From contig OZ316891.1 in NCBI GenBank assembly GCA_973895155.1, positions 26,529,972 to 26,593,971 on the forward strand: a stretch of 64,000 bases of DNA, given 5' to 3'. The notes below the pieces were generated by a model. The model was not told where the DNA came from and searched no databases. It saw only the letters and a list, made by a program, of their open reading frames with translations. Position 1 is the first letter of the stretch. Each line of letters starts with the position of its first letter. Below are positions 1 through 64,000 of this stretch, piece after piece. The position numbers and the translations under genes are program-made. Source of the stretch: Marsupella aquatica (lineage: Eukaryota > Plantae > Marchantiophyta).

Positions 1-3000
1 ATCATCAGTATCCTTATGAAAGATGGAGCCAAGAAACTACAAAGAACATTAGTAGGTTTTGAAGTATGCAGCCTTGTGGTGCTCCTTACATTTTCTTATA
101 AATAGATTTCCAAATGATTCTAAGCTGCCAAAAGCGACGTTTGTGCATTTCCCGAATCTAATGTTTATTTCCTACCAAGTCTACTTGACAACCATGTTGT
201 TCTTCCAAACTTGGATGACAAAGGTTTTGAATAGTACCTGGACTGAGAAAGGTTTGTGTTGATGAAGAATCTACAGAGCCAATGCAAGAAATGTCAGTCA
301 CCTATCTCGTCTCAGAGTGAACAAAACATACATGATTCAGTCACTGATGGGCTGAAATTATAGTGGTGTGCTGCTTTCACACAAAAAAGCAAAGCAAAAT
401 TTTGAGGAAATAGCACTGAAGGTGGAAAGAGGCTACAGATTGAAAAAACTACAAAACCTTGACGTCTCCGAAGATATCATGAAGCAAAGCTGTTGCCAAT
501 GCCTTCTTCCCTGCTCCACTACGGCCTTCAAGGATCAGATGGGGACAATTGCCTTGAGAAATCTGTTAACAATTCACAACTGTCATGCATTAACCAAAAC
601 AACGGTTTCAAATGTCCCTCTATGTCACTGAGCAGATGAAGAAGACATCCCATCAACAAGCGGAAACGGAAATTTCTCGTGTGGGTTGTCGGATGCGTCA
701 CGCCTTGACAAGGCAAAGGGGAAGCAGCTCAATTTCAACGTCTGAGCTGGGAATTACTTGAGAGGACAGTACGCATTGCTGCCCACCTTACATGCAAGCA
801 AGGTATTGAGACAAAGTGACCGAAGAGAAGGAAATGAAGAGAACATTTCCCATCCTCCATCCTAACGTGGTGAGATCACTTGAACAGCTTTCTTCAGTGA
901 ATTTGGTGCTCGTGGCAAAGAACTGCTGAAAATTACGGAATCTTTCTTATGTACTTGAGCATTAACAGGGCTTGGATCTCTGACGCGGGGTGACGCACTC
1001 TAACTGGTGGCCAAAAGTAATTCGTTGAAATTTAGCTTATGAGAGTCCCCACTTTACCCAGCCTTTCTCAAGACCTGTTCACAGTGCTGAGAAAGGACCA
1101 AAAGTTACCAAGTTTTCTAGCGAAGACTTTCACACAAATTTGCTATCTACCTCAGTCTCTTGGCCGGTTGTTCGTGCAAGGCCGTTTCGTATCGAGATGT
1201 CGTTTAGTCTACCTCACCGTGCAATCTTTGAGCGAATTTATTGGACTGCCGATAAACTACCAAATAATCTTGCTAATCCTTGATGCCTTTCGCTCAAACT
1301 TGATGGCACAACACCATGTATTTGCCAGATAAATCAACAAATACTTGGACACAAGACATATGAATTAGCTCACAGTGAAGTAGATGATATCGATCCGTTT
1401 TCATTAGTCAGTTCAGAGCAACAGGCACGTTTTTTCCTCAGGTCGTCTTGCAAAGTTGCCAAGGAAACGGCCTTCACCTTTTGTGCAGGGGTGTACATAC
1501 ATACCAGCTGTTTGATTTGCTGAGTTTGCTGAGCATGACACTGGAAACCGGACAGAGATCTCGGGCAATGCTTGTCCGCCCACAAAGCCCGCACTCCGTT
1601 TTTGAAGAAAAGCTCGCTTGGAGGAGCTTCAATTCTCTGGGGCTGTTTGTCTAACCGACCTTTCTCAACACAAGTGAGTTTGAAGCATTCAGTGAGGTTG
1701 AGACCACTCGATTGTGGTCTGGAACGAACGATGGCCTTCTTCGTCAGCCCTGTATACCCAGCACCACCACTACCGTCGCCTTTCTCCTCGCCTGTCATGG
1801 TGACTTGGTGAGCGCTGGAACTTGAGACTGTGACGGGCTAAAAGTTTGACCTGGAGTAACGCGTCTATCCATGAGCATGGCCCGACCTGACAGTATACTA
1901 AATCCCACTTATGTCACAGCCAACTAGAACCACCACAATTACCACAGAGCATGGGGTTCGTGTGAGAGGAGCGATCAAGCCAGATACATAGAAGCTCTAA
2001 ATTCCAGATACACCACTGCTCTGCGCCGGGTCAGAAGTCGCGATACTCCTCGAAACTGATGGCGCAGATTCGGAGGGGACGGAGTTCCCACGGAGATTCA
2101 AACTACCGAGTGATCTTCTGGTACGTGAAGACGTGCTGCTCAGAATAGGCACAATTCATCCAGGCATTTGGTCAATAGATGCAAGAGGACTGAGCTTGGT
2201 TCACCTTGAAGCCCATGGGTCCCGTAGTAAAGCATATGCGAATTAAATGACATTGGGCTCAGGAGCTCGAGGAGCGTGTCTGAGATCCCGAGGCAAATGT
2301 GGAAAATATCGTAGGAGTATTGGTTAATAACAGAGAGAACGACAAAATGGCAGATGAACTCAATTCACCTCAGACTAGAATAGACTGCAACCTTGCAAGA
2401 GAAGGAATGTGTTTTCAAGTTCAAGGTCCTACACTAGAAAGCAGACGGTCCTGTTCAGTGAACGAAGTGTAACATTATTGTCAGTTATGCAGGCACAGAT
2501 GGGACAAGGAATTGAAGAAAAGTACAAAGCAGCCGCCTTAGTGAGGCTTCCAAAGAACTTTCCAGACACACCTTGGGCCTCTCAACCCAGCAGACCCAAC
2601 ACAGATAAGGAGGCCTGTGTAAAGAGGAAATCCAATAGAGGAAACCTCTTGTTACTTACACTTGACAGTAATCCAATAGGTGGTGATGGATGCTACGGTT
2701 TCTCTCATGTGTCTTTCAAATCCTTCGCAGTGTCAATGTACAAACGATGGCAGCCTGCGGAAGCCTGGCAAAGGCAACTCCATCCTGGGAAGAGAAAGGC
2801 GGGGCGAAACAATGCTACTGATGTATGGGATGGAGAGTGAATAAATCTACGAAAGAAGTTGAAAGTTGACATGGTCCTAATGGACTAAGTGAGGAACAAC
2901 TACAATTGTCTTTCACGAACTTTAGTCTCCCTTGGTGAATACGGAGCTGTCATCTCTGATTCATGCAGTTTTTCTTGCACCTGTAAGCCTCTTGATGGTG

Positions 3001-4415
3001 GTCATTAGAGCAGAACCGCGATAACATATCTTTACAAGACGGTGCGTCAGTCGCTAACCCGCCCCCTTTTGGAGTTCAATTTTACCTTTGGGCTTCGCTC
3101 TTTCCGTCTCTATTCCGGAGCTTGGAGCCAGATTAGAGCGACTCCGTCCGACCATCAATGCAAAGATTACCCCTGTGAAATTCATCCTCACTTAAAGTAA
3201 TCAAACTCTCAAACAAGAACTTTAAGGCACCGGCTGTTGCTCCTGGTTCAACATCTGTTTGCGGGTTTGTTTCGGTTGGTGATCTCTCTCTGGTCATCGT
3301 ACAGGACGAGTGCAATACAGAATCTTGGCACCTGCGTGAATAGCCCACCAGGAACACTTGTGAGCCCGAATTCGAGTTGGGTGCAGCAGGCAAAGTTCCA
3401 GATTCGTCATGGGGTAAATTATTCGGAGTCTCTCTCCAAATGGGTTTTCACAATATACATGGTCTTGGAAGCTCGGGAGGGTGTCCTGAAAGGCCTCGTG
3501 TTTGTCTGTCATCGGTATGGATCCGACAGTGCATGGCTTTGAGCAGCTCACAGCTACAGGGATTTCACCAAGAGGGACTTTGTGCACGTTACAGACCAAG
3601 AAATTCATAGTGAAACAGGGACACTGAGGGGCTACATCTCATCAATCCGTAATGTTGTGCACCAGTGCATCCATTTCTTTGACGGTGTACGAAAGGCCCC
3701 ATCTCTACAAAAGAAGAGCAACAACTGAGAACCTTATGGATTCCTGTATTCACCGTAAACTTGATACTTCTTGGTCCCTTCCTCACTGGCTGGAGATTCA
3801 AATTAATGAATAGCATCATTCGAATGTGTACGTAGGATTTGGACTTAGGCTTGACAAATTCTTGACCAAACGATATCGTTGGAAATCTGAAAATGTCCAT
3901 TCATCGCTTTGTCCCATATTGTCAGGCCTTTCTGCAATGCTTTCTCACCACCAACACAGCACAGTTCTGGACCAAACGTAACACATATGGCAATTGCACA
4001 ATATCTCCACTAGTGCCATACATGACAATTGAACAGAAGAATTATGAGAAAGCGAACGCAAATCCTTTCTAGACACCAATGTCGAGGCAAAACGCCAAAA
4101 GAGTGAGAACATATTTTCACTCAGTTCAAGAAAAAGTTCGCTTGGAATAGACATTGGAAACAATTTACATGAAACGAAGGTAAGCCCTTTGGACTCGTAT
4201 TGTTTCTCTCCGAAATTCATTCACCTCTCAGTGACGTGTGGAAGGCAGTACAGTATATGAAGAGGCCTCCTAGGTACAGAAAAACTTGTTCAGGACCTAT
4301 ATCTGACTTTCCCACCCATGAGTACCTTTCTGAACTGAGACAATCTATGTCATAGTTTTCTTTCTTTGCGCCTCTCTTTGATTTCATAATCTTTCCTCTG
4401 TTTTGACTCTTTTGT

Positions 4416-4712
4416 TCAATTACCAGAAGGGTAGAGCCTTTCAAGCGCAGATAGGCTAAACCATGTCCGATCCGCCTGCTCACTCTCCTTGTTCAGCAGC
4501 TTGTCGACCTCCTCATCAATTTTCTTGCACTCTTCACGGCTAGGTATGTAGATGTGCTGGAGGCCCTCCTTGAGACCCTCGATGTTGTCCCAGTCGAGCA
4601 GGAATTTGAGGATTCTGACACCTTAGAACTCTGGATAGCCATCAAATTGCCCGTCCTGCACGAGGATGAAGCGGCCTTGGTAGTAGACGTAAATGAGGCG
4701 GCGCTCGCCCAT
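4416..4712 (-). pseudogene. Truncated pseudogene resembling a fungal/bacterial uncharacterised protein family (MGTR...QYGQWDGYPxGQG type)
   Basis: Minus frame from ATG 4712 reads MGERRLIYVYYQGRFILVQDGQFDGYPEF*GVRILKFLLDWDNIEGLKEGLQHIYIPSREECKKIDEEVDK...LERLYPS, with one in-frame TAA (4623-4625) where the recalled motif has Q. Family match is from memory. Confidence 0.55.
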
Positions 4713-5002
4713 GATGAATGAGGTCACACACTCCAACTGAAGCTCCCTTGCTTCACTCCACTGCTCACCACCGACACCAGCCGGCAGTCCTGAAGGCACA
4801 TATGGAAGAGAAACAGAGTGCACAGAAAACGCATCTTCCGCGTATGCGTCCCAACAGTTTTCCCTAAACTCGCGATCAAAAAGAGAATAAAACTCACTGC
4901 TTCTTACTCATCTTTACATGGCACCAACAAGTTCAATACGATCCAGTCTGCCTAGCTTCACATGAACACAAAGCTGAGGTAAAGTTCCCATTTTACAACC
5001 AT

Positions 5003-5642
5003 ATGGCGCCCATGTTTTCAAGTCTACCTCCACGATCATAGTTAATCTCGGGGCCATATCTGACTGGAAAAACCTTTTCAAAGAGTACCATCAATCTGAA
5101 GCTTTCCGAGCTCAAGATTGAGAGGTGAGAACAGAGATCACCCCCTCTGAATACCACGTAAAAAGGATGAATTCGGCTTTGAATTGAATGCCTGAATGGC
5201 AGCTTCGTCGAGCTATGGCGCCCAACTGTTCAAGTCTACGCTCCATGATCACAGTTAATCTCGGGGCCAGATCCGACTGGAAAAACCTTTTCAAAGAGTA
5301 CCATCATTCTGAAGCTGTCCGAGCTCAACATTGAGAGATGAGAACAGAGATCACCCCCTCCGAATGCCGGCTTTGCATTGAAGGCCTGAATGCCAGCTTC
5401 CGAATGCCACATAAAAAGGATGGATTCCGCTTTGAATTGAATGCCAGCTTCCTCGAGCTATGGCACCCAAGTTTTCAAGCTTACGCTCCACGATTATAGT
5501 TAATCTCGGGGCCAGATCCGACTGAAAAACCGAGTACTATCATTCTGAAGCTTTCCGAGCTCAAAATTAAGAGATGAGAACAGAGATCGCCGCATCCGAA
5601 TGCCGGCTTTGCATTGAAGGCCTAAATGCCAGCTTCCTCGAG
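5003..5642. repeat. Imperfect tandem repeat, about 3 units of roughly 200-250 bp
   Basis: The block ATGGCGCCC..TTCAAGTCTAC..AGTTAATCTCGGGGCCA..GAGTACCATC..CTGAAGCT..GAGAACAGAGATC recurs at about 5003, 5215 and 5460. Confidence 0.85.
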
Positions 5643-6249
5643 CATCAGGTGGTAAGATGATCACAAAGAGAGCTCACACCTCCGATGATAGGAACAGGAA
5701 TACAGTTGAGGATGCTTTCACAGTCAGCCACTTAGTACAAGAATTTCCACAACAGATTCCGAATGTCATTGGGCAAATGGGATGGCGAAGGATTGCACAT
5801 GAAGGTGAATTCATCGTTCAAACGCTGGCCATGAAACGAATTCAGGGTGGTTTCCATTTTGGATCCTCGGCTAAAAAGCTGTCACCTCGACACGAATGAA
5901 CGGAAGTGATACATCACCGATGGTACAACACTGGCAGTTGAGATGTCAGCAATTAGCACTGAAGAGGTTCCCAAGTGATTACAATAGGGGGTCTAATGTC
6001 AAAATTTGTTGGACCTTCACTCAGTAGTTAGTTAAGGTTATAAAATTAGGGTAGAAAAAATTATGGACTACCAAATTATGGCGTGATTCAACTTAAGTGC
6101 AAGGCAGTTCACCATAGTTTCTTCCCATAGTTCACAAAGTACTGGGCTGGGTTCTAAAATGGAGGGCTAGCTGCACCTCATAAGACCACTAGTGGTTATT
6201 AACTGAAGTTTTATCAGGGCCCCATGATCAGGCCAGGTTTTCCAGGCAA

Positions 6250-6517
6250 GGTCCATCAAGCATATCTCTCTAGCAGATTATCGAGATTGTTCAAAGTCCA
6301 TCAAGCATATCTCTCTAGCAGATTATCGAGATCGTTCAGGGTCCATCAAGCATATCTCTCTAGCAGATTATCGAGATTGTTCAGGGTCCATCAAGCATAT
6401 CTCTAGCAGATTATCAAGATTGTCCAGGGTCCATCAAGCATATCTCTCTAGCAGATTATCGAGATTGTTCAGGGTCCATCAAGCATATCTCTCAAGCATA
6501 TTATCGAGATTGTTCAG
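6250..6517. repeat. 45-bp minisatellite, about 6 copies
   Basis: Unit GTCCATCAAGCATATCTCTCTAGCAGATTATCGAGATTGTTCAGG repeated head to tail with no spacers. Confidence 0.95.
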
Positions 6518-6986
6518 CTGAGCTCCAGGATTGCTTGTGGATGGATTTGCTTCAGCTTCAGAATTAATGGAGTTCAAAGTCCGGGCGCTCCTTCAATGGG
6601 CTCTGGCCGAACTGCACATAATAGGGCGAATCAATACTTGTGAATTTGTGATCTGACTTGGGCAAATGTGATAGTCCATAACTCTGGTTATGGTATTTGC
6701 CTGTGGTGGAGTTTACAATGCAGGCAGTTTTGTCCGCTCGACCTCCAACAAGGAGCACTTATCTGCTCCTGGAGACAAGATATGATTGAGGAACAAAGCT
6801 TACAACAAGATGCTCGATTGGCTGGAAAATCCCAACAATTCTGCACATCTCCATGGAAGCACCAATTGTACCAAAATCAATGGTAACTCCCCAACAAAGA
6901 AGACATCTTTCAAACGGATGCTTCTAGTTATGCAATTAACACTGAAAATAATCTAGGGAAGAGATATGAACAATGCATCATACATT

Positions 6987-7103
6987 CAAAGAGGTGCTTG
7001 CTTTGAAGATTGACAATGGGGGAGGACTCAACAAAGTTGAAATTGAAAGAGGTGCTTGCTTTGAAGATTGACAATGGGGGAGGACTCAACAAAGTTGAAA
7101 TTG
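6987..7103. repeat. Direct tandem duplication of about 59 bp
   Basis: AAAGAGGTGCTTGCTTTGAAGATTGACAATGGGGGAGGACTCAACAAAGTTGAAATTG occurs twice. Confidence 0.9.
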
Positions 7104-7339
7104 CTGGAAAAATGTCCACTGAGGACAAGCTGAACAACGGTACCCCCACTTCAAGAGGATGTATGCCTTTTACGATGATAGAGCAAATTTGCTGCCGTGA
7201 CTGCAAAAACCCAGATTTGAGACACCCTAATTAAGTCCAAACCAAATTCCCTCCAGACTGCCTCAACTCACACTCTATACTCATGATAAGAAAATCATGG
7301 TTTGGAGGAGCGGCAGACAGATAGAACAAGTTTCGAGCA

Positions 7340-7732
7340 ATAGGGCGTGTCAATACAGAGCCATAAATGAGATATGGCCAAGGCTATGAAACTGTTTTAT
7401 TGCCAGGAGATAAGAAGTTATGGGCTGTCTAATTAAATACAAGCCCCATAATAATCTTAAGTCTAAAATGTTTTGACCCATAAGACCTTGCTGACGGGGA
7501 TAGTTTGACAGGGCTGGCCCTCATTAAATACAAGCCAAAGGCATGACAAAAAGGCATGTCAAAACAGGGCCATAAATGGGATAGATACGACAAAGACCAT
7601 AAAACAGTTTTATGACCAGGGACCAGGACGTAAGGCGTTATGGGCAGCCTAATTGAATATAAGCCCTATAGTTATCTTCAGTCTAAAATGTTCCAACACA
7701 TAAGACTTTGCTTACGGGGATAGTTTGACATG
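7340..7732. repeat. Diverged tandem duplication of about 220 bp
   Basis: GCCATAAATG..GTTATGGGC..CTAATT..AAGCCC..AGTCTAAAATGTT..CATAAGAC..GGGGATAGTTTGACA appears twice. Confidence 0.7.
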
Positions 7733-8690
7733 CACTAATAAGTTGAGGTGCCATTTCACTAAACCCTGAACCTGAAGTGAAACGTGGCAGAAGGCAATGC
7801 TCACTTCGGACACGTATTTTGGGCCCACTTGGCGGATAGGCCAGAGTGGGTCAGTCGACTTACGCGTGTCAGTCTTGCCACTCTTGCCAGAGTGTTCATG
7901 TTCATCCGCCGAGTTGGGTAATTCTGGCGATGGAAGCCAGAAGGCCGGACGCTTCAAATCAGCGAATCCAGCAAGCTTGAGATAGGCTGGAGAATTGTGG
8001 ATCGGACACCCACCGTTTCTACTCCGTCTGCCGGTCTCACAGGTGGGTATTTTTGATTCAATAATGTCTAATCTATAATGGACAAAATGTGTCAACGTCT
8101 GTGAATGTACAGTGCAAAGGGGTTCTTGAGTTACTTTACAGTACGCCGTGGACTTGTCGTGATCTTCATCTTTAATTTGTTTCGATAGTTACATGTGCTT
8201 CATACAAGCGTTTTCTGCATTTGGGCATTGGTACTGGGTTTGCGACTCACGATTTAGAGCTCTCCATCTTTGCGTTTCCTTTTGCAGTCAGCAATGTTTT
8301 GTCAACTATTAGTAGCCCCCTATCAGCATGGAACGTTAAGGCTGTCATTAAGGATTAGTTCCAAAAATGACGTGTTAGACTTTATGAATCTACTCTTCTG
8401 GTTTATCCAGGCATCTGAAGTCGTGCTTGAATTTTGTCACCCATCCAGGATTGGAGGTCCAAAATAAACTGGGTCTTGAACGATTCGAAAGAGCGTAGAT
8501 CTAGAAGCTTTTGATGTGAACCCAAAACTACTGGAAATGGTGAGGGCAGTACTAACGAGCGTTTGATCGGGTTTTTGTTGTGGGTCTTGGTCTCTTCAAC
8601 CAGAGAACATTTGTAAGGTCTCGTTTGACGACTCGTACCCAACAGGGACATTCTTTCTCTGGGCCGTGCTGCATTGTACAACCGAGTGAG

Positions 8691-10208
8691 ATGGATTCCG
8701 AGTTTTTCATCAGATCCACCGCATTTTCTAATGGGGGACACATACCCCGGAAGTATACACGAGACGGAGCTGGTGCGCAGGTGGACATGTCACCGCCGCT
8801 GGAATGGTATAATGTGCCAGAAGATACGGAGACCTTGGCCGTTATAGTAGAAGATGTCGATGCTCCTGATCCTGACGACCCTATCGTTCCGTTCGTGCAC
8901 TGGTTTGTACTGTCTCGCGTTTCCGTTCTCGTTGTTAATTTTGCGTTGCCTCCATTCGGGCCTTGATTGGGTCTGGATCGTCCCTGAAAATCTGTGTAAT
9001 AAAAACTACTTATAATAATGTTGCCCCAAACTTGCTATATATCGAGAATTTGAAGAAACTGTGCGTTTATCTTTCTCCATTCCGTCAAGTACAAATTAAC
9101 ATCATGAGAACTGTCGAAGTTACGGAGTCTCAGCCTCGCAATCCACATTTATTACAGAGTACTATTTTTTGAGATCATTTTCTGAGATCTAGTAGCCCGT
9201 CTAGTAGCCGCTGTATAAGTCTTGAAGGAATTCTGTGTTTCTGTTTTGATTTTACCGAAAGAGTTTTCTAGATTGAATTATTAAGGTGGAAGTACCTTAG
9301 GAAGAGAATTTTGAATGCCCCTTGGTTCTTCGTCTGAACCCATAGAAATCTCGCATATTGATTGGCTGATCGAACTCATAGGGTGTCACATGCCTCTGAG
9401 GACGTTGACGTCCGTCTTGACATCAGTTGCATTCCACTTGCTAATTTTCATCGAGCTTCCCTGTCATGAATTACCCAATTTAGAGTTCTGACACGATTCT
9501 CTCGACGTTGAGCTATTGCAGGGTAGTGGTGAACATTCCCCCAACTCTGAAGGGGCTACCAGCAGGTTTCAGGCAGAAAGACGTTGAAGGGCAGCCGGAA
9601 TATGGAGACATTCAGGAAGGTGTAAATGATTTCAAGGCTCCAGGGTACAACGGTCCTAGTACTCCTAAAGGAATTCATCGAATTGAATACAGGGTGTACG
9701 CTCTTGACACCAAGGTCAAGCTTGGCAACAAGGTGCTGAATTCGCATCATTCTTTGGTTTGTGGGAAGCCTCTTTTACGCAGTCTCTTGAACATTCTGTT
9801 TCATTTCTGCCCAATTATCTCCAAATGTGATGTGCAAAGTCCCATTTGTCAACCTTAATGTATCTAATAAGCTACACTGACCTCTTCTTAACACACATGT
9901 ACATTGCTGTATTCCATTGCCATGACACTGGGATAAACATACGTTGCAGGCTACTGCACCGAATAAGCTACACTGACTCTCTTCTTAACACACGTGTACA
10001 TTGCTGTATTCCATTGCCATGACACTGGATAAAACATACGTTGCAGGTTACGGCACCTAAGTTTCTGGACGAATACTCTGGCAATATTATCGCTCAAGCG
10101 ACCTTGGTGGGCAGCTATAGCAAAGAGAAGATGGCGAAGGGAATTTTCATTGGTGCTCCTGAGCATTTGGATGCACAGAAGGATACCCGTGCCGTGGTTC
10201 ACCAATGA
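8691..10208 (+). CDS. PEBP family protein, YbhB/YbcL (Raf kinase inhibitor-like) type; exons 8691-8902, 9522-9732, 10047-10208
   Basis: Motifs IPRKYT, SPPLEWYNVP, VIVEDVDAPDP, FVHWVVVNIP, GYNGP and HRIEYRVYALD. GT-AG junctions splice in frame; the last exon reads VTAPKFLDEYSGNIIAQATLVGSY...VVHQ*. Confidence 0.92.
9866..10058. repeat. About 97-bp tandem duplication spanning the intron 2 acceptor of the PEBP gene
   Basis: AATAAGCTACACTGAC..CATTGCTGTATTCCATTGCCATGACACTGG..CATACGTTGCAGG occurs twice, with acceptor AGs at 9948-9949 and 10045-10046. Confidence 0.9.
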
Positions 10209-11617
10209 TCGCTTTCTGCGTATGACGTCATCATCAAAGTGTGGTACTTCCTCATTCCACTGCTGCAATCGATCCAAATGTGAAAAAAAAATCTAATAAT
10301 AATGTTTTATGGATACTGCCTGTCACACAAATTTGGATACTGCTCGAGATACTGCCTGTCACACAAATCACTGAGCCGTCGAGGGCTGTATGATCTGAAC
10401 TTCACCGTTGCACAAACCTAAGTAGGCGTATCAAAATCGATAGGCAATTAATTTTGGGATGATGTCTATACGTACGTGTCCATATGTTTCTAGCTTTGGC
10501 TTTTGGCACAGCTTGGGGTAAAAGTTTCCGAAGTCAAAAGTTATGGACACGAGATTGGACTTACTTTATGAATGTTTAGTGGGCTTTGTTCACTTCACGA
10601 AAACCAACTCCTGGATGATTGAAACGCATTGAACCTACATTTTCTACTAGGTTCCTCTCGCGATTTAATAGGAGCTGAATAGTTATTTCGCCGCAGAGTC
10701 TTCATAAAAAATTGCGTTTCCTTTGAATTGGTGATCTTTCAAGGTCCCCGCGTGGGCAAATCAAGGACCGACTCAGAAGCAGGAACTTCCGCTCGTTTCT
10801 AACAGGATGAATATGTACGTCTTGCACAATATTGCATGAGTAAAGAACCTGAAATGGAAAACCGGGCGAAGCCGCAACAGAGTACAAAAGTGCTTGAACA
10901 CGGAAGGTTGAATGAGGAGAGCTTCAAAAGCAGAACGTAAGGCTCTCCATAAACGAATGTCTTAAATTGTAAGTAGAGGACCCAGTCCAATTTTTAATTC
11001 TTCGCTTTCAATCGTGAAGATTAGATAGCTCTGATCGAGCACGATTCCGACAAACTCATTCAGCTGAACGAAAAAAGTACGACGGAACGTGAACTATCAA
11101 GGAACTAATTAAAAGCATTATCCAGGAACTAGTGAAAAGAATTATCCAGGAACTAATTAAAACAATTATCCAGGAACTAACGCTGATTGCTACTTCAAAG
11201 CAGTCAGCTAAATTTGGAGTTGTGTAGCTGCGTAGCTTACGCACGCAATGCTTCTGGCGCACAAATCCGATGGCCAACTCATAATTTGTTACAGACTAAG
11301 CTCAGTCCAGTTCGAACAGTTGCAATGATGTACTCATGATTGACTAAGAATTGCAATGGCATGAGCGAAGACCAGCCTCGGCTGTTACGTCGAAGCCACA
11401 TCCATGCTTAGTTAGCTTTTATATTACTAGCCAACGGCCTTCAACTCCGAGGGTAAATTTTTGTGAGTAGTAGAAGATAGTAGTCAAACGACTGGGAAGC
11501 TATACTATAGAACTAGTAATCCAGACTTATGGGGCCGATTGTCGACCACCGAGTTGCACGTCCTCTTGCATCGCTCTGCATCGATCTCTGTGCCTAGTTG
11601 GATCAATTAATCATTAA

Positions 11618-14124
11618 TTAATTCACAGCTGAACACTTATAGCGGATTTCGCCATCCCACCATGATGTAATAGGGCTAATTTGTCCCATCTTTGTAATAG
11701 ATTTGGCGAACTGGCTGAAAAAGTCGCTTTGGTACCAGGCGTAGTCGCCCACGATATTCGCAGTCGGCCCACCTTCGCTATACATTGTCTGGTCGGATGT
11801 GAAAAGCCCCTCATTGTTGACGATGTTGGAGTAGTACCAGTTGTCAAAAACATAGGGAGTTTTCGGGTCCATGTCCACCACTTTAGTGCTGGATACACCT
11901 GCTGGGCACTCCCCTTGAAGAGTGGGAAGGTAGGCCGGGTTTATGGTTGGGTCCGGGCTGCCGGTTCCCAAATAGTTGGTGAGGCGAGGGCTGAAGAGTG
12001 CGCAGTGACTCTTCCCAATTGTGTGCGCACCTGGAGTGATTGACATTTTTGCACGTATATTAGCTGCAATTACATGTAACTGAAACACTAGACCACTACT
12101 GGTCTGAAACACTACACTGACGGGTGCCGGGTCGTCCCGAAGAACACCACGTACTATCTCTCAAAATCACGAAAATGATGTCGGTCCGTCTCGGCACCAG
12201 ACTCGGTCAAACAATAGTATCAGATCGATTTGATAGAGTGAGCTTTCAATCGAGTAACATTCATGCCAGCAATGTAATCTGAAATGCCCGAGAATATAAG
12301 CGACTACGCATATATCTAGTGTGCTGCAAGCTTAGAAAAGCCGGAATTCAAGTACCTGAAAGTGTTACCATGTCCTTTCGATCAAGGCCTTTAGCAGCAA
12401 AAGCGGCCGTTAATTTGGCTACGTCACTACTTGGTCCTGGTATTTGGGTATTGGCACAACTGAGGCATGCGGTTTTGCTGTCCAACCTTCCATATTCTAC
12501 GTCCCAGTATGGCCCACCAGCCTGCCAAACAGAGCCATAAACACACACAATTTGTTATCCCAATTTCATTTCTCGGTTAAATCTTTATCACGAATTCATT
12601 ATGTTGATTCATATTTCTACAGTGATTCCTACTTTCTAAAGGTGGGGGATGAAATGAATAAATGCATAAAAAAAGTATAATTATACCGTAACTCAATCTA
12701 TACTTTTTCCTCACCTATCAAACTACAAAAAATTCGAATAAAATCTCGACGAACTCAACATCTGAACGATACTGTCCTCGTGTTTCTGAGATAAACACGC
12801 ACCACCGTAGACAAATGAGTGTGCCCCACAATTTCTCGCTACAACATTTGCATACTTTAATTTTCACCTTTTTAATTGGAATGTCCGTTATATCAAACGC
12901 ATGGGGACTGCTTACATGATCACGGAGAAGGCTTACCGAGATGACGCCATCGCGAGCAACCAGGGCGAGAATGTCAGCGCAGGAGACAGTGCCTGGGCAG
13001 ATGGCCTCCACTGCAGATTTGATGTCGTCCACGACATTAAGACCCCTTATGGAATTGATGTTGGGTTTAGCAGTCTGCTCCCCCGTAAAAGTGGGCGTGT
13101 CAACGAGGAGAATTGATCCATCACAACCCTGCAGATATGGTCACAGATATGAGCACGCACACGATCATTGACTTCATCCTGGCAATAAAGACTCTCAGGC
13201 AAGGACTGCTCATCGCCTAGATTCTACTCTCCAGACTTTAAGTACGGGGAAGCTATTGACTGAACAAACTAGAGGCGATTCTCAATTTGGCTTGGGAACT
13301 TTCATATTGAGATAGCTTAATAAACGTCAGTGTGACAGAGGAGATATTGAATACACCCACGGGCGGTGTAAATCTCATTATTGATCTAACTAGGTAGTTG
13401 GCCGTTAGGCATTCGATGCCCGTTGAGTCCCCGCCAGATCCATGACTTAATTCTCAAATAGGTAGAATACATTGAAGCTGGCATTTGAGAGATCGACACC
13501 AGCTTCTAACTCAGGCACAAAACACTGAAGAGCCAACTGCTGCAGGTTGTTGGGATGTATTCCTATCCTGGACCCAATTGAACTTTGAATTGTCTATCGT
13601 GAACTGGCAGTCTTAGTAATTTTTCTTCCTCAAGGCTTCTGGACAACTGCCGATTCAATAATGGCAATCATGCACCCACGTAGAGAAAACGCATGATTCA
13701 CTGCAACAACTACTAGGACTCAGCGGGGCCATATTTCACAGTACAATCTGTACGAATACTTCCAAAGTAGAATGCAGAAGATCAGTCACAGCCGAAGTAG
13801 AACTGGCCAGGAACAGTGATATGATGTCGACAGATTCTGGACAGAAACTTCTCAAATCTGTCTACTATAAAGAGAGACGCCAGAGTTAGAGACTACCTGA
13901 ACAAAGCAGTCGTGGAAATGCATCCGAAGAAGCGAGGCCCCAATCCGTCCATCAGTCATCAAAGCAGCTTGGAGTACCGAATTGACTGTAGCCTCCAAAC
14001 CCGGGCACGATTCTGCGTAGTACGAAGTCGAGAGCGAAGAAGTTCGAGCTCCCCAAGACACCAAAGCTATCGCAACGATGAGTACCGTTTTCAATGCCTC
14101 AAACTTCGGTAACCCCATTGCCAT
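11618..14124 (-). CDS. Class III secretory heme peroxidase; exons 14124-13897, 13128-12937, 12521-12356, 12030-11618
   Basis: Signal peptide, distal motif [40 protein letters not shown], proximal [22 protein letters not shown] and GLFTSDQ. Exons 2 and 3 are 192 and 166 bp, the classic sizes for this family. Confidence 0.97.
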
Positions 14125-15782
14125 CTCTGAAAGAAACCTGTCACTCCTCGAACCCCGGCCAGCGACGTAAATTCTACGACGGCAGTCAAGTTGACTCGCT
14201 ATAGATATTAAGCCAAGCGATCAGTTGCACATACAATCCTTGAGATTTTCCGATGGGACAGTAGCTACCCTGCATGGCGGGGTAGTACTGACTTGCAATG
14301 ACTGTGTCTATTCAGATCCACCAGCAATTGAGCTACATCAGACTATGCTCTGGCCCTCTGTATCCCAAGAACTAAACTCGTTGCGAAAATCAATCTGGAA
14401 CTCTCTGACTGTATGGACATCTGAGAGTGTGTGTTACCTAGTTAAATTATATACCAGGCTTCAGATCCAACGTCGTAGACCTGCATGCAAATCTTTGAGT
14501 GATTGGGTGGGAGGGGCCGGGGGGGGGGGGAAGATTCCGAAAAGGGAGTGATCGTTATCTCGCTGATTGCCGTAGCACCTATAATTGTTTAGCGTACTCC
14601 TTGAGAGCTGAACTACTGTTGTGCATACACATTTGCTTGATGAAAAAGTGTATGAACCCTAAAGAACTAGGAGTTATCCCGAACTGTAAAGTAAAGGTCA
14701 TTGGAGGGGCTGGAATCGAGACCATGATGTACCTGTCCTGTCGCTACTGTACGTACTTTGTTTTACAAAGGCAGGTTTTTGCGTGACTGCATTGGGGGGT
14801 TTTGGCCTTGGGCCTCGATTGCTTCGGTTCATATATCTGTCTCAAATTTTGGGAATATTTATCCTTTGTAGTCCTTGAATTGGAAAACGTACTCACTGCA
14901 AGCTATCCTGGGGTAATAAGTCAGGCAGATCTCAGCTTGATGCCTTCAAGTAGTTTCTTGGGAGGAGCTTGGCTGAGCGGGTTGTGCCCAAGCAACGTGA
15001 TTACCGATGAGCATATCCACTTGTCCGTCCATCATCAAAATAAAGCATTCTTGGGTGATACGGTGGAGAGGCCCGAGGGAATGACGTGGGTCCCCAAACA
15101 ACGTCTTTTTCGTTCCATTCCTTGCGTCGTTAGGATCAGGTGGTCTTTTTCCACAACAAATGGGATTGTAAAGAAAACCAGAAAAAAAGGATTGACAACC
15201 AAGAGCCTACTCACGCCCCATCCCCCCCGCGCCCGCCTTCCATCATTGAAACGCGTATCCTGGGTCCAATTGGGGAAGTAAAAATTACATTGTTAGTGGA
15301 GAACCCAGGCTTCTTTCGTGGATAGAACTTCCATGCATGGACAAACAATCTACTGTGTTCTTACTCCGACTCTCTCATGGCTGTCTGTTTTTGGCTGCTA
15401 CTTCGGTAATTGAGGGATCTTCGTCACCTCCAGCTCGAAGTGAGATCCCGGGAAATCCTCCGAGATTGAATGAACACGTATGAATTGCGAGGCCCACTGA
15501 AGCTTTTTGAGACTTCGAACTGATCCCATGTCAGGGCCCGAATTCTCTTTTTCAGCCAGTCCACAAGTCCCTGTCCCTTTTGGTACGGATGCGAGAGTGG
15601 CGGCTCCATGATTTGGAGAACAAAAGCATGCACACAGGACAGGGCAAGAAGGCCTACGAGATAACGCGAGGGTGTGACCACGGACTCGATACTCAACATG
15701 CACACAAGTGCTGAGCTATGGGATTCAGGCTGACCATCCAACTGTGCAAAGGTCAATGGTGCCAGGCTCTCACTCCACTTTG

Positions 15783-16600
15783 GGCCCGAGGAAAGAACTG
15801 TCGCCCACTTCCAAACAAAGGAGGCCCCGAGGAAAGAACTGTCGCCCACTTCCAAACAAAGGAGGTTGGACCGTAGGACCCCACTCCGTCAAACTCGCAA
15901 CAAACCCAAAATAATGGAACTACCACTTTTCACTGCTATTTTCTTTTTGGTGCTGCCGAAGGATCATTGTAGCGTGTGTGCCAAGGAACACAAAAACTTT
16001 TCCTAGCACAAGCAAAACATTTCCTTGCATGACCCCAATTTTTCTAAAACTTTTCCTAGCACAAGAAAAATAACTCCTTGCGTGACCCCATCTTTCTACA
16101 ACTTTTCCTTGCACGTCAAGCAAATAATTTCCTTTGCATGGACCCCCCATCTTTCTAAAACTTTTCCTAGCACAAGCAAAAAAATTCCTTGCATGACCCC
16201 TAGTTTTCTATATGCAACTGCCTAGTTGCAACAACCTGGAGGTTGTTGTTGTAACGTACATTCTCGGGACTCCTCTTTTGGGTTTTCGGACTTACTAGCC
16301 ATCTACTGTAGAGTCTTTAAAAAACACTAAAAATATAAAAGGAAGCGAAAGAAATTTAAAACCACTCGTGTCTTGCAGAACATTCTCCTCACTATCAAAA
16401 TTCGATCATTCTTGTCACTTCCTTTCACGGCTATTTTTTGGTTTTGGTGCTACCTTAGGACTGATCATTATTCTCACTTCTAAAGTTCACTGCTATTTTG
16501 TTTTTGGTGCTACACTAGGACTCATCATTATTCTCACTTCTTTTCACTGGTATTTCGTTTTGGTGCTACCGTAGGACTGATGATTATCCTCACTTTCGTC
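15783..16600. repeat. Cluster of short tandem repeats, probably TE-derived
   Basis: GGCCCCGAGGAAAGAACTGTCGCCCACTTCCAAACAAAGGA x2; AAAACTTTTCCTAGCACAAG..CCTTGCATGACCCC x3-4; TTTTGGTGCTAC..TAGGACT..ATTATTCTCACTT x3. Confidence 0.7.
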
Positions 16601-17624
16601 CACTTTGTTTTCTTTCCACCGTCACTCTGCTTTGACAATCCCTTGGATAGCACCCCAATCCCATTCCATCCCATCCCAATCCCAACTGTTCATAATACAA
16701 AAAGATGAGACCAAGAGTTGAGTCTATACCTTCCTACCTCCCTTCCGTTTTGGAGTGGGGCCACATTACTGCAGATGACCCTCGCCTTGCACATGTTCAT
16801 CGTTGTCCCCTTGCTGACATTGTCTAGTACTGTAGAGAAGGTTAGATTGGCACATGCGCTGCACAATACCTCCACATAATTATCATAGGACTGTAAAGAA
16901 GATTAGATTGGCACATGCCCTCGGCAACACCTTCATATTATTGCCCTTCCAATGACACCGCAATGACCTAAATTATTCTCTAGATTCCAGCTTTTTACAT
17001 TATTCAAAAAGTTGGGGGGTTGCACTATATGGAGGTATGCTCTGATATATTGCAGCTTAGTTTGCTTTTATCCTTAGTTCTCTCTAAACTCCCAGAGTGC
17101 AAACAAGTAAAACCGAGGGCTTTGACCTACCTCATTATCTTTGACTCGCCTCAAATCGCCTGAATCCCCTCAAATCACGCCATTGGTGTACGTACTTACG
17201 GAACATTAATTTACTCCTAGTGAACAGTCAACTCTGAGTGAGCAGGATAGAGCTAAAGCCGCAAATTGGGTTTCAGTGTTTCACAGTAACAACCACATAC
17301 TAAGTATATGGCAAAATCATGGTCCCATTCAAGTGTCCTGCCATTGGCTTCGCATCCTTAATAACTTAACTAACCTACTCCTACTCTAAGTGCCATGATT
17401 GCGGTAATTCTCATTGTTTTGCTCATCATTATGCACTCTGACAGCTCCTGACTGCATGTACTCTATTCTTATACAATGGTATTGCCACATTCCAACCTAG
17501 CCCAGAAGGAGAAGTCCAAATCACATAAATCTACCAGTCAAAGATCTATGCTCCTTGATCGAACAACAATTAGTATGTTAGACATGTCTTGGGGATCGTG
17601 CATCTCAAGTGCTTCACTTCCATG

Positions 17625-17835
17625 AAAATAACGCATCACATGCAACAAATGATAGGGTGCTTGGTAAAACATGATTGAAAAAACCTTAAGATATTTTTAA
17701 ATCCAATTTTGAGAATAACACATCACATGCAACAAATGATAGGGTGCTTGGAAAAACATCACATGCAACAGATGATAGGGTGCTTGGAAAAACATGATTG
17801 GAAAAACATTAAGATATTTTTAAATCCAATTTTGA
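17625..17835. repeat. Nested tandem duplications
   Basis: CATCACATGCAACAAATGATAGGGTGCTTGG x3 and TTAAGATATTTTTAAATCCAATTTTGAGA x2. Confidence 0.8.
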
Positions 17836-18619
17836 GACTTATAAGAATATTAGAGTTTTTCAATCAGAATTTGAGAATATTCCAAGCATATTCCAATTTC
17901 ATAGAGGTTTTTTTTTCATTTTTTTACATTTTAGGGATTGTGGCCTAAAAATATCGCAAGTGATGGGGATGCCTCCATATAGTGAGACCCCCGAGTCATG
18001 GATTATTGCATAGTTCATATAGGGCCAAGATCATTAACAACAGACCAGCAAGAGTGTGACCACTATGGAGCTCCTAGACAAACCAAAGACCAATGTTTTA
18101 CATTAATCTAACCTCAACTATGGCAAGGAGGAGCACTCATGCATGATCAGGGGAATTAAGGAGTTGGAGGTAATAGTGGCCAAGGCATACGTGCTGGGAG
18201 ATAGGGAGGAAATGCTTCTACTGTGAGTGCAGATCCTAACTAAGTAATTAAAGCGGCTAGCTAGGATTGCTTAACTTGAGCAACAATTAGCTGTCATGTC
18301 TAGCTCATAGACTAGACCTAGTTTTGACGTCAGGGCTTACTAAGTTTCATAGCCTATACCTAGGGTGCGCTAATGGAGATCTTTTCAACATGGGATTCAT
18401 GAATGTTGATGTGTCAACAACTTTGACTTGAGGAGCGACAAAAGCCCTTAAGCCTTGAGGAGCAATGATGGAGTTGGATACTCAAAGTAAGAGGGGAAGC
18501 CTATAGCTTCCCCAATCTTTGAACCATGTAGTGGATCTGTTTGCTGCAACCTATATGTTGTGAAGATCAATTGGTGAGAAGAGCAACAACCATATGCTAC
18601 TAGCTTCATATTTAAAGCT

Positions 18620-19190
18620 CTACCGTCTCCCCCTAACACAGTGCCTGGGCATGTGTTCAAACATGGATATTTTTAGGTTTCAAACATAACATCATTTTAA
18701 CACAATGCTGGAGAAGGATGTTGAGGTGATAGAAGATGTTGTTGAGAGAAAATCTGTCAAGGTAATAAAAGATGTCGAGGTGAGAAAAAGATGTCGAGGT
18801 GATAAAACAAGTCGAGGAGAGAACAAGATGTCAAGGAGACAAAAGATGTCGAGGTGAGAAAAGATGTCACAGTAAGCAAGATGTCAAGGTGATAAAAGAA
18901 GTCAAGGAGAGAAAAATATGTCGAGAAGAGAAAAATAAGTCCAAGAGCAAGATGTTGACTGAGAGACATGGATGTTGAGATGAGAAAAAATTTGAGGAAA
19001 TAATATATTTCAAGGTGAACAAAAGATGTCGAGGAGAAAAACATGTTCTACCATCTCCCCCTAACACATTGCCCGGGAGATCTTGAGCAAAAGATGTAAA
19101 GGAGAAAAACATGTGCAAAGGAGAGAAAAAGATGTTGAGCACAAAAAGATGTAAAGGAGAGCAAAAGATTTTGCGGAGAGAAAATAAACT
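18620..19190. repeat. Degenerate AAGATGTCGAGG-type minisatellite with a repeated CTCCCCTAACACA..GCC.GGG motif
   Basis: More than ten variants of AAGATGT(C/T)(G/A)AGG at roughly 19-bp spacing; CTACC.TCTCCCCCTAACACA at about 18620 and 19048. Confidence 0.7.
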
Positions 19191-20985
19191 TGACACTTTT
19201 TCCACCCTTACCCGCAAACGGAAGGGGCAAGATGAAACCTATGTCTCCCTCCCTCTTTTCCCATCCATGTGCCCCCCTTCCCCTTTCTCCTTGCCTCTCC
19301 CCCTCTTTGCTTTGCTTCCAAGGTTTTCTTTGGGACGACAACGTCAAATATTGTAAGACTATTGCAATGAAAACCCATAGGAATATTTGTCATAGTTTAT
19401 GAGTGTGAAAGTCTCATTATTAATTTTGGCACAATATATATACAAATATGATTATGTATTTTAAAATATTTTGGGGGTATAAAAATCTTAAACTATCCCC
19501 ATATCTCCCATTCTTCTCTTTTCCCCACTTTTTTAACGTACATGTCTCTATTTGATAACTTTTCACCTTTTATTCTGCTTTCATTTGATCTTTTCCCTCC
19601 CCTTGTTTTTCTAAACCGGGCCATCTTTTTTTTGCTCAACATCTTTTATTACCTATAATCATCATGGTACCTTCGAGTATTTGTACTAAGTCTTCGTGGA
19701 GGTGTGCCTGAGTCTTTTGTCTTTGTGCAAGTACTCTGAGCTACCTGAGCCTCTACCATATATACCAATTAATGTCATATAGGAGAGGCAATGTGATAGT
19801 GTTGCTTGCATCTAAGGGTGATGAGAAGTAATCTTTGAAATGGACAATCAGTATAGAATCCCAACTTTTTATAAATTTGTAAACAGACAAAACCCAATTA
19901 TGGCAGGATAGCTTATTATAGACTTCTATATATAATGTGATTATTGTCACATGAACAACCCAGGCCTTAATTCCAATTTGCATCTTTCAAGCACATAATT
20001 CCTAGTAAAGGTGAGGTTTCAAGCAAGGAAGAACTCAGTGGTAGTGTAAGAGGATTTATTTTGCTACAAAAGCATAACTTATATATAGGTTAGTGTCATA
20101 ATTATATTTGGATTCCACCGTTGGAATAATGAAACCCAAAGTTAGAAATTGACTTCAAGTAACTCTTGGCTTTGGGACTTCCAAGCAAATGCCAAACAAC
20201 CCAAAATCATGATGCATTCAATATTAGATTCTACTTTGGTATAATCTAGAAATTGATTTTTCATTGTGGTAAGATCTGATAGCTACTAAATTTTACCTCT
20301 TTTTACTGTGCTAAAATCTAGAAATTACTATTTGTAATGGTAGACTCTAGAAGTTAATAGAAATTACCTTTTTTACAAAGGTAAATCCAGAAATTTCTTT
20401 TCAATTTGGTAAGTTTTGAATGTTACCAAGATTTACACTTTAATTTGGTAAAAGCCAAGATCTATTTTTATCGTAAAAAATCTTGCAAATGACTTTATGG
20501 AAACCCCTATTTTTCTATCTTTACACAAAATCAAGTTGTTCACCATGTAGTGTGAGATTGAGTGCTCTCATGTTCTGCATCACGGTTTTTTACACGTAAG
20601 TCCTAGGACCACTTGATATTCCTTGATGGACTAATCAGGGAAGTAAGGTGCATCTTTCAATCAGACTACCAATGTGGTGTCTTCGATAATTAAGGAATGG
20701 ATTTTGCTAATGGTACAGGAATTGGAGATGGTTGGGTAGGGGGGGAGAGGGGGCTCTATTGCTAGGGCAAGTGGTGGGGGTGAATGCACTACCACTAAGC
20801 CAAATGTGAAAGGTGGGTGTATGACTTGCAACTTATAGCAAAGGGCTCGACTAAAGATATTCCCAAAGAGGTTGCCAAAGTGTTCTTTCTTGTGGCTGCA
20901 TGCCTCCTCCTATACCACTTAAGTATGATCATTGTTAGGTTATGCCTCACGTGAGTCTCCTCCAATACCACTTCAGTATGATCAT

Positions 20986-21360
20986 TGTTAGGTTATGCCC
21001 ATGTATAACCTATTTACTTCCATAGTGCTAGATAGGCTTTAGCAGACTAGAATAACACTAGTTTTGAGTTCCAGGTTCCCATAGACTATGGGACGGGGTA
21101 TACCCAAAGGGAACACAAACTTGTGCTCACACTTGAAGGTTCACTCTTCAAGAGAAAGAGTGAGAGGGTGGGAGGAGGACCTCTAGCATGTTGGCGATGG
21201 TGAGTGTAATTTTTCACATTACTGGAGTTCTCTCACAGTCGTGGATGTAGCCTAGACAGGGTGAACCATGTACTATTAGTTTCAGAGTTTATGGATGTTT
21301 GTTCACATGTGTTGACGCTGTCTCATTTGGTCCCCGATATGGTCTGGATTTATCCTAACA
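20986..21360 (+). mobile_element. Solo LTR, probably Copia-type
   Basis: Starts TGTTAGG and ends CCTAACA (inverted TG..CA termini). Flanks ATCAT and ATCAA match a 5-bp TSD at 4/5 positions. Internal GTGGATGTAGCC..GGTGAACCA motif is typical of plant Copia LTRs. Confidence 0.72.
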
Positions 21361-22121
21361 ATCAATCATGATGTGGCTCCCAAGGTACGTCAATCTTAGC
21401 CCGCTTTAACTCCCCCAAGAACCAATAGGCAAACAAGTGTGCCCAATTTTGATCCTTGTTCTGCTTTACATGCACTATTGTGAGACAAAAATCTTGGACT
21501 GAGACTCAATCATATGGAGCGTGTACCTTATGAAGTTAAACCGCTCCATGAAGGGTTGGTTGATACATGTTGACCTTTGTTTGTAGCCATTGTCCATTTT
21601 TCCTGTTGGGTCCATCCCCGGCATTTTGACCTCAAAATGTCGGGGATGGCCTCTTGGAATACCGGCTGACCCAAATCTTTGCCTTACTTAGAGCATCTCC
21701 ACCAGACCCAGAAAACAACCCCGTAACCTCCAATTAGTCAAATAGAGATTGGAACTTTGCGGGCAAGGCCTCCCACCGACACTCTTCAACCGGTAAACTG
21801 ATGGCGGCCCCCCCCCCCAAATTCCAGACACCGACCTCCAGAATTGTACCCGTTTGCGGTCAGAGAATGAGCCCGTATTTTGGCCCCTAGAAGGATCGAC
21901 GGATTTCAATCCATACACGCGGCACAATCTGGCCCAGGCTTGGGAAATCTGGCCCAGGCTTGGGTTCCCGCTTGGAGTTTCCCGCACTTGTTTTGGGTGA
22001 GAATTGCGCTTTTTGTCGTGCGACACTGTGCTGCACAGAGCTTGTGTCATGCGACACTGTGCTGCACAGACCTCGTGATTGATCGAGTGAAGCATGTACC
22101 TGATTGAGCAAGTCATCCAGG

Positions 22122-22590
22122 ATGGCAAGTAGTCAAGGGAAAAACTATTCTGAAAGCGAGTTGAAGCAGCTTTGCTATAGTGTGCTTCATGTTTCACAGG
22201 ATCCATTGATTGGAACTGGGCAGAGGGACAAGAAATTCTGGGATAGAGTCGCTGAACATTATCATAAAAACAAGGGGTGCGAATTTGAGACGCGAGGGAA
22301 GAAATCGTTGGAAGGGAAGTGGGCGGATATCAAACATGATGTCCAGAAATTCATAGGCACGTATCAACAAGTAGATGATAGACAGTTTCTGGGACAAACT
22401 CTGAAGACACGTTCAAATTGGCAAAGGAGTTGTATAGAGAAAATCATCCCAAGAACAGGAGTTTCTCTTTTGATTGCTGCTACTATATTTTGAAAGATTG
22501 TCCCAGGTTCATGAATCCAGAGAACGAGATGCAGAGAGGGAAGAGCAAGAAACAAGCAAGAAGTGTCGCAGACAAGGACAGCCCCACTGC
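22122..22590 (+). pseudogene. Harbinger Myb/SANT-like (NAM-associated) ORF, frameshifted and truncated
   Basis: MASSQGKNYSESELKQLCYSVLHVSQDPLIGTGQRDKKFWDRVAEHY..RGKKSLEGKWADIKHDVQKFIGTY, then after a frameshift AKELYRENHPKNRSFSFDCCYYILKDCPRF. Confidence 0.85.
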
Positions 22591-23044
22591 AGAGGTCGTC
22601 CATTGCATCAGCACCTATCCCGTATGCCATTTGCCGTAGTGCAGCAGTAATTTTCTGATGAGGAGAGAGACCTGGCTGTCCTGTTGCATCAAACTTCAAT
22701 TCAAAATACTTATCATATGCACACACTGCTGGAGGATTGGAATAACCTAGAACGCATACGGTACCTCCTTCTGAATTTCAACTCATCATATGTGGGATGC
22801 TCAGCAAAGTAGTAGTTATAAAGATCTTCAGCACCTTTTTCTCTCCTCCTATCAAGATTTGCAGCTTTCCTGGTTGGGACCATCCATGCTTCCTCTTTCT
22901 TGAAGACGAAATGCTGCAGGACTCGATCGACAAAGGTCCACTGAAGAGAATCTGTTGCCAGAAGCTGTCTTCCTTGTCCCAAATTTCTTCCTCTTCCTCC
23001 ATGAACTTTCGCAGATTATCTCTCCATGTCTCTCTGGTATCCAT
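22588..23044 (-). pseudogene. PIF/Harbinger transposase N-terminal remnant; DDE domain deleted
   Basis: Three frames give DRRREKGAEDLYNYYFAEHPTYDELKFRRRYRMRSRLF and YFELKFDATGQPGLSPHQKITAALRQMAYGIGADAMDD, the hallmark HTH region of plant PIF transposases. Confidence 0.88.
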
Positions 23045-23611
23045 GGCGAACAGTTGCGAGTGAAATGTGAAATCAATGCAATCCACAATTGAAATCTTTT
23101 GATCGCAAGCCTCACAAAATTTGCCAACAAAAGCTGAGTGTCGAGCGCAAAACTCTGTAAAAACGACATCGATGTTTTCGCTGTTTCGGCAGTTTCTCAA
23201 GTCCAACCATGGGTTCTTTAAATTAACACCTGGTTCGAACCCCCGGTTATAGAATGGAGGCCAAATTTTAGGGGTGTGGGTGGGGATGGACAATGCGGGT
23301 CTCTGGCCCGTTTCCTTCAGACCTGAAAAAGGAAGAGGCAATATTTGGCGATAGCGGCCAGAATTGCCCAAACGGGTGGAGATGCTCTTATGCAGGGGTC
23401 TCCTTTTGACTCTCAAACTGCAAAATTTTAAAAGTTTAGGGTAAGTTAAAGTCCTCCTAGAAATATCCTCATCTCACAATACTTAGGACCATTCAAGGAG
23501 ATTAGGGAGTTCATAGGGAACTATGATATTGAGCCCCTGACTACCAAGGTATTGGGACAGACATTGTCCCTCTTGGAGTACCGGCTGGCCCAAATCTTTG
23601 CCTTACTTGTA

Positions 23612-24322
23612 AGGTTTAGGGTTTATGGACTAGGGTTTAAAGATCAATAGTAGTCCCTCAAACCCTAAACCCATCACCACCACTTCTGGTCTACAGGCTA
23701 GTAAACCCAACCCGGAGGTCCATTATCCTATATGTAAAAGTTCCCACTATGGTTGGAGATATTGTCTGGCCTCTAAAGTATTTCAAGAGAAACCGGTTCC
23801 GTTGGAGGTGCTCTAAGAACACCTCTAAGAGAGGACTACCACTGCCACGAGTCCTGTCAGCACCATAGAGTTGTTGCTAGTCAACTTTTACTCACTTTCT
23901 GGTCATACTGTCACAAACTAGTAACTACAACCCATTGCAGACTAGTAACCCCAACCCAGACTGCAGTTCTCCTATACTTAGAGTTCCCACCATGGTTGGA
24001 GATGCTCTATGGCCTCGAACATCGAAGAAACACCAGAACGTTTGGAGGTGCTCTAAAAATGGCTCTAAAGAGAGGACTACCTCTACATCTAGTCTGGGAC
24101 ACCGTAGAGTTGTCGCTTGTCAACTTTTACTCACTTCTGGTCATAAGGTTACAAACTAGTAACCCCAACCCAGACTGCAGTTATCCTATACTTCCCACTA
24201 TGGTTGAAGATGCTCTATGGCATCGAACGTCCAAGAAACACCAGAACGTTTGGAGGAGCTCTAAAAACGCCTCTAAAGAGAGGACTACCTCTACCTCTAG
24301 TCCCGTCAGCACCGTAGAGTTC
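23612..24322. repeat. Short interstitial telomere-like motifs followed by a triplicated unit of about 230 bp
   Basis: GGTTTAGGGTTTA, CTAGGGTTTAA and AAACCCTAAACCC at 23612-23672. CTAGTAA.CCCAACCC..CCCAC.ATGGTTG.AGAT..TTGGAGG.GCTCTAA..CTCTAA..GAGAGGACTACC occurs three times. Confidence 0.8.
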
Positions 24323-24328
24323 CCACTG

Positions 24329-24392
24329 TTTAGGGTTTCACGTCACTTGTTTGCTACACTACTATTTCTCTCACCTTTGGGCTGTAAACCCT
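24329..24392. promoter_or_regulatory. Telo-box elements upstream of the La gene
   Basis: TTTAGGGTTT at about 24329 and TAAACCCT at about 24385; (TAAACCC)2 also occurs in an intron at 26121. Telo-boxes are known promoter elements of plant translation and ribosome-biogenesis genes. Confidence 0.45.
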
Positions 24393-24728
24393 CTGCTTCG
24401 AGAGAGCTTCGGGTGTCGATTGCGTTTCGTTGCGAATTGCGTTGTGTACAGGAGGATGGTGCTTGGCAATCCTCACTATTAGATCATCACCTCGCACACC
24501 TATCGTTCTGTCCCTCTGGCACGACGTGACGTGAAAAACGGCAACCAATTTGGTTCGCTAAGTCTCGGTTTTTCCAACGAAACGGCACAGTGATCACTCT
24601 TTTCCGACTTCTAATTCGACGGTCCGGTTGCTGTCCGCCTCGCCTGTTAAGCTTGGTTTGTATTTGGTTTTGTTGATTCATTCCCTGTCAGCCGAGGCGC
24701 GGCGACTCGAGGCGAGTCTGCGTACATC

Positions 24729-27700
24729 ATGGTCGCTCCTGACCTGGACGCGGAGACTCAGGCAAAAGTTTTGCGGCAGGTATGTACAGGGTAGTATGGG
24801 TTTTGGTTGCGGCTGCACATTTCGGCGCTTGCTGTCTTTTCTGATGTGAACTTACAGTGTTTCTGTCGTGCCATAGGTGGAGTTTTACTTCAGCGATAGC
24901 AATCTTCCAGGCGACAAATTTTTGCTGAAATGCATTGAGGAGAGCGATGATGGATGTATCCGTTTCACCTAGTAATTTGACAAGTGTTTCAGTTCACTAG
25001 TAGGAATTTCATGTCGGCCCACGTATCGTATTGTTGTTTTAAGAGGGAATGAATTGGCGAAATAAAGAAATAATGGATTCAATCAATCAATCAATCAATC
25101 AATCAACTGCATTCAGGTCCTGTCCCTTTTGGCAGGCCCGGTGCGATACATTACGCCCTTTCTCGTTGCTTTGAGTGAAGTATTGGTGTGAAATTATTTT
25201 CAAGGATAAAGCACGAGATGCATTCTCTCTAGATCCATCACTAGGAGCAGTCAAGACCAGAAGTCGCAGAGCTCAGTGCCATAAAGAGCGGAATTATCAA
25301 TTGGAAAACCAATGTGGGCATGAAAAAAGAAAGTAAGCACCAATTAGCGACTGAGTCTACCACTTGCCAATGGATGAATAAATTGTTAAGTTAAAGTTGT
25401 TGGACGGCGACGGGGTTTTCAGAGACAGACGACGGACAATGTTAAAGTGAACGTATACAGTGTTGTGTATAGATATGGCAGATAAAGATTTGCATTTTGG
25501 TATGGAATTGCAAGAATTTGGAAGTTTAACTTGACGAACTGAGACAGTGGTCAGCTTGCCCCTCGTTTGCTCGTTTTCGCGCATGAGGAGTCACCTGGGC
25601 CTCAAAGAACATGGGCCCGAGAATGTGACCTCCGAAACTACGTCCGCAGTTGCTGGCGTCCTCCGTCAGTCCAATGCACTTCGACTTTCTGAGGACGGTG
25701 AGACTCGTGGCGCCTCTGTGCTCTCCGCTTGCCTTTCGCTCGGCAAGGTTTCCTCTTGTTGTTCGCCAGTTCCTGTGTGGGATAAGGCATGAACTTTTCG
25801 TAATCTCTAAAATCAACGTTTGTAAGCTTTACGTGCCTTCTGAAACCTGAAGTTCTCATGGATCTGTGCAGGCACTAAAGTCGGACGAGTGGCGAAGCTG
25901 AAAAGCCCTGACGAAGTGCTAGCAGAAGTCAATGCTCGCAGCATCGCTGCCAACCCTCTGCCCCGCAACATCACGATAGACGAAGTAGAAAGTTTCTTCA
26001 AAGAGCATTGCAAGGTACTGGTTACTCCTGGTCGCCATAATTGATTGGTGGGTATTGATGATTCGAGTCTTGTCTTATCATTCCCGGGCGAAGACAGCCA
26101 GCTAGTTTACATTCTTAGTCTAAACCCTAAACCCTAAACTTGGATTCGACATGCAGCGATCCTGTGTCTGTTTCTGTTCAGTGTTTTGGCAACAGGATTC
26201 ATTGAGTTTTGCTGAGAGTTTTTGAAGCAATATGTGTCCATTAACTGGCGCTGGTTTGAATTCAGGTCAATAGTGTACGCCTCCCACGGATTGCTGGAGG
26301 GAAAGCATTTTCCGGTTATGCTACCATTGAGCTTTCTTCCGAGGAAGAAGCGCAGAGGGTGATAGGGTTGAAGCTTGTTTTCAAAGGAGCAGATTTGGAG
26401 TTCGAACCAAAGTAAGACATCTCTGCGGGCAACTGTCTTGGATTTGACGACTGTGCTTCAACGATTTGTCTTTCTTGTTTTTGATGCACTGAACTTTATT
26501 ACCTGTGTGTGTGTTTGAAAACTTATTAGGAAATCATTTGATGAGCGGCAAGCCGTCGCTGAGCAGAACGGGCAGAGAAATGGGCAAGTAACGCGAAGCG
26601 GCTCGACGGGAAGGTATTATTACAAAACACGAATCAGAGATTTGCTCTGTTCTATTGCTATATTTGAGCTGTGCTGAACTGGCATTCCATTGCGGATGTG
26701 TAGACTCCCGAACTGTTCTAACAAAGGTGGTCATATCATTCAAATCATAAACCTTACCTGTTAATTGTCGTATGAGTTTGGACTGGGGTTGCAGATAAAA
26801 TCTACAGTTTACTGGTATTGATATTGTTGGCCTTGTTATGATTCTCAAGCTCCCTACGCCTCATTGTGCATATTTTGCTACTGTCTGAGCTGATACTGTG
26901 TATCCATATTACCAACAGCTACCGTCGATAATGTGGACTAGGAAATCAACTATTCAAATTCCAGTTTCTGATTAATTGCGATGGAGCTGTTGCATCCAGA
27001 GCAGGTGAAGATGTAGAGGAGGATGAAGACGATTATCCAAGGGGCCTCCTTGTTTCGTTCAAACTCAAGAAAGTTGCAAAAGCAGGAGACGAAGAAGTAA
27101 CTGCTGAAGCTGAGGAGAAAGATGGCGAAAAACCTGAAGGGGAAAGTAATGTGGAGAAGGATATTGACCCAGAAACACAAGTTGCTCGAGAAGATATTAA
27201 AAGTACCTTGGACAAGTTTGGGAAGATAAATGTATGTGATTTCTTAATGTGCCCACTCCTGTTTTATTTAATGATGTATTCATATCTCTCTACTCGAAAT
27301 CTTTCTAAAAGTTAATGATCTATTCTCATGTTAGATTCCTTGTTACTGCTGTCCTTGAAACTGTGGTCCAAAACACTGGCAAACCTGGATACGCGTCAAA
27401 CCTTGATAACATTGTCGAAGTGGGTTTTCTCTAAACTATTGTAGCTCTGTGTTGATTCCAGTTCGTGGATTTTTCAAGAGGAGATGTATCTGGGTATGCC
27501 CGTTTTGACAAGGCAGATGCAGTACAAAGTGCACGCGCAAGTGCAGTCTTAGCATCTGAAGGGGGATTTATAGTAAAAGAGCATATTCTCTCTCTTAATG
27601 CAGTTGAAGGTTCGTAGATTTCATGCCTTTACATTTGTCATAAACAGTGTTCTGATGGTTTGTCCAAGGTTTGTTTTATTAAGTGGAATGTTCAGATAAA

Positions 27701-28304
27701 TTTGAGGTACCTGTATCTTGAAAGTTTAGTAGTCTCTGGGTCTTCTGTACTCTCTGTATATGCTCAGGTGGTAAGACAACAGTCTGATGTGCCACTCGTG
27801 AAACATAGTCCGTTTCAGCTTGAAATCATTTCATCGCACTTCTGGTGGAATTAAAAATCGCTGACAGGTCACTAAATTGGCGTAATGGGGATTGCAGGAG
27901 AGGAGGAGAAAGAATACTGGAAGAAGCTCAGAGAAGGCCAAGGAAAGAGGCGTGAAAGTGGTGGCAGAGGTGATCGGGGGAGAGGACGGTGAGTGCCAGG
28001 CTTCCCATGAGTCCGATCTTTCGTGGATGTCTTGAATATTGATTCTCTGAGACTGCGATTCTGTGATGGAGTTGCAAAATTAGTGTAAGTTACTTACAAA
28101 GTTATTGGAATGAATTGATTTTTGTGATTGTGCAGGGGTGGCAGATTTGGTAGGGGAAGAGGAGGTGGAGGTGGAGGTAGAGGAAGGGGACGGTGGGATC
28201 GAAACGAAGAGCGTATGAACAACGGCGGGGCAAAGGGCAAGCATAAGCGCTTTAATGAGGACGAGGATTCGCGTGAGACAAAAGCCGCCCGAACAGACCC
28301 ATGA
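24729..28304 (+). CDS. La1: La protein (La motif + RRM1 + RRM2, RG-rich tail), about 10 exons
   Basis: Exons 24729-24779 (MVAPDLDAETQAKVLRQ), 24877-24955 (VEFYFSDSNLPGDKFL), 25548-25697 (LVSLPLVCSFSRMR..LRLSEDG), 25872-26013, ~26266-26410 (VNSVRLPR..FSGYATIEL), ~26529-26613, ~27005-27231 (DYPRGLLVSFKL), ~27462-27609 (FVDFSRGDVSGYARF), ~27898-27988 (EEKEYWKKL), ~28135-28304. Later boundaries are approximate. Confidence 0.93.
25078..25106. repeat. (AATC)n microsatellite in La intron 2
   Basis: About 7 consecutive AATC units. Confidence 0.95.
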
Positions 28305-28739
28305 ATTTTCAGCACTTAACTGGCAAAGTTTTGGTAGTTGCATTAGGTACAGGATCTCATCTAGGAAGTAAAACCCAGTTGCGGTGGGTTCCATATGTAG
28401 AGCGTAGAAGCGAAGCAAGCCTAAAATGTCATCCTGGTGACTTGGCTTTTTGTATCGACGAAATTCCTTGAGGCGGACTTCTTGTAGGGAAGTCCAGTCC
28501 GTGCGTACATGAAGAGTTTGAGAACTGGATGACTATCTAGTCAAAAGTTAAAACGTGACCGTGAAGTAATTAACAATTTTTTGCATTTTATCCAGTATTT
28601 TTAGCGACCTCTGGGTTGATGGATAGGTTCGTCCAAAGGATTTTGGAAGGTGGCTGATCGAATCGTCAAGAACGTGGAGAATAAATCGTATTTTATAAGC
28701 AATTCCTTATGAACCAATATTATAGGGATAGCGAAAGCC

Positions 28740-28900
28740 GCCGTCTTTGCACTCCGATCTCCTTAACCACTCAGTGGTCATTTAGGGTAGGGGCCTTAGC
28801 TAGTGATCTGGGCTGTTTCCCTCTTGACAATGAAACCTATCTTCACTGTCTCACTGCGTGATCTTTACTCAATATTGGGAATTCTATCCGGGATTTAGAG
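28740..28900 (-). pseudogene. Degenerate 23S rRNA fragment, plastid/cyanobacterial-like (probable NUPT)
   Basis: GGTCATTTAGG..GGGCCTTAGCTAGTGATCTGGGCTGTTTCCCTCTTGACAATGAA..TGTCTCACTG matches the reverse complement of plastid-type 23S rRNA domain II as recalled, with a local TAGGG duplication. Confidence 0.75.
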
Positions 28901-30329
28901 TATTCATGCCCCAGATCGTCTCTAGCCGGAAATATTAAAAGTACTCCAAGGCCCTCCACTAGTCGGATCTGCTCCATACCAAAAGGAGATTTGGCCCAAG
29001 AAGATTATTTTTATCGTAGTTTGCATGTTTACTGATGTAAGAGATTTGTAACATACTTTGCGTCAGTCGTGCCATCGCAGGGTCTCCTCTCACTATGTTA
29101 AGGCAAAGGGGTTGTTTATTCATTGACTGCCGTAATGCCATCAATTGATCATTTTGTTAAGCTTTTTATTATCCTGTTATGCAAGGCAATGGAATTGTTT
29201 AGGTCGATGGTTGACGCAACCATTCCACATGGTTTCTTCCTCGCTTCTCTACAATTTAAGCAGATTTATGAATATCTTGAGTCTTATCTTGAGCCCGTGA
29301 GCGCAATGGGTTGTTCAATGACGGGTCCTCTCTGCTTTCAATGACGGGTAATTCTCTCAAGAGAAAGTCACAATGAACGATTTGCACCGTACTTTCTCTA
29401 TAGAGATCCATCTTTCGGTCAGTGGAGTTTCTGAGAAATCAACCCCCTCGCAACTGTCGACAAGAATTTCTGGTAGGACTCGGGAGTACCTGGAATTGAA
29501 CACGACAATTCAACCCACTTACAACATCGATAAGATTTTTTGGTAGGACTCGGGAGTACCTGGAATTGAACGCGACGTACGTGTGCTAGGTAAACAAAAA
29601 GTCCATCCAGTGCTCCACTTAAGACGACTCTATATTGAGCGTCGCATAGAGTGGCAGCCATTTTGTAAATTCACGGGTCAGACTGGATGCACCGACCGTG
29701 GTAACTGCAGATGCATTCCCATTAGTATTGGCTTGGCGTGCTTCGTCACATCCAAGAGAGGACAAGTGCTAGTTCCGAACTGGCTCGTCAAAACACATCG
29801 TCGTCAAAACACATCCAGTTACTTCACGGCGGATAAATTAGCTATCAGTTCAATTCTTTGTTCATAAAAGAGTCGGTTCAACCACAGATGTTGGGTGGTC
29901 TCGAAATTCTAATTTTTCTTTTTGTTCGAAACCTGCTCGAGTCTGATGCTTCAACACCCGACTCCTTTCGCCTCCGCAATGTAGCTGAACAATTGGTGGA
30001 AAGTCCTTGGCGGGAGCACCTTTGTAAATTTGAGTTTCTATCCTGCTTGGAAATTCCTAAATACCAGAAGGCACTGCTCAATCCCACTCGGGACTTCTCT
30101 CCAGACGACTTTCCAGGACAATCTTTGTTATCGCCGCTTTATTCTGCCTTTCTAGGGCATTTTATCAATTTTGGCGGCCACAAAGCCGGGTGCCGTGTGG
30201 CTCCTCCAGGTGTACCAAGGGCCAGATTAGATTTTAGGCCGCCATAGCAACTACTCTGCAGGACGAAAGCCGGTTGCCAGTGAAGATACCCTTGTCGGTG
30301 CAACATGAATTCTGAAGGTCGGGTCACTA

Positions 30330-32480
<2,151 letters not shown>

Positions 32481-32910
32481 CGTGCTGGACGTACGATTGG
32501 TCACGATCAAGCGAACTGCAGGAGCCATCATTGCATTTCAGACATTTAAGTACGTCAAAATTCAGAGATCATGGAATGCTTTTGACAAGACGCTCAACCC
32601 AAAAGCGCCGTAGTAGTGAACGAAAAAGAGACGACTGTCAGTGCATAGATCGAGCTAAGAATTCTTCGAGGGAGCTAGAGGGGATGATTCGACCTCGTTG
32701 CGAGCGACTTCAACGAGACGGAGTGTAAAATTAATAGAGCTGTGTAGATTGCTACCCAGAGCTTCAAAGAAACGCTGCAACCTACCACTGTTGTTGCGTA
32801 CGAATTTGACGAATCAAGCGAGCGCTCCCGAATTGTGTGTGAGAGAGAGAGCTCGCAACGAGAGCTCAAGAGCAGATGCTCGTGCACCAAAAGTACAACG
32901 AGGTGGAGAT

Positions 32911-32958
32911 GGTTTAGGGTTCCTTGTTGCCCCAGCGCCTCTCGATGGTCTAGGGTTT
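32911..32958. promoter_or_regulatory. Telo-boxes upstream of SerRS
   Basis: GGTTTAGGGTT (32911) and CTAGGGTTT (32950), about 430-480 bp upstream of the main ATG. Confidence 0.5.
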
Positions 32959-33552
32959 CTTTTGGTCCTGGATCAGCGCTTTTTGTATTTTCTGAGTACT
33001 TTTTACGGTCCACTTAGAGATTTTTGTAAATTTATAAATAACAAGAAAATTATATATCACCAGACAATTCATGTTAGTTGTATTTTATTTATGGATGGTG
33101 TTAATTGTGCAACGTGGGTTGTCACTTGTGTGATGATTAAGAACACACATGTGACTAGCTTGAAGAATATAGATTGTTTCTATGCACAAATGATACATGT
33201 TTTATGGTGCCAAATTCTAATATAAACTTGGATAGTACATAAGGCAAAAATGTGACAAGAAATTATTTAGAACTATTGATAGTGTTTGATCAATGGTCAG
33301 CACTTTGTAACGTGGTTCAGTCCGTAATCAATGGACAGGTTTTACTTGTACAAAAAATGTAATGTGTGTTTGACGGATAAGGCGTGCAAGAATTGTAACG
33401 CATGTGGGGTTGATGCCACTTGCCACGCGCAAGTGATAATTATTGCTTGTGAAGTAATAATTAGGTTGTGTCCAATATGTGTCAATAAACTCGACTATGT
33501 TACGTCGCCATATTTTGATAGATTCTTTGTCTATTGATGAGTTTGTTATTGT

Positions 33553-34402
33553 ACCTTTATCTTTACGGACCCCACTAGAGGTCCCTTCCAAAATTCCTGG
33601 CACCACAGCGTGTCACGTCAACAACAAAGCAACAAACAAGACTCGTCGGTTTTGTGAATCAAACTTATAGTTTTCATTCGTGTTTGTGTCAATTTGAGTG
33701 TAAATTTTGGGACGCCATGCCGTAAAAAGAAAAGTAAAAACATTGGAAATGCAAAGAGCAAGATGGTTAAAATTGTCACTATGTAACCGTTTTAGTTACA
33801 TTTCCAATTTTAAAACTTAAATTCAAAGATTTATAAAAAGTATTTTTCATATAATAAATAATGACTAATAACTAACTTGATAACTTCCTTGTTAAACCAC
33901 AACTCCCGGTATGTAAGGACCTCTCATATTGTACGGCCATTAATGTTGGGAAGAGCACATAGAAACCCAGGACCGGGGAGGAGGAATGGCTGGAATCTTG
34001 AAAGTTCATCGAATTTTATACTCAAAATTATTTACTCATTCTCAAAACAAAAAATACCCAGTCGTAGATCTCATTGAGATCTTTCTTTTGCACCCTAGAT
34101 CGCCTTCTAACATGGATGAATAAGATTTCTAGAGGCATTACAAAATGGATGGCAAAGATCGTAAAATCAACAAAATCGACGGCTAGAAAGGTTTGGATTT
34201 TGTTTAATTTTTCATTTGAAAAATATTAACCCATTTGCAAAACGGACAGAACACATCCTTAGATCTATTTGAGATCTTTCTTTTGAGCCATAGATTGGCC
34301 ATTATGATGGACGGACGATATTTCCGGAGATAAGAAATGGAGATGGCTCAGATCCACTCTTCCCCCTGATTTTATTAGCCAAGGGGTCCACGAACTAATT
34401 GT
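33553..34402. mobile_element. Non-autonomous TIR-like repeat, copy 1
   Basis: The left 230 bp align with 44745-44985 (TTTAC.GACC.CCA.TAG.GGTCC.TT.CAAAATTCCTGGC.CCAC ... CATTCGTGTTTGTG ... GCCATGCCG). The right end GGGGTCCAC is an imperfect inverse of the left GGACCCC. Confidence 0.55.
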
Positions 34403-35079
34403 ATTTATGAGACATGCATAACACCTTCAAGTAGCCTTATTGTGAAGGTGCGTGAAAACATTAAATAAGGGCCAAGCGTAATGTTTAACTAATGTTTTTT
34501 TGGGGGGTCTTTAAACAACCCACCACAGACAATTATAAAGCGTTGCCATATATGGATGGATTAGTTGGATTTGTTGTCTAAGTAGATTTGCTATTATGTA
34601 GGTAGATAAGACGTGTTAGGTGTTCGAACGAGTATCCAAGGCATGCTCGCACAGTTCCAATGGACTGATTGAGTATAAATTGGCCACTTCAGTCTATGTT
34701 TGATGCATTTGACAAAGTAAGTGTACGCACATTCAATTGACGATGTTTGATTCTATGTTAAGTTCTGGACTACTTTGCTTCAATGTGGGCCACTTGATCA
34801 TTTTGTCTGTCATTGATATGTGTTACTTTACATGTCACAATGCATATATTTATCTATCGTGTTTAGTGCAAGATCTTGAGTTGTTGGCATGCTACAATCA
34901 ACATTCCTGAGCTTTAAATTTTTGCGACAAATTGGTGAGAGATAAATATTCTCTATGAGCTATGTCTTTACGTTCATTAAACTTGCGTCGGGAAAATTGC
35001 GTGACAACAAACATTTAATCTGCAAAGGAATTCAACTAGACCGTCTGCAAGGCATTGGCCAAATGTTGATATCTTATGT

Positions 35080-37655
35080 AGGGAATGGAAGGGCCTATGT
35101 CAAAAAACCATTCGGAACATGACATGTTGTGGAAATTGTGGATTTGTATGTTATGGAAATAACTTAGAACATAAATTGTTTGAAATTGTGCGTGTAGATA
35201 GTACAGGAGTAGCTCCGTATGCATATTGTAATGCATTTCTAATACCTTACATACGCATTGATAACATGCATTACAATATATGCATGGCTTGTGTAAAGGA
35301 TATAGATAGAGGAAGTCTATTATCCTTCATGTCACCTTCATATATTCGGTCTATTCTAAAAGCAAAACCCCTGTATCTACAACTCTTATTTTTTAATAGA
35401 TTGTCGATTGGGGATAATGAACAAGTTTAATGGGTTTCATTCAGGTTTTGTAAGCAACAAGAGCTTACTAGATAGTTTGCTTATTTGTTGGAATCTAAAT
35501 ACATTACGGTGTAATAATATTGGTATGATTATGAATCAGGTTTACGAGGTGTTTGCGACTAACTTGCTTGTTAACAAACTATTTAAAAGATATTTTTGTC
35601 TGCTTGAAATGCCAGATCCTTCACTTGGAGTTTGTATTCTAACACCTGATGTAGTGCAGAATATCTACAAAAGAATAAGGAATTGCAACTTATTCTATGA
35701 CAGTCAATCCATATGATCCAGATATTTAGATACTTCATGATGTGTCATATTCAATACCTGTATCTAGGAAGCGTACGTAAGTATGATCTTTTTGAGTCTG
35801 GAAACCTGCACTTTACGAATGCTATATTACTAAGAGAGCTAATGATGACTAACGGGGATGGTGTGTCTGAAGACCAGGATGTGACATTCGAGACAACAAT
35901 GTTTCCATTTTTATTCCCTCATCAACATGGTCATTACCGCAGTGGTATAACATTTGCTGAGTATATTAAGAGAAGAACTCAACAATTGTTTAGTCCATTT
36001 ACGCTATACAAACCATATATGCTTATTAGTTACCAACTACGACAGTCGATACAGCTAGCTTCAATGACAAAAACTTTTATATTAGATAAAGAGTATAATA
36101 CACTTAGAAGCGTTAAACCAGACCTAACAGAAGAGGAAATTTTCCGATTGATGATAAGCAGAATATATCATGCTCAGTCCCGGGTAGTCCAGGTTGGCAT
36201 AGTAGTCATTTGAAGGATCTGATGTGCACTAGCCCCGACTACCCGTTCTTTGAACGTGAATAGCGGAGAGGACAATAAAAATATTATCAAAATATATTCT
36301 CTATTCATATTCTTTGAAGGTTAATGAAATGATAAAAAAAATCATCATTTTAATAGTCATATATAATATACCATTCTCCTTTATGTGCACATCAGTCTTT
36401 TTGTATGCACATCCACTTCTATGCACTATGTTGTGGTGGGGCCATAGTGCCATATTTTTTTTAATGTAAATACTTAAAAATTATCACAAAATTTTTGCAT
36501 GTATCAGTTGACATACATCATAGTCATGTCACCAATTTTTCCCATGCACATGATGGCCATAGAGTTATGGTCTAGAGGCTTCACTCTAGACCTAGGCTCT
36601 TAAAAGTAGACTTCAATTGGCGCTTTTATAGTAAGATGGTTCAGTATTGGGGTTTGCCTTCGTTTTTCCTCACTCTTACTTGTGATGAAGTGAGCCCTAC
36701 TAGATGGGTAGAGATTGATGACCTAGAGAAAGTTGTAAAGTCTATCAATGCAACCTCAACATGGAAAGATTGTCCTGTAGAGTGTGCAATGATATTCCAT
36801 ACCCGTGTTCAAAGTTTTCTTAGAAAGTACATTCTTTGCAGTGAAAATGGTGTCTTAGGAAAAGTGGAACATTACATTGCCCGGTATGAATGCCAAGGTA
36901 GGAACTCTTTGCATGGACATATTCTGCTTTGGTGTACTTTAGATGATGTAGATAGGGTCAGTAGTGGATCTAGGCATACATTCCAGCTCATTTTGATGAT
37001 AGTTCGGTAAGTTTATTGAACAATTTGATAACCTGATGACCAAATTATTGTATGGATATGTCAAAGCAACTGCATCGTTGCAAGGAAGGAGTGTGTATTC
37101 ATACTGATAGTGATACCAGTTTATGATATTGTAAAATGGGGTTTTCCGCATAAATTGCACATGGAGAAGAGTCCTTCTATTGACCCTGTGAGTGGAAAAT
37201 GGTGATATTTTCGTCCAGGAGTGGAACACAAAAATGTTGTTCCATATCATCCTGCCATTTTATCATTGTGAGAATATTGATATTTCAATGAAGTTGCTAA
37301 CGGTAGTAGTGGAGAAGTACATGATTTGCTTTTTTATGAGAATGACTTGTCTACAATAATTATTAAACTGCATAGTAACGGCAAACTAGTAAGAGTTGTG
37401 AGATCTTGTACTAAATACAAAAGAATCAAAAACATGATTAGTTACCAGAAGTCAACATTTCCACTAATGTTAGGATATTCAATGACTGGACGTAAATCAC
37501 AAGGATGTACTTTAACTAGAAAAGTTCTGGTTGTTCTAACTGAAGTGTTTGCTCCTGGTCTAACATATGTGATGTTGAGTCGTGTTACAAATAGGAAGAA
37601 TTTAAAAATTGTGGGTAAGTTATCTCCTTTGGATTTTACTGTCTTTAGAGAATGA
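35080..37655 (+). mobile_element. Decayed Helitron-type Rep (HUH)/PIF1 helicase gene, internally deleted
   Basis: N-terminal CxxC..CxxC; FETTMFPFLFPHQHGHY; PGSPGWH..LKDLM; GLPSFFLTLT; HUH motif YECQGRNSLHGHILLW (36912-36920); KNVVPYHPAILSL; PIF1 C-terminal motifs FPLMLGYSMTGRKSQGCTL and GLTYVMLSRV. Several stops and frameshifts; the Walker A/B region is missing. Confidence 0.9.
36227..36633. mobile_element. About 400-bp AT-rich insertion splitting the Helitron Rep frame
   Basis: The Rep frame ..HLKDLM(C) breaks off at 36226 and resumes as MVQYWGLPSFF at 36636. The insert starts CACTAG. Confidence 0.6.
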
Positions 37656-37695
37656 GATGTAGTAAGTTGGGGAATGACATGTGCAAATCTTTTGA

Positions 37696-38537
37696 AATGG
37701 CACCAAAGAGGAACTTCCACAACACAGAGAACTTGAAAGCAATTGAGAATGTTGTTTTCAATTACGGAAATGGTACACAACAATCTCCAGTCAACTTGGC
37801 ATCTGAATTGTCTCCTAAAGTGAAAGTAAGAACAATGGCAACAGAACATGGAACCCCGACAACCAAAGAGTTTTTACAAATGATCCTTGTTGATATCAAG
37901 CATGAAGGCACAAAAGATAAAGGGGAGGAACCAATGAAGGAGCCTACACCAAAACAAATTAGCTATGCAGATTCATGGGGATAGAGATGACAGTGGGAAG
38001 GTGGTATAAGTGTGAAGGGCACAAGTCTTCTCATTGATGCTAAAAAGGAATAACAACAAATGTTTTTGGATATGCATGGAGAGTATCCGGCATCTGGTAT
38101 GAATCTTACTTTCTAAATTGTTTCTAGCTATATATACATGGCAAATTCTTTTTACTAGATTATATATTCTGTGATTCTTATGTACATCTGGACTTGTGTG
38201 CAAGCATTGTAAAAGAATGTCTACGTTACAAACATGTTTCATTTGATATGAAACACTGACAAGGAAAGAGAGTATGAAATTACTGAAATGTCATACAAGA
38301 GGAGCAGCGATAGATCAGTTGAGACAGCTACGTCATTCATTCAAAGTACCTGTGGACATTTTGGTCAATTTGACAACAAACCAGGCAGGGAAAGTCATTG
38401 CTCAAATGAACAACAAACGAGATGCAGGTGGATTACGAGATATTCCAAAGCGTTCTTTGTTTGATGATGGTGCTACTTCTAGCTTTCCTGGAAGTATTAA
38501 GATAGAAGTATCTCCAGGAAAACGTAAATATACATAG
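37696..38537 (+). pseudogene. Unknown degenerate accessory ORF directly downstream of the helicase
   Basis: Fragments MAPKRNFHNTENLKAIENVVFNYG.. and ..MKLLKCHTRGAAIDQLRQLRHSFKVPVDILVNL..SPGKRKYT* start about 40 bp after the helicase stop; the sequence between them is disrupted. Confidence 0.4.
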
Positions 38538-39170
38538 AACACATACATTTTAACTATATGTAGTGTTTGTGGATGCTATCATAAGTGTGAGACTATTTGC
38601 TACTTTAGTTTGTGGAGATCAGCACACAAAAAACATTTCACCACGCTATATTGTACTACCTTTTAAGTACATGACTGATTCGGTGACAGAAAAAGTAATT
38701 GCCTGAGTGAATAGTCACTATGACAATTATATCTTTGTGAGACAATCTAAATTACTGCATTTTGAGTAGTAGTGTGAATTTGATTGGACTGTTAATTTAA
38801 ATGTGTTTCAGGTGAAGAATCTGGTTGCGGTTCATGTGACAATAGTGTTATGATTGTTTACATCATGATTACTAGTACTCAAACTGAATGCATAGACAAT
38901 CAAGAATTCATCGTAGTGGGCTAGTTAGCGGAGGTTGTGAAGGAAAAGCCATGTATCGATGGAAATATGATCGGTTGTTGAAAATGTTTTTCAAGCCAAC
39001 ATTCCAGGAAGAAGAGGCTCGTATGGAACTTTTGGAAGAGCTTTGGGATGTTTATCAAATAGTTGAGAATAGAAGTTGTCAAAAATGTAGTCCAAAATAG
39101 ACTAAAAAATTTGTTTTTAATCATTTGTAAAGGTCTAGCAACGTTAAGTTTTGGTGATCATTACTAGAGA

Positions 39171-40325
39171 CTACAAAGAAATCATTTTTGAAAGATTTAT
39201 AACTAAGTGGATGTACAATCTAATAAATTTAAGTATTTCTATGATTCTTTTGTAACAATCTATCCAGTTTTTATTTATCGTAAGAGCACCTACATAAGCG
39301 GCATTACTAGTTGAGCTCCTGTATGTCGTGCCATGTACAACATCACTACGGAAAGCAAAGAGGTTGCCATCTTCAATTCCTAGACGCATTCCATATTCAG
39401 GAATTACAAGGTTGATTGGCGAAATTGTTGAATCTGGATGACTAGCATAACATAGTGTAAACTCTGTCGTGTCTTCATCTTTGTGCATTTTGGTGCAAAA
39501 ATCTTTGGTGATGTAAAGTTGATAAGAGCTTGGCCCTTTACTTTCCAATTCTTTCTCAAAAAATGACATATCGTGGTCTTCAGGAAGATATGGGTGGGAG
39601 TATAATTTGAAATAACTTTCCAACACTGTAGGGCACCACCAAAAATGATGTTGACAAGCTCAAGATGAGAGTACTTATCAACTAAATCCTCAAAAATGGA
39701 AGTCGTGGATTGTGCACAATCTGTTAAGAGATGCCTGATTTTTGTTTTGTGAATATAAAAGATACTCTTTTGGACTTGTATGGATTATCAAAGGACCAAA
39801 TCCTGTTATGTACCTCTCAAATGATGCCTTGTTTTCTCCTCTTTTAATCTTGTAACGTGAATCAGATAAGGAAACTAATAAACTTCGAATGAAACTCATA
39901 GTTTCACATGATAGTTTTTGATGGCGTACAACCACTGCTATAAGATAAGGCTTGGATCCTGACCTATACATCGTAAAAATATGTATAGTTATGGGTTTTG
40001 TCCATAACCACAAAATCATTAGGAAAATCCCTAAATATAAAACCAGCATTAGAAGAGGAAGAACTAGTCTTCTTACCATTCCATGTTCCAAGGATGCACC
40101 CTTTGTAATGTGCAACACGAGAGGAAGCGATACGATGGACAGTTACTTCTACTTTAGAAAAAAACTACTTGTAGCACAAGAGGTTTCTTGAACTTTTCTC
40201 ATAATTTGAAGTTTTCTTTGAGTATAGTGAGAAAACATTCCAATGAACTAACGTATGGGTTTTGGTAAGTTCAACCTACATTGGTGATTGGAAAAACTTT
40301 CATCAATTTCTTTCCATGTATCCTG
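39171..40325 (-). pseudogene. TET/JBP-like Fe(II) dioxygenase domain, disrupted
   Basis: YQLYITKDFCTKMHKDED (HxD at 39485-39477), LVIPEYGMRLGIEDGNLFAFRSDVVHGTT (distal His 39335-39333), final strand YVGALTINK. The upstream same-frame ORF has KIKRG..YITGFG. Stops or compensating indels lie at 39660-39692. Confidence 0.7.
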
Positions 40326-40384
40326 ACAGAACATAGGAACTTCATTTTGTCTTTCCTAGCAATTTTTATACCCATTCCAAAGTA

Positions 40385-40885
40385 CAGCTTTTTACTGTCC
40401 TGTCCCCCAAACTAGCCTAATTTCATAACCTGCCCCCCAAACAAATTAAATTGCTAAGTTGCCCCCCATTCCGTAGATCAGTTTAGGCATACCCAGTACA
40501 TGGTCCCTGGTGCCACATGGCAAGTCTCCACTGGTCCTGGCTAAGCCCTCCCCCTCTACCCCTTCCCCATCAAGGCGCTCCCATCGCCGGCCCAAACAGA
40601 GCCATCCCGCTCCCGTCGCCGGCCCTAACAAAGCCCTCCCGCTCTTGTCGCTGGCCCGAACAAAGCCCTCCCAAAAATGACCCATTTTGGCCCCTCGCCT
40701 GTACTTGTGAGAACGCTGCCCATGCTTAGCCCGGACCAGTGGCGACTTGCCATGTGGCACCAGGGACCATGTACTGGGTATGCCTAAACAGATCTACGGA
40801 ATGGGGGGTAACTTAGCAATTTAATTTGTTTGGGGGGCAGGTTATGAAATTTGGCTAGTTTGGGGAACAGGATAGTAAAAAGTTG
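40385..40885. mobile_element. Mutator-like MITE with about 163-bp TIRs
   Basis: 40385-40546 is a near-perfect inverse of 40724-40885; exact 10-bp TSD TTCCAAAGTA at 40375-40384 and 40886-40895; GC-rich non-coding core. Confidence 0.93.
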
Positions 40886-41152
40886 TTCCAAAGTATAGCT
40901 TTGGAAAACTTTGAGGATCTATTGAGCGTGATATTGAGTACTTTTGTAACAAAAAGTACAAGAACTTTTTCGTCTCTTAGAATCAAAGAAAGTGCAAACC
41001 TTTCTTTTCCAAGGTGCAATTTGCTCAAGTATACCCAAATTTGAACAAATAAATTAACAGAGAAATCATCTCCCCATGCTTCACATTTATTTTCAATCAG
41101 GTGAGTTTTTTTCGTTTGACCATCTGCAAGAAAACAAAAATTATTAAGTTCA

Positions 41153-41470
41153 TAAAGTTACAACTTGGGTCAAACAAGACGCCAACTCTTACAAATGTGT
41201 GTACCAGAATGCTTTAATTTGTAACTTTTTAGAAAAATTCAAACATATATTTTTAGGTTTGTAAAGTTACAACTCGGGTCAAACAGTACACCGACCCTTT
41301 TGGATGTGTGTACCAGAATGCCTTAATTTGTAACTTTTCATAGTTTTTTCAAACATATTTTTTAGGTTTGTAAAGTTACAGCTTGGGTCAAACAGTACAC
41401 CGACCCTTTTGGATGTGTGTACCAGAATGCCTTGATTTGTAACTAAGTTTTAGAATTTTTTTCAAACATG
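41153..41470. repeat. About 118-bp tandem repeat x3, with a dispersed copy at about 46180-46262
   Basis: TAAAGTTACA.CT.GGGTCAAACA..AC.CC.AC.CTT...ATGTGTGTACCAGAATGC.TT.ATTTGTAACT recurs. Confidence 0.88.
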
Positions 41471-42212
41471 TACTTTGTTATTTCAAGGACAAGACTTTCT
41501 TCTCCAATGGGGGCTCATGATATACTTACTTTCTTGGCGCTGCTTGTATAAAGGAGAAGAGTAAACAGGCCTTGTAGCAAAAGGTCTATTTCCTCTCATA
41601 AAGTTCCAACTTTCAAGGTTGTCCACAATCTGCAAGTGGATAACACAAGAAACTTAGAAACATGATACCCAGAAAAGGTTAGGGTATTTTCCATAGACCA
41701 CACAACCAAGGATGGATTGAACGGGATATACAAGACATACAAAATTAATGCCTATTGCAATGGTTGTGAGTACACTGCCATGGACACTTCCCCTCTCTTC
41801 CTTAGCTGAGAGCCCTTCTTCAAAGCCCTAGTCAATGTACTCTTGATCACAGGAAACTCAAACTGCAAGATAAAGCATCCCTTGACTGATACACATACAA
41901 ATAGTTGTAGTATAGGTGTATGCCAACCCTTAGCTTCAACCACGTTTTGTTGTCATCCCCTAGTGCAGCTACCTGTCACAAAGGTGTATGCCAAATCTTA
42001 GCTCAACCATATTTTGTTGTCTTCCTCTAGTGTAGCTATGATATTCAAACCGCATATATGCAAACCTCTAGTGCATATTCACTAACCTGCTCCCCAAACA
42101 AACAGTTTGATGACAACAAAGCGGTCAGGATTTATAGCGTGTTTGCCAATTTGAAGCTCCCAAGCAGTACTCTTTTTTGGACCGTATGACATGATTTTGT
42201 TCTCCTTCCCAG

Positions 42213-42812
42213 CAATGGCTTCCAACGGGAAGTTGAGCAGGTTGCTAAAGGGGACGGTCGCCGGAATTGTGTTGGGGGTTCTAGCATTTGTGGTGTTGTG
42301 TATGTATTACATGCTGAAGTACTGGCTGACTTGGAAGAGCCGGGAAAAACGTGAGAAATCTGAGCAAAAATTCTTGTAGAAAGCAGTCCACCTTTAAGAA
42401 GAGTTTCTCAAGCAAAAGATGGCCAGCATGAAAGAGTACACATTTGACGAGATTGTCAAGGCCATTGATTACTTCAGCAATGAGAGACTCGTAGGGGAGG
42501 AGGGCTATGGCAAAGTGTACAGCGGGACATTAGGGGATGGTCACAAGGTTGCTATCAAGAGTGCGGAGGAGAGGTCCCTCAAGTTTGAGATACAGATCCA
42601 GCTGTTGTCCCGAGTACGTGCACCATAAAAATCTAGTTGCTCTGATCGACTATTGCAATGACCAGGGCGAGCAATTGTTGGTCTATGAATTTGTTGCCTA
42701 CGGTTCTCTATCATGGCATTTGTCCCCTGCAGCAAGAGTCCCTCTTACCTTCCTCACCTGACTCCAAAATGCTCTTGATTCAGCCAGGGGGATACACGAC
42801 CTTCATTGCTTA
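42213..42812 (+). pseudogene. Receptor-like kinase fragment (TM + kinase subdomains I-VIa)
   Basis: TM segment GTVAGIVLGVLAFVVLCMYYML, then YTFDEIVKAIDYFS..VGEEGYGKVYSGTL..VAIK..IQLLSRV/HHKNLVALIDYC..QLLVYEF..ALDSARGI. Stops at 42377 and 42759 and a frameshift near 42617. Confidence 0.9.
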
Positions 42813-44739
42813 TTTGAGCATCTTTCTACAAATTAAACAACATAGTAAGAAAAGTGTGTTTCTATGATCAGTTGATAGGATAGCCCGAGAAGAACAGTAG
42901 CCCTCCCATTTCCACTGGACTTGAGGATAATCATAAAAAAGAGCTGGATGACAACTACAGGTTTGAGTGAACCCTATGTTCGTGCATCGTAGAGATGCAT
43001 GTAGCACAGGAAGGTTGACTTTCAATCATCCAATCACTTTTTGATGGATCATTCCATTCCAAAAATGCTCTTCACACAATCATACAATTGATATAGAGCA
43101 GTGTTCTCATGGTACAAGAAACAACTTACAGAGTTTGGTTGTAGGGTGTATGACGGGGTAGCGAGGATCATCAGTTATCAGTTTTGCCGCCTTGAAATTT
43201 TTGAATCTCAACTGAGCAACTGAGATAGGGCCTTTGCACTTCCACACATCTCAGCTGGGCAGCTGAGATTGACTCAATTTCAGCTGACCTCGCCGAGATT
43301 GGCGTAAGGACAAAAAAAATTCAAAAAAACTTCTTCTTTTTTTGAAAAATTCAAAAAAAATGCCGACAAAATTCCGTGTCCATACCGTACGGGCACCTGA
43401 CTACCTCGACGGGTCTTGCCAAGATGTGGTATCCGTACGGTATGATGAGGTAGCGACTGATATCAGGTTGGCTGATGGAAAACATTGATAACTGATGATG
43501 TAGCTTTACTCGGTGTATGACTATAGGCCGATGATGTAGGCTATAGGTCAGCTCGCTTTTCCATTGAAAGTTGAAAGGCACGGTCAGCATAACCCCTTGA
43601 AACCGACGGTGATGATTATTCTACTCCAGTCAATACCGGAATTCAATGGAAATTCTACAGACACTTGAGGAGCAAACTTTATAACAAACGGACTACAGAA
43701 AAATTTAGACAGTGCAGTAGTAGACCATGAAGAGAACAATGAGCTCCAATTTCAACGAAGCAAACATGAAAACAAGGAATTGCAAAGTTTGAGCACAAAA
43801 TCAAGAAAAGATACGTCAGCTCAGATTCCTGAGAAGGAGTTTATGGTTCTCAAAACCCTAGAGAAAAGCCCTCATAGACCTAAAGAATGGTTTTGGAAAC
43901 TCTGATGGGCACAATCGGACCCAACAATAACACAACAGGCCCTCAAGAGAACAATGTTACTTGATAGGACCCTTGAGGTTTGGGCTACGTTTATTGAAAC
44001 TCTATTATGGTCAATCAATGGTTTGGATCACTCACGGGTACTATGGAGTAACACTTTTCTTTTGGGGGGCCATCAACCAAACGCGCAACCAAATTCCCCT
44101 AAGTTGTGCTATGGAGCATAGTTTGATGTGTGTATTATCACCCATCGACACAAAGGATTGACAACATGCCCCCATGGAATTGCAGCACGGGGAAAATTTG
44201 GTGCTATGAGTCCATGTAAGCATCTTGTCAAAAGTAAGTATCAAAATTATAAATTGTGTTAAAGAGCATAGTTTGATGAGTGGATTATCACTCATAGACA
44301 CAAAGGTTGACAAGATGCCCCTATGGAATCGCAGAACCCTGATAATCTGGTATTGTGAGCCCATCTAAGCATCTTGTCAATGTTATATATAGTGTTATGG
44401 AGTCTAATTTTCTCTAGTGTTCTTGGAACCCTGAAGAAAACCCCCCATAGATGTACAAGGTTGGTTCTGGATATTGTTTGCGTATATCAATTTGGGGAGC
44501 AGGTTAGTGAAACGTTAACGTTCTTCCAAAGCTCTTTTATGGTTGAATTGGATGGCAGTAGTAGGCTAGCATAGATGGGAAGAGCCCTCACACACAAATT
44601 AAGGAGGCCAGGTGAGCAATTGGATAGTACGGGTTTGTCTAAAACATGTTAACAAAGAAATGGTGGGTTGACTAAAACCCAACTATACCTTGACTCCTTT
44701 GTGCAGGCCTTTAATTTGCAAATATTTAGAAAAAAATAA

Positions 44740-45890
44740 TTACTATTTACAGACCTCCATTAGGGGTCCTTTGCAAAATTCCTGGCTCCACAATGCGCCA
44801 CATCATCATGGCACGCTGCAAACAGGAAGAGACTTGTTTTTGGATAAAAATAACTTATGCATTCGTGTTTGTGGCAAGTTTGCTGTAAAAACTGGGATGC
44901 CATGCCGAAAAAAAGAATGTAAAAAAATTGACATGCAAATAAAAAGATAAAAAGATTGAGGTAAAACTGTTCCCAGTAACGGTTTTATTTACATTTTGAT
45001 TTTATTCGAAACATGAAATTTTCCCAGTAGCAATTTTTGATTTGACATTGCTGAGTCAAATCATAATGAAAACTCACGTATAATATGGGGTTAGAAAGAT
45101 CTTGAAGAGACGGTCCTGATAAGCTCAGCATTGTTTTCATTTGGTAAGAATTGAGTAAGTAATTTGAAAAATAGATTTTACCCGTGATTTCATAATCTCT
45201 AACGTGAATAGAAATCTTTGTTGTACAACCCTTGAAATGTTGACCCCTTCCATGAGAATGAACCTAAAATTGACAGATTTTATTGAGTACTAAGGAGATT
45301 TTGAATTTCAAAATTTCTTTAGCTGTTTAATGAACTTAACATTGATAGATTTAGTTGAGTTGTTAGGAGATTATAAGTTTCCAATGTTCTCTAGCTTTCC
45401 AATGAGTGTGTAACATTGGGAGATTTTATCAAGTACTAAAGTGGTCATGAGTTTCTAAATTTCTCTAGCTTTTGATCGATTCCAAATTCCACAATTGGAG
45501 ATTTGTTTCCATGAAACTTTTTGTTTGACTTCAACTATTATGCAAAGTTAGTGATTTGATGAATTCTCTCTTTTCGTCTATCTGTGTGTAGGAATTGAAA
45601 AGTGATTACTTTCGATGCAACTTGAGTGCATCCCTTCGGTACTTGGAGGAAACCGTCGAGCACCGTTTTGCTGAAGTAGGCAATTAAGCTACCCACACAT
45701 TAAATAGTTTTTCACATTGCAGTTGGTTTTGCCATTGATGCTAATTATGGTTGCCAAGTTGGCAACTGTTTCAAGTTTCAAACATTGACTTGTCCATTTT
45801 TGAATTTTTTTTTCTTTAGATTTGGAGGTCCATCTAGGCTTCAGTTTCTAGATAATTGCCTCTAAACTAACATGGGGGTCCACAGATTAA
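44740..45890. mobile_element. Non-autonomous TIR-like repeat, copy 2 (related to 33553-34402)
   Basis: Left end is homologous to 33560-33790; right end GGGGGTCCACAGATTAATT resembles GGGGTCCACGAACTAATT at 34383. Confidence 0.5.
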
Positions 45891-48779
45891 TTTGGAAGGG
45901 GGGCACAATAGGCAAACAAAGCCCAAAATGCCAATCAAATTGTAAAGCAAAAGTTGAAAGATAGTCTACAATATACCACACAGCCTGAGTGTAAATTAAC
46001 AATGAAATTACTTTGCTAACCTTTATGATTATGGCCATCCAAGAAATGTTGTCCCATCTTAATAATCACCTTCCTCAAATGTTATTTGTACCCACAAAAC
46101 AAGTAATGCCAATTGTAGAGTCCAGCTGATAGAAATGACAACACTTTGCAATTTATTGATGTTTGCAATTTATTGATGTTAAGGTCACAATTGGGGTCAA
46201 ACAATACACCGACCCTTGTGGATGTGTGTATCAGAATTCATGCCTTGAGTTGTAACATTTTTGATTCATAATTTCCTGAGAGGTGCAAACATCTATAGAA
46301 GGGTATTCTCCTCATCTAGAACATTTATTTCATCTAAACCCTCACATCTTCCCACACCCTAATTAATATCCCTGCCCAAAGCATGCAGCCAACAAAAATG
46401 AGTTCTTTCTTGAGGGGCCTCATAGTTAGAATAAAGGTATATTCTAGGGAAGCATGAATACTGCAAAGACACTTTTCTTATTGGTAGAACCTGAAGAAAA
46501 TGTGAGGGTACGAATCCAATTGAAACTAGCCCTCAAATCTCCAAAATTCAGACCAACAAAAGAAAGAATTGTTCATTTTTGGTCCACTCTCAAACAATGT
46601 TTATTAACACCTATTTAGGCAGGCAATCCATAATTACACTCACATCACACAAAGCTTGTGAAGAAGTCTTTCAACAATGAAGAAGTCTTTCAACTTGCCT
46701 CTCTTCAATGTAATGTGGTCTGAATGGCTTAGCAATGTTGCATTGAGAAGAATGGAACTTCTTTGTCTTGAAGTTCCAATCTGAGCCCAATTGAAAGCAA
46801 ACAACATGGATCAATGAGATGAGAGGTGTGATAAAAAACATTTGTGCCACTCCATCGCTCCCTTATCATGGAGTTGAGCTTGCCACTCAAGAAAATTGTC
46901 AAGTCGTCACAAACTTCATGAGTCACAAACTTCATGATGTTTTGACGGCTCACACTACAAGGTTGTCAAAGTCATCAGCAGTTTGTGACATAAACCTTAC
47001 CTTTGATTGTGGAAGATGGATTGATGTATTTGAAGAACTTTTGGATCTTTTGTTCAAACTGAAAGTTTCAAGCATGGTCTCTGATGTCCAATCCATTGTC
47101 TGACAAAGTTTGAGACTTTTTTGAGATCATTGGCTCCATTTCCAATGAACACAAAGATGGTCAAATATTCTAAATCATGATTTCTTTACACATGGAAATT
47201 TTCATGTGAGTCAGCTATTACTGGTGTTCCTGAGTAATTGCATGAAGTCTTGATGCCTTTCAGGTTAAGGTCATCAAGTTGTCCAACTACCAAGGACACC
47301 GGTAATTTAACTGAACCGGCTGCAAACTGCAAGGAGACCGTTTACAGGTCACATTTCAGTCAAAACTGTAAACAATAATACCGGAGTCAATTTAAATGTT
47401 CTGAGCAAGTCCATCCAAGCTTTCCCAGTACATCTAGGCAGCATAGACGATGTGGAGATCCATCCGGGCTTCAGTTTCACACAACCTGTGATGAGTGTTA
47501 ACTTCTGTAAAATACTAAGAGAAAATAAATATTAAAAAGTACAAAGAGAAAAAGCTTGAAGGGGTGTAAGTTTATTCAAGCACTCCTGATTGGAACTTGA
47601 AGCTGGATGGGCCTCCACATTGTGAAAAAGACTCAGTTTTTGCAACATGGATGGACCACACCAAAACTGTCTTTGTGCTCATATAGTACAGACTACACGA
47701 TGAGTGAAATGCGGCAAGAAAATTAGACTGTTCATAGGTCTCCCAGTTCTCAATGGAATGTGACTATCATTAGATTAATTTGTAAGATCCTCAAAGCATT
47801 TTCTGACTAGCATAAGAAAATAAGATTCAGTTGGACATAGCGGGAGAAACTGAATGTCAAAGTTAGCTGCTAAATCTTTACGACAACTTAAAATGTGTAT
47901 AGTGAGTGATGGAGTGGTCTTAGAAATTCACAACTCACCCAATTAATCATCAAAGTAAGAGCTATTAAACTCATTGGAAAGATCTTTCTAAGACACTTTT
48001 AACTAGGTCAAGAAGAGCCACTTCCACTGGATAGAGAAAGGGAGATATTCAAGGTCAAACTCTGTTCATGAAAACCAAAGGATGTCAACAACTGAAGGTG
48101 TAAAAGGTGACATGGAGCATGAGATTTACATGGCTCACAGGTGTAAAAGGTGGCATGGTGCATGAGATTTACATGGCTCACAGGTCTGGTCAATAGGAAC
48201 ATGGCTTTACTCCAGATGTAAAGTAGGTATTGATGTTCACCAGATGTAAAGTAGGTCGGGGAAAAAGATCTGTCACAATGTGAATAACTTTGCAAGGATG
48301 AAGTAGCCAGGCTACACGTAGTCATAGAAAGTACCATACATAATGGCAGCTGGAAGGGACACGTACAACTGAAGCCAGTTATGTCCAAAAGCATTAAGGG
48401 GAGTGAGACAGGATTCCCTCTTGTTAATTTACTGTTTTTAAAAGTGTGTGACCTCTTTGCCATTGGGGACCCTTCGCTATTTTTTTATTAATTTTTTTTT
48501 TTTTTAAATTGAAAACTTTATTCCAAGGAGAACCAAAAAAAACCAAAGCCCGGGAGGAGAAGGCAGGAAAGAACAAGAGCAATTAAGGGGGCAATAAAAG
48601 GAGCACACCCAGTGAAGATGAAGGGCGACCTCCACCCCAACTACCAGAATGGAGGAGGCGGAAGAGAATGGGAGGGAGGACCCCAAAGAGGATAGAATGC
48701 TATCCTAAGAAAGTAGCCAAAGAAGTAAAACATCGACTAGTAAAACCTTCATGGGAACTGAAATGGACTTGCCATCCCC

Positions 48780-49002
48780 ATCCACCACAGCCGGCCAGAC
48801 AGCTTGTACCCGTTGATACTCCGATGTATACTCCACCACAGCCGGTGGAACAGCTTATACCCGTCGAAACTCCAATGAATACTCCCTAGGAAGCCAACAT
48901 GTGTACCTGCCGAAACTCCAATTTAAAAACTCCCTAGGAAGCCAACATGTGTACCCGCCGAGACTCCAATGAAAACTCCTTAGGAAGCCAGCATGTATAC
49001 CC
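48780..49002. repeat. Minisatellite of about 50-bp units
   Basis: CCACCACAGCCGG..CAGCTT.TACCCGT x2, then ACTCC.TAGGAAGCCA.CATGT.TACC x3. Confidence 0.8.
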
Positions 49003-51613
49003 TTCGCTATTTTTGGATTTTTTTGTAATTCAATGCTCAAGATCTTCTCCAATTTAGAAGCAAGGCAAGAACCAGTATTTTTGGGGGTTTCCTTTTCCCT
49101 TTAGTTTTAAATAGTGTTTGTGTTGATTTCCATTCAACCCCCTAGAAACACTTCCTCTCTGCTACACCCCCACCCCACCCCCCTCTTGCAAGAACAGAGT
49201 CAGGGGGCTGGCAAGGGGTGAATGAAAATCAAGACACTTCCTTCCATTTCTTGTTTCTGTGCTTCACTGACTGGCCCCCAAGCTACTTTAAGTAGTAAGT
49301 AGCCTTAACCCATCTAACCTGACACCGAGTGGCCTCCTATTGGCTCACAGTGAGTGTAACCCACATCACATTTCCCCATCCATCATCATGCCTGCCCACA
49401 TCATCCCCTCCTGTGCACATCCAGGTCAAATGATGTGGTGACAAACAGGGATCAGAGGAACATGAATTAAGTATAATTCCATGCAGGTTACTTTATTTAC
49501 AACTAGGAGGCCATCAGGGGTTAGCTTGGATGGGTTATGGTGACCACATTACTTCTGAGTCAGGGGCTAGTGACCAATTGTGGTCAGTCAACCCGGTTTG
49601 GCGTTTGTGCTTTTTGGCACTTTGATATATACAAAGAGAGTAAAAAGGTATGGTCAGTTTGTAGAACTCAAACCTGACGGACCTAAACATTTGACAAGAT
49701 GCCTGGATAGACCAACACAACCTGGATAGGCTCACATAATAAAGAATTTGTACTCATAATAGTAATTTTTTATTTATAATTATATTCCACAATTTTTGGG
49801 TGGAAAATGACCTGGTCCATTTGAGTTGCAAGGCTCATGGGAATGGTCCATCCAAGCATCTCAGTCTGGAGGGGTAAGTTTAGTAATACACGGTTTCTCT
49901 TGGTCCCTGAAAATCCAATGCAGCACGAAGACTGTCAGGAAAAGGGAAAGTACTCTGGAGACAAGAAAACCCCCTTTTCAACTGACAGTGTCATCTCTTT
50001 AAGTGCACACTCCACAAAACAAACCCTGGATAATTGCAAGGTGTACCATTCTTGAAGTGAAGCCCGGATTCCATGTTGGACACAATGCTCCCATGGATCA
50101 CATTTTTGCAGTCCATGGGAGTTAATTTGGGGCTTATAACTTGATGATTATGAGTACTAAAATAATATAAGTTCTTCACCTGCAAGGCAACTAGAGAAGG
50201 AGGAGACCAAAAAAATACAAACACTAATATTTCATATTGACACAATGAAAATTAATAGAATAAAATTTACCCCTCTGCATTCCATGCTTAATAACTCAAC
50301 CTAAATGGCCAAAATTCACTGTCACTTTTGATGGAACTGTAGCTTACCTAATCCTCTGGGCTCTGGCACATATTCAGAACTAAAAATTATTTGCATTTAT
50401 GAACATCAAGTTATTACAATTAAACTCAAACTTTGGGAAATGTGATCCATGGGGGCTTCAAAAGACCAATGTTGTGGTCCATAGGAACATCATTTTTCCC
50501 ATTCTTCCATTGTTTTTGCACTTTTTGTATGTGCAAAAAGGGCTGCAATGGACCACAAGTATAAGTGCACATGTTCGGTAAGAAGTTAGCACACCCATGG
50601 TAAGCTTACAATTATTGATAAGTGCAAGTCATTTCAATGTAGAGGATTGGTTGCAATTAAGAGATAAGGGATTACTTTGAAGTCAAGAACTTACAATTAG
50701 GAAAGAAGTAAGTTACGAGAGTGTTGGTTAGTATACTAAGGGCCATTGCATGTCAAGGCATTGTCCACTCTTAGAGTTGCCTTGCTGTAGTTGACCCTTG
50801 AAGTTGCAGTCCTAAACCAATAGTCAGCAATGTATTGGTGCATGAAAAGTTTGTGCCTGAACTGTCACATTAGTGGAAGTATGAGGACAATGCATGCAAA
50901 CATTCTGGCCCTTGTCATCATATCCTTTGAAACTCGAATAACCGTATACTGCAGAGCAGTCACACATACAACAGCAGATGCAGCACCATAGCCTGACCTG
51001 GCTCATTCCTTGACAATTTAGGGAGATTCAAGTGCCAGAAATGTAAGGGCCACTTACACACTTGAATAGCTCTTATAAAAAAATGCAAATTTCACGTTTT
51101 TGAACTTAGGAGAGATATACTTGATGGACCCCTAAATCGCAAAGTGTTACTTAATGGATCCATGAAATTTTGGGTCCGTCTTAACATCTATCAATGATCT
51201 TGATCACTCATGAAGTCTATCAAATAACACTTTTCATTTGGGAGTTCAAACAAGTAGGGCATCTCAAATATTGAAAAAAAAACCCACCTGACGGACGTCC
51301 CGCAATGCACTCAGGCTGCACTGAAACTGGGTATAGCCGGGCAGTGATATTTTCAGGCTCAGATTTGAGAGAGGTTGGGGCAATGTGTGAAAATTGCAAA
51401 GGTGAATCAATGAACAAACTGAAATTGGGTCCTCTCCTTGTAGCAATCGGCCCTCACTTTTGGTCACGACTCCCGGGTGTGACTGGTCGGGCCTCACATT
51501 CAGTGCGCGACCAGTTGTTACGCTGCCCCGGGTCACAACACTCCTGGATGAGATCACACACAAAAATTCATTGTATTTGAAATGCCCTAGTATATCTATC
51601 TCTCTTTGAACTT

Positions 51614-51821
51614 ATGATGCACACCAGAGCATTCTTCTCGGGAGTGTGCACTTAGAGAGAGGAACTCATGATGCACACCAGCGTTCTTCTCGGGAGTGTG
51701 CACTTAGAGAGAGGAACTCATGATGCACACCAGAGCGTTCTTCTCGGGAGTGTGCACTTAGAGAGAGGAACTCATGATGCACACCAGAGCGGTCTTCTCG
51801 GGAGTGTGCACTTAGAGAGAG
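51614..51821. repeat. 54-bp tandem repeat x4
   Basis: Unit ATGATGCACACCAGAGCGTTCTTCTCGGGAGTGTGCACTTAGAGAGAGGAACTC, near-identical copies, no spacers. Confidence 0.95.
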
Positions 51822-52497
51822 GTCACTGTAGTCTTGTCCAAACTACGAATACTCCACTCCGTAGTTCTCATCAAATGCCTCCTTCTTTTCTCGTCTCTCT
51901 TGTCTCTCTGTCTGTCTGTTGTGTGGCGATGCACGAGACGCTCGAGAGAACAGAATCGAGAGTTTGGTTTTGGTGTGATGGATCGAGTCGCCCCGTTCCG
52001 AGGACCTTGTCAAGTTGTCATGCTCAATCCCTCGACGGCTGGTTGGTCCATTTGATGAGCGACACTCGTTGCAGAGCTCTGAGGAGACACGCCAATGAGA
52101 AAACGATGGCGAATTGGATTTGACGAGGTGGAGCTGCACGGAGCTTGAACGAAAGAATCGGTGTGTACAGTAGTGAGTGCTATAACCAGTACACGAAGAT
52201 CGAGGGTGAGCTCGAAGCGAATCAGAGTGGAGTGGTGCTTTCCCGTACTTGATTGATCGATCACACGATGTTTAGACGTGGTTGCTGGGTGTCTATGAGG
52301 ACGAGAGAGAGCTCCAACGCTTCGTGGAGGGAAGATTGACCGTAGTGGATTGATTGCAGTACTGCATACTTGATTGCTGAGTGCTTTTGTCAACGAGGAC
52401 GAGGGGAATGGAGGAATTTTATAGCGCCATTCGGTGGACCCTACATGAATGAAGTGTGTGGAGTGTTGGTCTGAACAATACGCCCGAGGAAGAGAAC

Positions 52498-52535
52498 AGG
52501 AGAGGAGAGGAGAGGAGAGGAGAGGAGAGAGGAGA
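52498..52535. repeat. (AGAGG)n microsatellite
   Basis: Run of AGAGG units upstream of the F-box gene. Confidence 0.85.
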
Positions 52536-54117
52536 AAAGTTTATGGTAGGGAGGACGGGAGGAAGAGGTGGTCGATGTGAAGGAAGAGCGGAGGAGCTTC
52601 GGGAAGGCGGAGTTCAAATCCTAGAGAGGGTAGCAGAATACTTATGAGGGAGGGAATCAAGCTGGCAAGGAAAGGGCTACTTTATTCGATGAACGGTTGA
52701 CGGTAAAGCGCGACCATGCAAAAGCTGGGGAAGGTTTGGTACTGGAAGGAGGAGGAACGCAGTTGATTGTTGGCGATACGAGCCGAGTGGCGGGTTGGTT
52801 GTTATGTAGCAGAGGTTTTATGTTTCAGCCGCTGATCAACAAGCTAGGTACATCTAAGCTCCTCAGAGAATTCCAAAGCAGAGGTGGAAGGAACAGAGGG
52901 CCAGCCGAAGGGGAGTCGAGGCTAGGTATTCTCGATCGATACGACACCAAGCGCAACGAGGTAGGGAGGAGGACGGAGTTCACCGGGTGACGGCAATTAC
53001 TAAAGTGAAGCAGGTCGGGCACCTATAACAGAGGAGAGGAGAGGAGGAGGGTGGTGATGATACGTAGATCGACCGATTGATGCAAATCAGAAAAGGGAAA
53101 GCGAAGTGGATGGACTTAACAGGAGAGGAGCTGATTTGACTGATGGATTGATCACTCTTAATCAAAGCAGGGTGGCGCAATGCAAATTAAAGAAAGCAGA
53201 ATAGCAAATTAATCGCCCCTGAGGCAGAGAAGAGCTGGACGGAGCTGAACAGAGTCTCCTGTGTCGATCGCGCGCAAAGTAACACTAGTGCTTCGGAGGG
53301 GCTTCATGACAACGAGGAAGGAGGAGGAGGAGTCGGCAGTTCAGAGAAATTGGGTTCTAGCGTTGGAAGGGGCCTGAAAAGTCATGTCCTCCTCGGCTCC
53401 TGGCTGCATAGGGTAAGAGAAAAGCCAATTCAACCAACCTTCATTTCATTACGCGTTTTGGTGGCTGAAGAGGGTAGGAGAACAGCCAATTGAACAAACC
53501 TCCTTTCCATTACACTTTTTGGTAAGGCCAGAAGAGTCCACTCTCGTTCTGTTTTGCGATTGTCATGATGATTATGGACCACTAGTCCGCGATTGTCGCC
53601 CTTTTCCTTCCTTCCTTCAGTTGATTCAACGCAGTAGGCATGGTATGACAAGAGATAGTCGATCTTCAAGCCCATGCCGGAAGGCACACAAGCTTTAGTG
53701 TAAAGCAGGACGGTGTTTTATGAATGCCGCTGATTGTACTCGAATCACACACGTGCCATCCATCTCAGTGACCTCGGTGCTGCTGTCGGACGGCGACCCT
53801 GTAGAGGTGGGAACCTTTTAGGAATGGAGTCGCCACAGCATGCACTGGGGAAATGACCGGTCTCCATTGATCATTCGGTCAATTTTCTCCGGTGCCGGCC
53901 ACCACTGTGCGCACTTTTTGACGCACTTGTGATTTTGTTACACATGCTCTCTGCTGGTCGACTATCTTGCTTTGGAATTGAGGTCCTCGGTTTGAAATTT
54001 GCTCAATATCGTCCTTGTGAAGCAGGAGGTCCAAAACGGAAGTGCCGGTCGTTTGATCGGCTAGTTTGATCAGTAGATTTGGTTGTTAGAGTTCTGGCTC
54101 GTGAAAGTGTTTGTGTT

Positions 54118-55739
54118 ATGGGGGCGTTCCTGAGTTTTGCGAGAGCACGCTATGGCGAAGAACAGGAGCGCCTGCAGGCTGCCGAGTGTAGCAGCAAGCG
54201 GCAGCGCTTGTCACTGGGATGCCAGGATGAGCATCAGCAGCTGATTCCTGGACTGCCGGACGAGCTTTCTCTGCAGATTCTGGCCAGGGTGCCACGGGGT
54301 AGTCACAAGGTGGTCAGAGCAGTGTGCAGGGGTTGGCACGAGGTGTTGGCAGGAGACGAAATCTTTGAATTAAGGAAGGAGCTCAAGTTGACCGAGGAGT
54401 GGCTGTATGTTTTGGTAAAGGACGAGCAAGAGAGGCTGGTATGGCACGTTCTCGATCCCATAGAGGGACAATGGACGCGTTTACCACCTATGCCGGAGAT
54501 GACCCGAGATGACGAAAACAGGGATCCGAGCTCCTCAGGTCGCGGCTGGTGGACGGCCATCGGGTCCTCTAGCCTCAGAATTTCCGGTCTTTTCAAGGGC
54601 TGGTTCAGGCGCAAGGATTTCCTGGACCGGACTCCATTTTGTGGGTGTTCAGCGGCAGCCATTGATGGCTGCCTGTTCGTGTTGGGAGGGTTTCAACAAG
54701 CCTGCGCAATGAAGTGCGTCTGGCGATATGATCCACGCACGAACGAATGGACTGAGGCTGCCTCCATGGGAACACCCAGAGCGTATTGTAAAACAGGGTT
54801 ATTGGATAACAAATTGTTTGCTGTTGGAGGAGTGAATCGGGGTCGGGGAGGACTGACTCCTCTTCAATCAGCTGAAGTCTATGAGCCCTCGTCTGATTCC
54901 TGGACTCCCATTCCTAACATGCCATTTTCTCGAGCACAGGTGCTTCCCACGGCCTTCTTGGCAGATATGCTGAAGCCCATTGCCACGGGAATGGCTGCTT
55001 TTAAGGGGAAATTGTGTGTGCCACAAAGCCTCTACTCCTGGCCTTTCTTCGTAGACGTTGGAGGTGAGGGGCTCTTCGTTGAGCCGCTTTCTATTTGTGT
55101 CAAATGTAGTGGATGATCTGTTTTTATTTCCTCACTTCGTTTCTCATATCGACAGTCTACTGTGCGTCAGGTGAATGTGGCTCTGTAGTAACATACCGCG
55201 TAATTTTCTTTGAAAGAACGTGTGTTTCTCTCTATCTTATGGCTCTGTCATGGTGCCTTTCTTGTTATTGTACAGGTGAGGTATACGATCCCGTCTCCGA
55301 CGGATGGGTCGAAATGCCGCAAGGAATGGGCGATGGATGGCCTGCTCGTCAGGCTGGCACGAAACTTAGTGTTGTTGTGAATGGGCGGTTGTATGCACTA
55401 GATCCCACCAGTGCAATGGATGGGAGTAAGATTAAGATGTATGATTCAGAACATGATTCGTGGAGAGTAGTACTAAGAAAAGTACCGATTCTCCTGGATG
55501 TTACCGATTCAGAGTGCCCCTATCTATTAGCTGGGTTTAGAGGAAGGCTTCATGTGATAACAAAGGATACGAATGACAATATTGCAGTCTTGCGAGCAGA
55601 CTTCGTAGAACCAGGAGCAGCAACTGGAAGTACTGGCCATTCAAATCCGACAGACATGGAGGAGGAGGGTTGGGAAACAATTTCCACAAGGAGTTTTGGA
55701 ATTGTTGAATTAGTGACATGCCAGGTCCTCGATCTATAA
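54118..55739 (+). CDS. F-box/kelch-repeat protein; exons 54118-55063 and 55276-55739
   Basis: F-box LIPGLPDELSLQILARVP; kelch repeats (CLFVLGG..WRYDP..W, KLFAVGG..EVYEP..W); AQVLPTAFLADMLKPIATG and PQSLYSWPFFVDVGG/EVYDP. The GT-AG intron 55064-55275 splices in frame. Confidence 0.95.
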
Positions 55740-58700
55740 TATGCCAGATACAAGATCCTTCCTAGTACCATCTATAACATTTCTCTGTACCACAGCAGAT
55801 TTTTTGGTTGCCTCTGTAGAGTATTTGTATCACATCGGTATAGTATACTTAACCACTGTAATGATCCTGATTGAGCCTAGTAGGCTGCACATGCTTGCTC
55901 TTTTGACAGTTGGGACTAAGTTACGTACATTAGTCTCTTGGTATTTAGATGTCATATTCTTATAATTTAGCAAATACGGATGTACAACTGGCAGCCTTTA
56001 AGAGTGTTGTCTACTTGTAGATATGGTGGCATCTATTGTTTTACGATCTCCCTGATATACCACATTATGACTTAAGATCCAAATTCTGGGAATTGTCAAA
56101 GATGCCTTTGAGCATGTAGGTTTGGATCACTTTCAACTGCGTGGAGCATTTGAAGACCTTTCAATTAAAATCCACGGTCGTAAATTTTCGACTGTGCTTC
56201 ATGAGATGTATGAATGGGGGAAGATACCACTTCTTGCTAATGGTCAGTTCAGTCACGTCATCTGCACTGCAGTGTCCAAGCCTCTAATGGGAATTGGCAT
56301 GCAAGGATTAATGGACGTGCTGCCCAGGAGTGTCTGCAATCTTTACTCAAATATGCAGGGGGGCTATGGGTTGAAGGTACAACTGCTTTGATTATATTTC
56401 TGGTGCCTTGGAGATGCCAGGGTGGGCAAAATACGACCCTGAGCCTCAATTTTCTGAAAGCCCCATAAGCTTGACTAAGTATGGTCGGAAGACTACTTTC
56501 CTGCTTGTGGAGAGTCCCTTTGTGAATTGGGTAGGGGAGTTTTATGCCTTTCTCATCAAATCAGGTCGTCTTTCATGATATGAATTTTCTACGGATACGA
56601 GTACGCACCAATCTTTATAATCAATTGCTGCCTTTCTCGAAAGTTATAAGAAATAACGTGATGATGTATGCATTATGTGTACACTTTAGGACCAGTCTAT
56701 GGAATCTTTTGTCTGCAATCCATTTCATTGCCAATCATATGTCGCTGCAAATCACTTCAGGAATTTCCCTTTTTTTCTCAAAGGAAATTAACGAACGCAT
56801 CAGAACGATAGCACCAGCTTGACAATGCTTGAGCATTTTACACTTGAACTTGAATTGGACAAGGTTAAAAATGCCATTGTAAATGACCCGAGGTTCTTAA
56901 CTGGTGTTCTCCAACATTCGTTGCTTCTGATGAGGGAGTCAGGTGTCGATGGTGTCCTAGGGCTGCAAGCTAGTTTTCTTTCTTTACAACTACTGCAGGT
57001 GTCTCCTTCTTGGTCGTGGCCAGTTTACTCATGAGGATAAGCTGCAACTCTGCAATGTTTGTGCTCTTGGTTGTCTTCTTCACTTTCAATTAGATCGGCT
57101 TCGTTTTAAAATTATGTTGGCTTTGCACGCATAACTGGCGAATGAGCTAGCTTGCCATACTTTTTAATCCAGTTGCATTAATCCAGTACTTCTGTTCTAA
57201 TCCTGTCCTCGACTTTCATCCGTATGATCTCTTTTTATTATTGTTATTGATTGAAAGTCCCTCACGTGGACATGCTGCAGCTGTCTCCTGGTGTTTCCCT
57301 GTACTTAGTCACTATGGGCTAGGTCAAGGGCTAGGTCACATTCAGCCCTGTCTCCGAATCTGCGCTAGATGGGGTGGGTTTAATCTGCCCTATCGTGGGC
57401 TACTTTAGTTCTTGCAATTTGGGATGAGGCCTTTGACAAATTAAGGAACTTTTGATTTTGTGGCAGATTCGGAATAACGTCCTACTCTTGTGTAAACGCT
57501 AAGGAATTACCAAGTGTGTTCTATATATAACTGAAGCGATGCGGTGTTTTAGTTTTCCTGCCTGGACATCAACTGGCAATGAGTTTGAATATGAAAGAAA
57601 AGTTGCGATTCTGGTTATTCTCTTTCCAATGCAAAACTCAGACGACGGAACACCAACGCAGGAGGATATCAAAGTATCGTCATACAGGTAATTTCACGCT
57701 CTTTGCCACGTATTTATTTTTTCCTTGCTTTTATGGCCGTACGTTTCATCGGCGCTTCCATGGTGTGTCTAAGTTTTCACAGTGGGCACACCTTTCGATC
57801 ACTGTGTGCTACTTCTGTGTTGTCGTGTGTCAGAAAGAGCTTCGAGTCAGAAAGGCTCTGGGGGAGGCTGCTTGATCAGATGTTGAGGAAGGCTTGGGAT
57901 GAGATAGGAATCGAGCAAACTAGCAGTAATAGAAGGGGGCAACAAAGCCAAATTTCTCTGATTTCATGCACTGAAAAAGGGTGCTTGTGGTTGGCTCGTC
58001 TCCTTGTTCCTGAGGGAATGGAGCCCTTATGTCACGCTTTTAGGCCGACAGTAAAGTTTTAGAGGAAGGTAGATACTGTCCCGAGTACTTCATGCAAATC
58101 TAGCACGACAGTTACTGGAACACCGACTCACTCCTAAGACAGGATGGACGACGCAGTCTCAAAGAGGCAGAGCTAGCAATGGCAGAAATTGGTGAGTACT
58201 CTCCTAATCATCGTGGAACATTGATTCATTGGAGTTGCTCACTCTAGCTCGTGGACTTTTTTGATTTGGTGTAACTGGACGGAGGTCGGTCCAGATGTGC
58301 CTGCAACTGATGCTCCTTGCTTTGAATTTTTCCCTTTCAGATTTGCCTGGATTGTTCCCCAGCAGAAAGGTCCCGAAGCTTAAACCAGGCCACTGTGAAC
58401 CGTCAAGCCAAATGTGAGGTAAACTTTCACAGAGAAACTGTTGACGGTATTTTTACTAATGTTCAATTTTCTTGCATTCCTGGCAGTCTGCGTCGAGGTG
58501 AGCAGAACTTCGTTCCTGGTCTGTAGTTGTGGCAAGCGCAATGTCCACCATGGTTGCTAGGCAGGTGAACCATATTGTAGACTGACAAATTACGGGATGG
58601 AAGCTGCCAAAGTATGAACACATTTGATTAATCATAAATACATACACAAATACAACCCCAATCCATCTGACAGCAGCAACCTGTGAAGTATCATCCTCAT

Positions 58701-59624
58701 GACGCAAAACAGTGGGAGCTATCTTCACCCAATTGCAAACGGTAAGAAACAAAATGTCTACGAAGAGACCTAAACACCATTTGTGATACTGTCAGCGACG
58801 ATGAGTACAATTCCAAGGCCGGCGACTGGTCAGGTAGCTGCAGCTCCAGCAACTTATCTGCAAATTGATTGTCAAGAAGCAAAAGGTTAATGCCCATAAT
58901 GGCTGTAGAATTGCAGTGGCCATTAGCTGAGTTGGCGACCTACTGGTGTGAGACAGTCACCCAAGAAATCATTCCGCTGCCAATTTTGATCTTCAGGGTG
59001 CGAAACGAGCAATGGTGGTTGGGGTCTACCTATGTTGTCGTACAGGTTGGCTGATAAGACGAGGGTTTGGATAGGCCGCTGCAATGTGATCGGGTATGTG
59101 TTATTGAGCCATGACCAACAGCACTAGTAGTAGTAGCTTAAGAACAGCTCAACGAAGCACGAGATGCCCAACGCAAAGACCGGAAATCAGTAATCCACCA
59201 TACTCATAGAGAGATCAGAAAATTCAGCGTGACGGACTCCTCTCTCCATCTTCGAAGGCAGGAGTTTACTTGATTGGGGGAGGCTTTATTCGGCCAAATT
59301 TTGCAACTAATCTAGTGTCAGTGGGATTACTCTCTCCATATCTGGGGACACTTCATGGGCTTTCCATCTGTGTATCGGATATTTCTATGTTAAGCACGTG
59401 ACCAAGACACATTGCTCAATACCCACTGGAGGAACATAACAGGGAACAACGTGTGCACAAGATAATCATTGCCACTGCCACCGTCCAAACGGAGTCGAGC
59501 TTTCTAGAGTTACTTTCAGTTGTAGGTCAATCGTCGGGCATTCATCTTGGGCAATCTATTCCAGGAATGCCTCTCTCGTCCACTTTAAACAGCCAATTTC
59601 TCAAGATCGCTGCATGAGACTGTA

Positions 59625-59965
59625 GCTCGTACAGCCCAGTTGATGATGACCAGTAGTGGACCAGAGGAGGTTGGTTTTAGGGCCTGTAGTCGATGATGAG
59701 GAGCAGAGGGGTTTTTAGGGACTCTAGTCATATTCCTCGTCATGAACTAGCTGTACAGCCCAGTTGATCATGACCAGTAGTGGACCAGAGGAGGTTTGTT
59801 TTAGGGAGGTTTGTTTTAGGGCTTCTAGTCATAAGACTCATCAAGGACGTCCTATGCTCAACCAAGGCTTTTCAGTTCTTAGCTTAGTAGTATCTTAGTT
59901 CTATGACTCCAGGGCTCAACCAGGCTTTTCAGCTCGTAGCTTACTAGTATTTTAGTTCTATTCTG
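59625..59965. repeat. Two adjacent tandem duplications
   Basis: GTACAGCCCAGTTGAT.ATGACCAGTAGTGGACCAGAGGAGGTT.GTTTTAGGG x2 and GCTCAACCA.GGCTTTTCAG.TC.TAGCTTA.TAGTAT.TTAGTTCTAT x2. Confidence 0.8.
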
Positions 59966-60724
59966 CTTGGGATTCTGAGTGGGATTCTCAGGCTTTTTTT
60001 GGCTGTTTGGTGATTTACTGTGGAGCTCTACAAGGCTTCTCAGTAGGGTTTTACTTCTTTTGCTAATGTGGGATACTCAGCAACCAATAGTATTACAAAC
60101 TACTCTCCCTCCCCGCACACATTCTCACCTCCACATCTCCAGGGATTGAACCTGAGACCTCTCCGTTCCAGGCTTGCCATCTGATATCCAAATACACAGT
60201 TCATCTCCTTTCTTTTGAGCACTTTAAGTGACGAATGGTGGAGAGGAGGCGCAGAGGCAAGTAAAATTCCGATGGATGTGGGGAGGCACAAGGGCGATTC
60301 ACAATCTAATCTCACACCATACCGTTTGGTATGCTGGCTCCACATTACCGGCAGTATTCTACACACTGGGTCGTGTATTAAGCTATTGGAGCTAGTTGCG
60401 TGTCTGAAACCCAGCAGCTTCTAAGGTACCCACAGTTGATAAGGAATAATTACAGTAATGGGGTTATGGACAAAGCTCCTGAGCTCGTTAAGTAGTGTTC
60501 CTGTGTATGATTGTAACCTACGTTTGTTACAAACTTTTGTTATACTTTCTACTAGCCTCAATGCCTGAGCTTTGCTACAAACTAGATGGTGATTACAATA
60601 GTGCCCATTTTGAGTTCCACCCCAACTTAGAGTCACACTTCTTCGAATGTACAGTTAACTTACAACAATCCAAAACATATGTGCAGATATTTCTATGACG
60701 GAAGGAATGGGGCATTCACAGTCA

Positions 60725-60796
60725 AACAAGTCCTTCCTAAAGTCGGTCTGAGGTGGTGGCAACAAGTCCTTCCTAAAGTCGGTCTGAGGTGGTGGC
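60725..60796. repeat. 36-bp perfect tandem duplication
   Basis: AACAAGTCCTTCCTAAAGTCGGTCTGAGGTGGTGGC x2. Confidence 0.9.
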
Positions 60797-61650
60797 TGCT
60801 GTAGACCGTTAACACCACGGATGCCAGCCCAAGAAAATTCAACAAAGTGTTGGCTTCTCGAGAAAGTCAAAAAGGATTTCGTGCTGGTCTTCGTCCAGCA
60901 AATACCTCACAATCCCAATAATGCTTCAATGGCTCTTTAAAGATCGGTGGTGCCAAGCAAATCTCTCTCGTGTGCGCAAAGTGGGCTCCAAGATGAGATC
61001 CTAGAGTCTTTCCTAGCGAGGTTTCAGTTGTTCATAATCTGAAAGGATCTCTTCATTGCGAAGTATAATCTCAGGTCGATCCAGAAGCTCGGCATTCTAT
61101 AGGCCTGAGCTGTACGTCCCTGTTTGGTAGATACTTTTTTTTCTTTTGCCTTTTGAGCCTTTTGTGGACCAAGAATCACTTTCTGACAGATTGATTGATA
61201 GCTTTCTGTTCACCAAGTGGACGTAATTGATTTGCTGTCTGATCACTGCTGGGTTTATATGTATACATGCGTATTGAATATCGTCTTAGTCTCCGTCTCA
61301 GTGGATTTGGTTGTCCACTGTGATGCCAGCTTGCCAGCAGTTGGGGGCGTGGCAGCCTATACATCAGTGATCGATTGTCTCCAAGTTGAAGCTCGACAAT
61401 CTTCCCTGGGGATGAAAGTCTACTTCCGTCTGAGTCTGAGGGTGAGTCTCAGGCCAGGACACGCTAACGTGTCCGCAACAAATTACCCTGCATGGGGAAC
61501 TGAAATGGTGCAGTATTGAGTCGTTTCCCAGCTTGGAAATCGAGATAATATAGCCTTAATAGCTAGCTTGGATGCATCGTGGTCATCTCGAATACATACA
61601 TCCCTGGCCAGGAACTCACGTGATCTGGAGTTTCGTTCAGTTCAGTGAAG

Positions 61651-63601
61651 ATGGGCGTCATAAGTCCCGAAGTCTTGGTAGCCAAAGTCATTCTGCTCAT
61701 CCTATACCTCGATTGCCTCGCTACTTGTTCAGATCTTTCTCGCAGAGAATTTATTGGCGTTCACGGGGGTGGTCACATCAGGGCACCTCATGAGCGACGA
61801 GGGTTTCGTCGGCAAGCGGGCCACGCAGCCCCAAGGAGAAGCAGACCGTCCTATCTTGAGGTCAGCCAATCGCAGGTGAACGTTAGTTCTACGGAAGCTG
61901 AGTTGCTCTTAGCGTTTCGGAACGGGGTCGCTTACGATCCCTTCAATTCCCTCTCTGGTTGGAACAGAAACAACACCTCAAACTATTGTAACTGGGCCGG
62001 TGTACAGTGCAGCAACAGCAGCAGCTCGATCGGACAAGTGATTGCTCTCCACCTCTCGGGATATGCGCTGGTGGGGACTATTTCTCCCTCTCTAGGTGGT
62101 CTGCAATTCCTGCAGTCACTGGATCTTTCGGAGAATTTCTTTGGAGGAGGCATTCCAATCAGCATCGCCAACTGTTCCAACCTGAACGTCCTGGACCTGT
62201 CACAAAACTTGGTGAGTGGCATTATCCCCACAGAACTGGCGGCACTGTCAAATCTGCAGGAGCTGAACTTGTCCGGGAATGTGTTGGAAGGTGCTATTGC
62301 TCCGTCATTTTCGAATCTATCAGCCCTGAGAGTCCTAGACCCGGAATACAATCAGCTCCAAGGTGATATTATGTCGTTGGCCTGGGGTGGATTTGGAAAA
62401 TTAGAGACCCTCAATCTGGACTCCAATATGATTACCGGTGCTATTCCAGAGTCATTGGGTAATTGCACCAGTTTGATTGATTTGTATCTGTCGAACAACA
62501 ACTTCTCTGGGCTGGTCACAAATATGTTTGGAGGGCTGAAAGCCCTTCGTTCCCTTTGGCTCCGCCAGAATTTTCTTGTAGGAGGGATCCCCGACGATCT
62601 GGGAAGTTTACGGCAGCTCACGGTTCTGTCCCTCAGTGAAAATTGTTACACAGGGTCTATACCTGCCTCTCTGGTCAACTGCTCTTCACTGACTGATTTA
62701 AGTTTGTACCTGAACCAGTTGAGTGGACAATTACCCGCTAATATTGGCATGTTGTCTCAGCTCCAGTACCTATACTTGTGGGGTAACAGTTTCACAGGTG
62801 TCATCCCTTCAAGCCTGTTAAACTGCACCTCTCTGACTGAGATCTTCATCAACATCAATTTCTTCAGTGGGGAGATTCCGGAGGCACTGGGTAGTTCGCT
62901 AAGCAACCTGCAAATACTTGATCTCCGCATGAACAGTTTCCAAGGTGCAATTCCCGCCTCTCTCAGCAACATCTCCCATCTTCGGAAATTGTTGCTCCCT
63001 CTCAACCAGTTCACTGGCGAAATTCCTCGCGAGCTTGGGCTCCTTAAGAACTTGACAAAATTGGATCTCGCGAGCAACTTTCTTGTGGGTCAGATTCCTC
63101 CTGATCTTGGGAATTTAGCTAACGTGATCTCCCTTAACCTGGCAACAAATCAACTTGTTGGCCACATTCCCCCTTCTCTCGGTCAACTCGCCAACCTACA
63201 AGGACTGAACCTGTCTAATAACTATTTGACAGGGGGCATTCCACGTGAGCTATCTCATTGTACTAAGCTTTTTATGGTGGACTTGAGAGGAAATGTTCTC
63301 ACTGGTAGCCTCCCGGACGAGATTGGAAACCTGATGGCCTTGAATCGACTGTATCTGAACAATAACCAATTCACAGGCTCAATATCACCCGTTTTCGGAC
63401 AGAGCTCGGCAAACCTCATCGAAATAAATGTAGCCTACAACAGTTTCAGCGGTGTCATTGCCGGGTTCGACTTTGGGACTCTGCGAAATCTTCAGCTGAG
63501 CTTGGACATGTCTCACAATTTTTTTTCGGGGGCCCTAACGTCAGGGATTGGAGCACTCGAGGCCGTTCAGAATATCAACTTGTCTTTCAATGCCTTTTCA
63601 G
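61651..63601 (+). CDS. LRR receptor-like kinase/protein, first exon (ectodomain); the gene probably continues beyond the window
   Basis: Signal peptide, LRRNT cap (LLAFR..DP..LSGW..CNWAGVQC), more than 20 plant-type 24-aa LRRs (LxxLxLxxNxLxGxIP), and a likely donor TCAG/GTAAAT at 63601/63602. Confidence 0.92.
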
Positions 63602-64000
63602 GTAAATCGCAGTGTTTTCATACGCATTTTGTGCTTGTGATCGGGACTACAGCGCCCGCGGCATTCCCCCGAGTTATTGAATGAGAACCTGAATGATGAG
63701 GAGAGGAAAGTCCAGGGACGGTTACTGCAGTGTCGCAATGGGATGTCAATTTAGCAAAAAGTTCGCGATGTTAAGAATCAATTTGCAGTTGTATTGACAG
63801 CGTCCAGTGAAATGATAGATGTTGGAATTCTTTAGTAGACAATACGCGACAGACCCGAATGGAACAAGCGAGGAAAGAAGAATTTTGCAGTTTCATGGAG
63901 AGGGTTGAGTGAAACAACAGGTGACTGCTTGAATTCTTTCGTAAACATATGCGGCAGACTGAATGGAAGTGGAGAGGAGCAAAATATGCCCTCCTTCGAG

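Follow-up and report, generated by a model that had tools for sequence, protein, structure and literature searches.

A broken gene for a predicted TET/JBP-family dioxygenase, convergent with a Helitron2-type Rep/helicase in a land-plant genome

TET/JBP genes have been found on Helitrons of rusts, Pezizales and Agaricales (excerpts of PMC12730594), and in Chlamydomonas they were described in the elements Helitron2-2_cRei and Helitron2-3_cRei (excerpts of bioRxiv 10.1101/2022.06.16.496473). Helitron2-type elements are also known from land plants, and HELIANO detected in some HLE2 elements a 2OG-FeII_Oxy_2 domain, which was described as belonging to a repair-type enzyme (excerpts of PMC11417382). 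The TET family itself has been described in recent papers as not found in land plants. The available parts of PMC13519894, PMC4738411, PMC8788227 and PMC10288648 added no land-plant TET/JBP gene, and a full-text literature search, judged by titles and starts of abstracts, found no report of one. The pairing of a Helitron with a TET/JBP gene is already known from fungi and Chlamydomonas, and what is new here is the land-plant host and a divergent subfamily of the enzyme. This novelty would be lowered if the phyletic tables or supplements of Iyer et al. (2009, 2013, 2014) contained a moss or other plant TET entry, which they may.

The DNA analysed here (the window) is a stretch of 64,000 nucleotides. 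Our preferred reading, to which we assign a probability of about 0.6, is that it holds a dead copy of a multi-copy unit of a land-plant genome, in which a Helitron2-type Rep/helicase and a convergent predicted TET/JBP gene likely form one Helitron, and that intact copies of this element would alter the methyl group of 5mC and blunt silencing.

The TET-like gene and its neighbour

The following features were delimited (positions are those of the window).

33000..44700, no strand given: multi-copy unit, approximate extent from depth by bin; the right end may lie further out
35005..37655, plus strand: broken Helitron Rep/helicase with PF14214, Pif1 matches and Rep motif 2; the start of the range is from translation only
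36229..36636, minus strand: nested non-autonomous element in Rep (joint 36227-36636, high depth), with ends read as Helitron1 (TC...CTAG, between A and T)
37656..39170, no strand given: spacer between the convergent genes, with raised depth equal to that of both genes
39171..41123, minus strand: broken TET/JBP-family dioxygenase gene, colinear with the intact relative P0003 and matched by the family profile in six pieces
39174..39659, minus strand: catalytic core in a single frame, with HxD (His codon 39485), a conserved Asp at His+4 and the distal His at 39335
40385..40885, no strand given: MITE inside the TET-like gene, 501 bp, with 163-nt terminal inverted repeats
42155..42830, plus strand: receptor-like kinase fragment (PF07714, E 2.3e-4; translation), with element-like depth

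The TET-like gene comprises about 450 codons, has no visible intron in its coding part, and encodes a helical N-terminal region and a dioxygenase domain. When the 2774 stop-to-stop pieces of the window were scanned with a family profile from which the window ORF had been left out, six colinear pieces were matched from 41157 to 39174 (E 2e-59 to 2e-3), and the next-best piece had an E-value of 0.5. P0003 aligned colinearly between 41064 and 39270 of the window, and homology stopped near 39260. The sequence-only reading had started the gene at 40325. This limit must be moved, as the gene goes on through the MITE to a probable ATG at 41123. A basic patch follows this start, and is also present in the relatives P0016, P0029, P0038 and P0048. 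Three 109-bp tandem units (41141-41476) lie just upstream of the start, and a fourth copy is found 4.8 kb away (46168-46260).

The frame of the catalytic core runs from stop to stop over 162 amino acids (39659-39174, minus strand). Both the minus-strand peptides and the HxD...H arrangement from which a TET/JBP-like enzyme had been proposed were found in this one frame, and the window copy itself retains the iron triad. The same proposal had called the copy dead, and the lesions agree: the gene is interrupted by the MITE, which is flanked by a 10-bp target duplication (40375-40384 and 40886-40895), and it also has two stop codons, at 40358 and at 40250, and no fewer than four frameshifts (near 40160-40190, 39966, 39780 and 39641).

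The Helitron Rep/PIF1 gene reported about 1.5 kb away and convergent with the TET-like gene was recovered in that arrangement, with 1516 bp between the two reading-frame ends. Rep was matched by PF14214 (E 1.2e-18 at 36576-37007, plus strand), and the C-terminus of the helicase (37281-37652) by Pif1 helicases and Helraiser (best E 2.7e-6). The middle of the helicase is deleted near 37270, and the nested element sits exactly within the Rep coding region. Rep followed by a Pif1-like helicase is the order required for Helitron2/HLE2, and this order is present in the window. Rep motif 2, as read from the window translation and judged by a published rule that distinguishes Helentron/Helitron2 (excerpts of PMC4067079) rather than by a tree, carries the Helentron/Helitron2 signature, with F/Y-x-x-R preceding the motif and a Ser ahead of P/L-HxH.

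Relatives, predicted fold and active site

A word-index search yielded two relatives: P0003, an intact protein of 456 amino acids with 57% identity in the core (one of 119 candidates confirmed), and P0002 (146 amino acids, 61% identity; one of 7 candidates), both encoded on assembly contigs. The same search started from P0003 returned only P0003 itself among 538 candidates. A full scan of 1.84 billion representatives gave 46 relatives with E-values up to 0.001, and 46 clusters at less than 50% identity keep the triad. In the 48-row alignment, 30 of the 32 rows that cover the first His have it, 28 of 32 carry the Asp, and every one of the 24 rows that reach the distal His keeps this residue. 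Pattern searches of viral contigs (88 matches) and of metagenome contigs (74 and 163 matches) yielded no confirmed relative. A tblastn match in a phage (E 0.3) lay on the strand opposite to the annotated gene and was discarded as chance.

The family is nearly invisible to domain profiles. P0003 had no Pfam match to Tet_JBP (PF12851) or 2OG-FeII_Oxy_6 (PF20515), and PF20515 matched the window ORF with E 0.15 and 12.4 bits, below the cut-off of 27. Among the 48 members PF12851 was found in one (E 2.9e-4) and PF20515 in three (best 1.4e-3), in a range extending to 0.1. Sequence and profile searches of the PDB found no TET, only chance matches; in PHROGs a 2OG-Fe(II) family was obtained for P0002 only (E 0.11). 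Language-model neighbours fell into clusters in which 15-31% of the members are Tet_JBP or PF20515, and were used as a lead only, as were the atlas matches of P0003, for which recognition was low (1576). Of the 48 rows, 22 had enough core sequence for a tree, and 26 were left out as too short there. This tree lacks a named outgroup and is for the most part unresolved; P0035, P0040 and P0047 form a divergent, well-supported branch in it.

The fold was predicted for the intact relative P0003, not for the broken copy of the window. An AlphaFold2 model based on the 48-row alignment had a pLDDT of 86.9 and a pTM of 0.86, and a single-sequence fold (pLDDT 35) was not used. In Foldseek all listed rows down to rank 23 were CMD1, CcTet, TET2 or NgTET1 (E 2e-7 to 7e-5), with CMD1 first and TM-scores by query length of only 0.29-0.41. 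Isopenicillin N synthase came next at E 8e-5, and unrelated dioxygenases lay within an approximately 400-fold range of E-value. A second, independent aligner, run against 48,161 chains, ranked the same four proteins first: TET2 had Z 16.7 (rmsd 4.2, 257 residues aligned), CMD1 15.2 (4.0, 254), CcTet 13.8 (4.1, 251) and NgTET1 13.3 (3.9, 221), followed by ALKBH3 with Z 11.5 (rmsd 3.1, 172 aligned). Among viral models, the best seven rows were two named JBP1/TET domains, four unnamed models and one with another name. Residues 14-116 of the N-terminal region were barely covered by the fold search. Assignments of the AlkB, PHD or PhyH type ranked below TET/JBP and were rejected. The TET/JBP-like identity had been made to depend on the best structural match not belonging to another 2OG-Fe(II) family, and the top four structures bear it out. 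The model makes a TET/JBP fold, a double-stranded beta-helix together with the elements that surround it in TETs, very likely for the family.

The active site departs from that of the known enzymes. In TET2 and NgTET1 an Arg binds the C5 carboxylate of 2-oxoglutarate, whereas in CMD1 Trp358, which follows His345 by 13 residues, occupies the position of this Arg and blocks 2-oxoglutarate, and ascorbate is used (excerpts of PMC7854593). In the present family the strand after the distal His (positions 436-445) has no Arg or Lys in 19 of 22 rows. Because the classic 2-oxoglutarate-binding Arg is absent, the chemistry may be unusual and, as far as the sequences tell, CMD1-like. We file the family as a divergent TET/JBP subfamily, not as classic TET, PE type or CMD1 type. 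In the divergent member P0046 the classic Arg after the distal His is retained, and this protein may link the family to ordinary TET/JBP enzymes; a comparison of P0046 with the alignment was left unused as circular, this protein being one of the alignment rows.

The strongest alternative to the preferred reading keeps the same element and the same target, and differs from it in chemistry alone: the enzyme would be CMD1-like, using ascorbate or another co-substrate and leaving a bulkier base in place of 5mC. It overlaps the preferred reading, and we regard it as possible but rather unlikely. Apart from the strand without a basic residue, a Tyr at first-His+12, kept in 24 of 29 rows, can be set against Trp358 of CMD1 at His345+13 (excerpts of PMC7854593), and Thr or Ser at His-8 (23 of 28 rows) and Thr at distal-His+2 (20 of 25) correspond to Thr337 and Thr399 of CMD1, all these equivalences being drawn from residue spacing, not from superposition. 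CMD1 was also the top row in Foldseek. However, TET2 outscored CMD1 in the search of 48,161 chains, CMD1 itself retains an Arg at the aligned position, and an Arg at distal-His+5, kept in 17 of 22 rows, might replace the lost one. For the co-substrate taken separately, ordinary oxidation with 2-oxoglutarate to 5hmC and beyond has, in our estimate, a little less than an even chance; CMD1-like chemistry is a lesser but still substantial possibility, and any other chemistry is doubtful.

Copies of the unit and linkage of the two genes

Parts of the stretch are covered by five public runs, which come from three studies of two organisms and served for the study of sister copies; the run that covers it best may be the window's own source. 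Median depths in run X1 were 92 (minimum 64) for the Rep/helicase, 103 (68) for the spacer and 90 (53) for the TET-like gene, compared with 16.6 for a left-flank contig (3664 bp, identical to the window), which represents unique flank. In run X3 the corresponding medians were 127, 197 and 168 against about 63 in unique-looking contigs. Contig depth does not equal copy number, and in run X2, judged from part of its contigs, depth was uneven (32 to 1519). The full 3.7 kb of Rep, helicase, spacer and TET-like gene is tiled by contigs 150-730 bp long, which are a few percent divergent from the window sequence. Taken together, the level, raised depth and the tiling contigs indicate, indirectly and in two organisms, that the TET-like gene was copied along with the Rep/helicase. 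Linkage of other copies to Rep/helicase had been named by the sequence-only reading as decisive, and the tiled short contigs, which cover all three segments at similar depth, support it.

The sister contigs carry fewer of the lesions. The MITE is absent from them in X1 and X3 (joint 40374-40886), and the nested Rep element in X1, X3 and X4. They extend into helicase sequence that the window lost near 37270, and have loose ends at 37269/37270. The comparison covered 40 of the 238 base differences, the best supported and not a random sample, together with 12 of the 47 indels. Among these, all four runs had sister contigs with an indel close to the frameshifts of 39641 and 39966, and three of the four had one at 40157; the base abolishing the stop at 40250 was found in four of four, and conserved Rep and helicase residues were restored. 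Neither the 40358 stop nor the frameshift close to 39780 had a counterpart among these 40 differences and 12 indels. The missing insertions and the repaired stop and indels indicate that both genes are in a better state in the sister copies, and a fully intact copy likely exists.

These data bear on a second alternative, according to which the TET-like gene is not cargo of the Helitron, and the two neighbours were copied together by segmental duplication or within a larger, different element. Searches for the termini of both Helitron types, among them the short terminal inverted repeats, hairpin and T-T insertion site of Helitron2/HLE2, found no convincing ends, raised depth continues past 44.7 kb while the left edge is blurred, and among the run contigs no single one spans both Rep/helicase and the TET-like gene. 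Three low-depth spacer joints, two of them into the TET-like gene, were not counted as linkage since their sides measured only 23-30 letters. On the other hand, a scan of the 79 open pieces of at least 58 amino acids in 32.9-49 kb detected no transposase apart from the Rep/helicase, depth stays level in two organisms from one gene across the spacer to the other, the two genes look better preserved together in the sister copies, and Helitron-TET pairing has been published in fungi and Chlamydomonas. This alternative appears improbable to us, and we consider it likely, with good confidence, that both genes lie inside one Helitron.

Several other insertions were noted in or near the unit. The receptor-like kinase fragment is likely a second passenger. 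An exact 21-nt inverted repeat (42078-42098 and 44491-44511), which resembles MITE ends, flanks it at a distance, and fragment and repeats could be a separate gene-carrying element. Two related inserts of very high depth (33563-34398 and 44747-45890) lie between T and T with no target duplication and show short inverted motifs at their ends; we read them as non-autonomous HLE2 elements, possibly moved by such a Rep/helicase. A further insert of high depth (43145-43511) has a 10-bp target duplication.

Target, host and comparison with known systems

Under the preferred reading an intact Helitron would express the TET/JBP-family enzyme, which would enter the nucleus, flip out 5mC and alter its methyl group, and CG/CHG silencing of the element would be weakened as a result. 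The benefit, escape from CG/CHG silencing, is suggested by analogy with fungal and algal elements. That 5mC in DNA is the target seems probable from two features, an Asp near the cytosine-reading position and the nuclear-signal-like basic patch at the N-terminus of several members. The Asp, at first-His+4 in 27 of 31 rows, is a candidate reader of cytosine N4, near the TET/CMD1 position. The claim that a Helitron family here carries its own 5mC-modifying enzyme has two parts: depth and the tiling of short contigs indirectly link the Rep/helicase, spacer and TET-like gene, and the 5mC-modifying activity is putative, as the classic 2-oxoglutarate Arg is absent.

A TET/JBP-like enzyme acting on another substrate (thymine, RNA or a single-stranded transposition intermediate) and unrelated to 5mC silencing is a third alternative, which we hold to be quite improbable. 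The last strand has no clear counterpart of the base-stacking aromatic residue of TET2, NgTET1 and CMD1 (the residue is mostly Val, Thr or Ala), the candidate cytosine-reading Asp is one residue nearer to the His than in TETs, which have this residue at His+5, and other activities have been left open for related fungal types (excerpts of PMC12730594). But the Asp is well kept, one extra residue puts it at the usual five-residue distance in P0035, P0040 and P0047, and the four nearest structures all act on 5mC.

The decay of the window copy carries a methylation footprint. Among the tool's best-supported 40 of 238 differences, not a random sample, 22 were losses of the C-to-T type in the window copy, the direction being inferred from the restored residues. 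Eleven were in CHG, six in CG and five in CHH context; CG and CHG together made up 17 of 22, compared with 20% expected (p 1.7e-8). CHG methylation is maintained by plant chromomethylases (excerpts of PMC11065753). The CG/CHG-biased decay shows that the host methylates the TET-Helitron family and that the window copy is a methylated resident of a plant genome, which argues against contamination. It also shows that the enzyme gave this copy no long-run protection, as it was methylated and decayed.

On the evidence of a class III peroxidase, an LRR receptor kinase and an F-box/kelch gene in the window, the host is a land plant or a close relative. The stretch from 28000 to 32520 (minus strand) was matched by PF00587 (E 0.003); it had unique depth in X1, and raised depth with deletion joints (30936-31885) in the runs of organism B. 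From its motifs we take it to be a seryl-tRNA synthetase gene. A decayed leucine-rich-repeat-like remnant was seen in translation at 46600-47700 (minus strand), with no Pfam match. At 22104-22777 there are two convergent open pieces without Pfam support which, to judge by their motifs, look like a Harbinger transposase and its Myb-like partner. Misassembly of fungal or algal DNA into a plant contig, to which the fungal or viral origin of the nearest language-model clusters and the resemblance by eye of some motifs to fungal PE-type TETs might point, is hardly credible. Both genes contain insertions of repeats that reach very high depth in the same runs, decay favours CHG, which is the context of plant chromomethylases (excerpts of PMC11065753), the unit recurs across three studies and two organisms, and the peroxidase and the receptor kinase lie within the window.

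The preferred reading extends the strategy of transposon-borne TET enzymes from fungi and Chlamydomonas to a CG/CHG-methylating host, and the TET/JBP family resident there has an intact 456-residue member ready for expression. Its altered co-substrate site could yield a DNA base not seen before, or an enzyme for epigenome editing adapted to plants. A bolder version, which we judge unlikely as a whole, is that land plants harbour an old, diverse TET/JBP subfamily that resides in Helitron2 elements and escapes Pfam, and whose intact recent copies would write a non-classic 5mC mark (CMD1-like, without 2-oxoglutarate) against CG/CHG silencing. If this is true, plants would contain a transposon-encoded enzymatic anti-silencer, from which the oxidised cytosines that have been reported for plant DNA might stem.

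Among the enzymes of known structure, TET2, NgTET1 and CcTet share with the present family the predicted fold, the iron triad and the Thr at distal-His+2. They are only 8-12% identical to it, and the family lacks their C5-binding Arg and a clear base-stacking aromatic on the last strand. Chlamydomonas CMD1 (PDB 7cy4) is alike in fold, in HxD...H and, by spacing, in an aromatic residue where the C5 site for 2-oxoglutarate would be. It differs in sequence (13% identity), in the Arg kept at the aligned place and in its vehicle, the non-Helitron element DNA-1_cRei.

The fungal PE-type TET/JBP enzymes, carried by Helitron1, Helitron2, Zisupton, EnSpm, Plavaka and IS3EU elements, resemble the present family as transposon cargo and, by eye, in layout and in short motifs at the start of the domain, in the strand before the distal His and at the distal His itself; in one part of Table S1, four of eight rows also lack the post-His Arg (excerpts of PMC12730594). 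Their hallmark is HxE (excerpts of PMC12730594), whereas the present family has HxD in 28 of 32 rows and, in the same comparison by eye, adds a helical N-terminal region of 130 residues. Helitron2-2_cRei and Helitron2-3_cRei of Chlamydomonas, likened here by description and not by sequence, share with the present locus a TET/JBP gene on a Helitron2-type element of the green lineage, and what sets the present locus apart is its host, a land plant with CG/CHG methylation.
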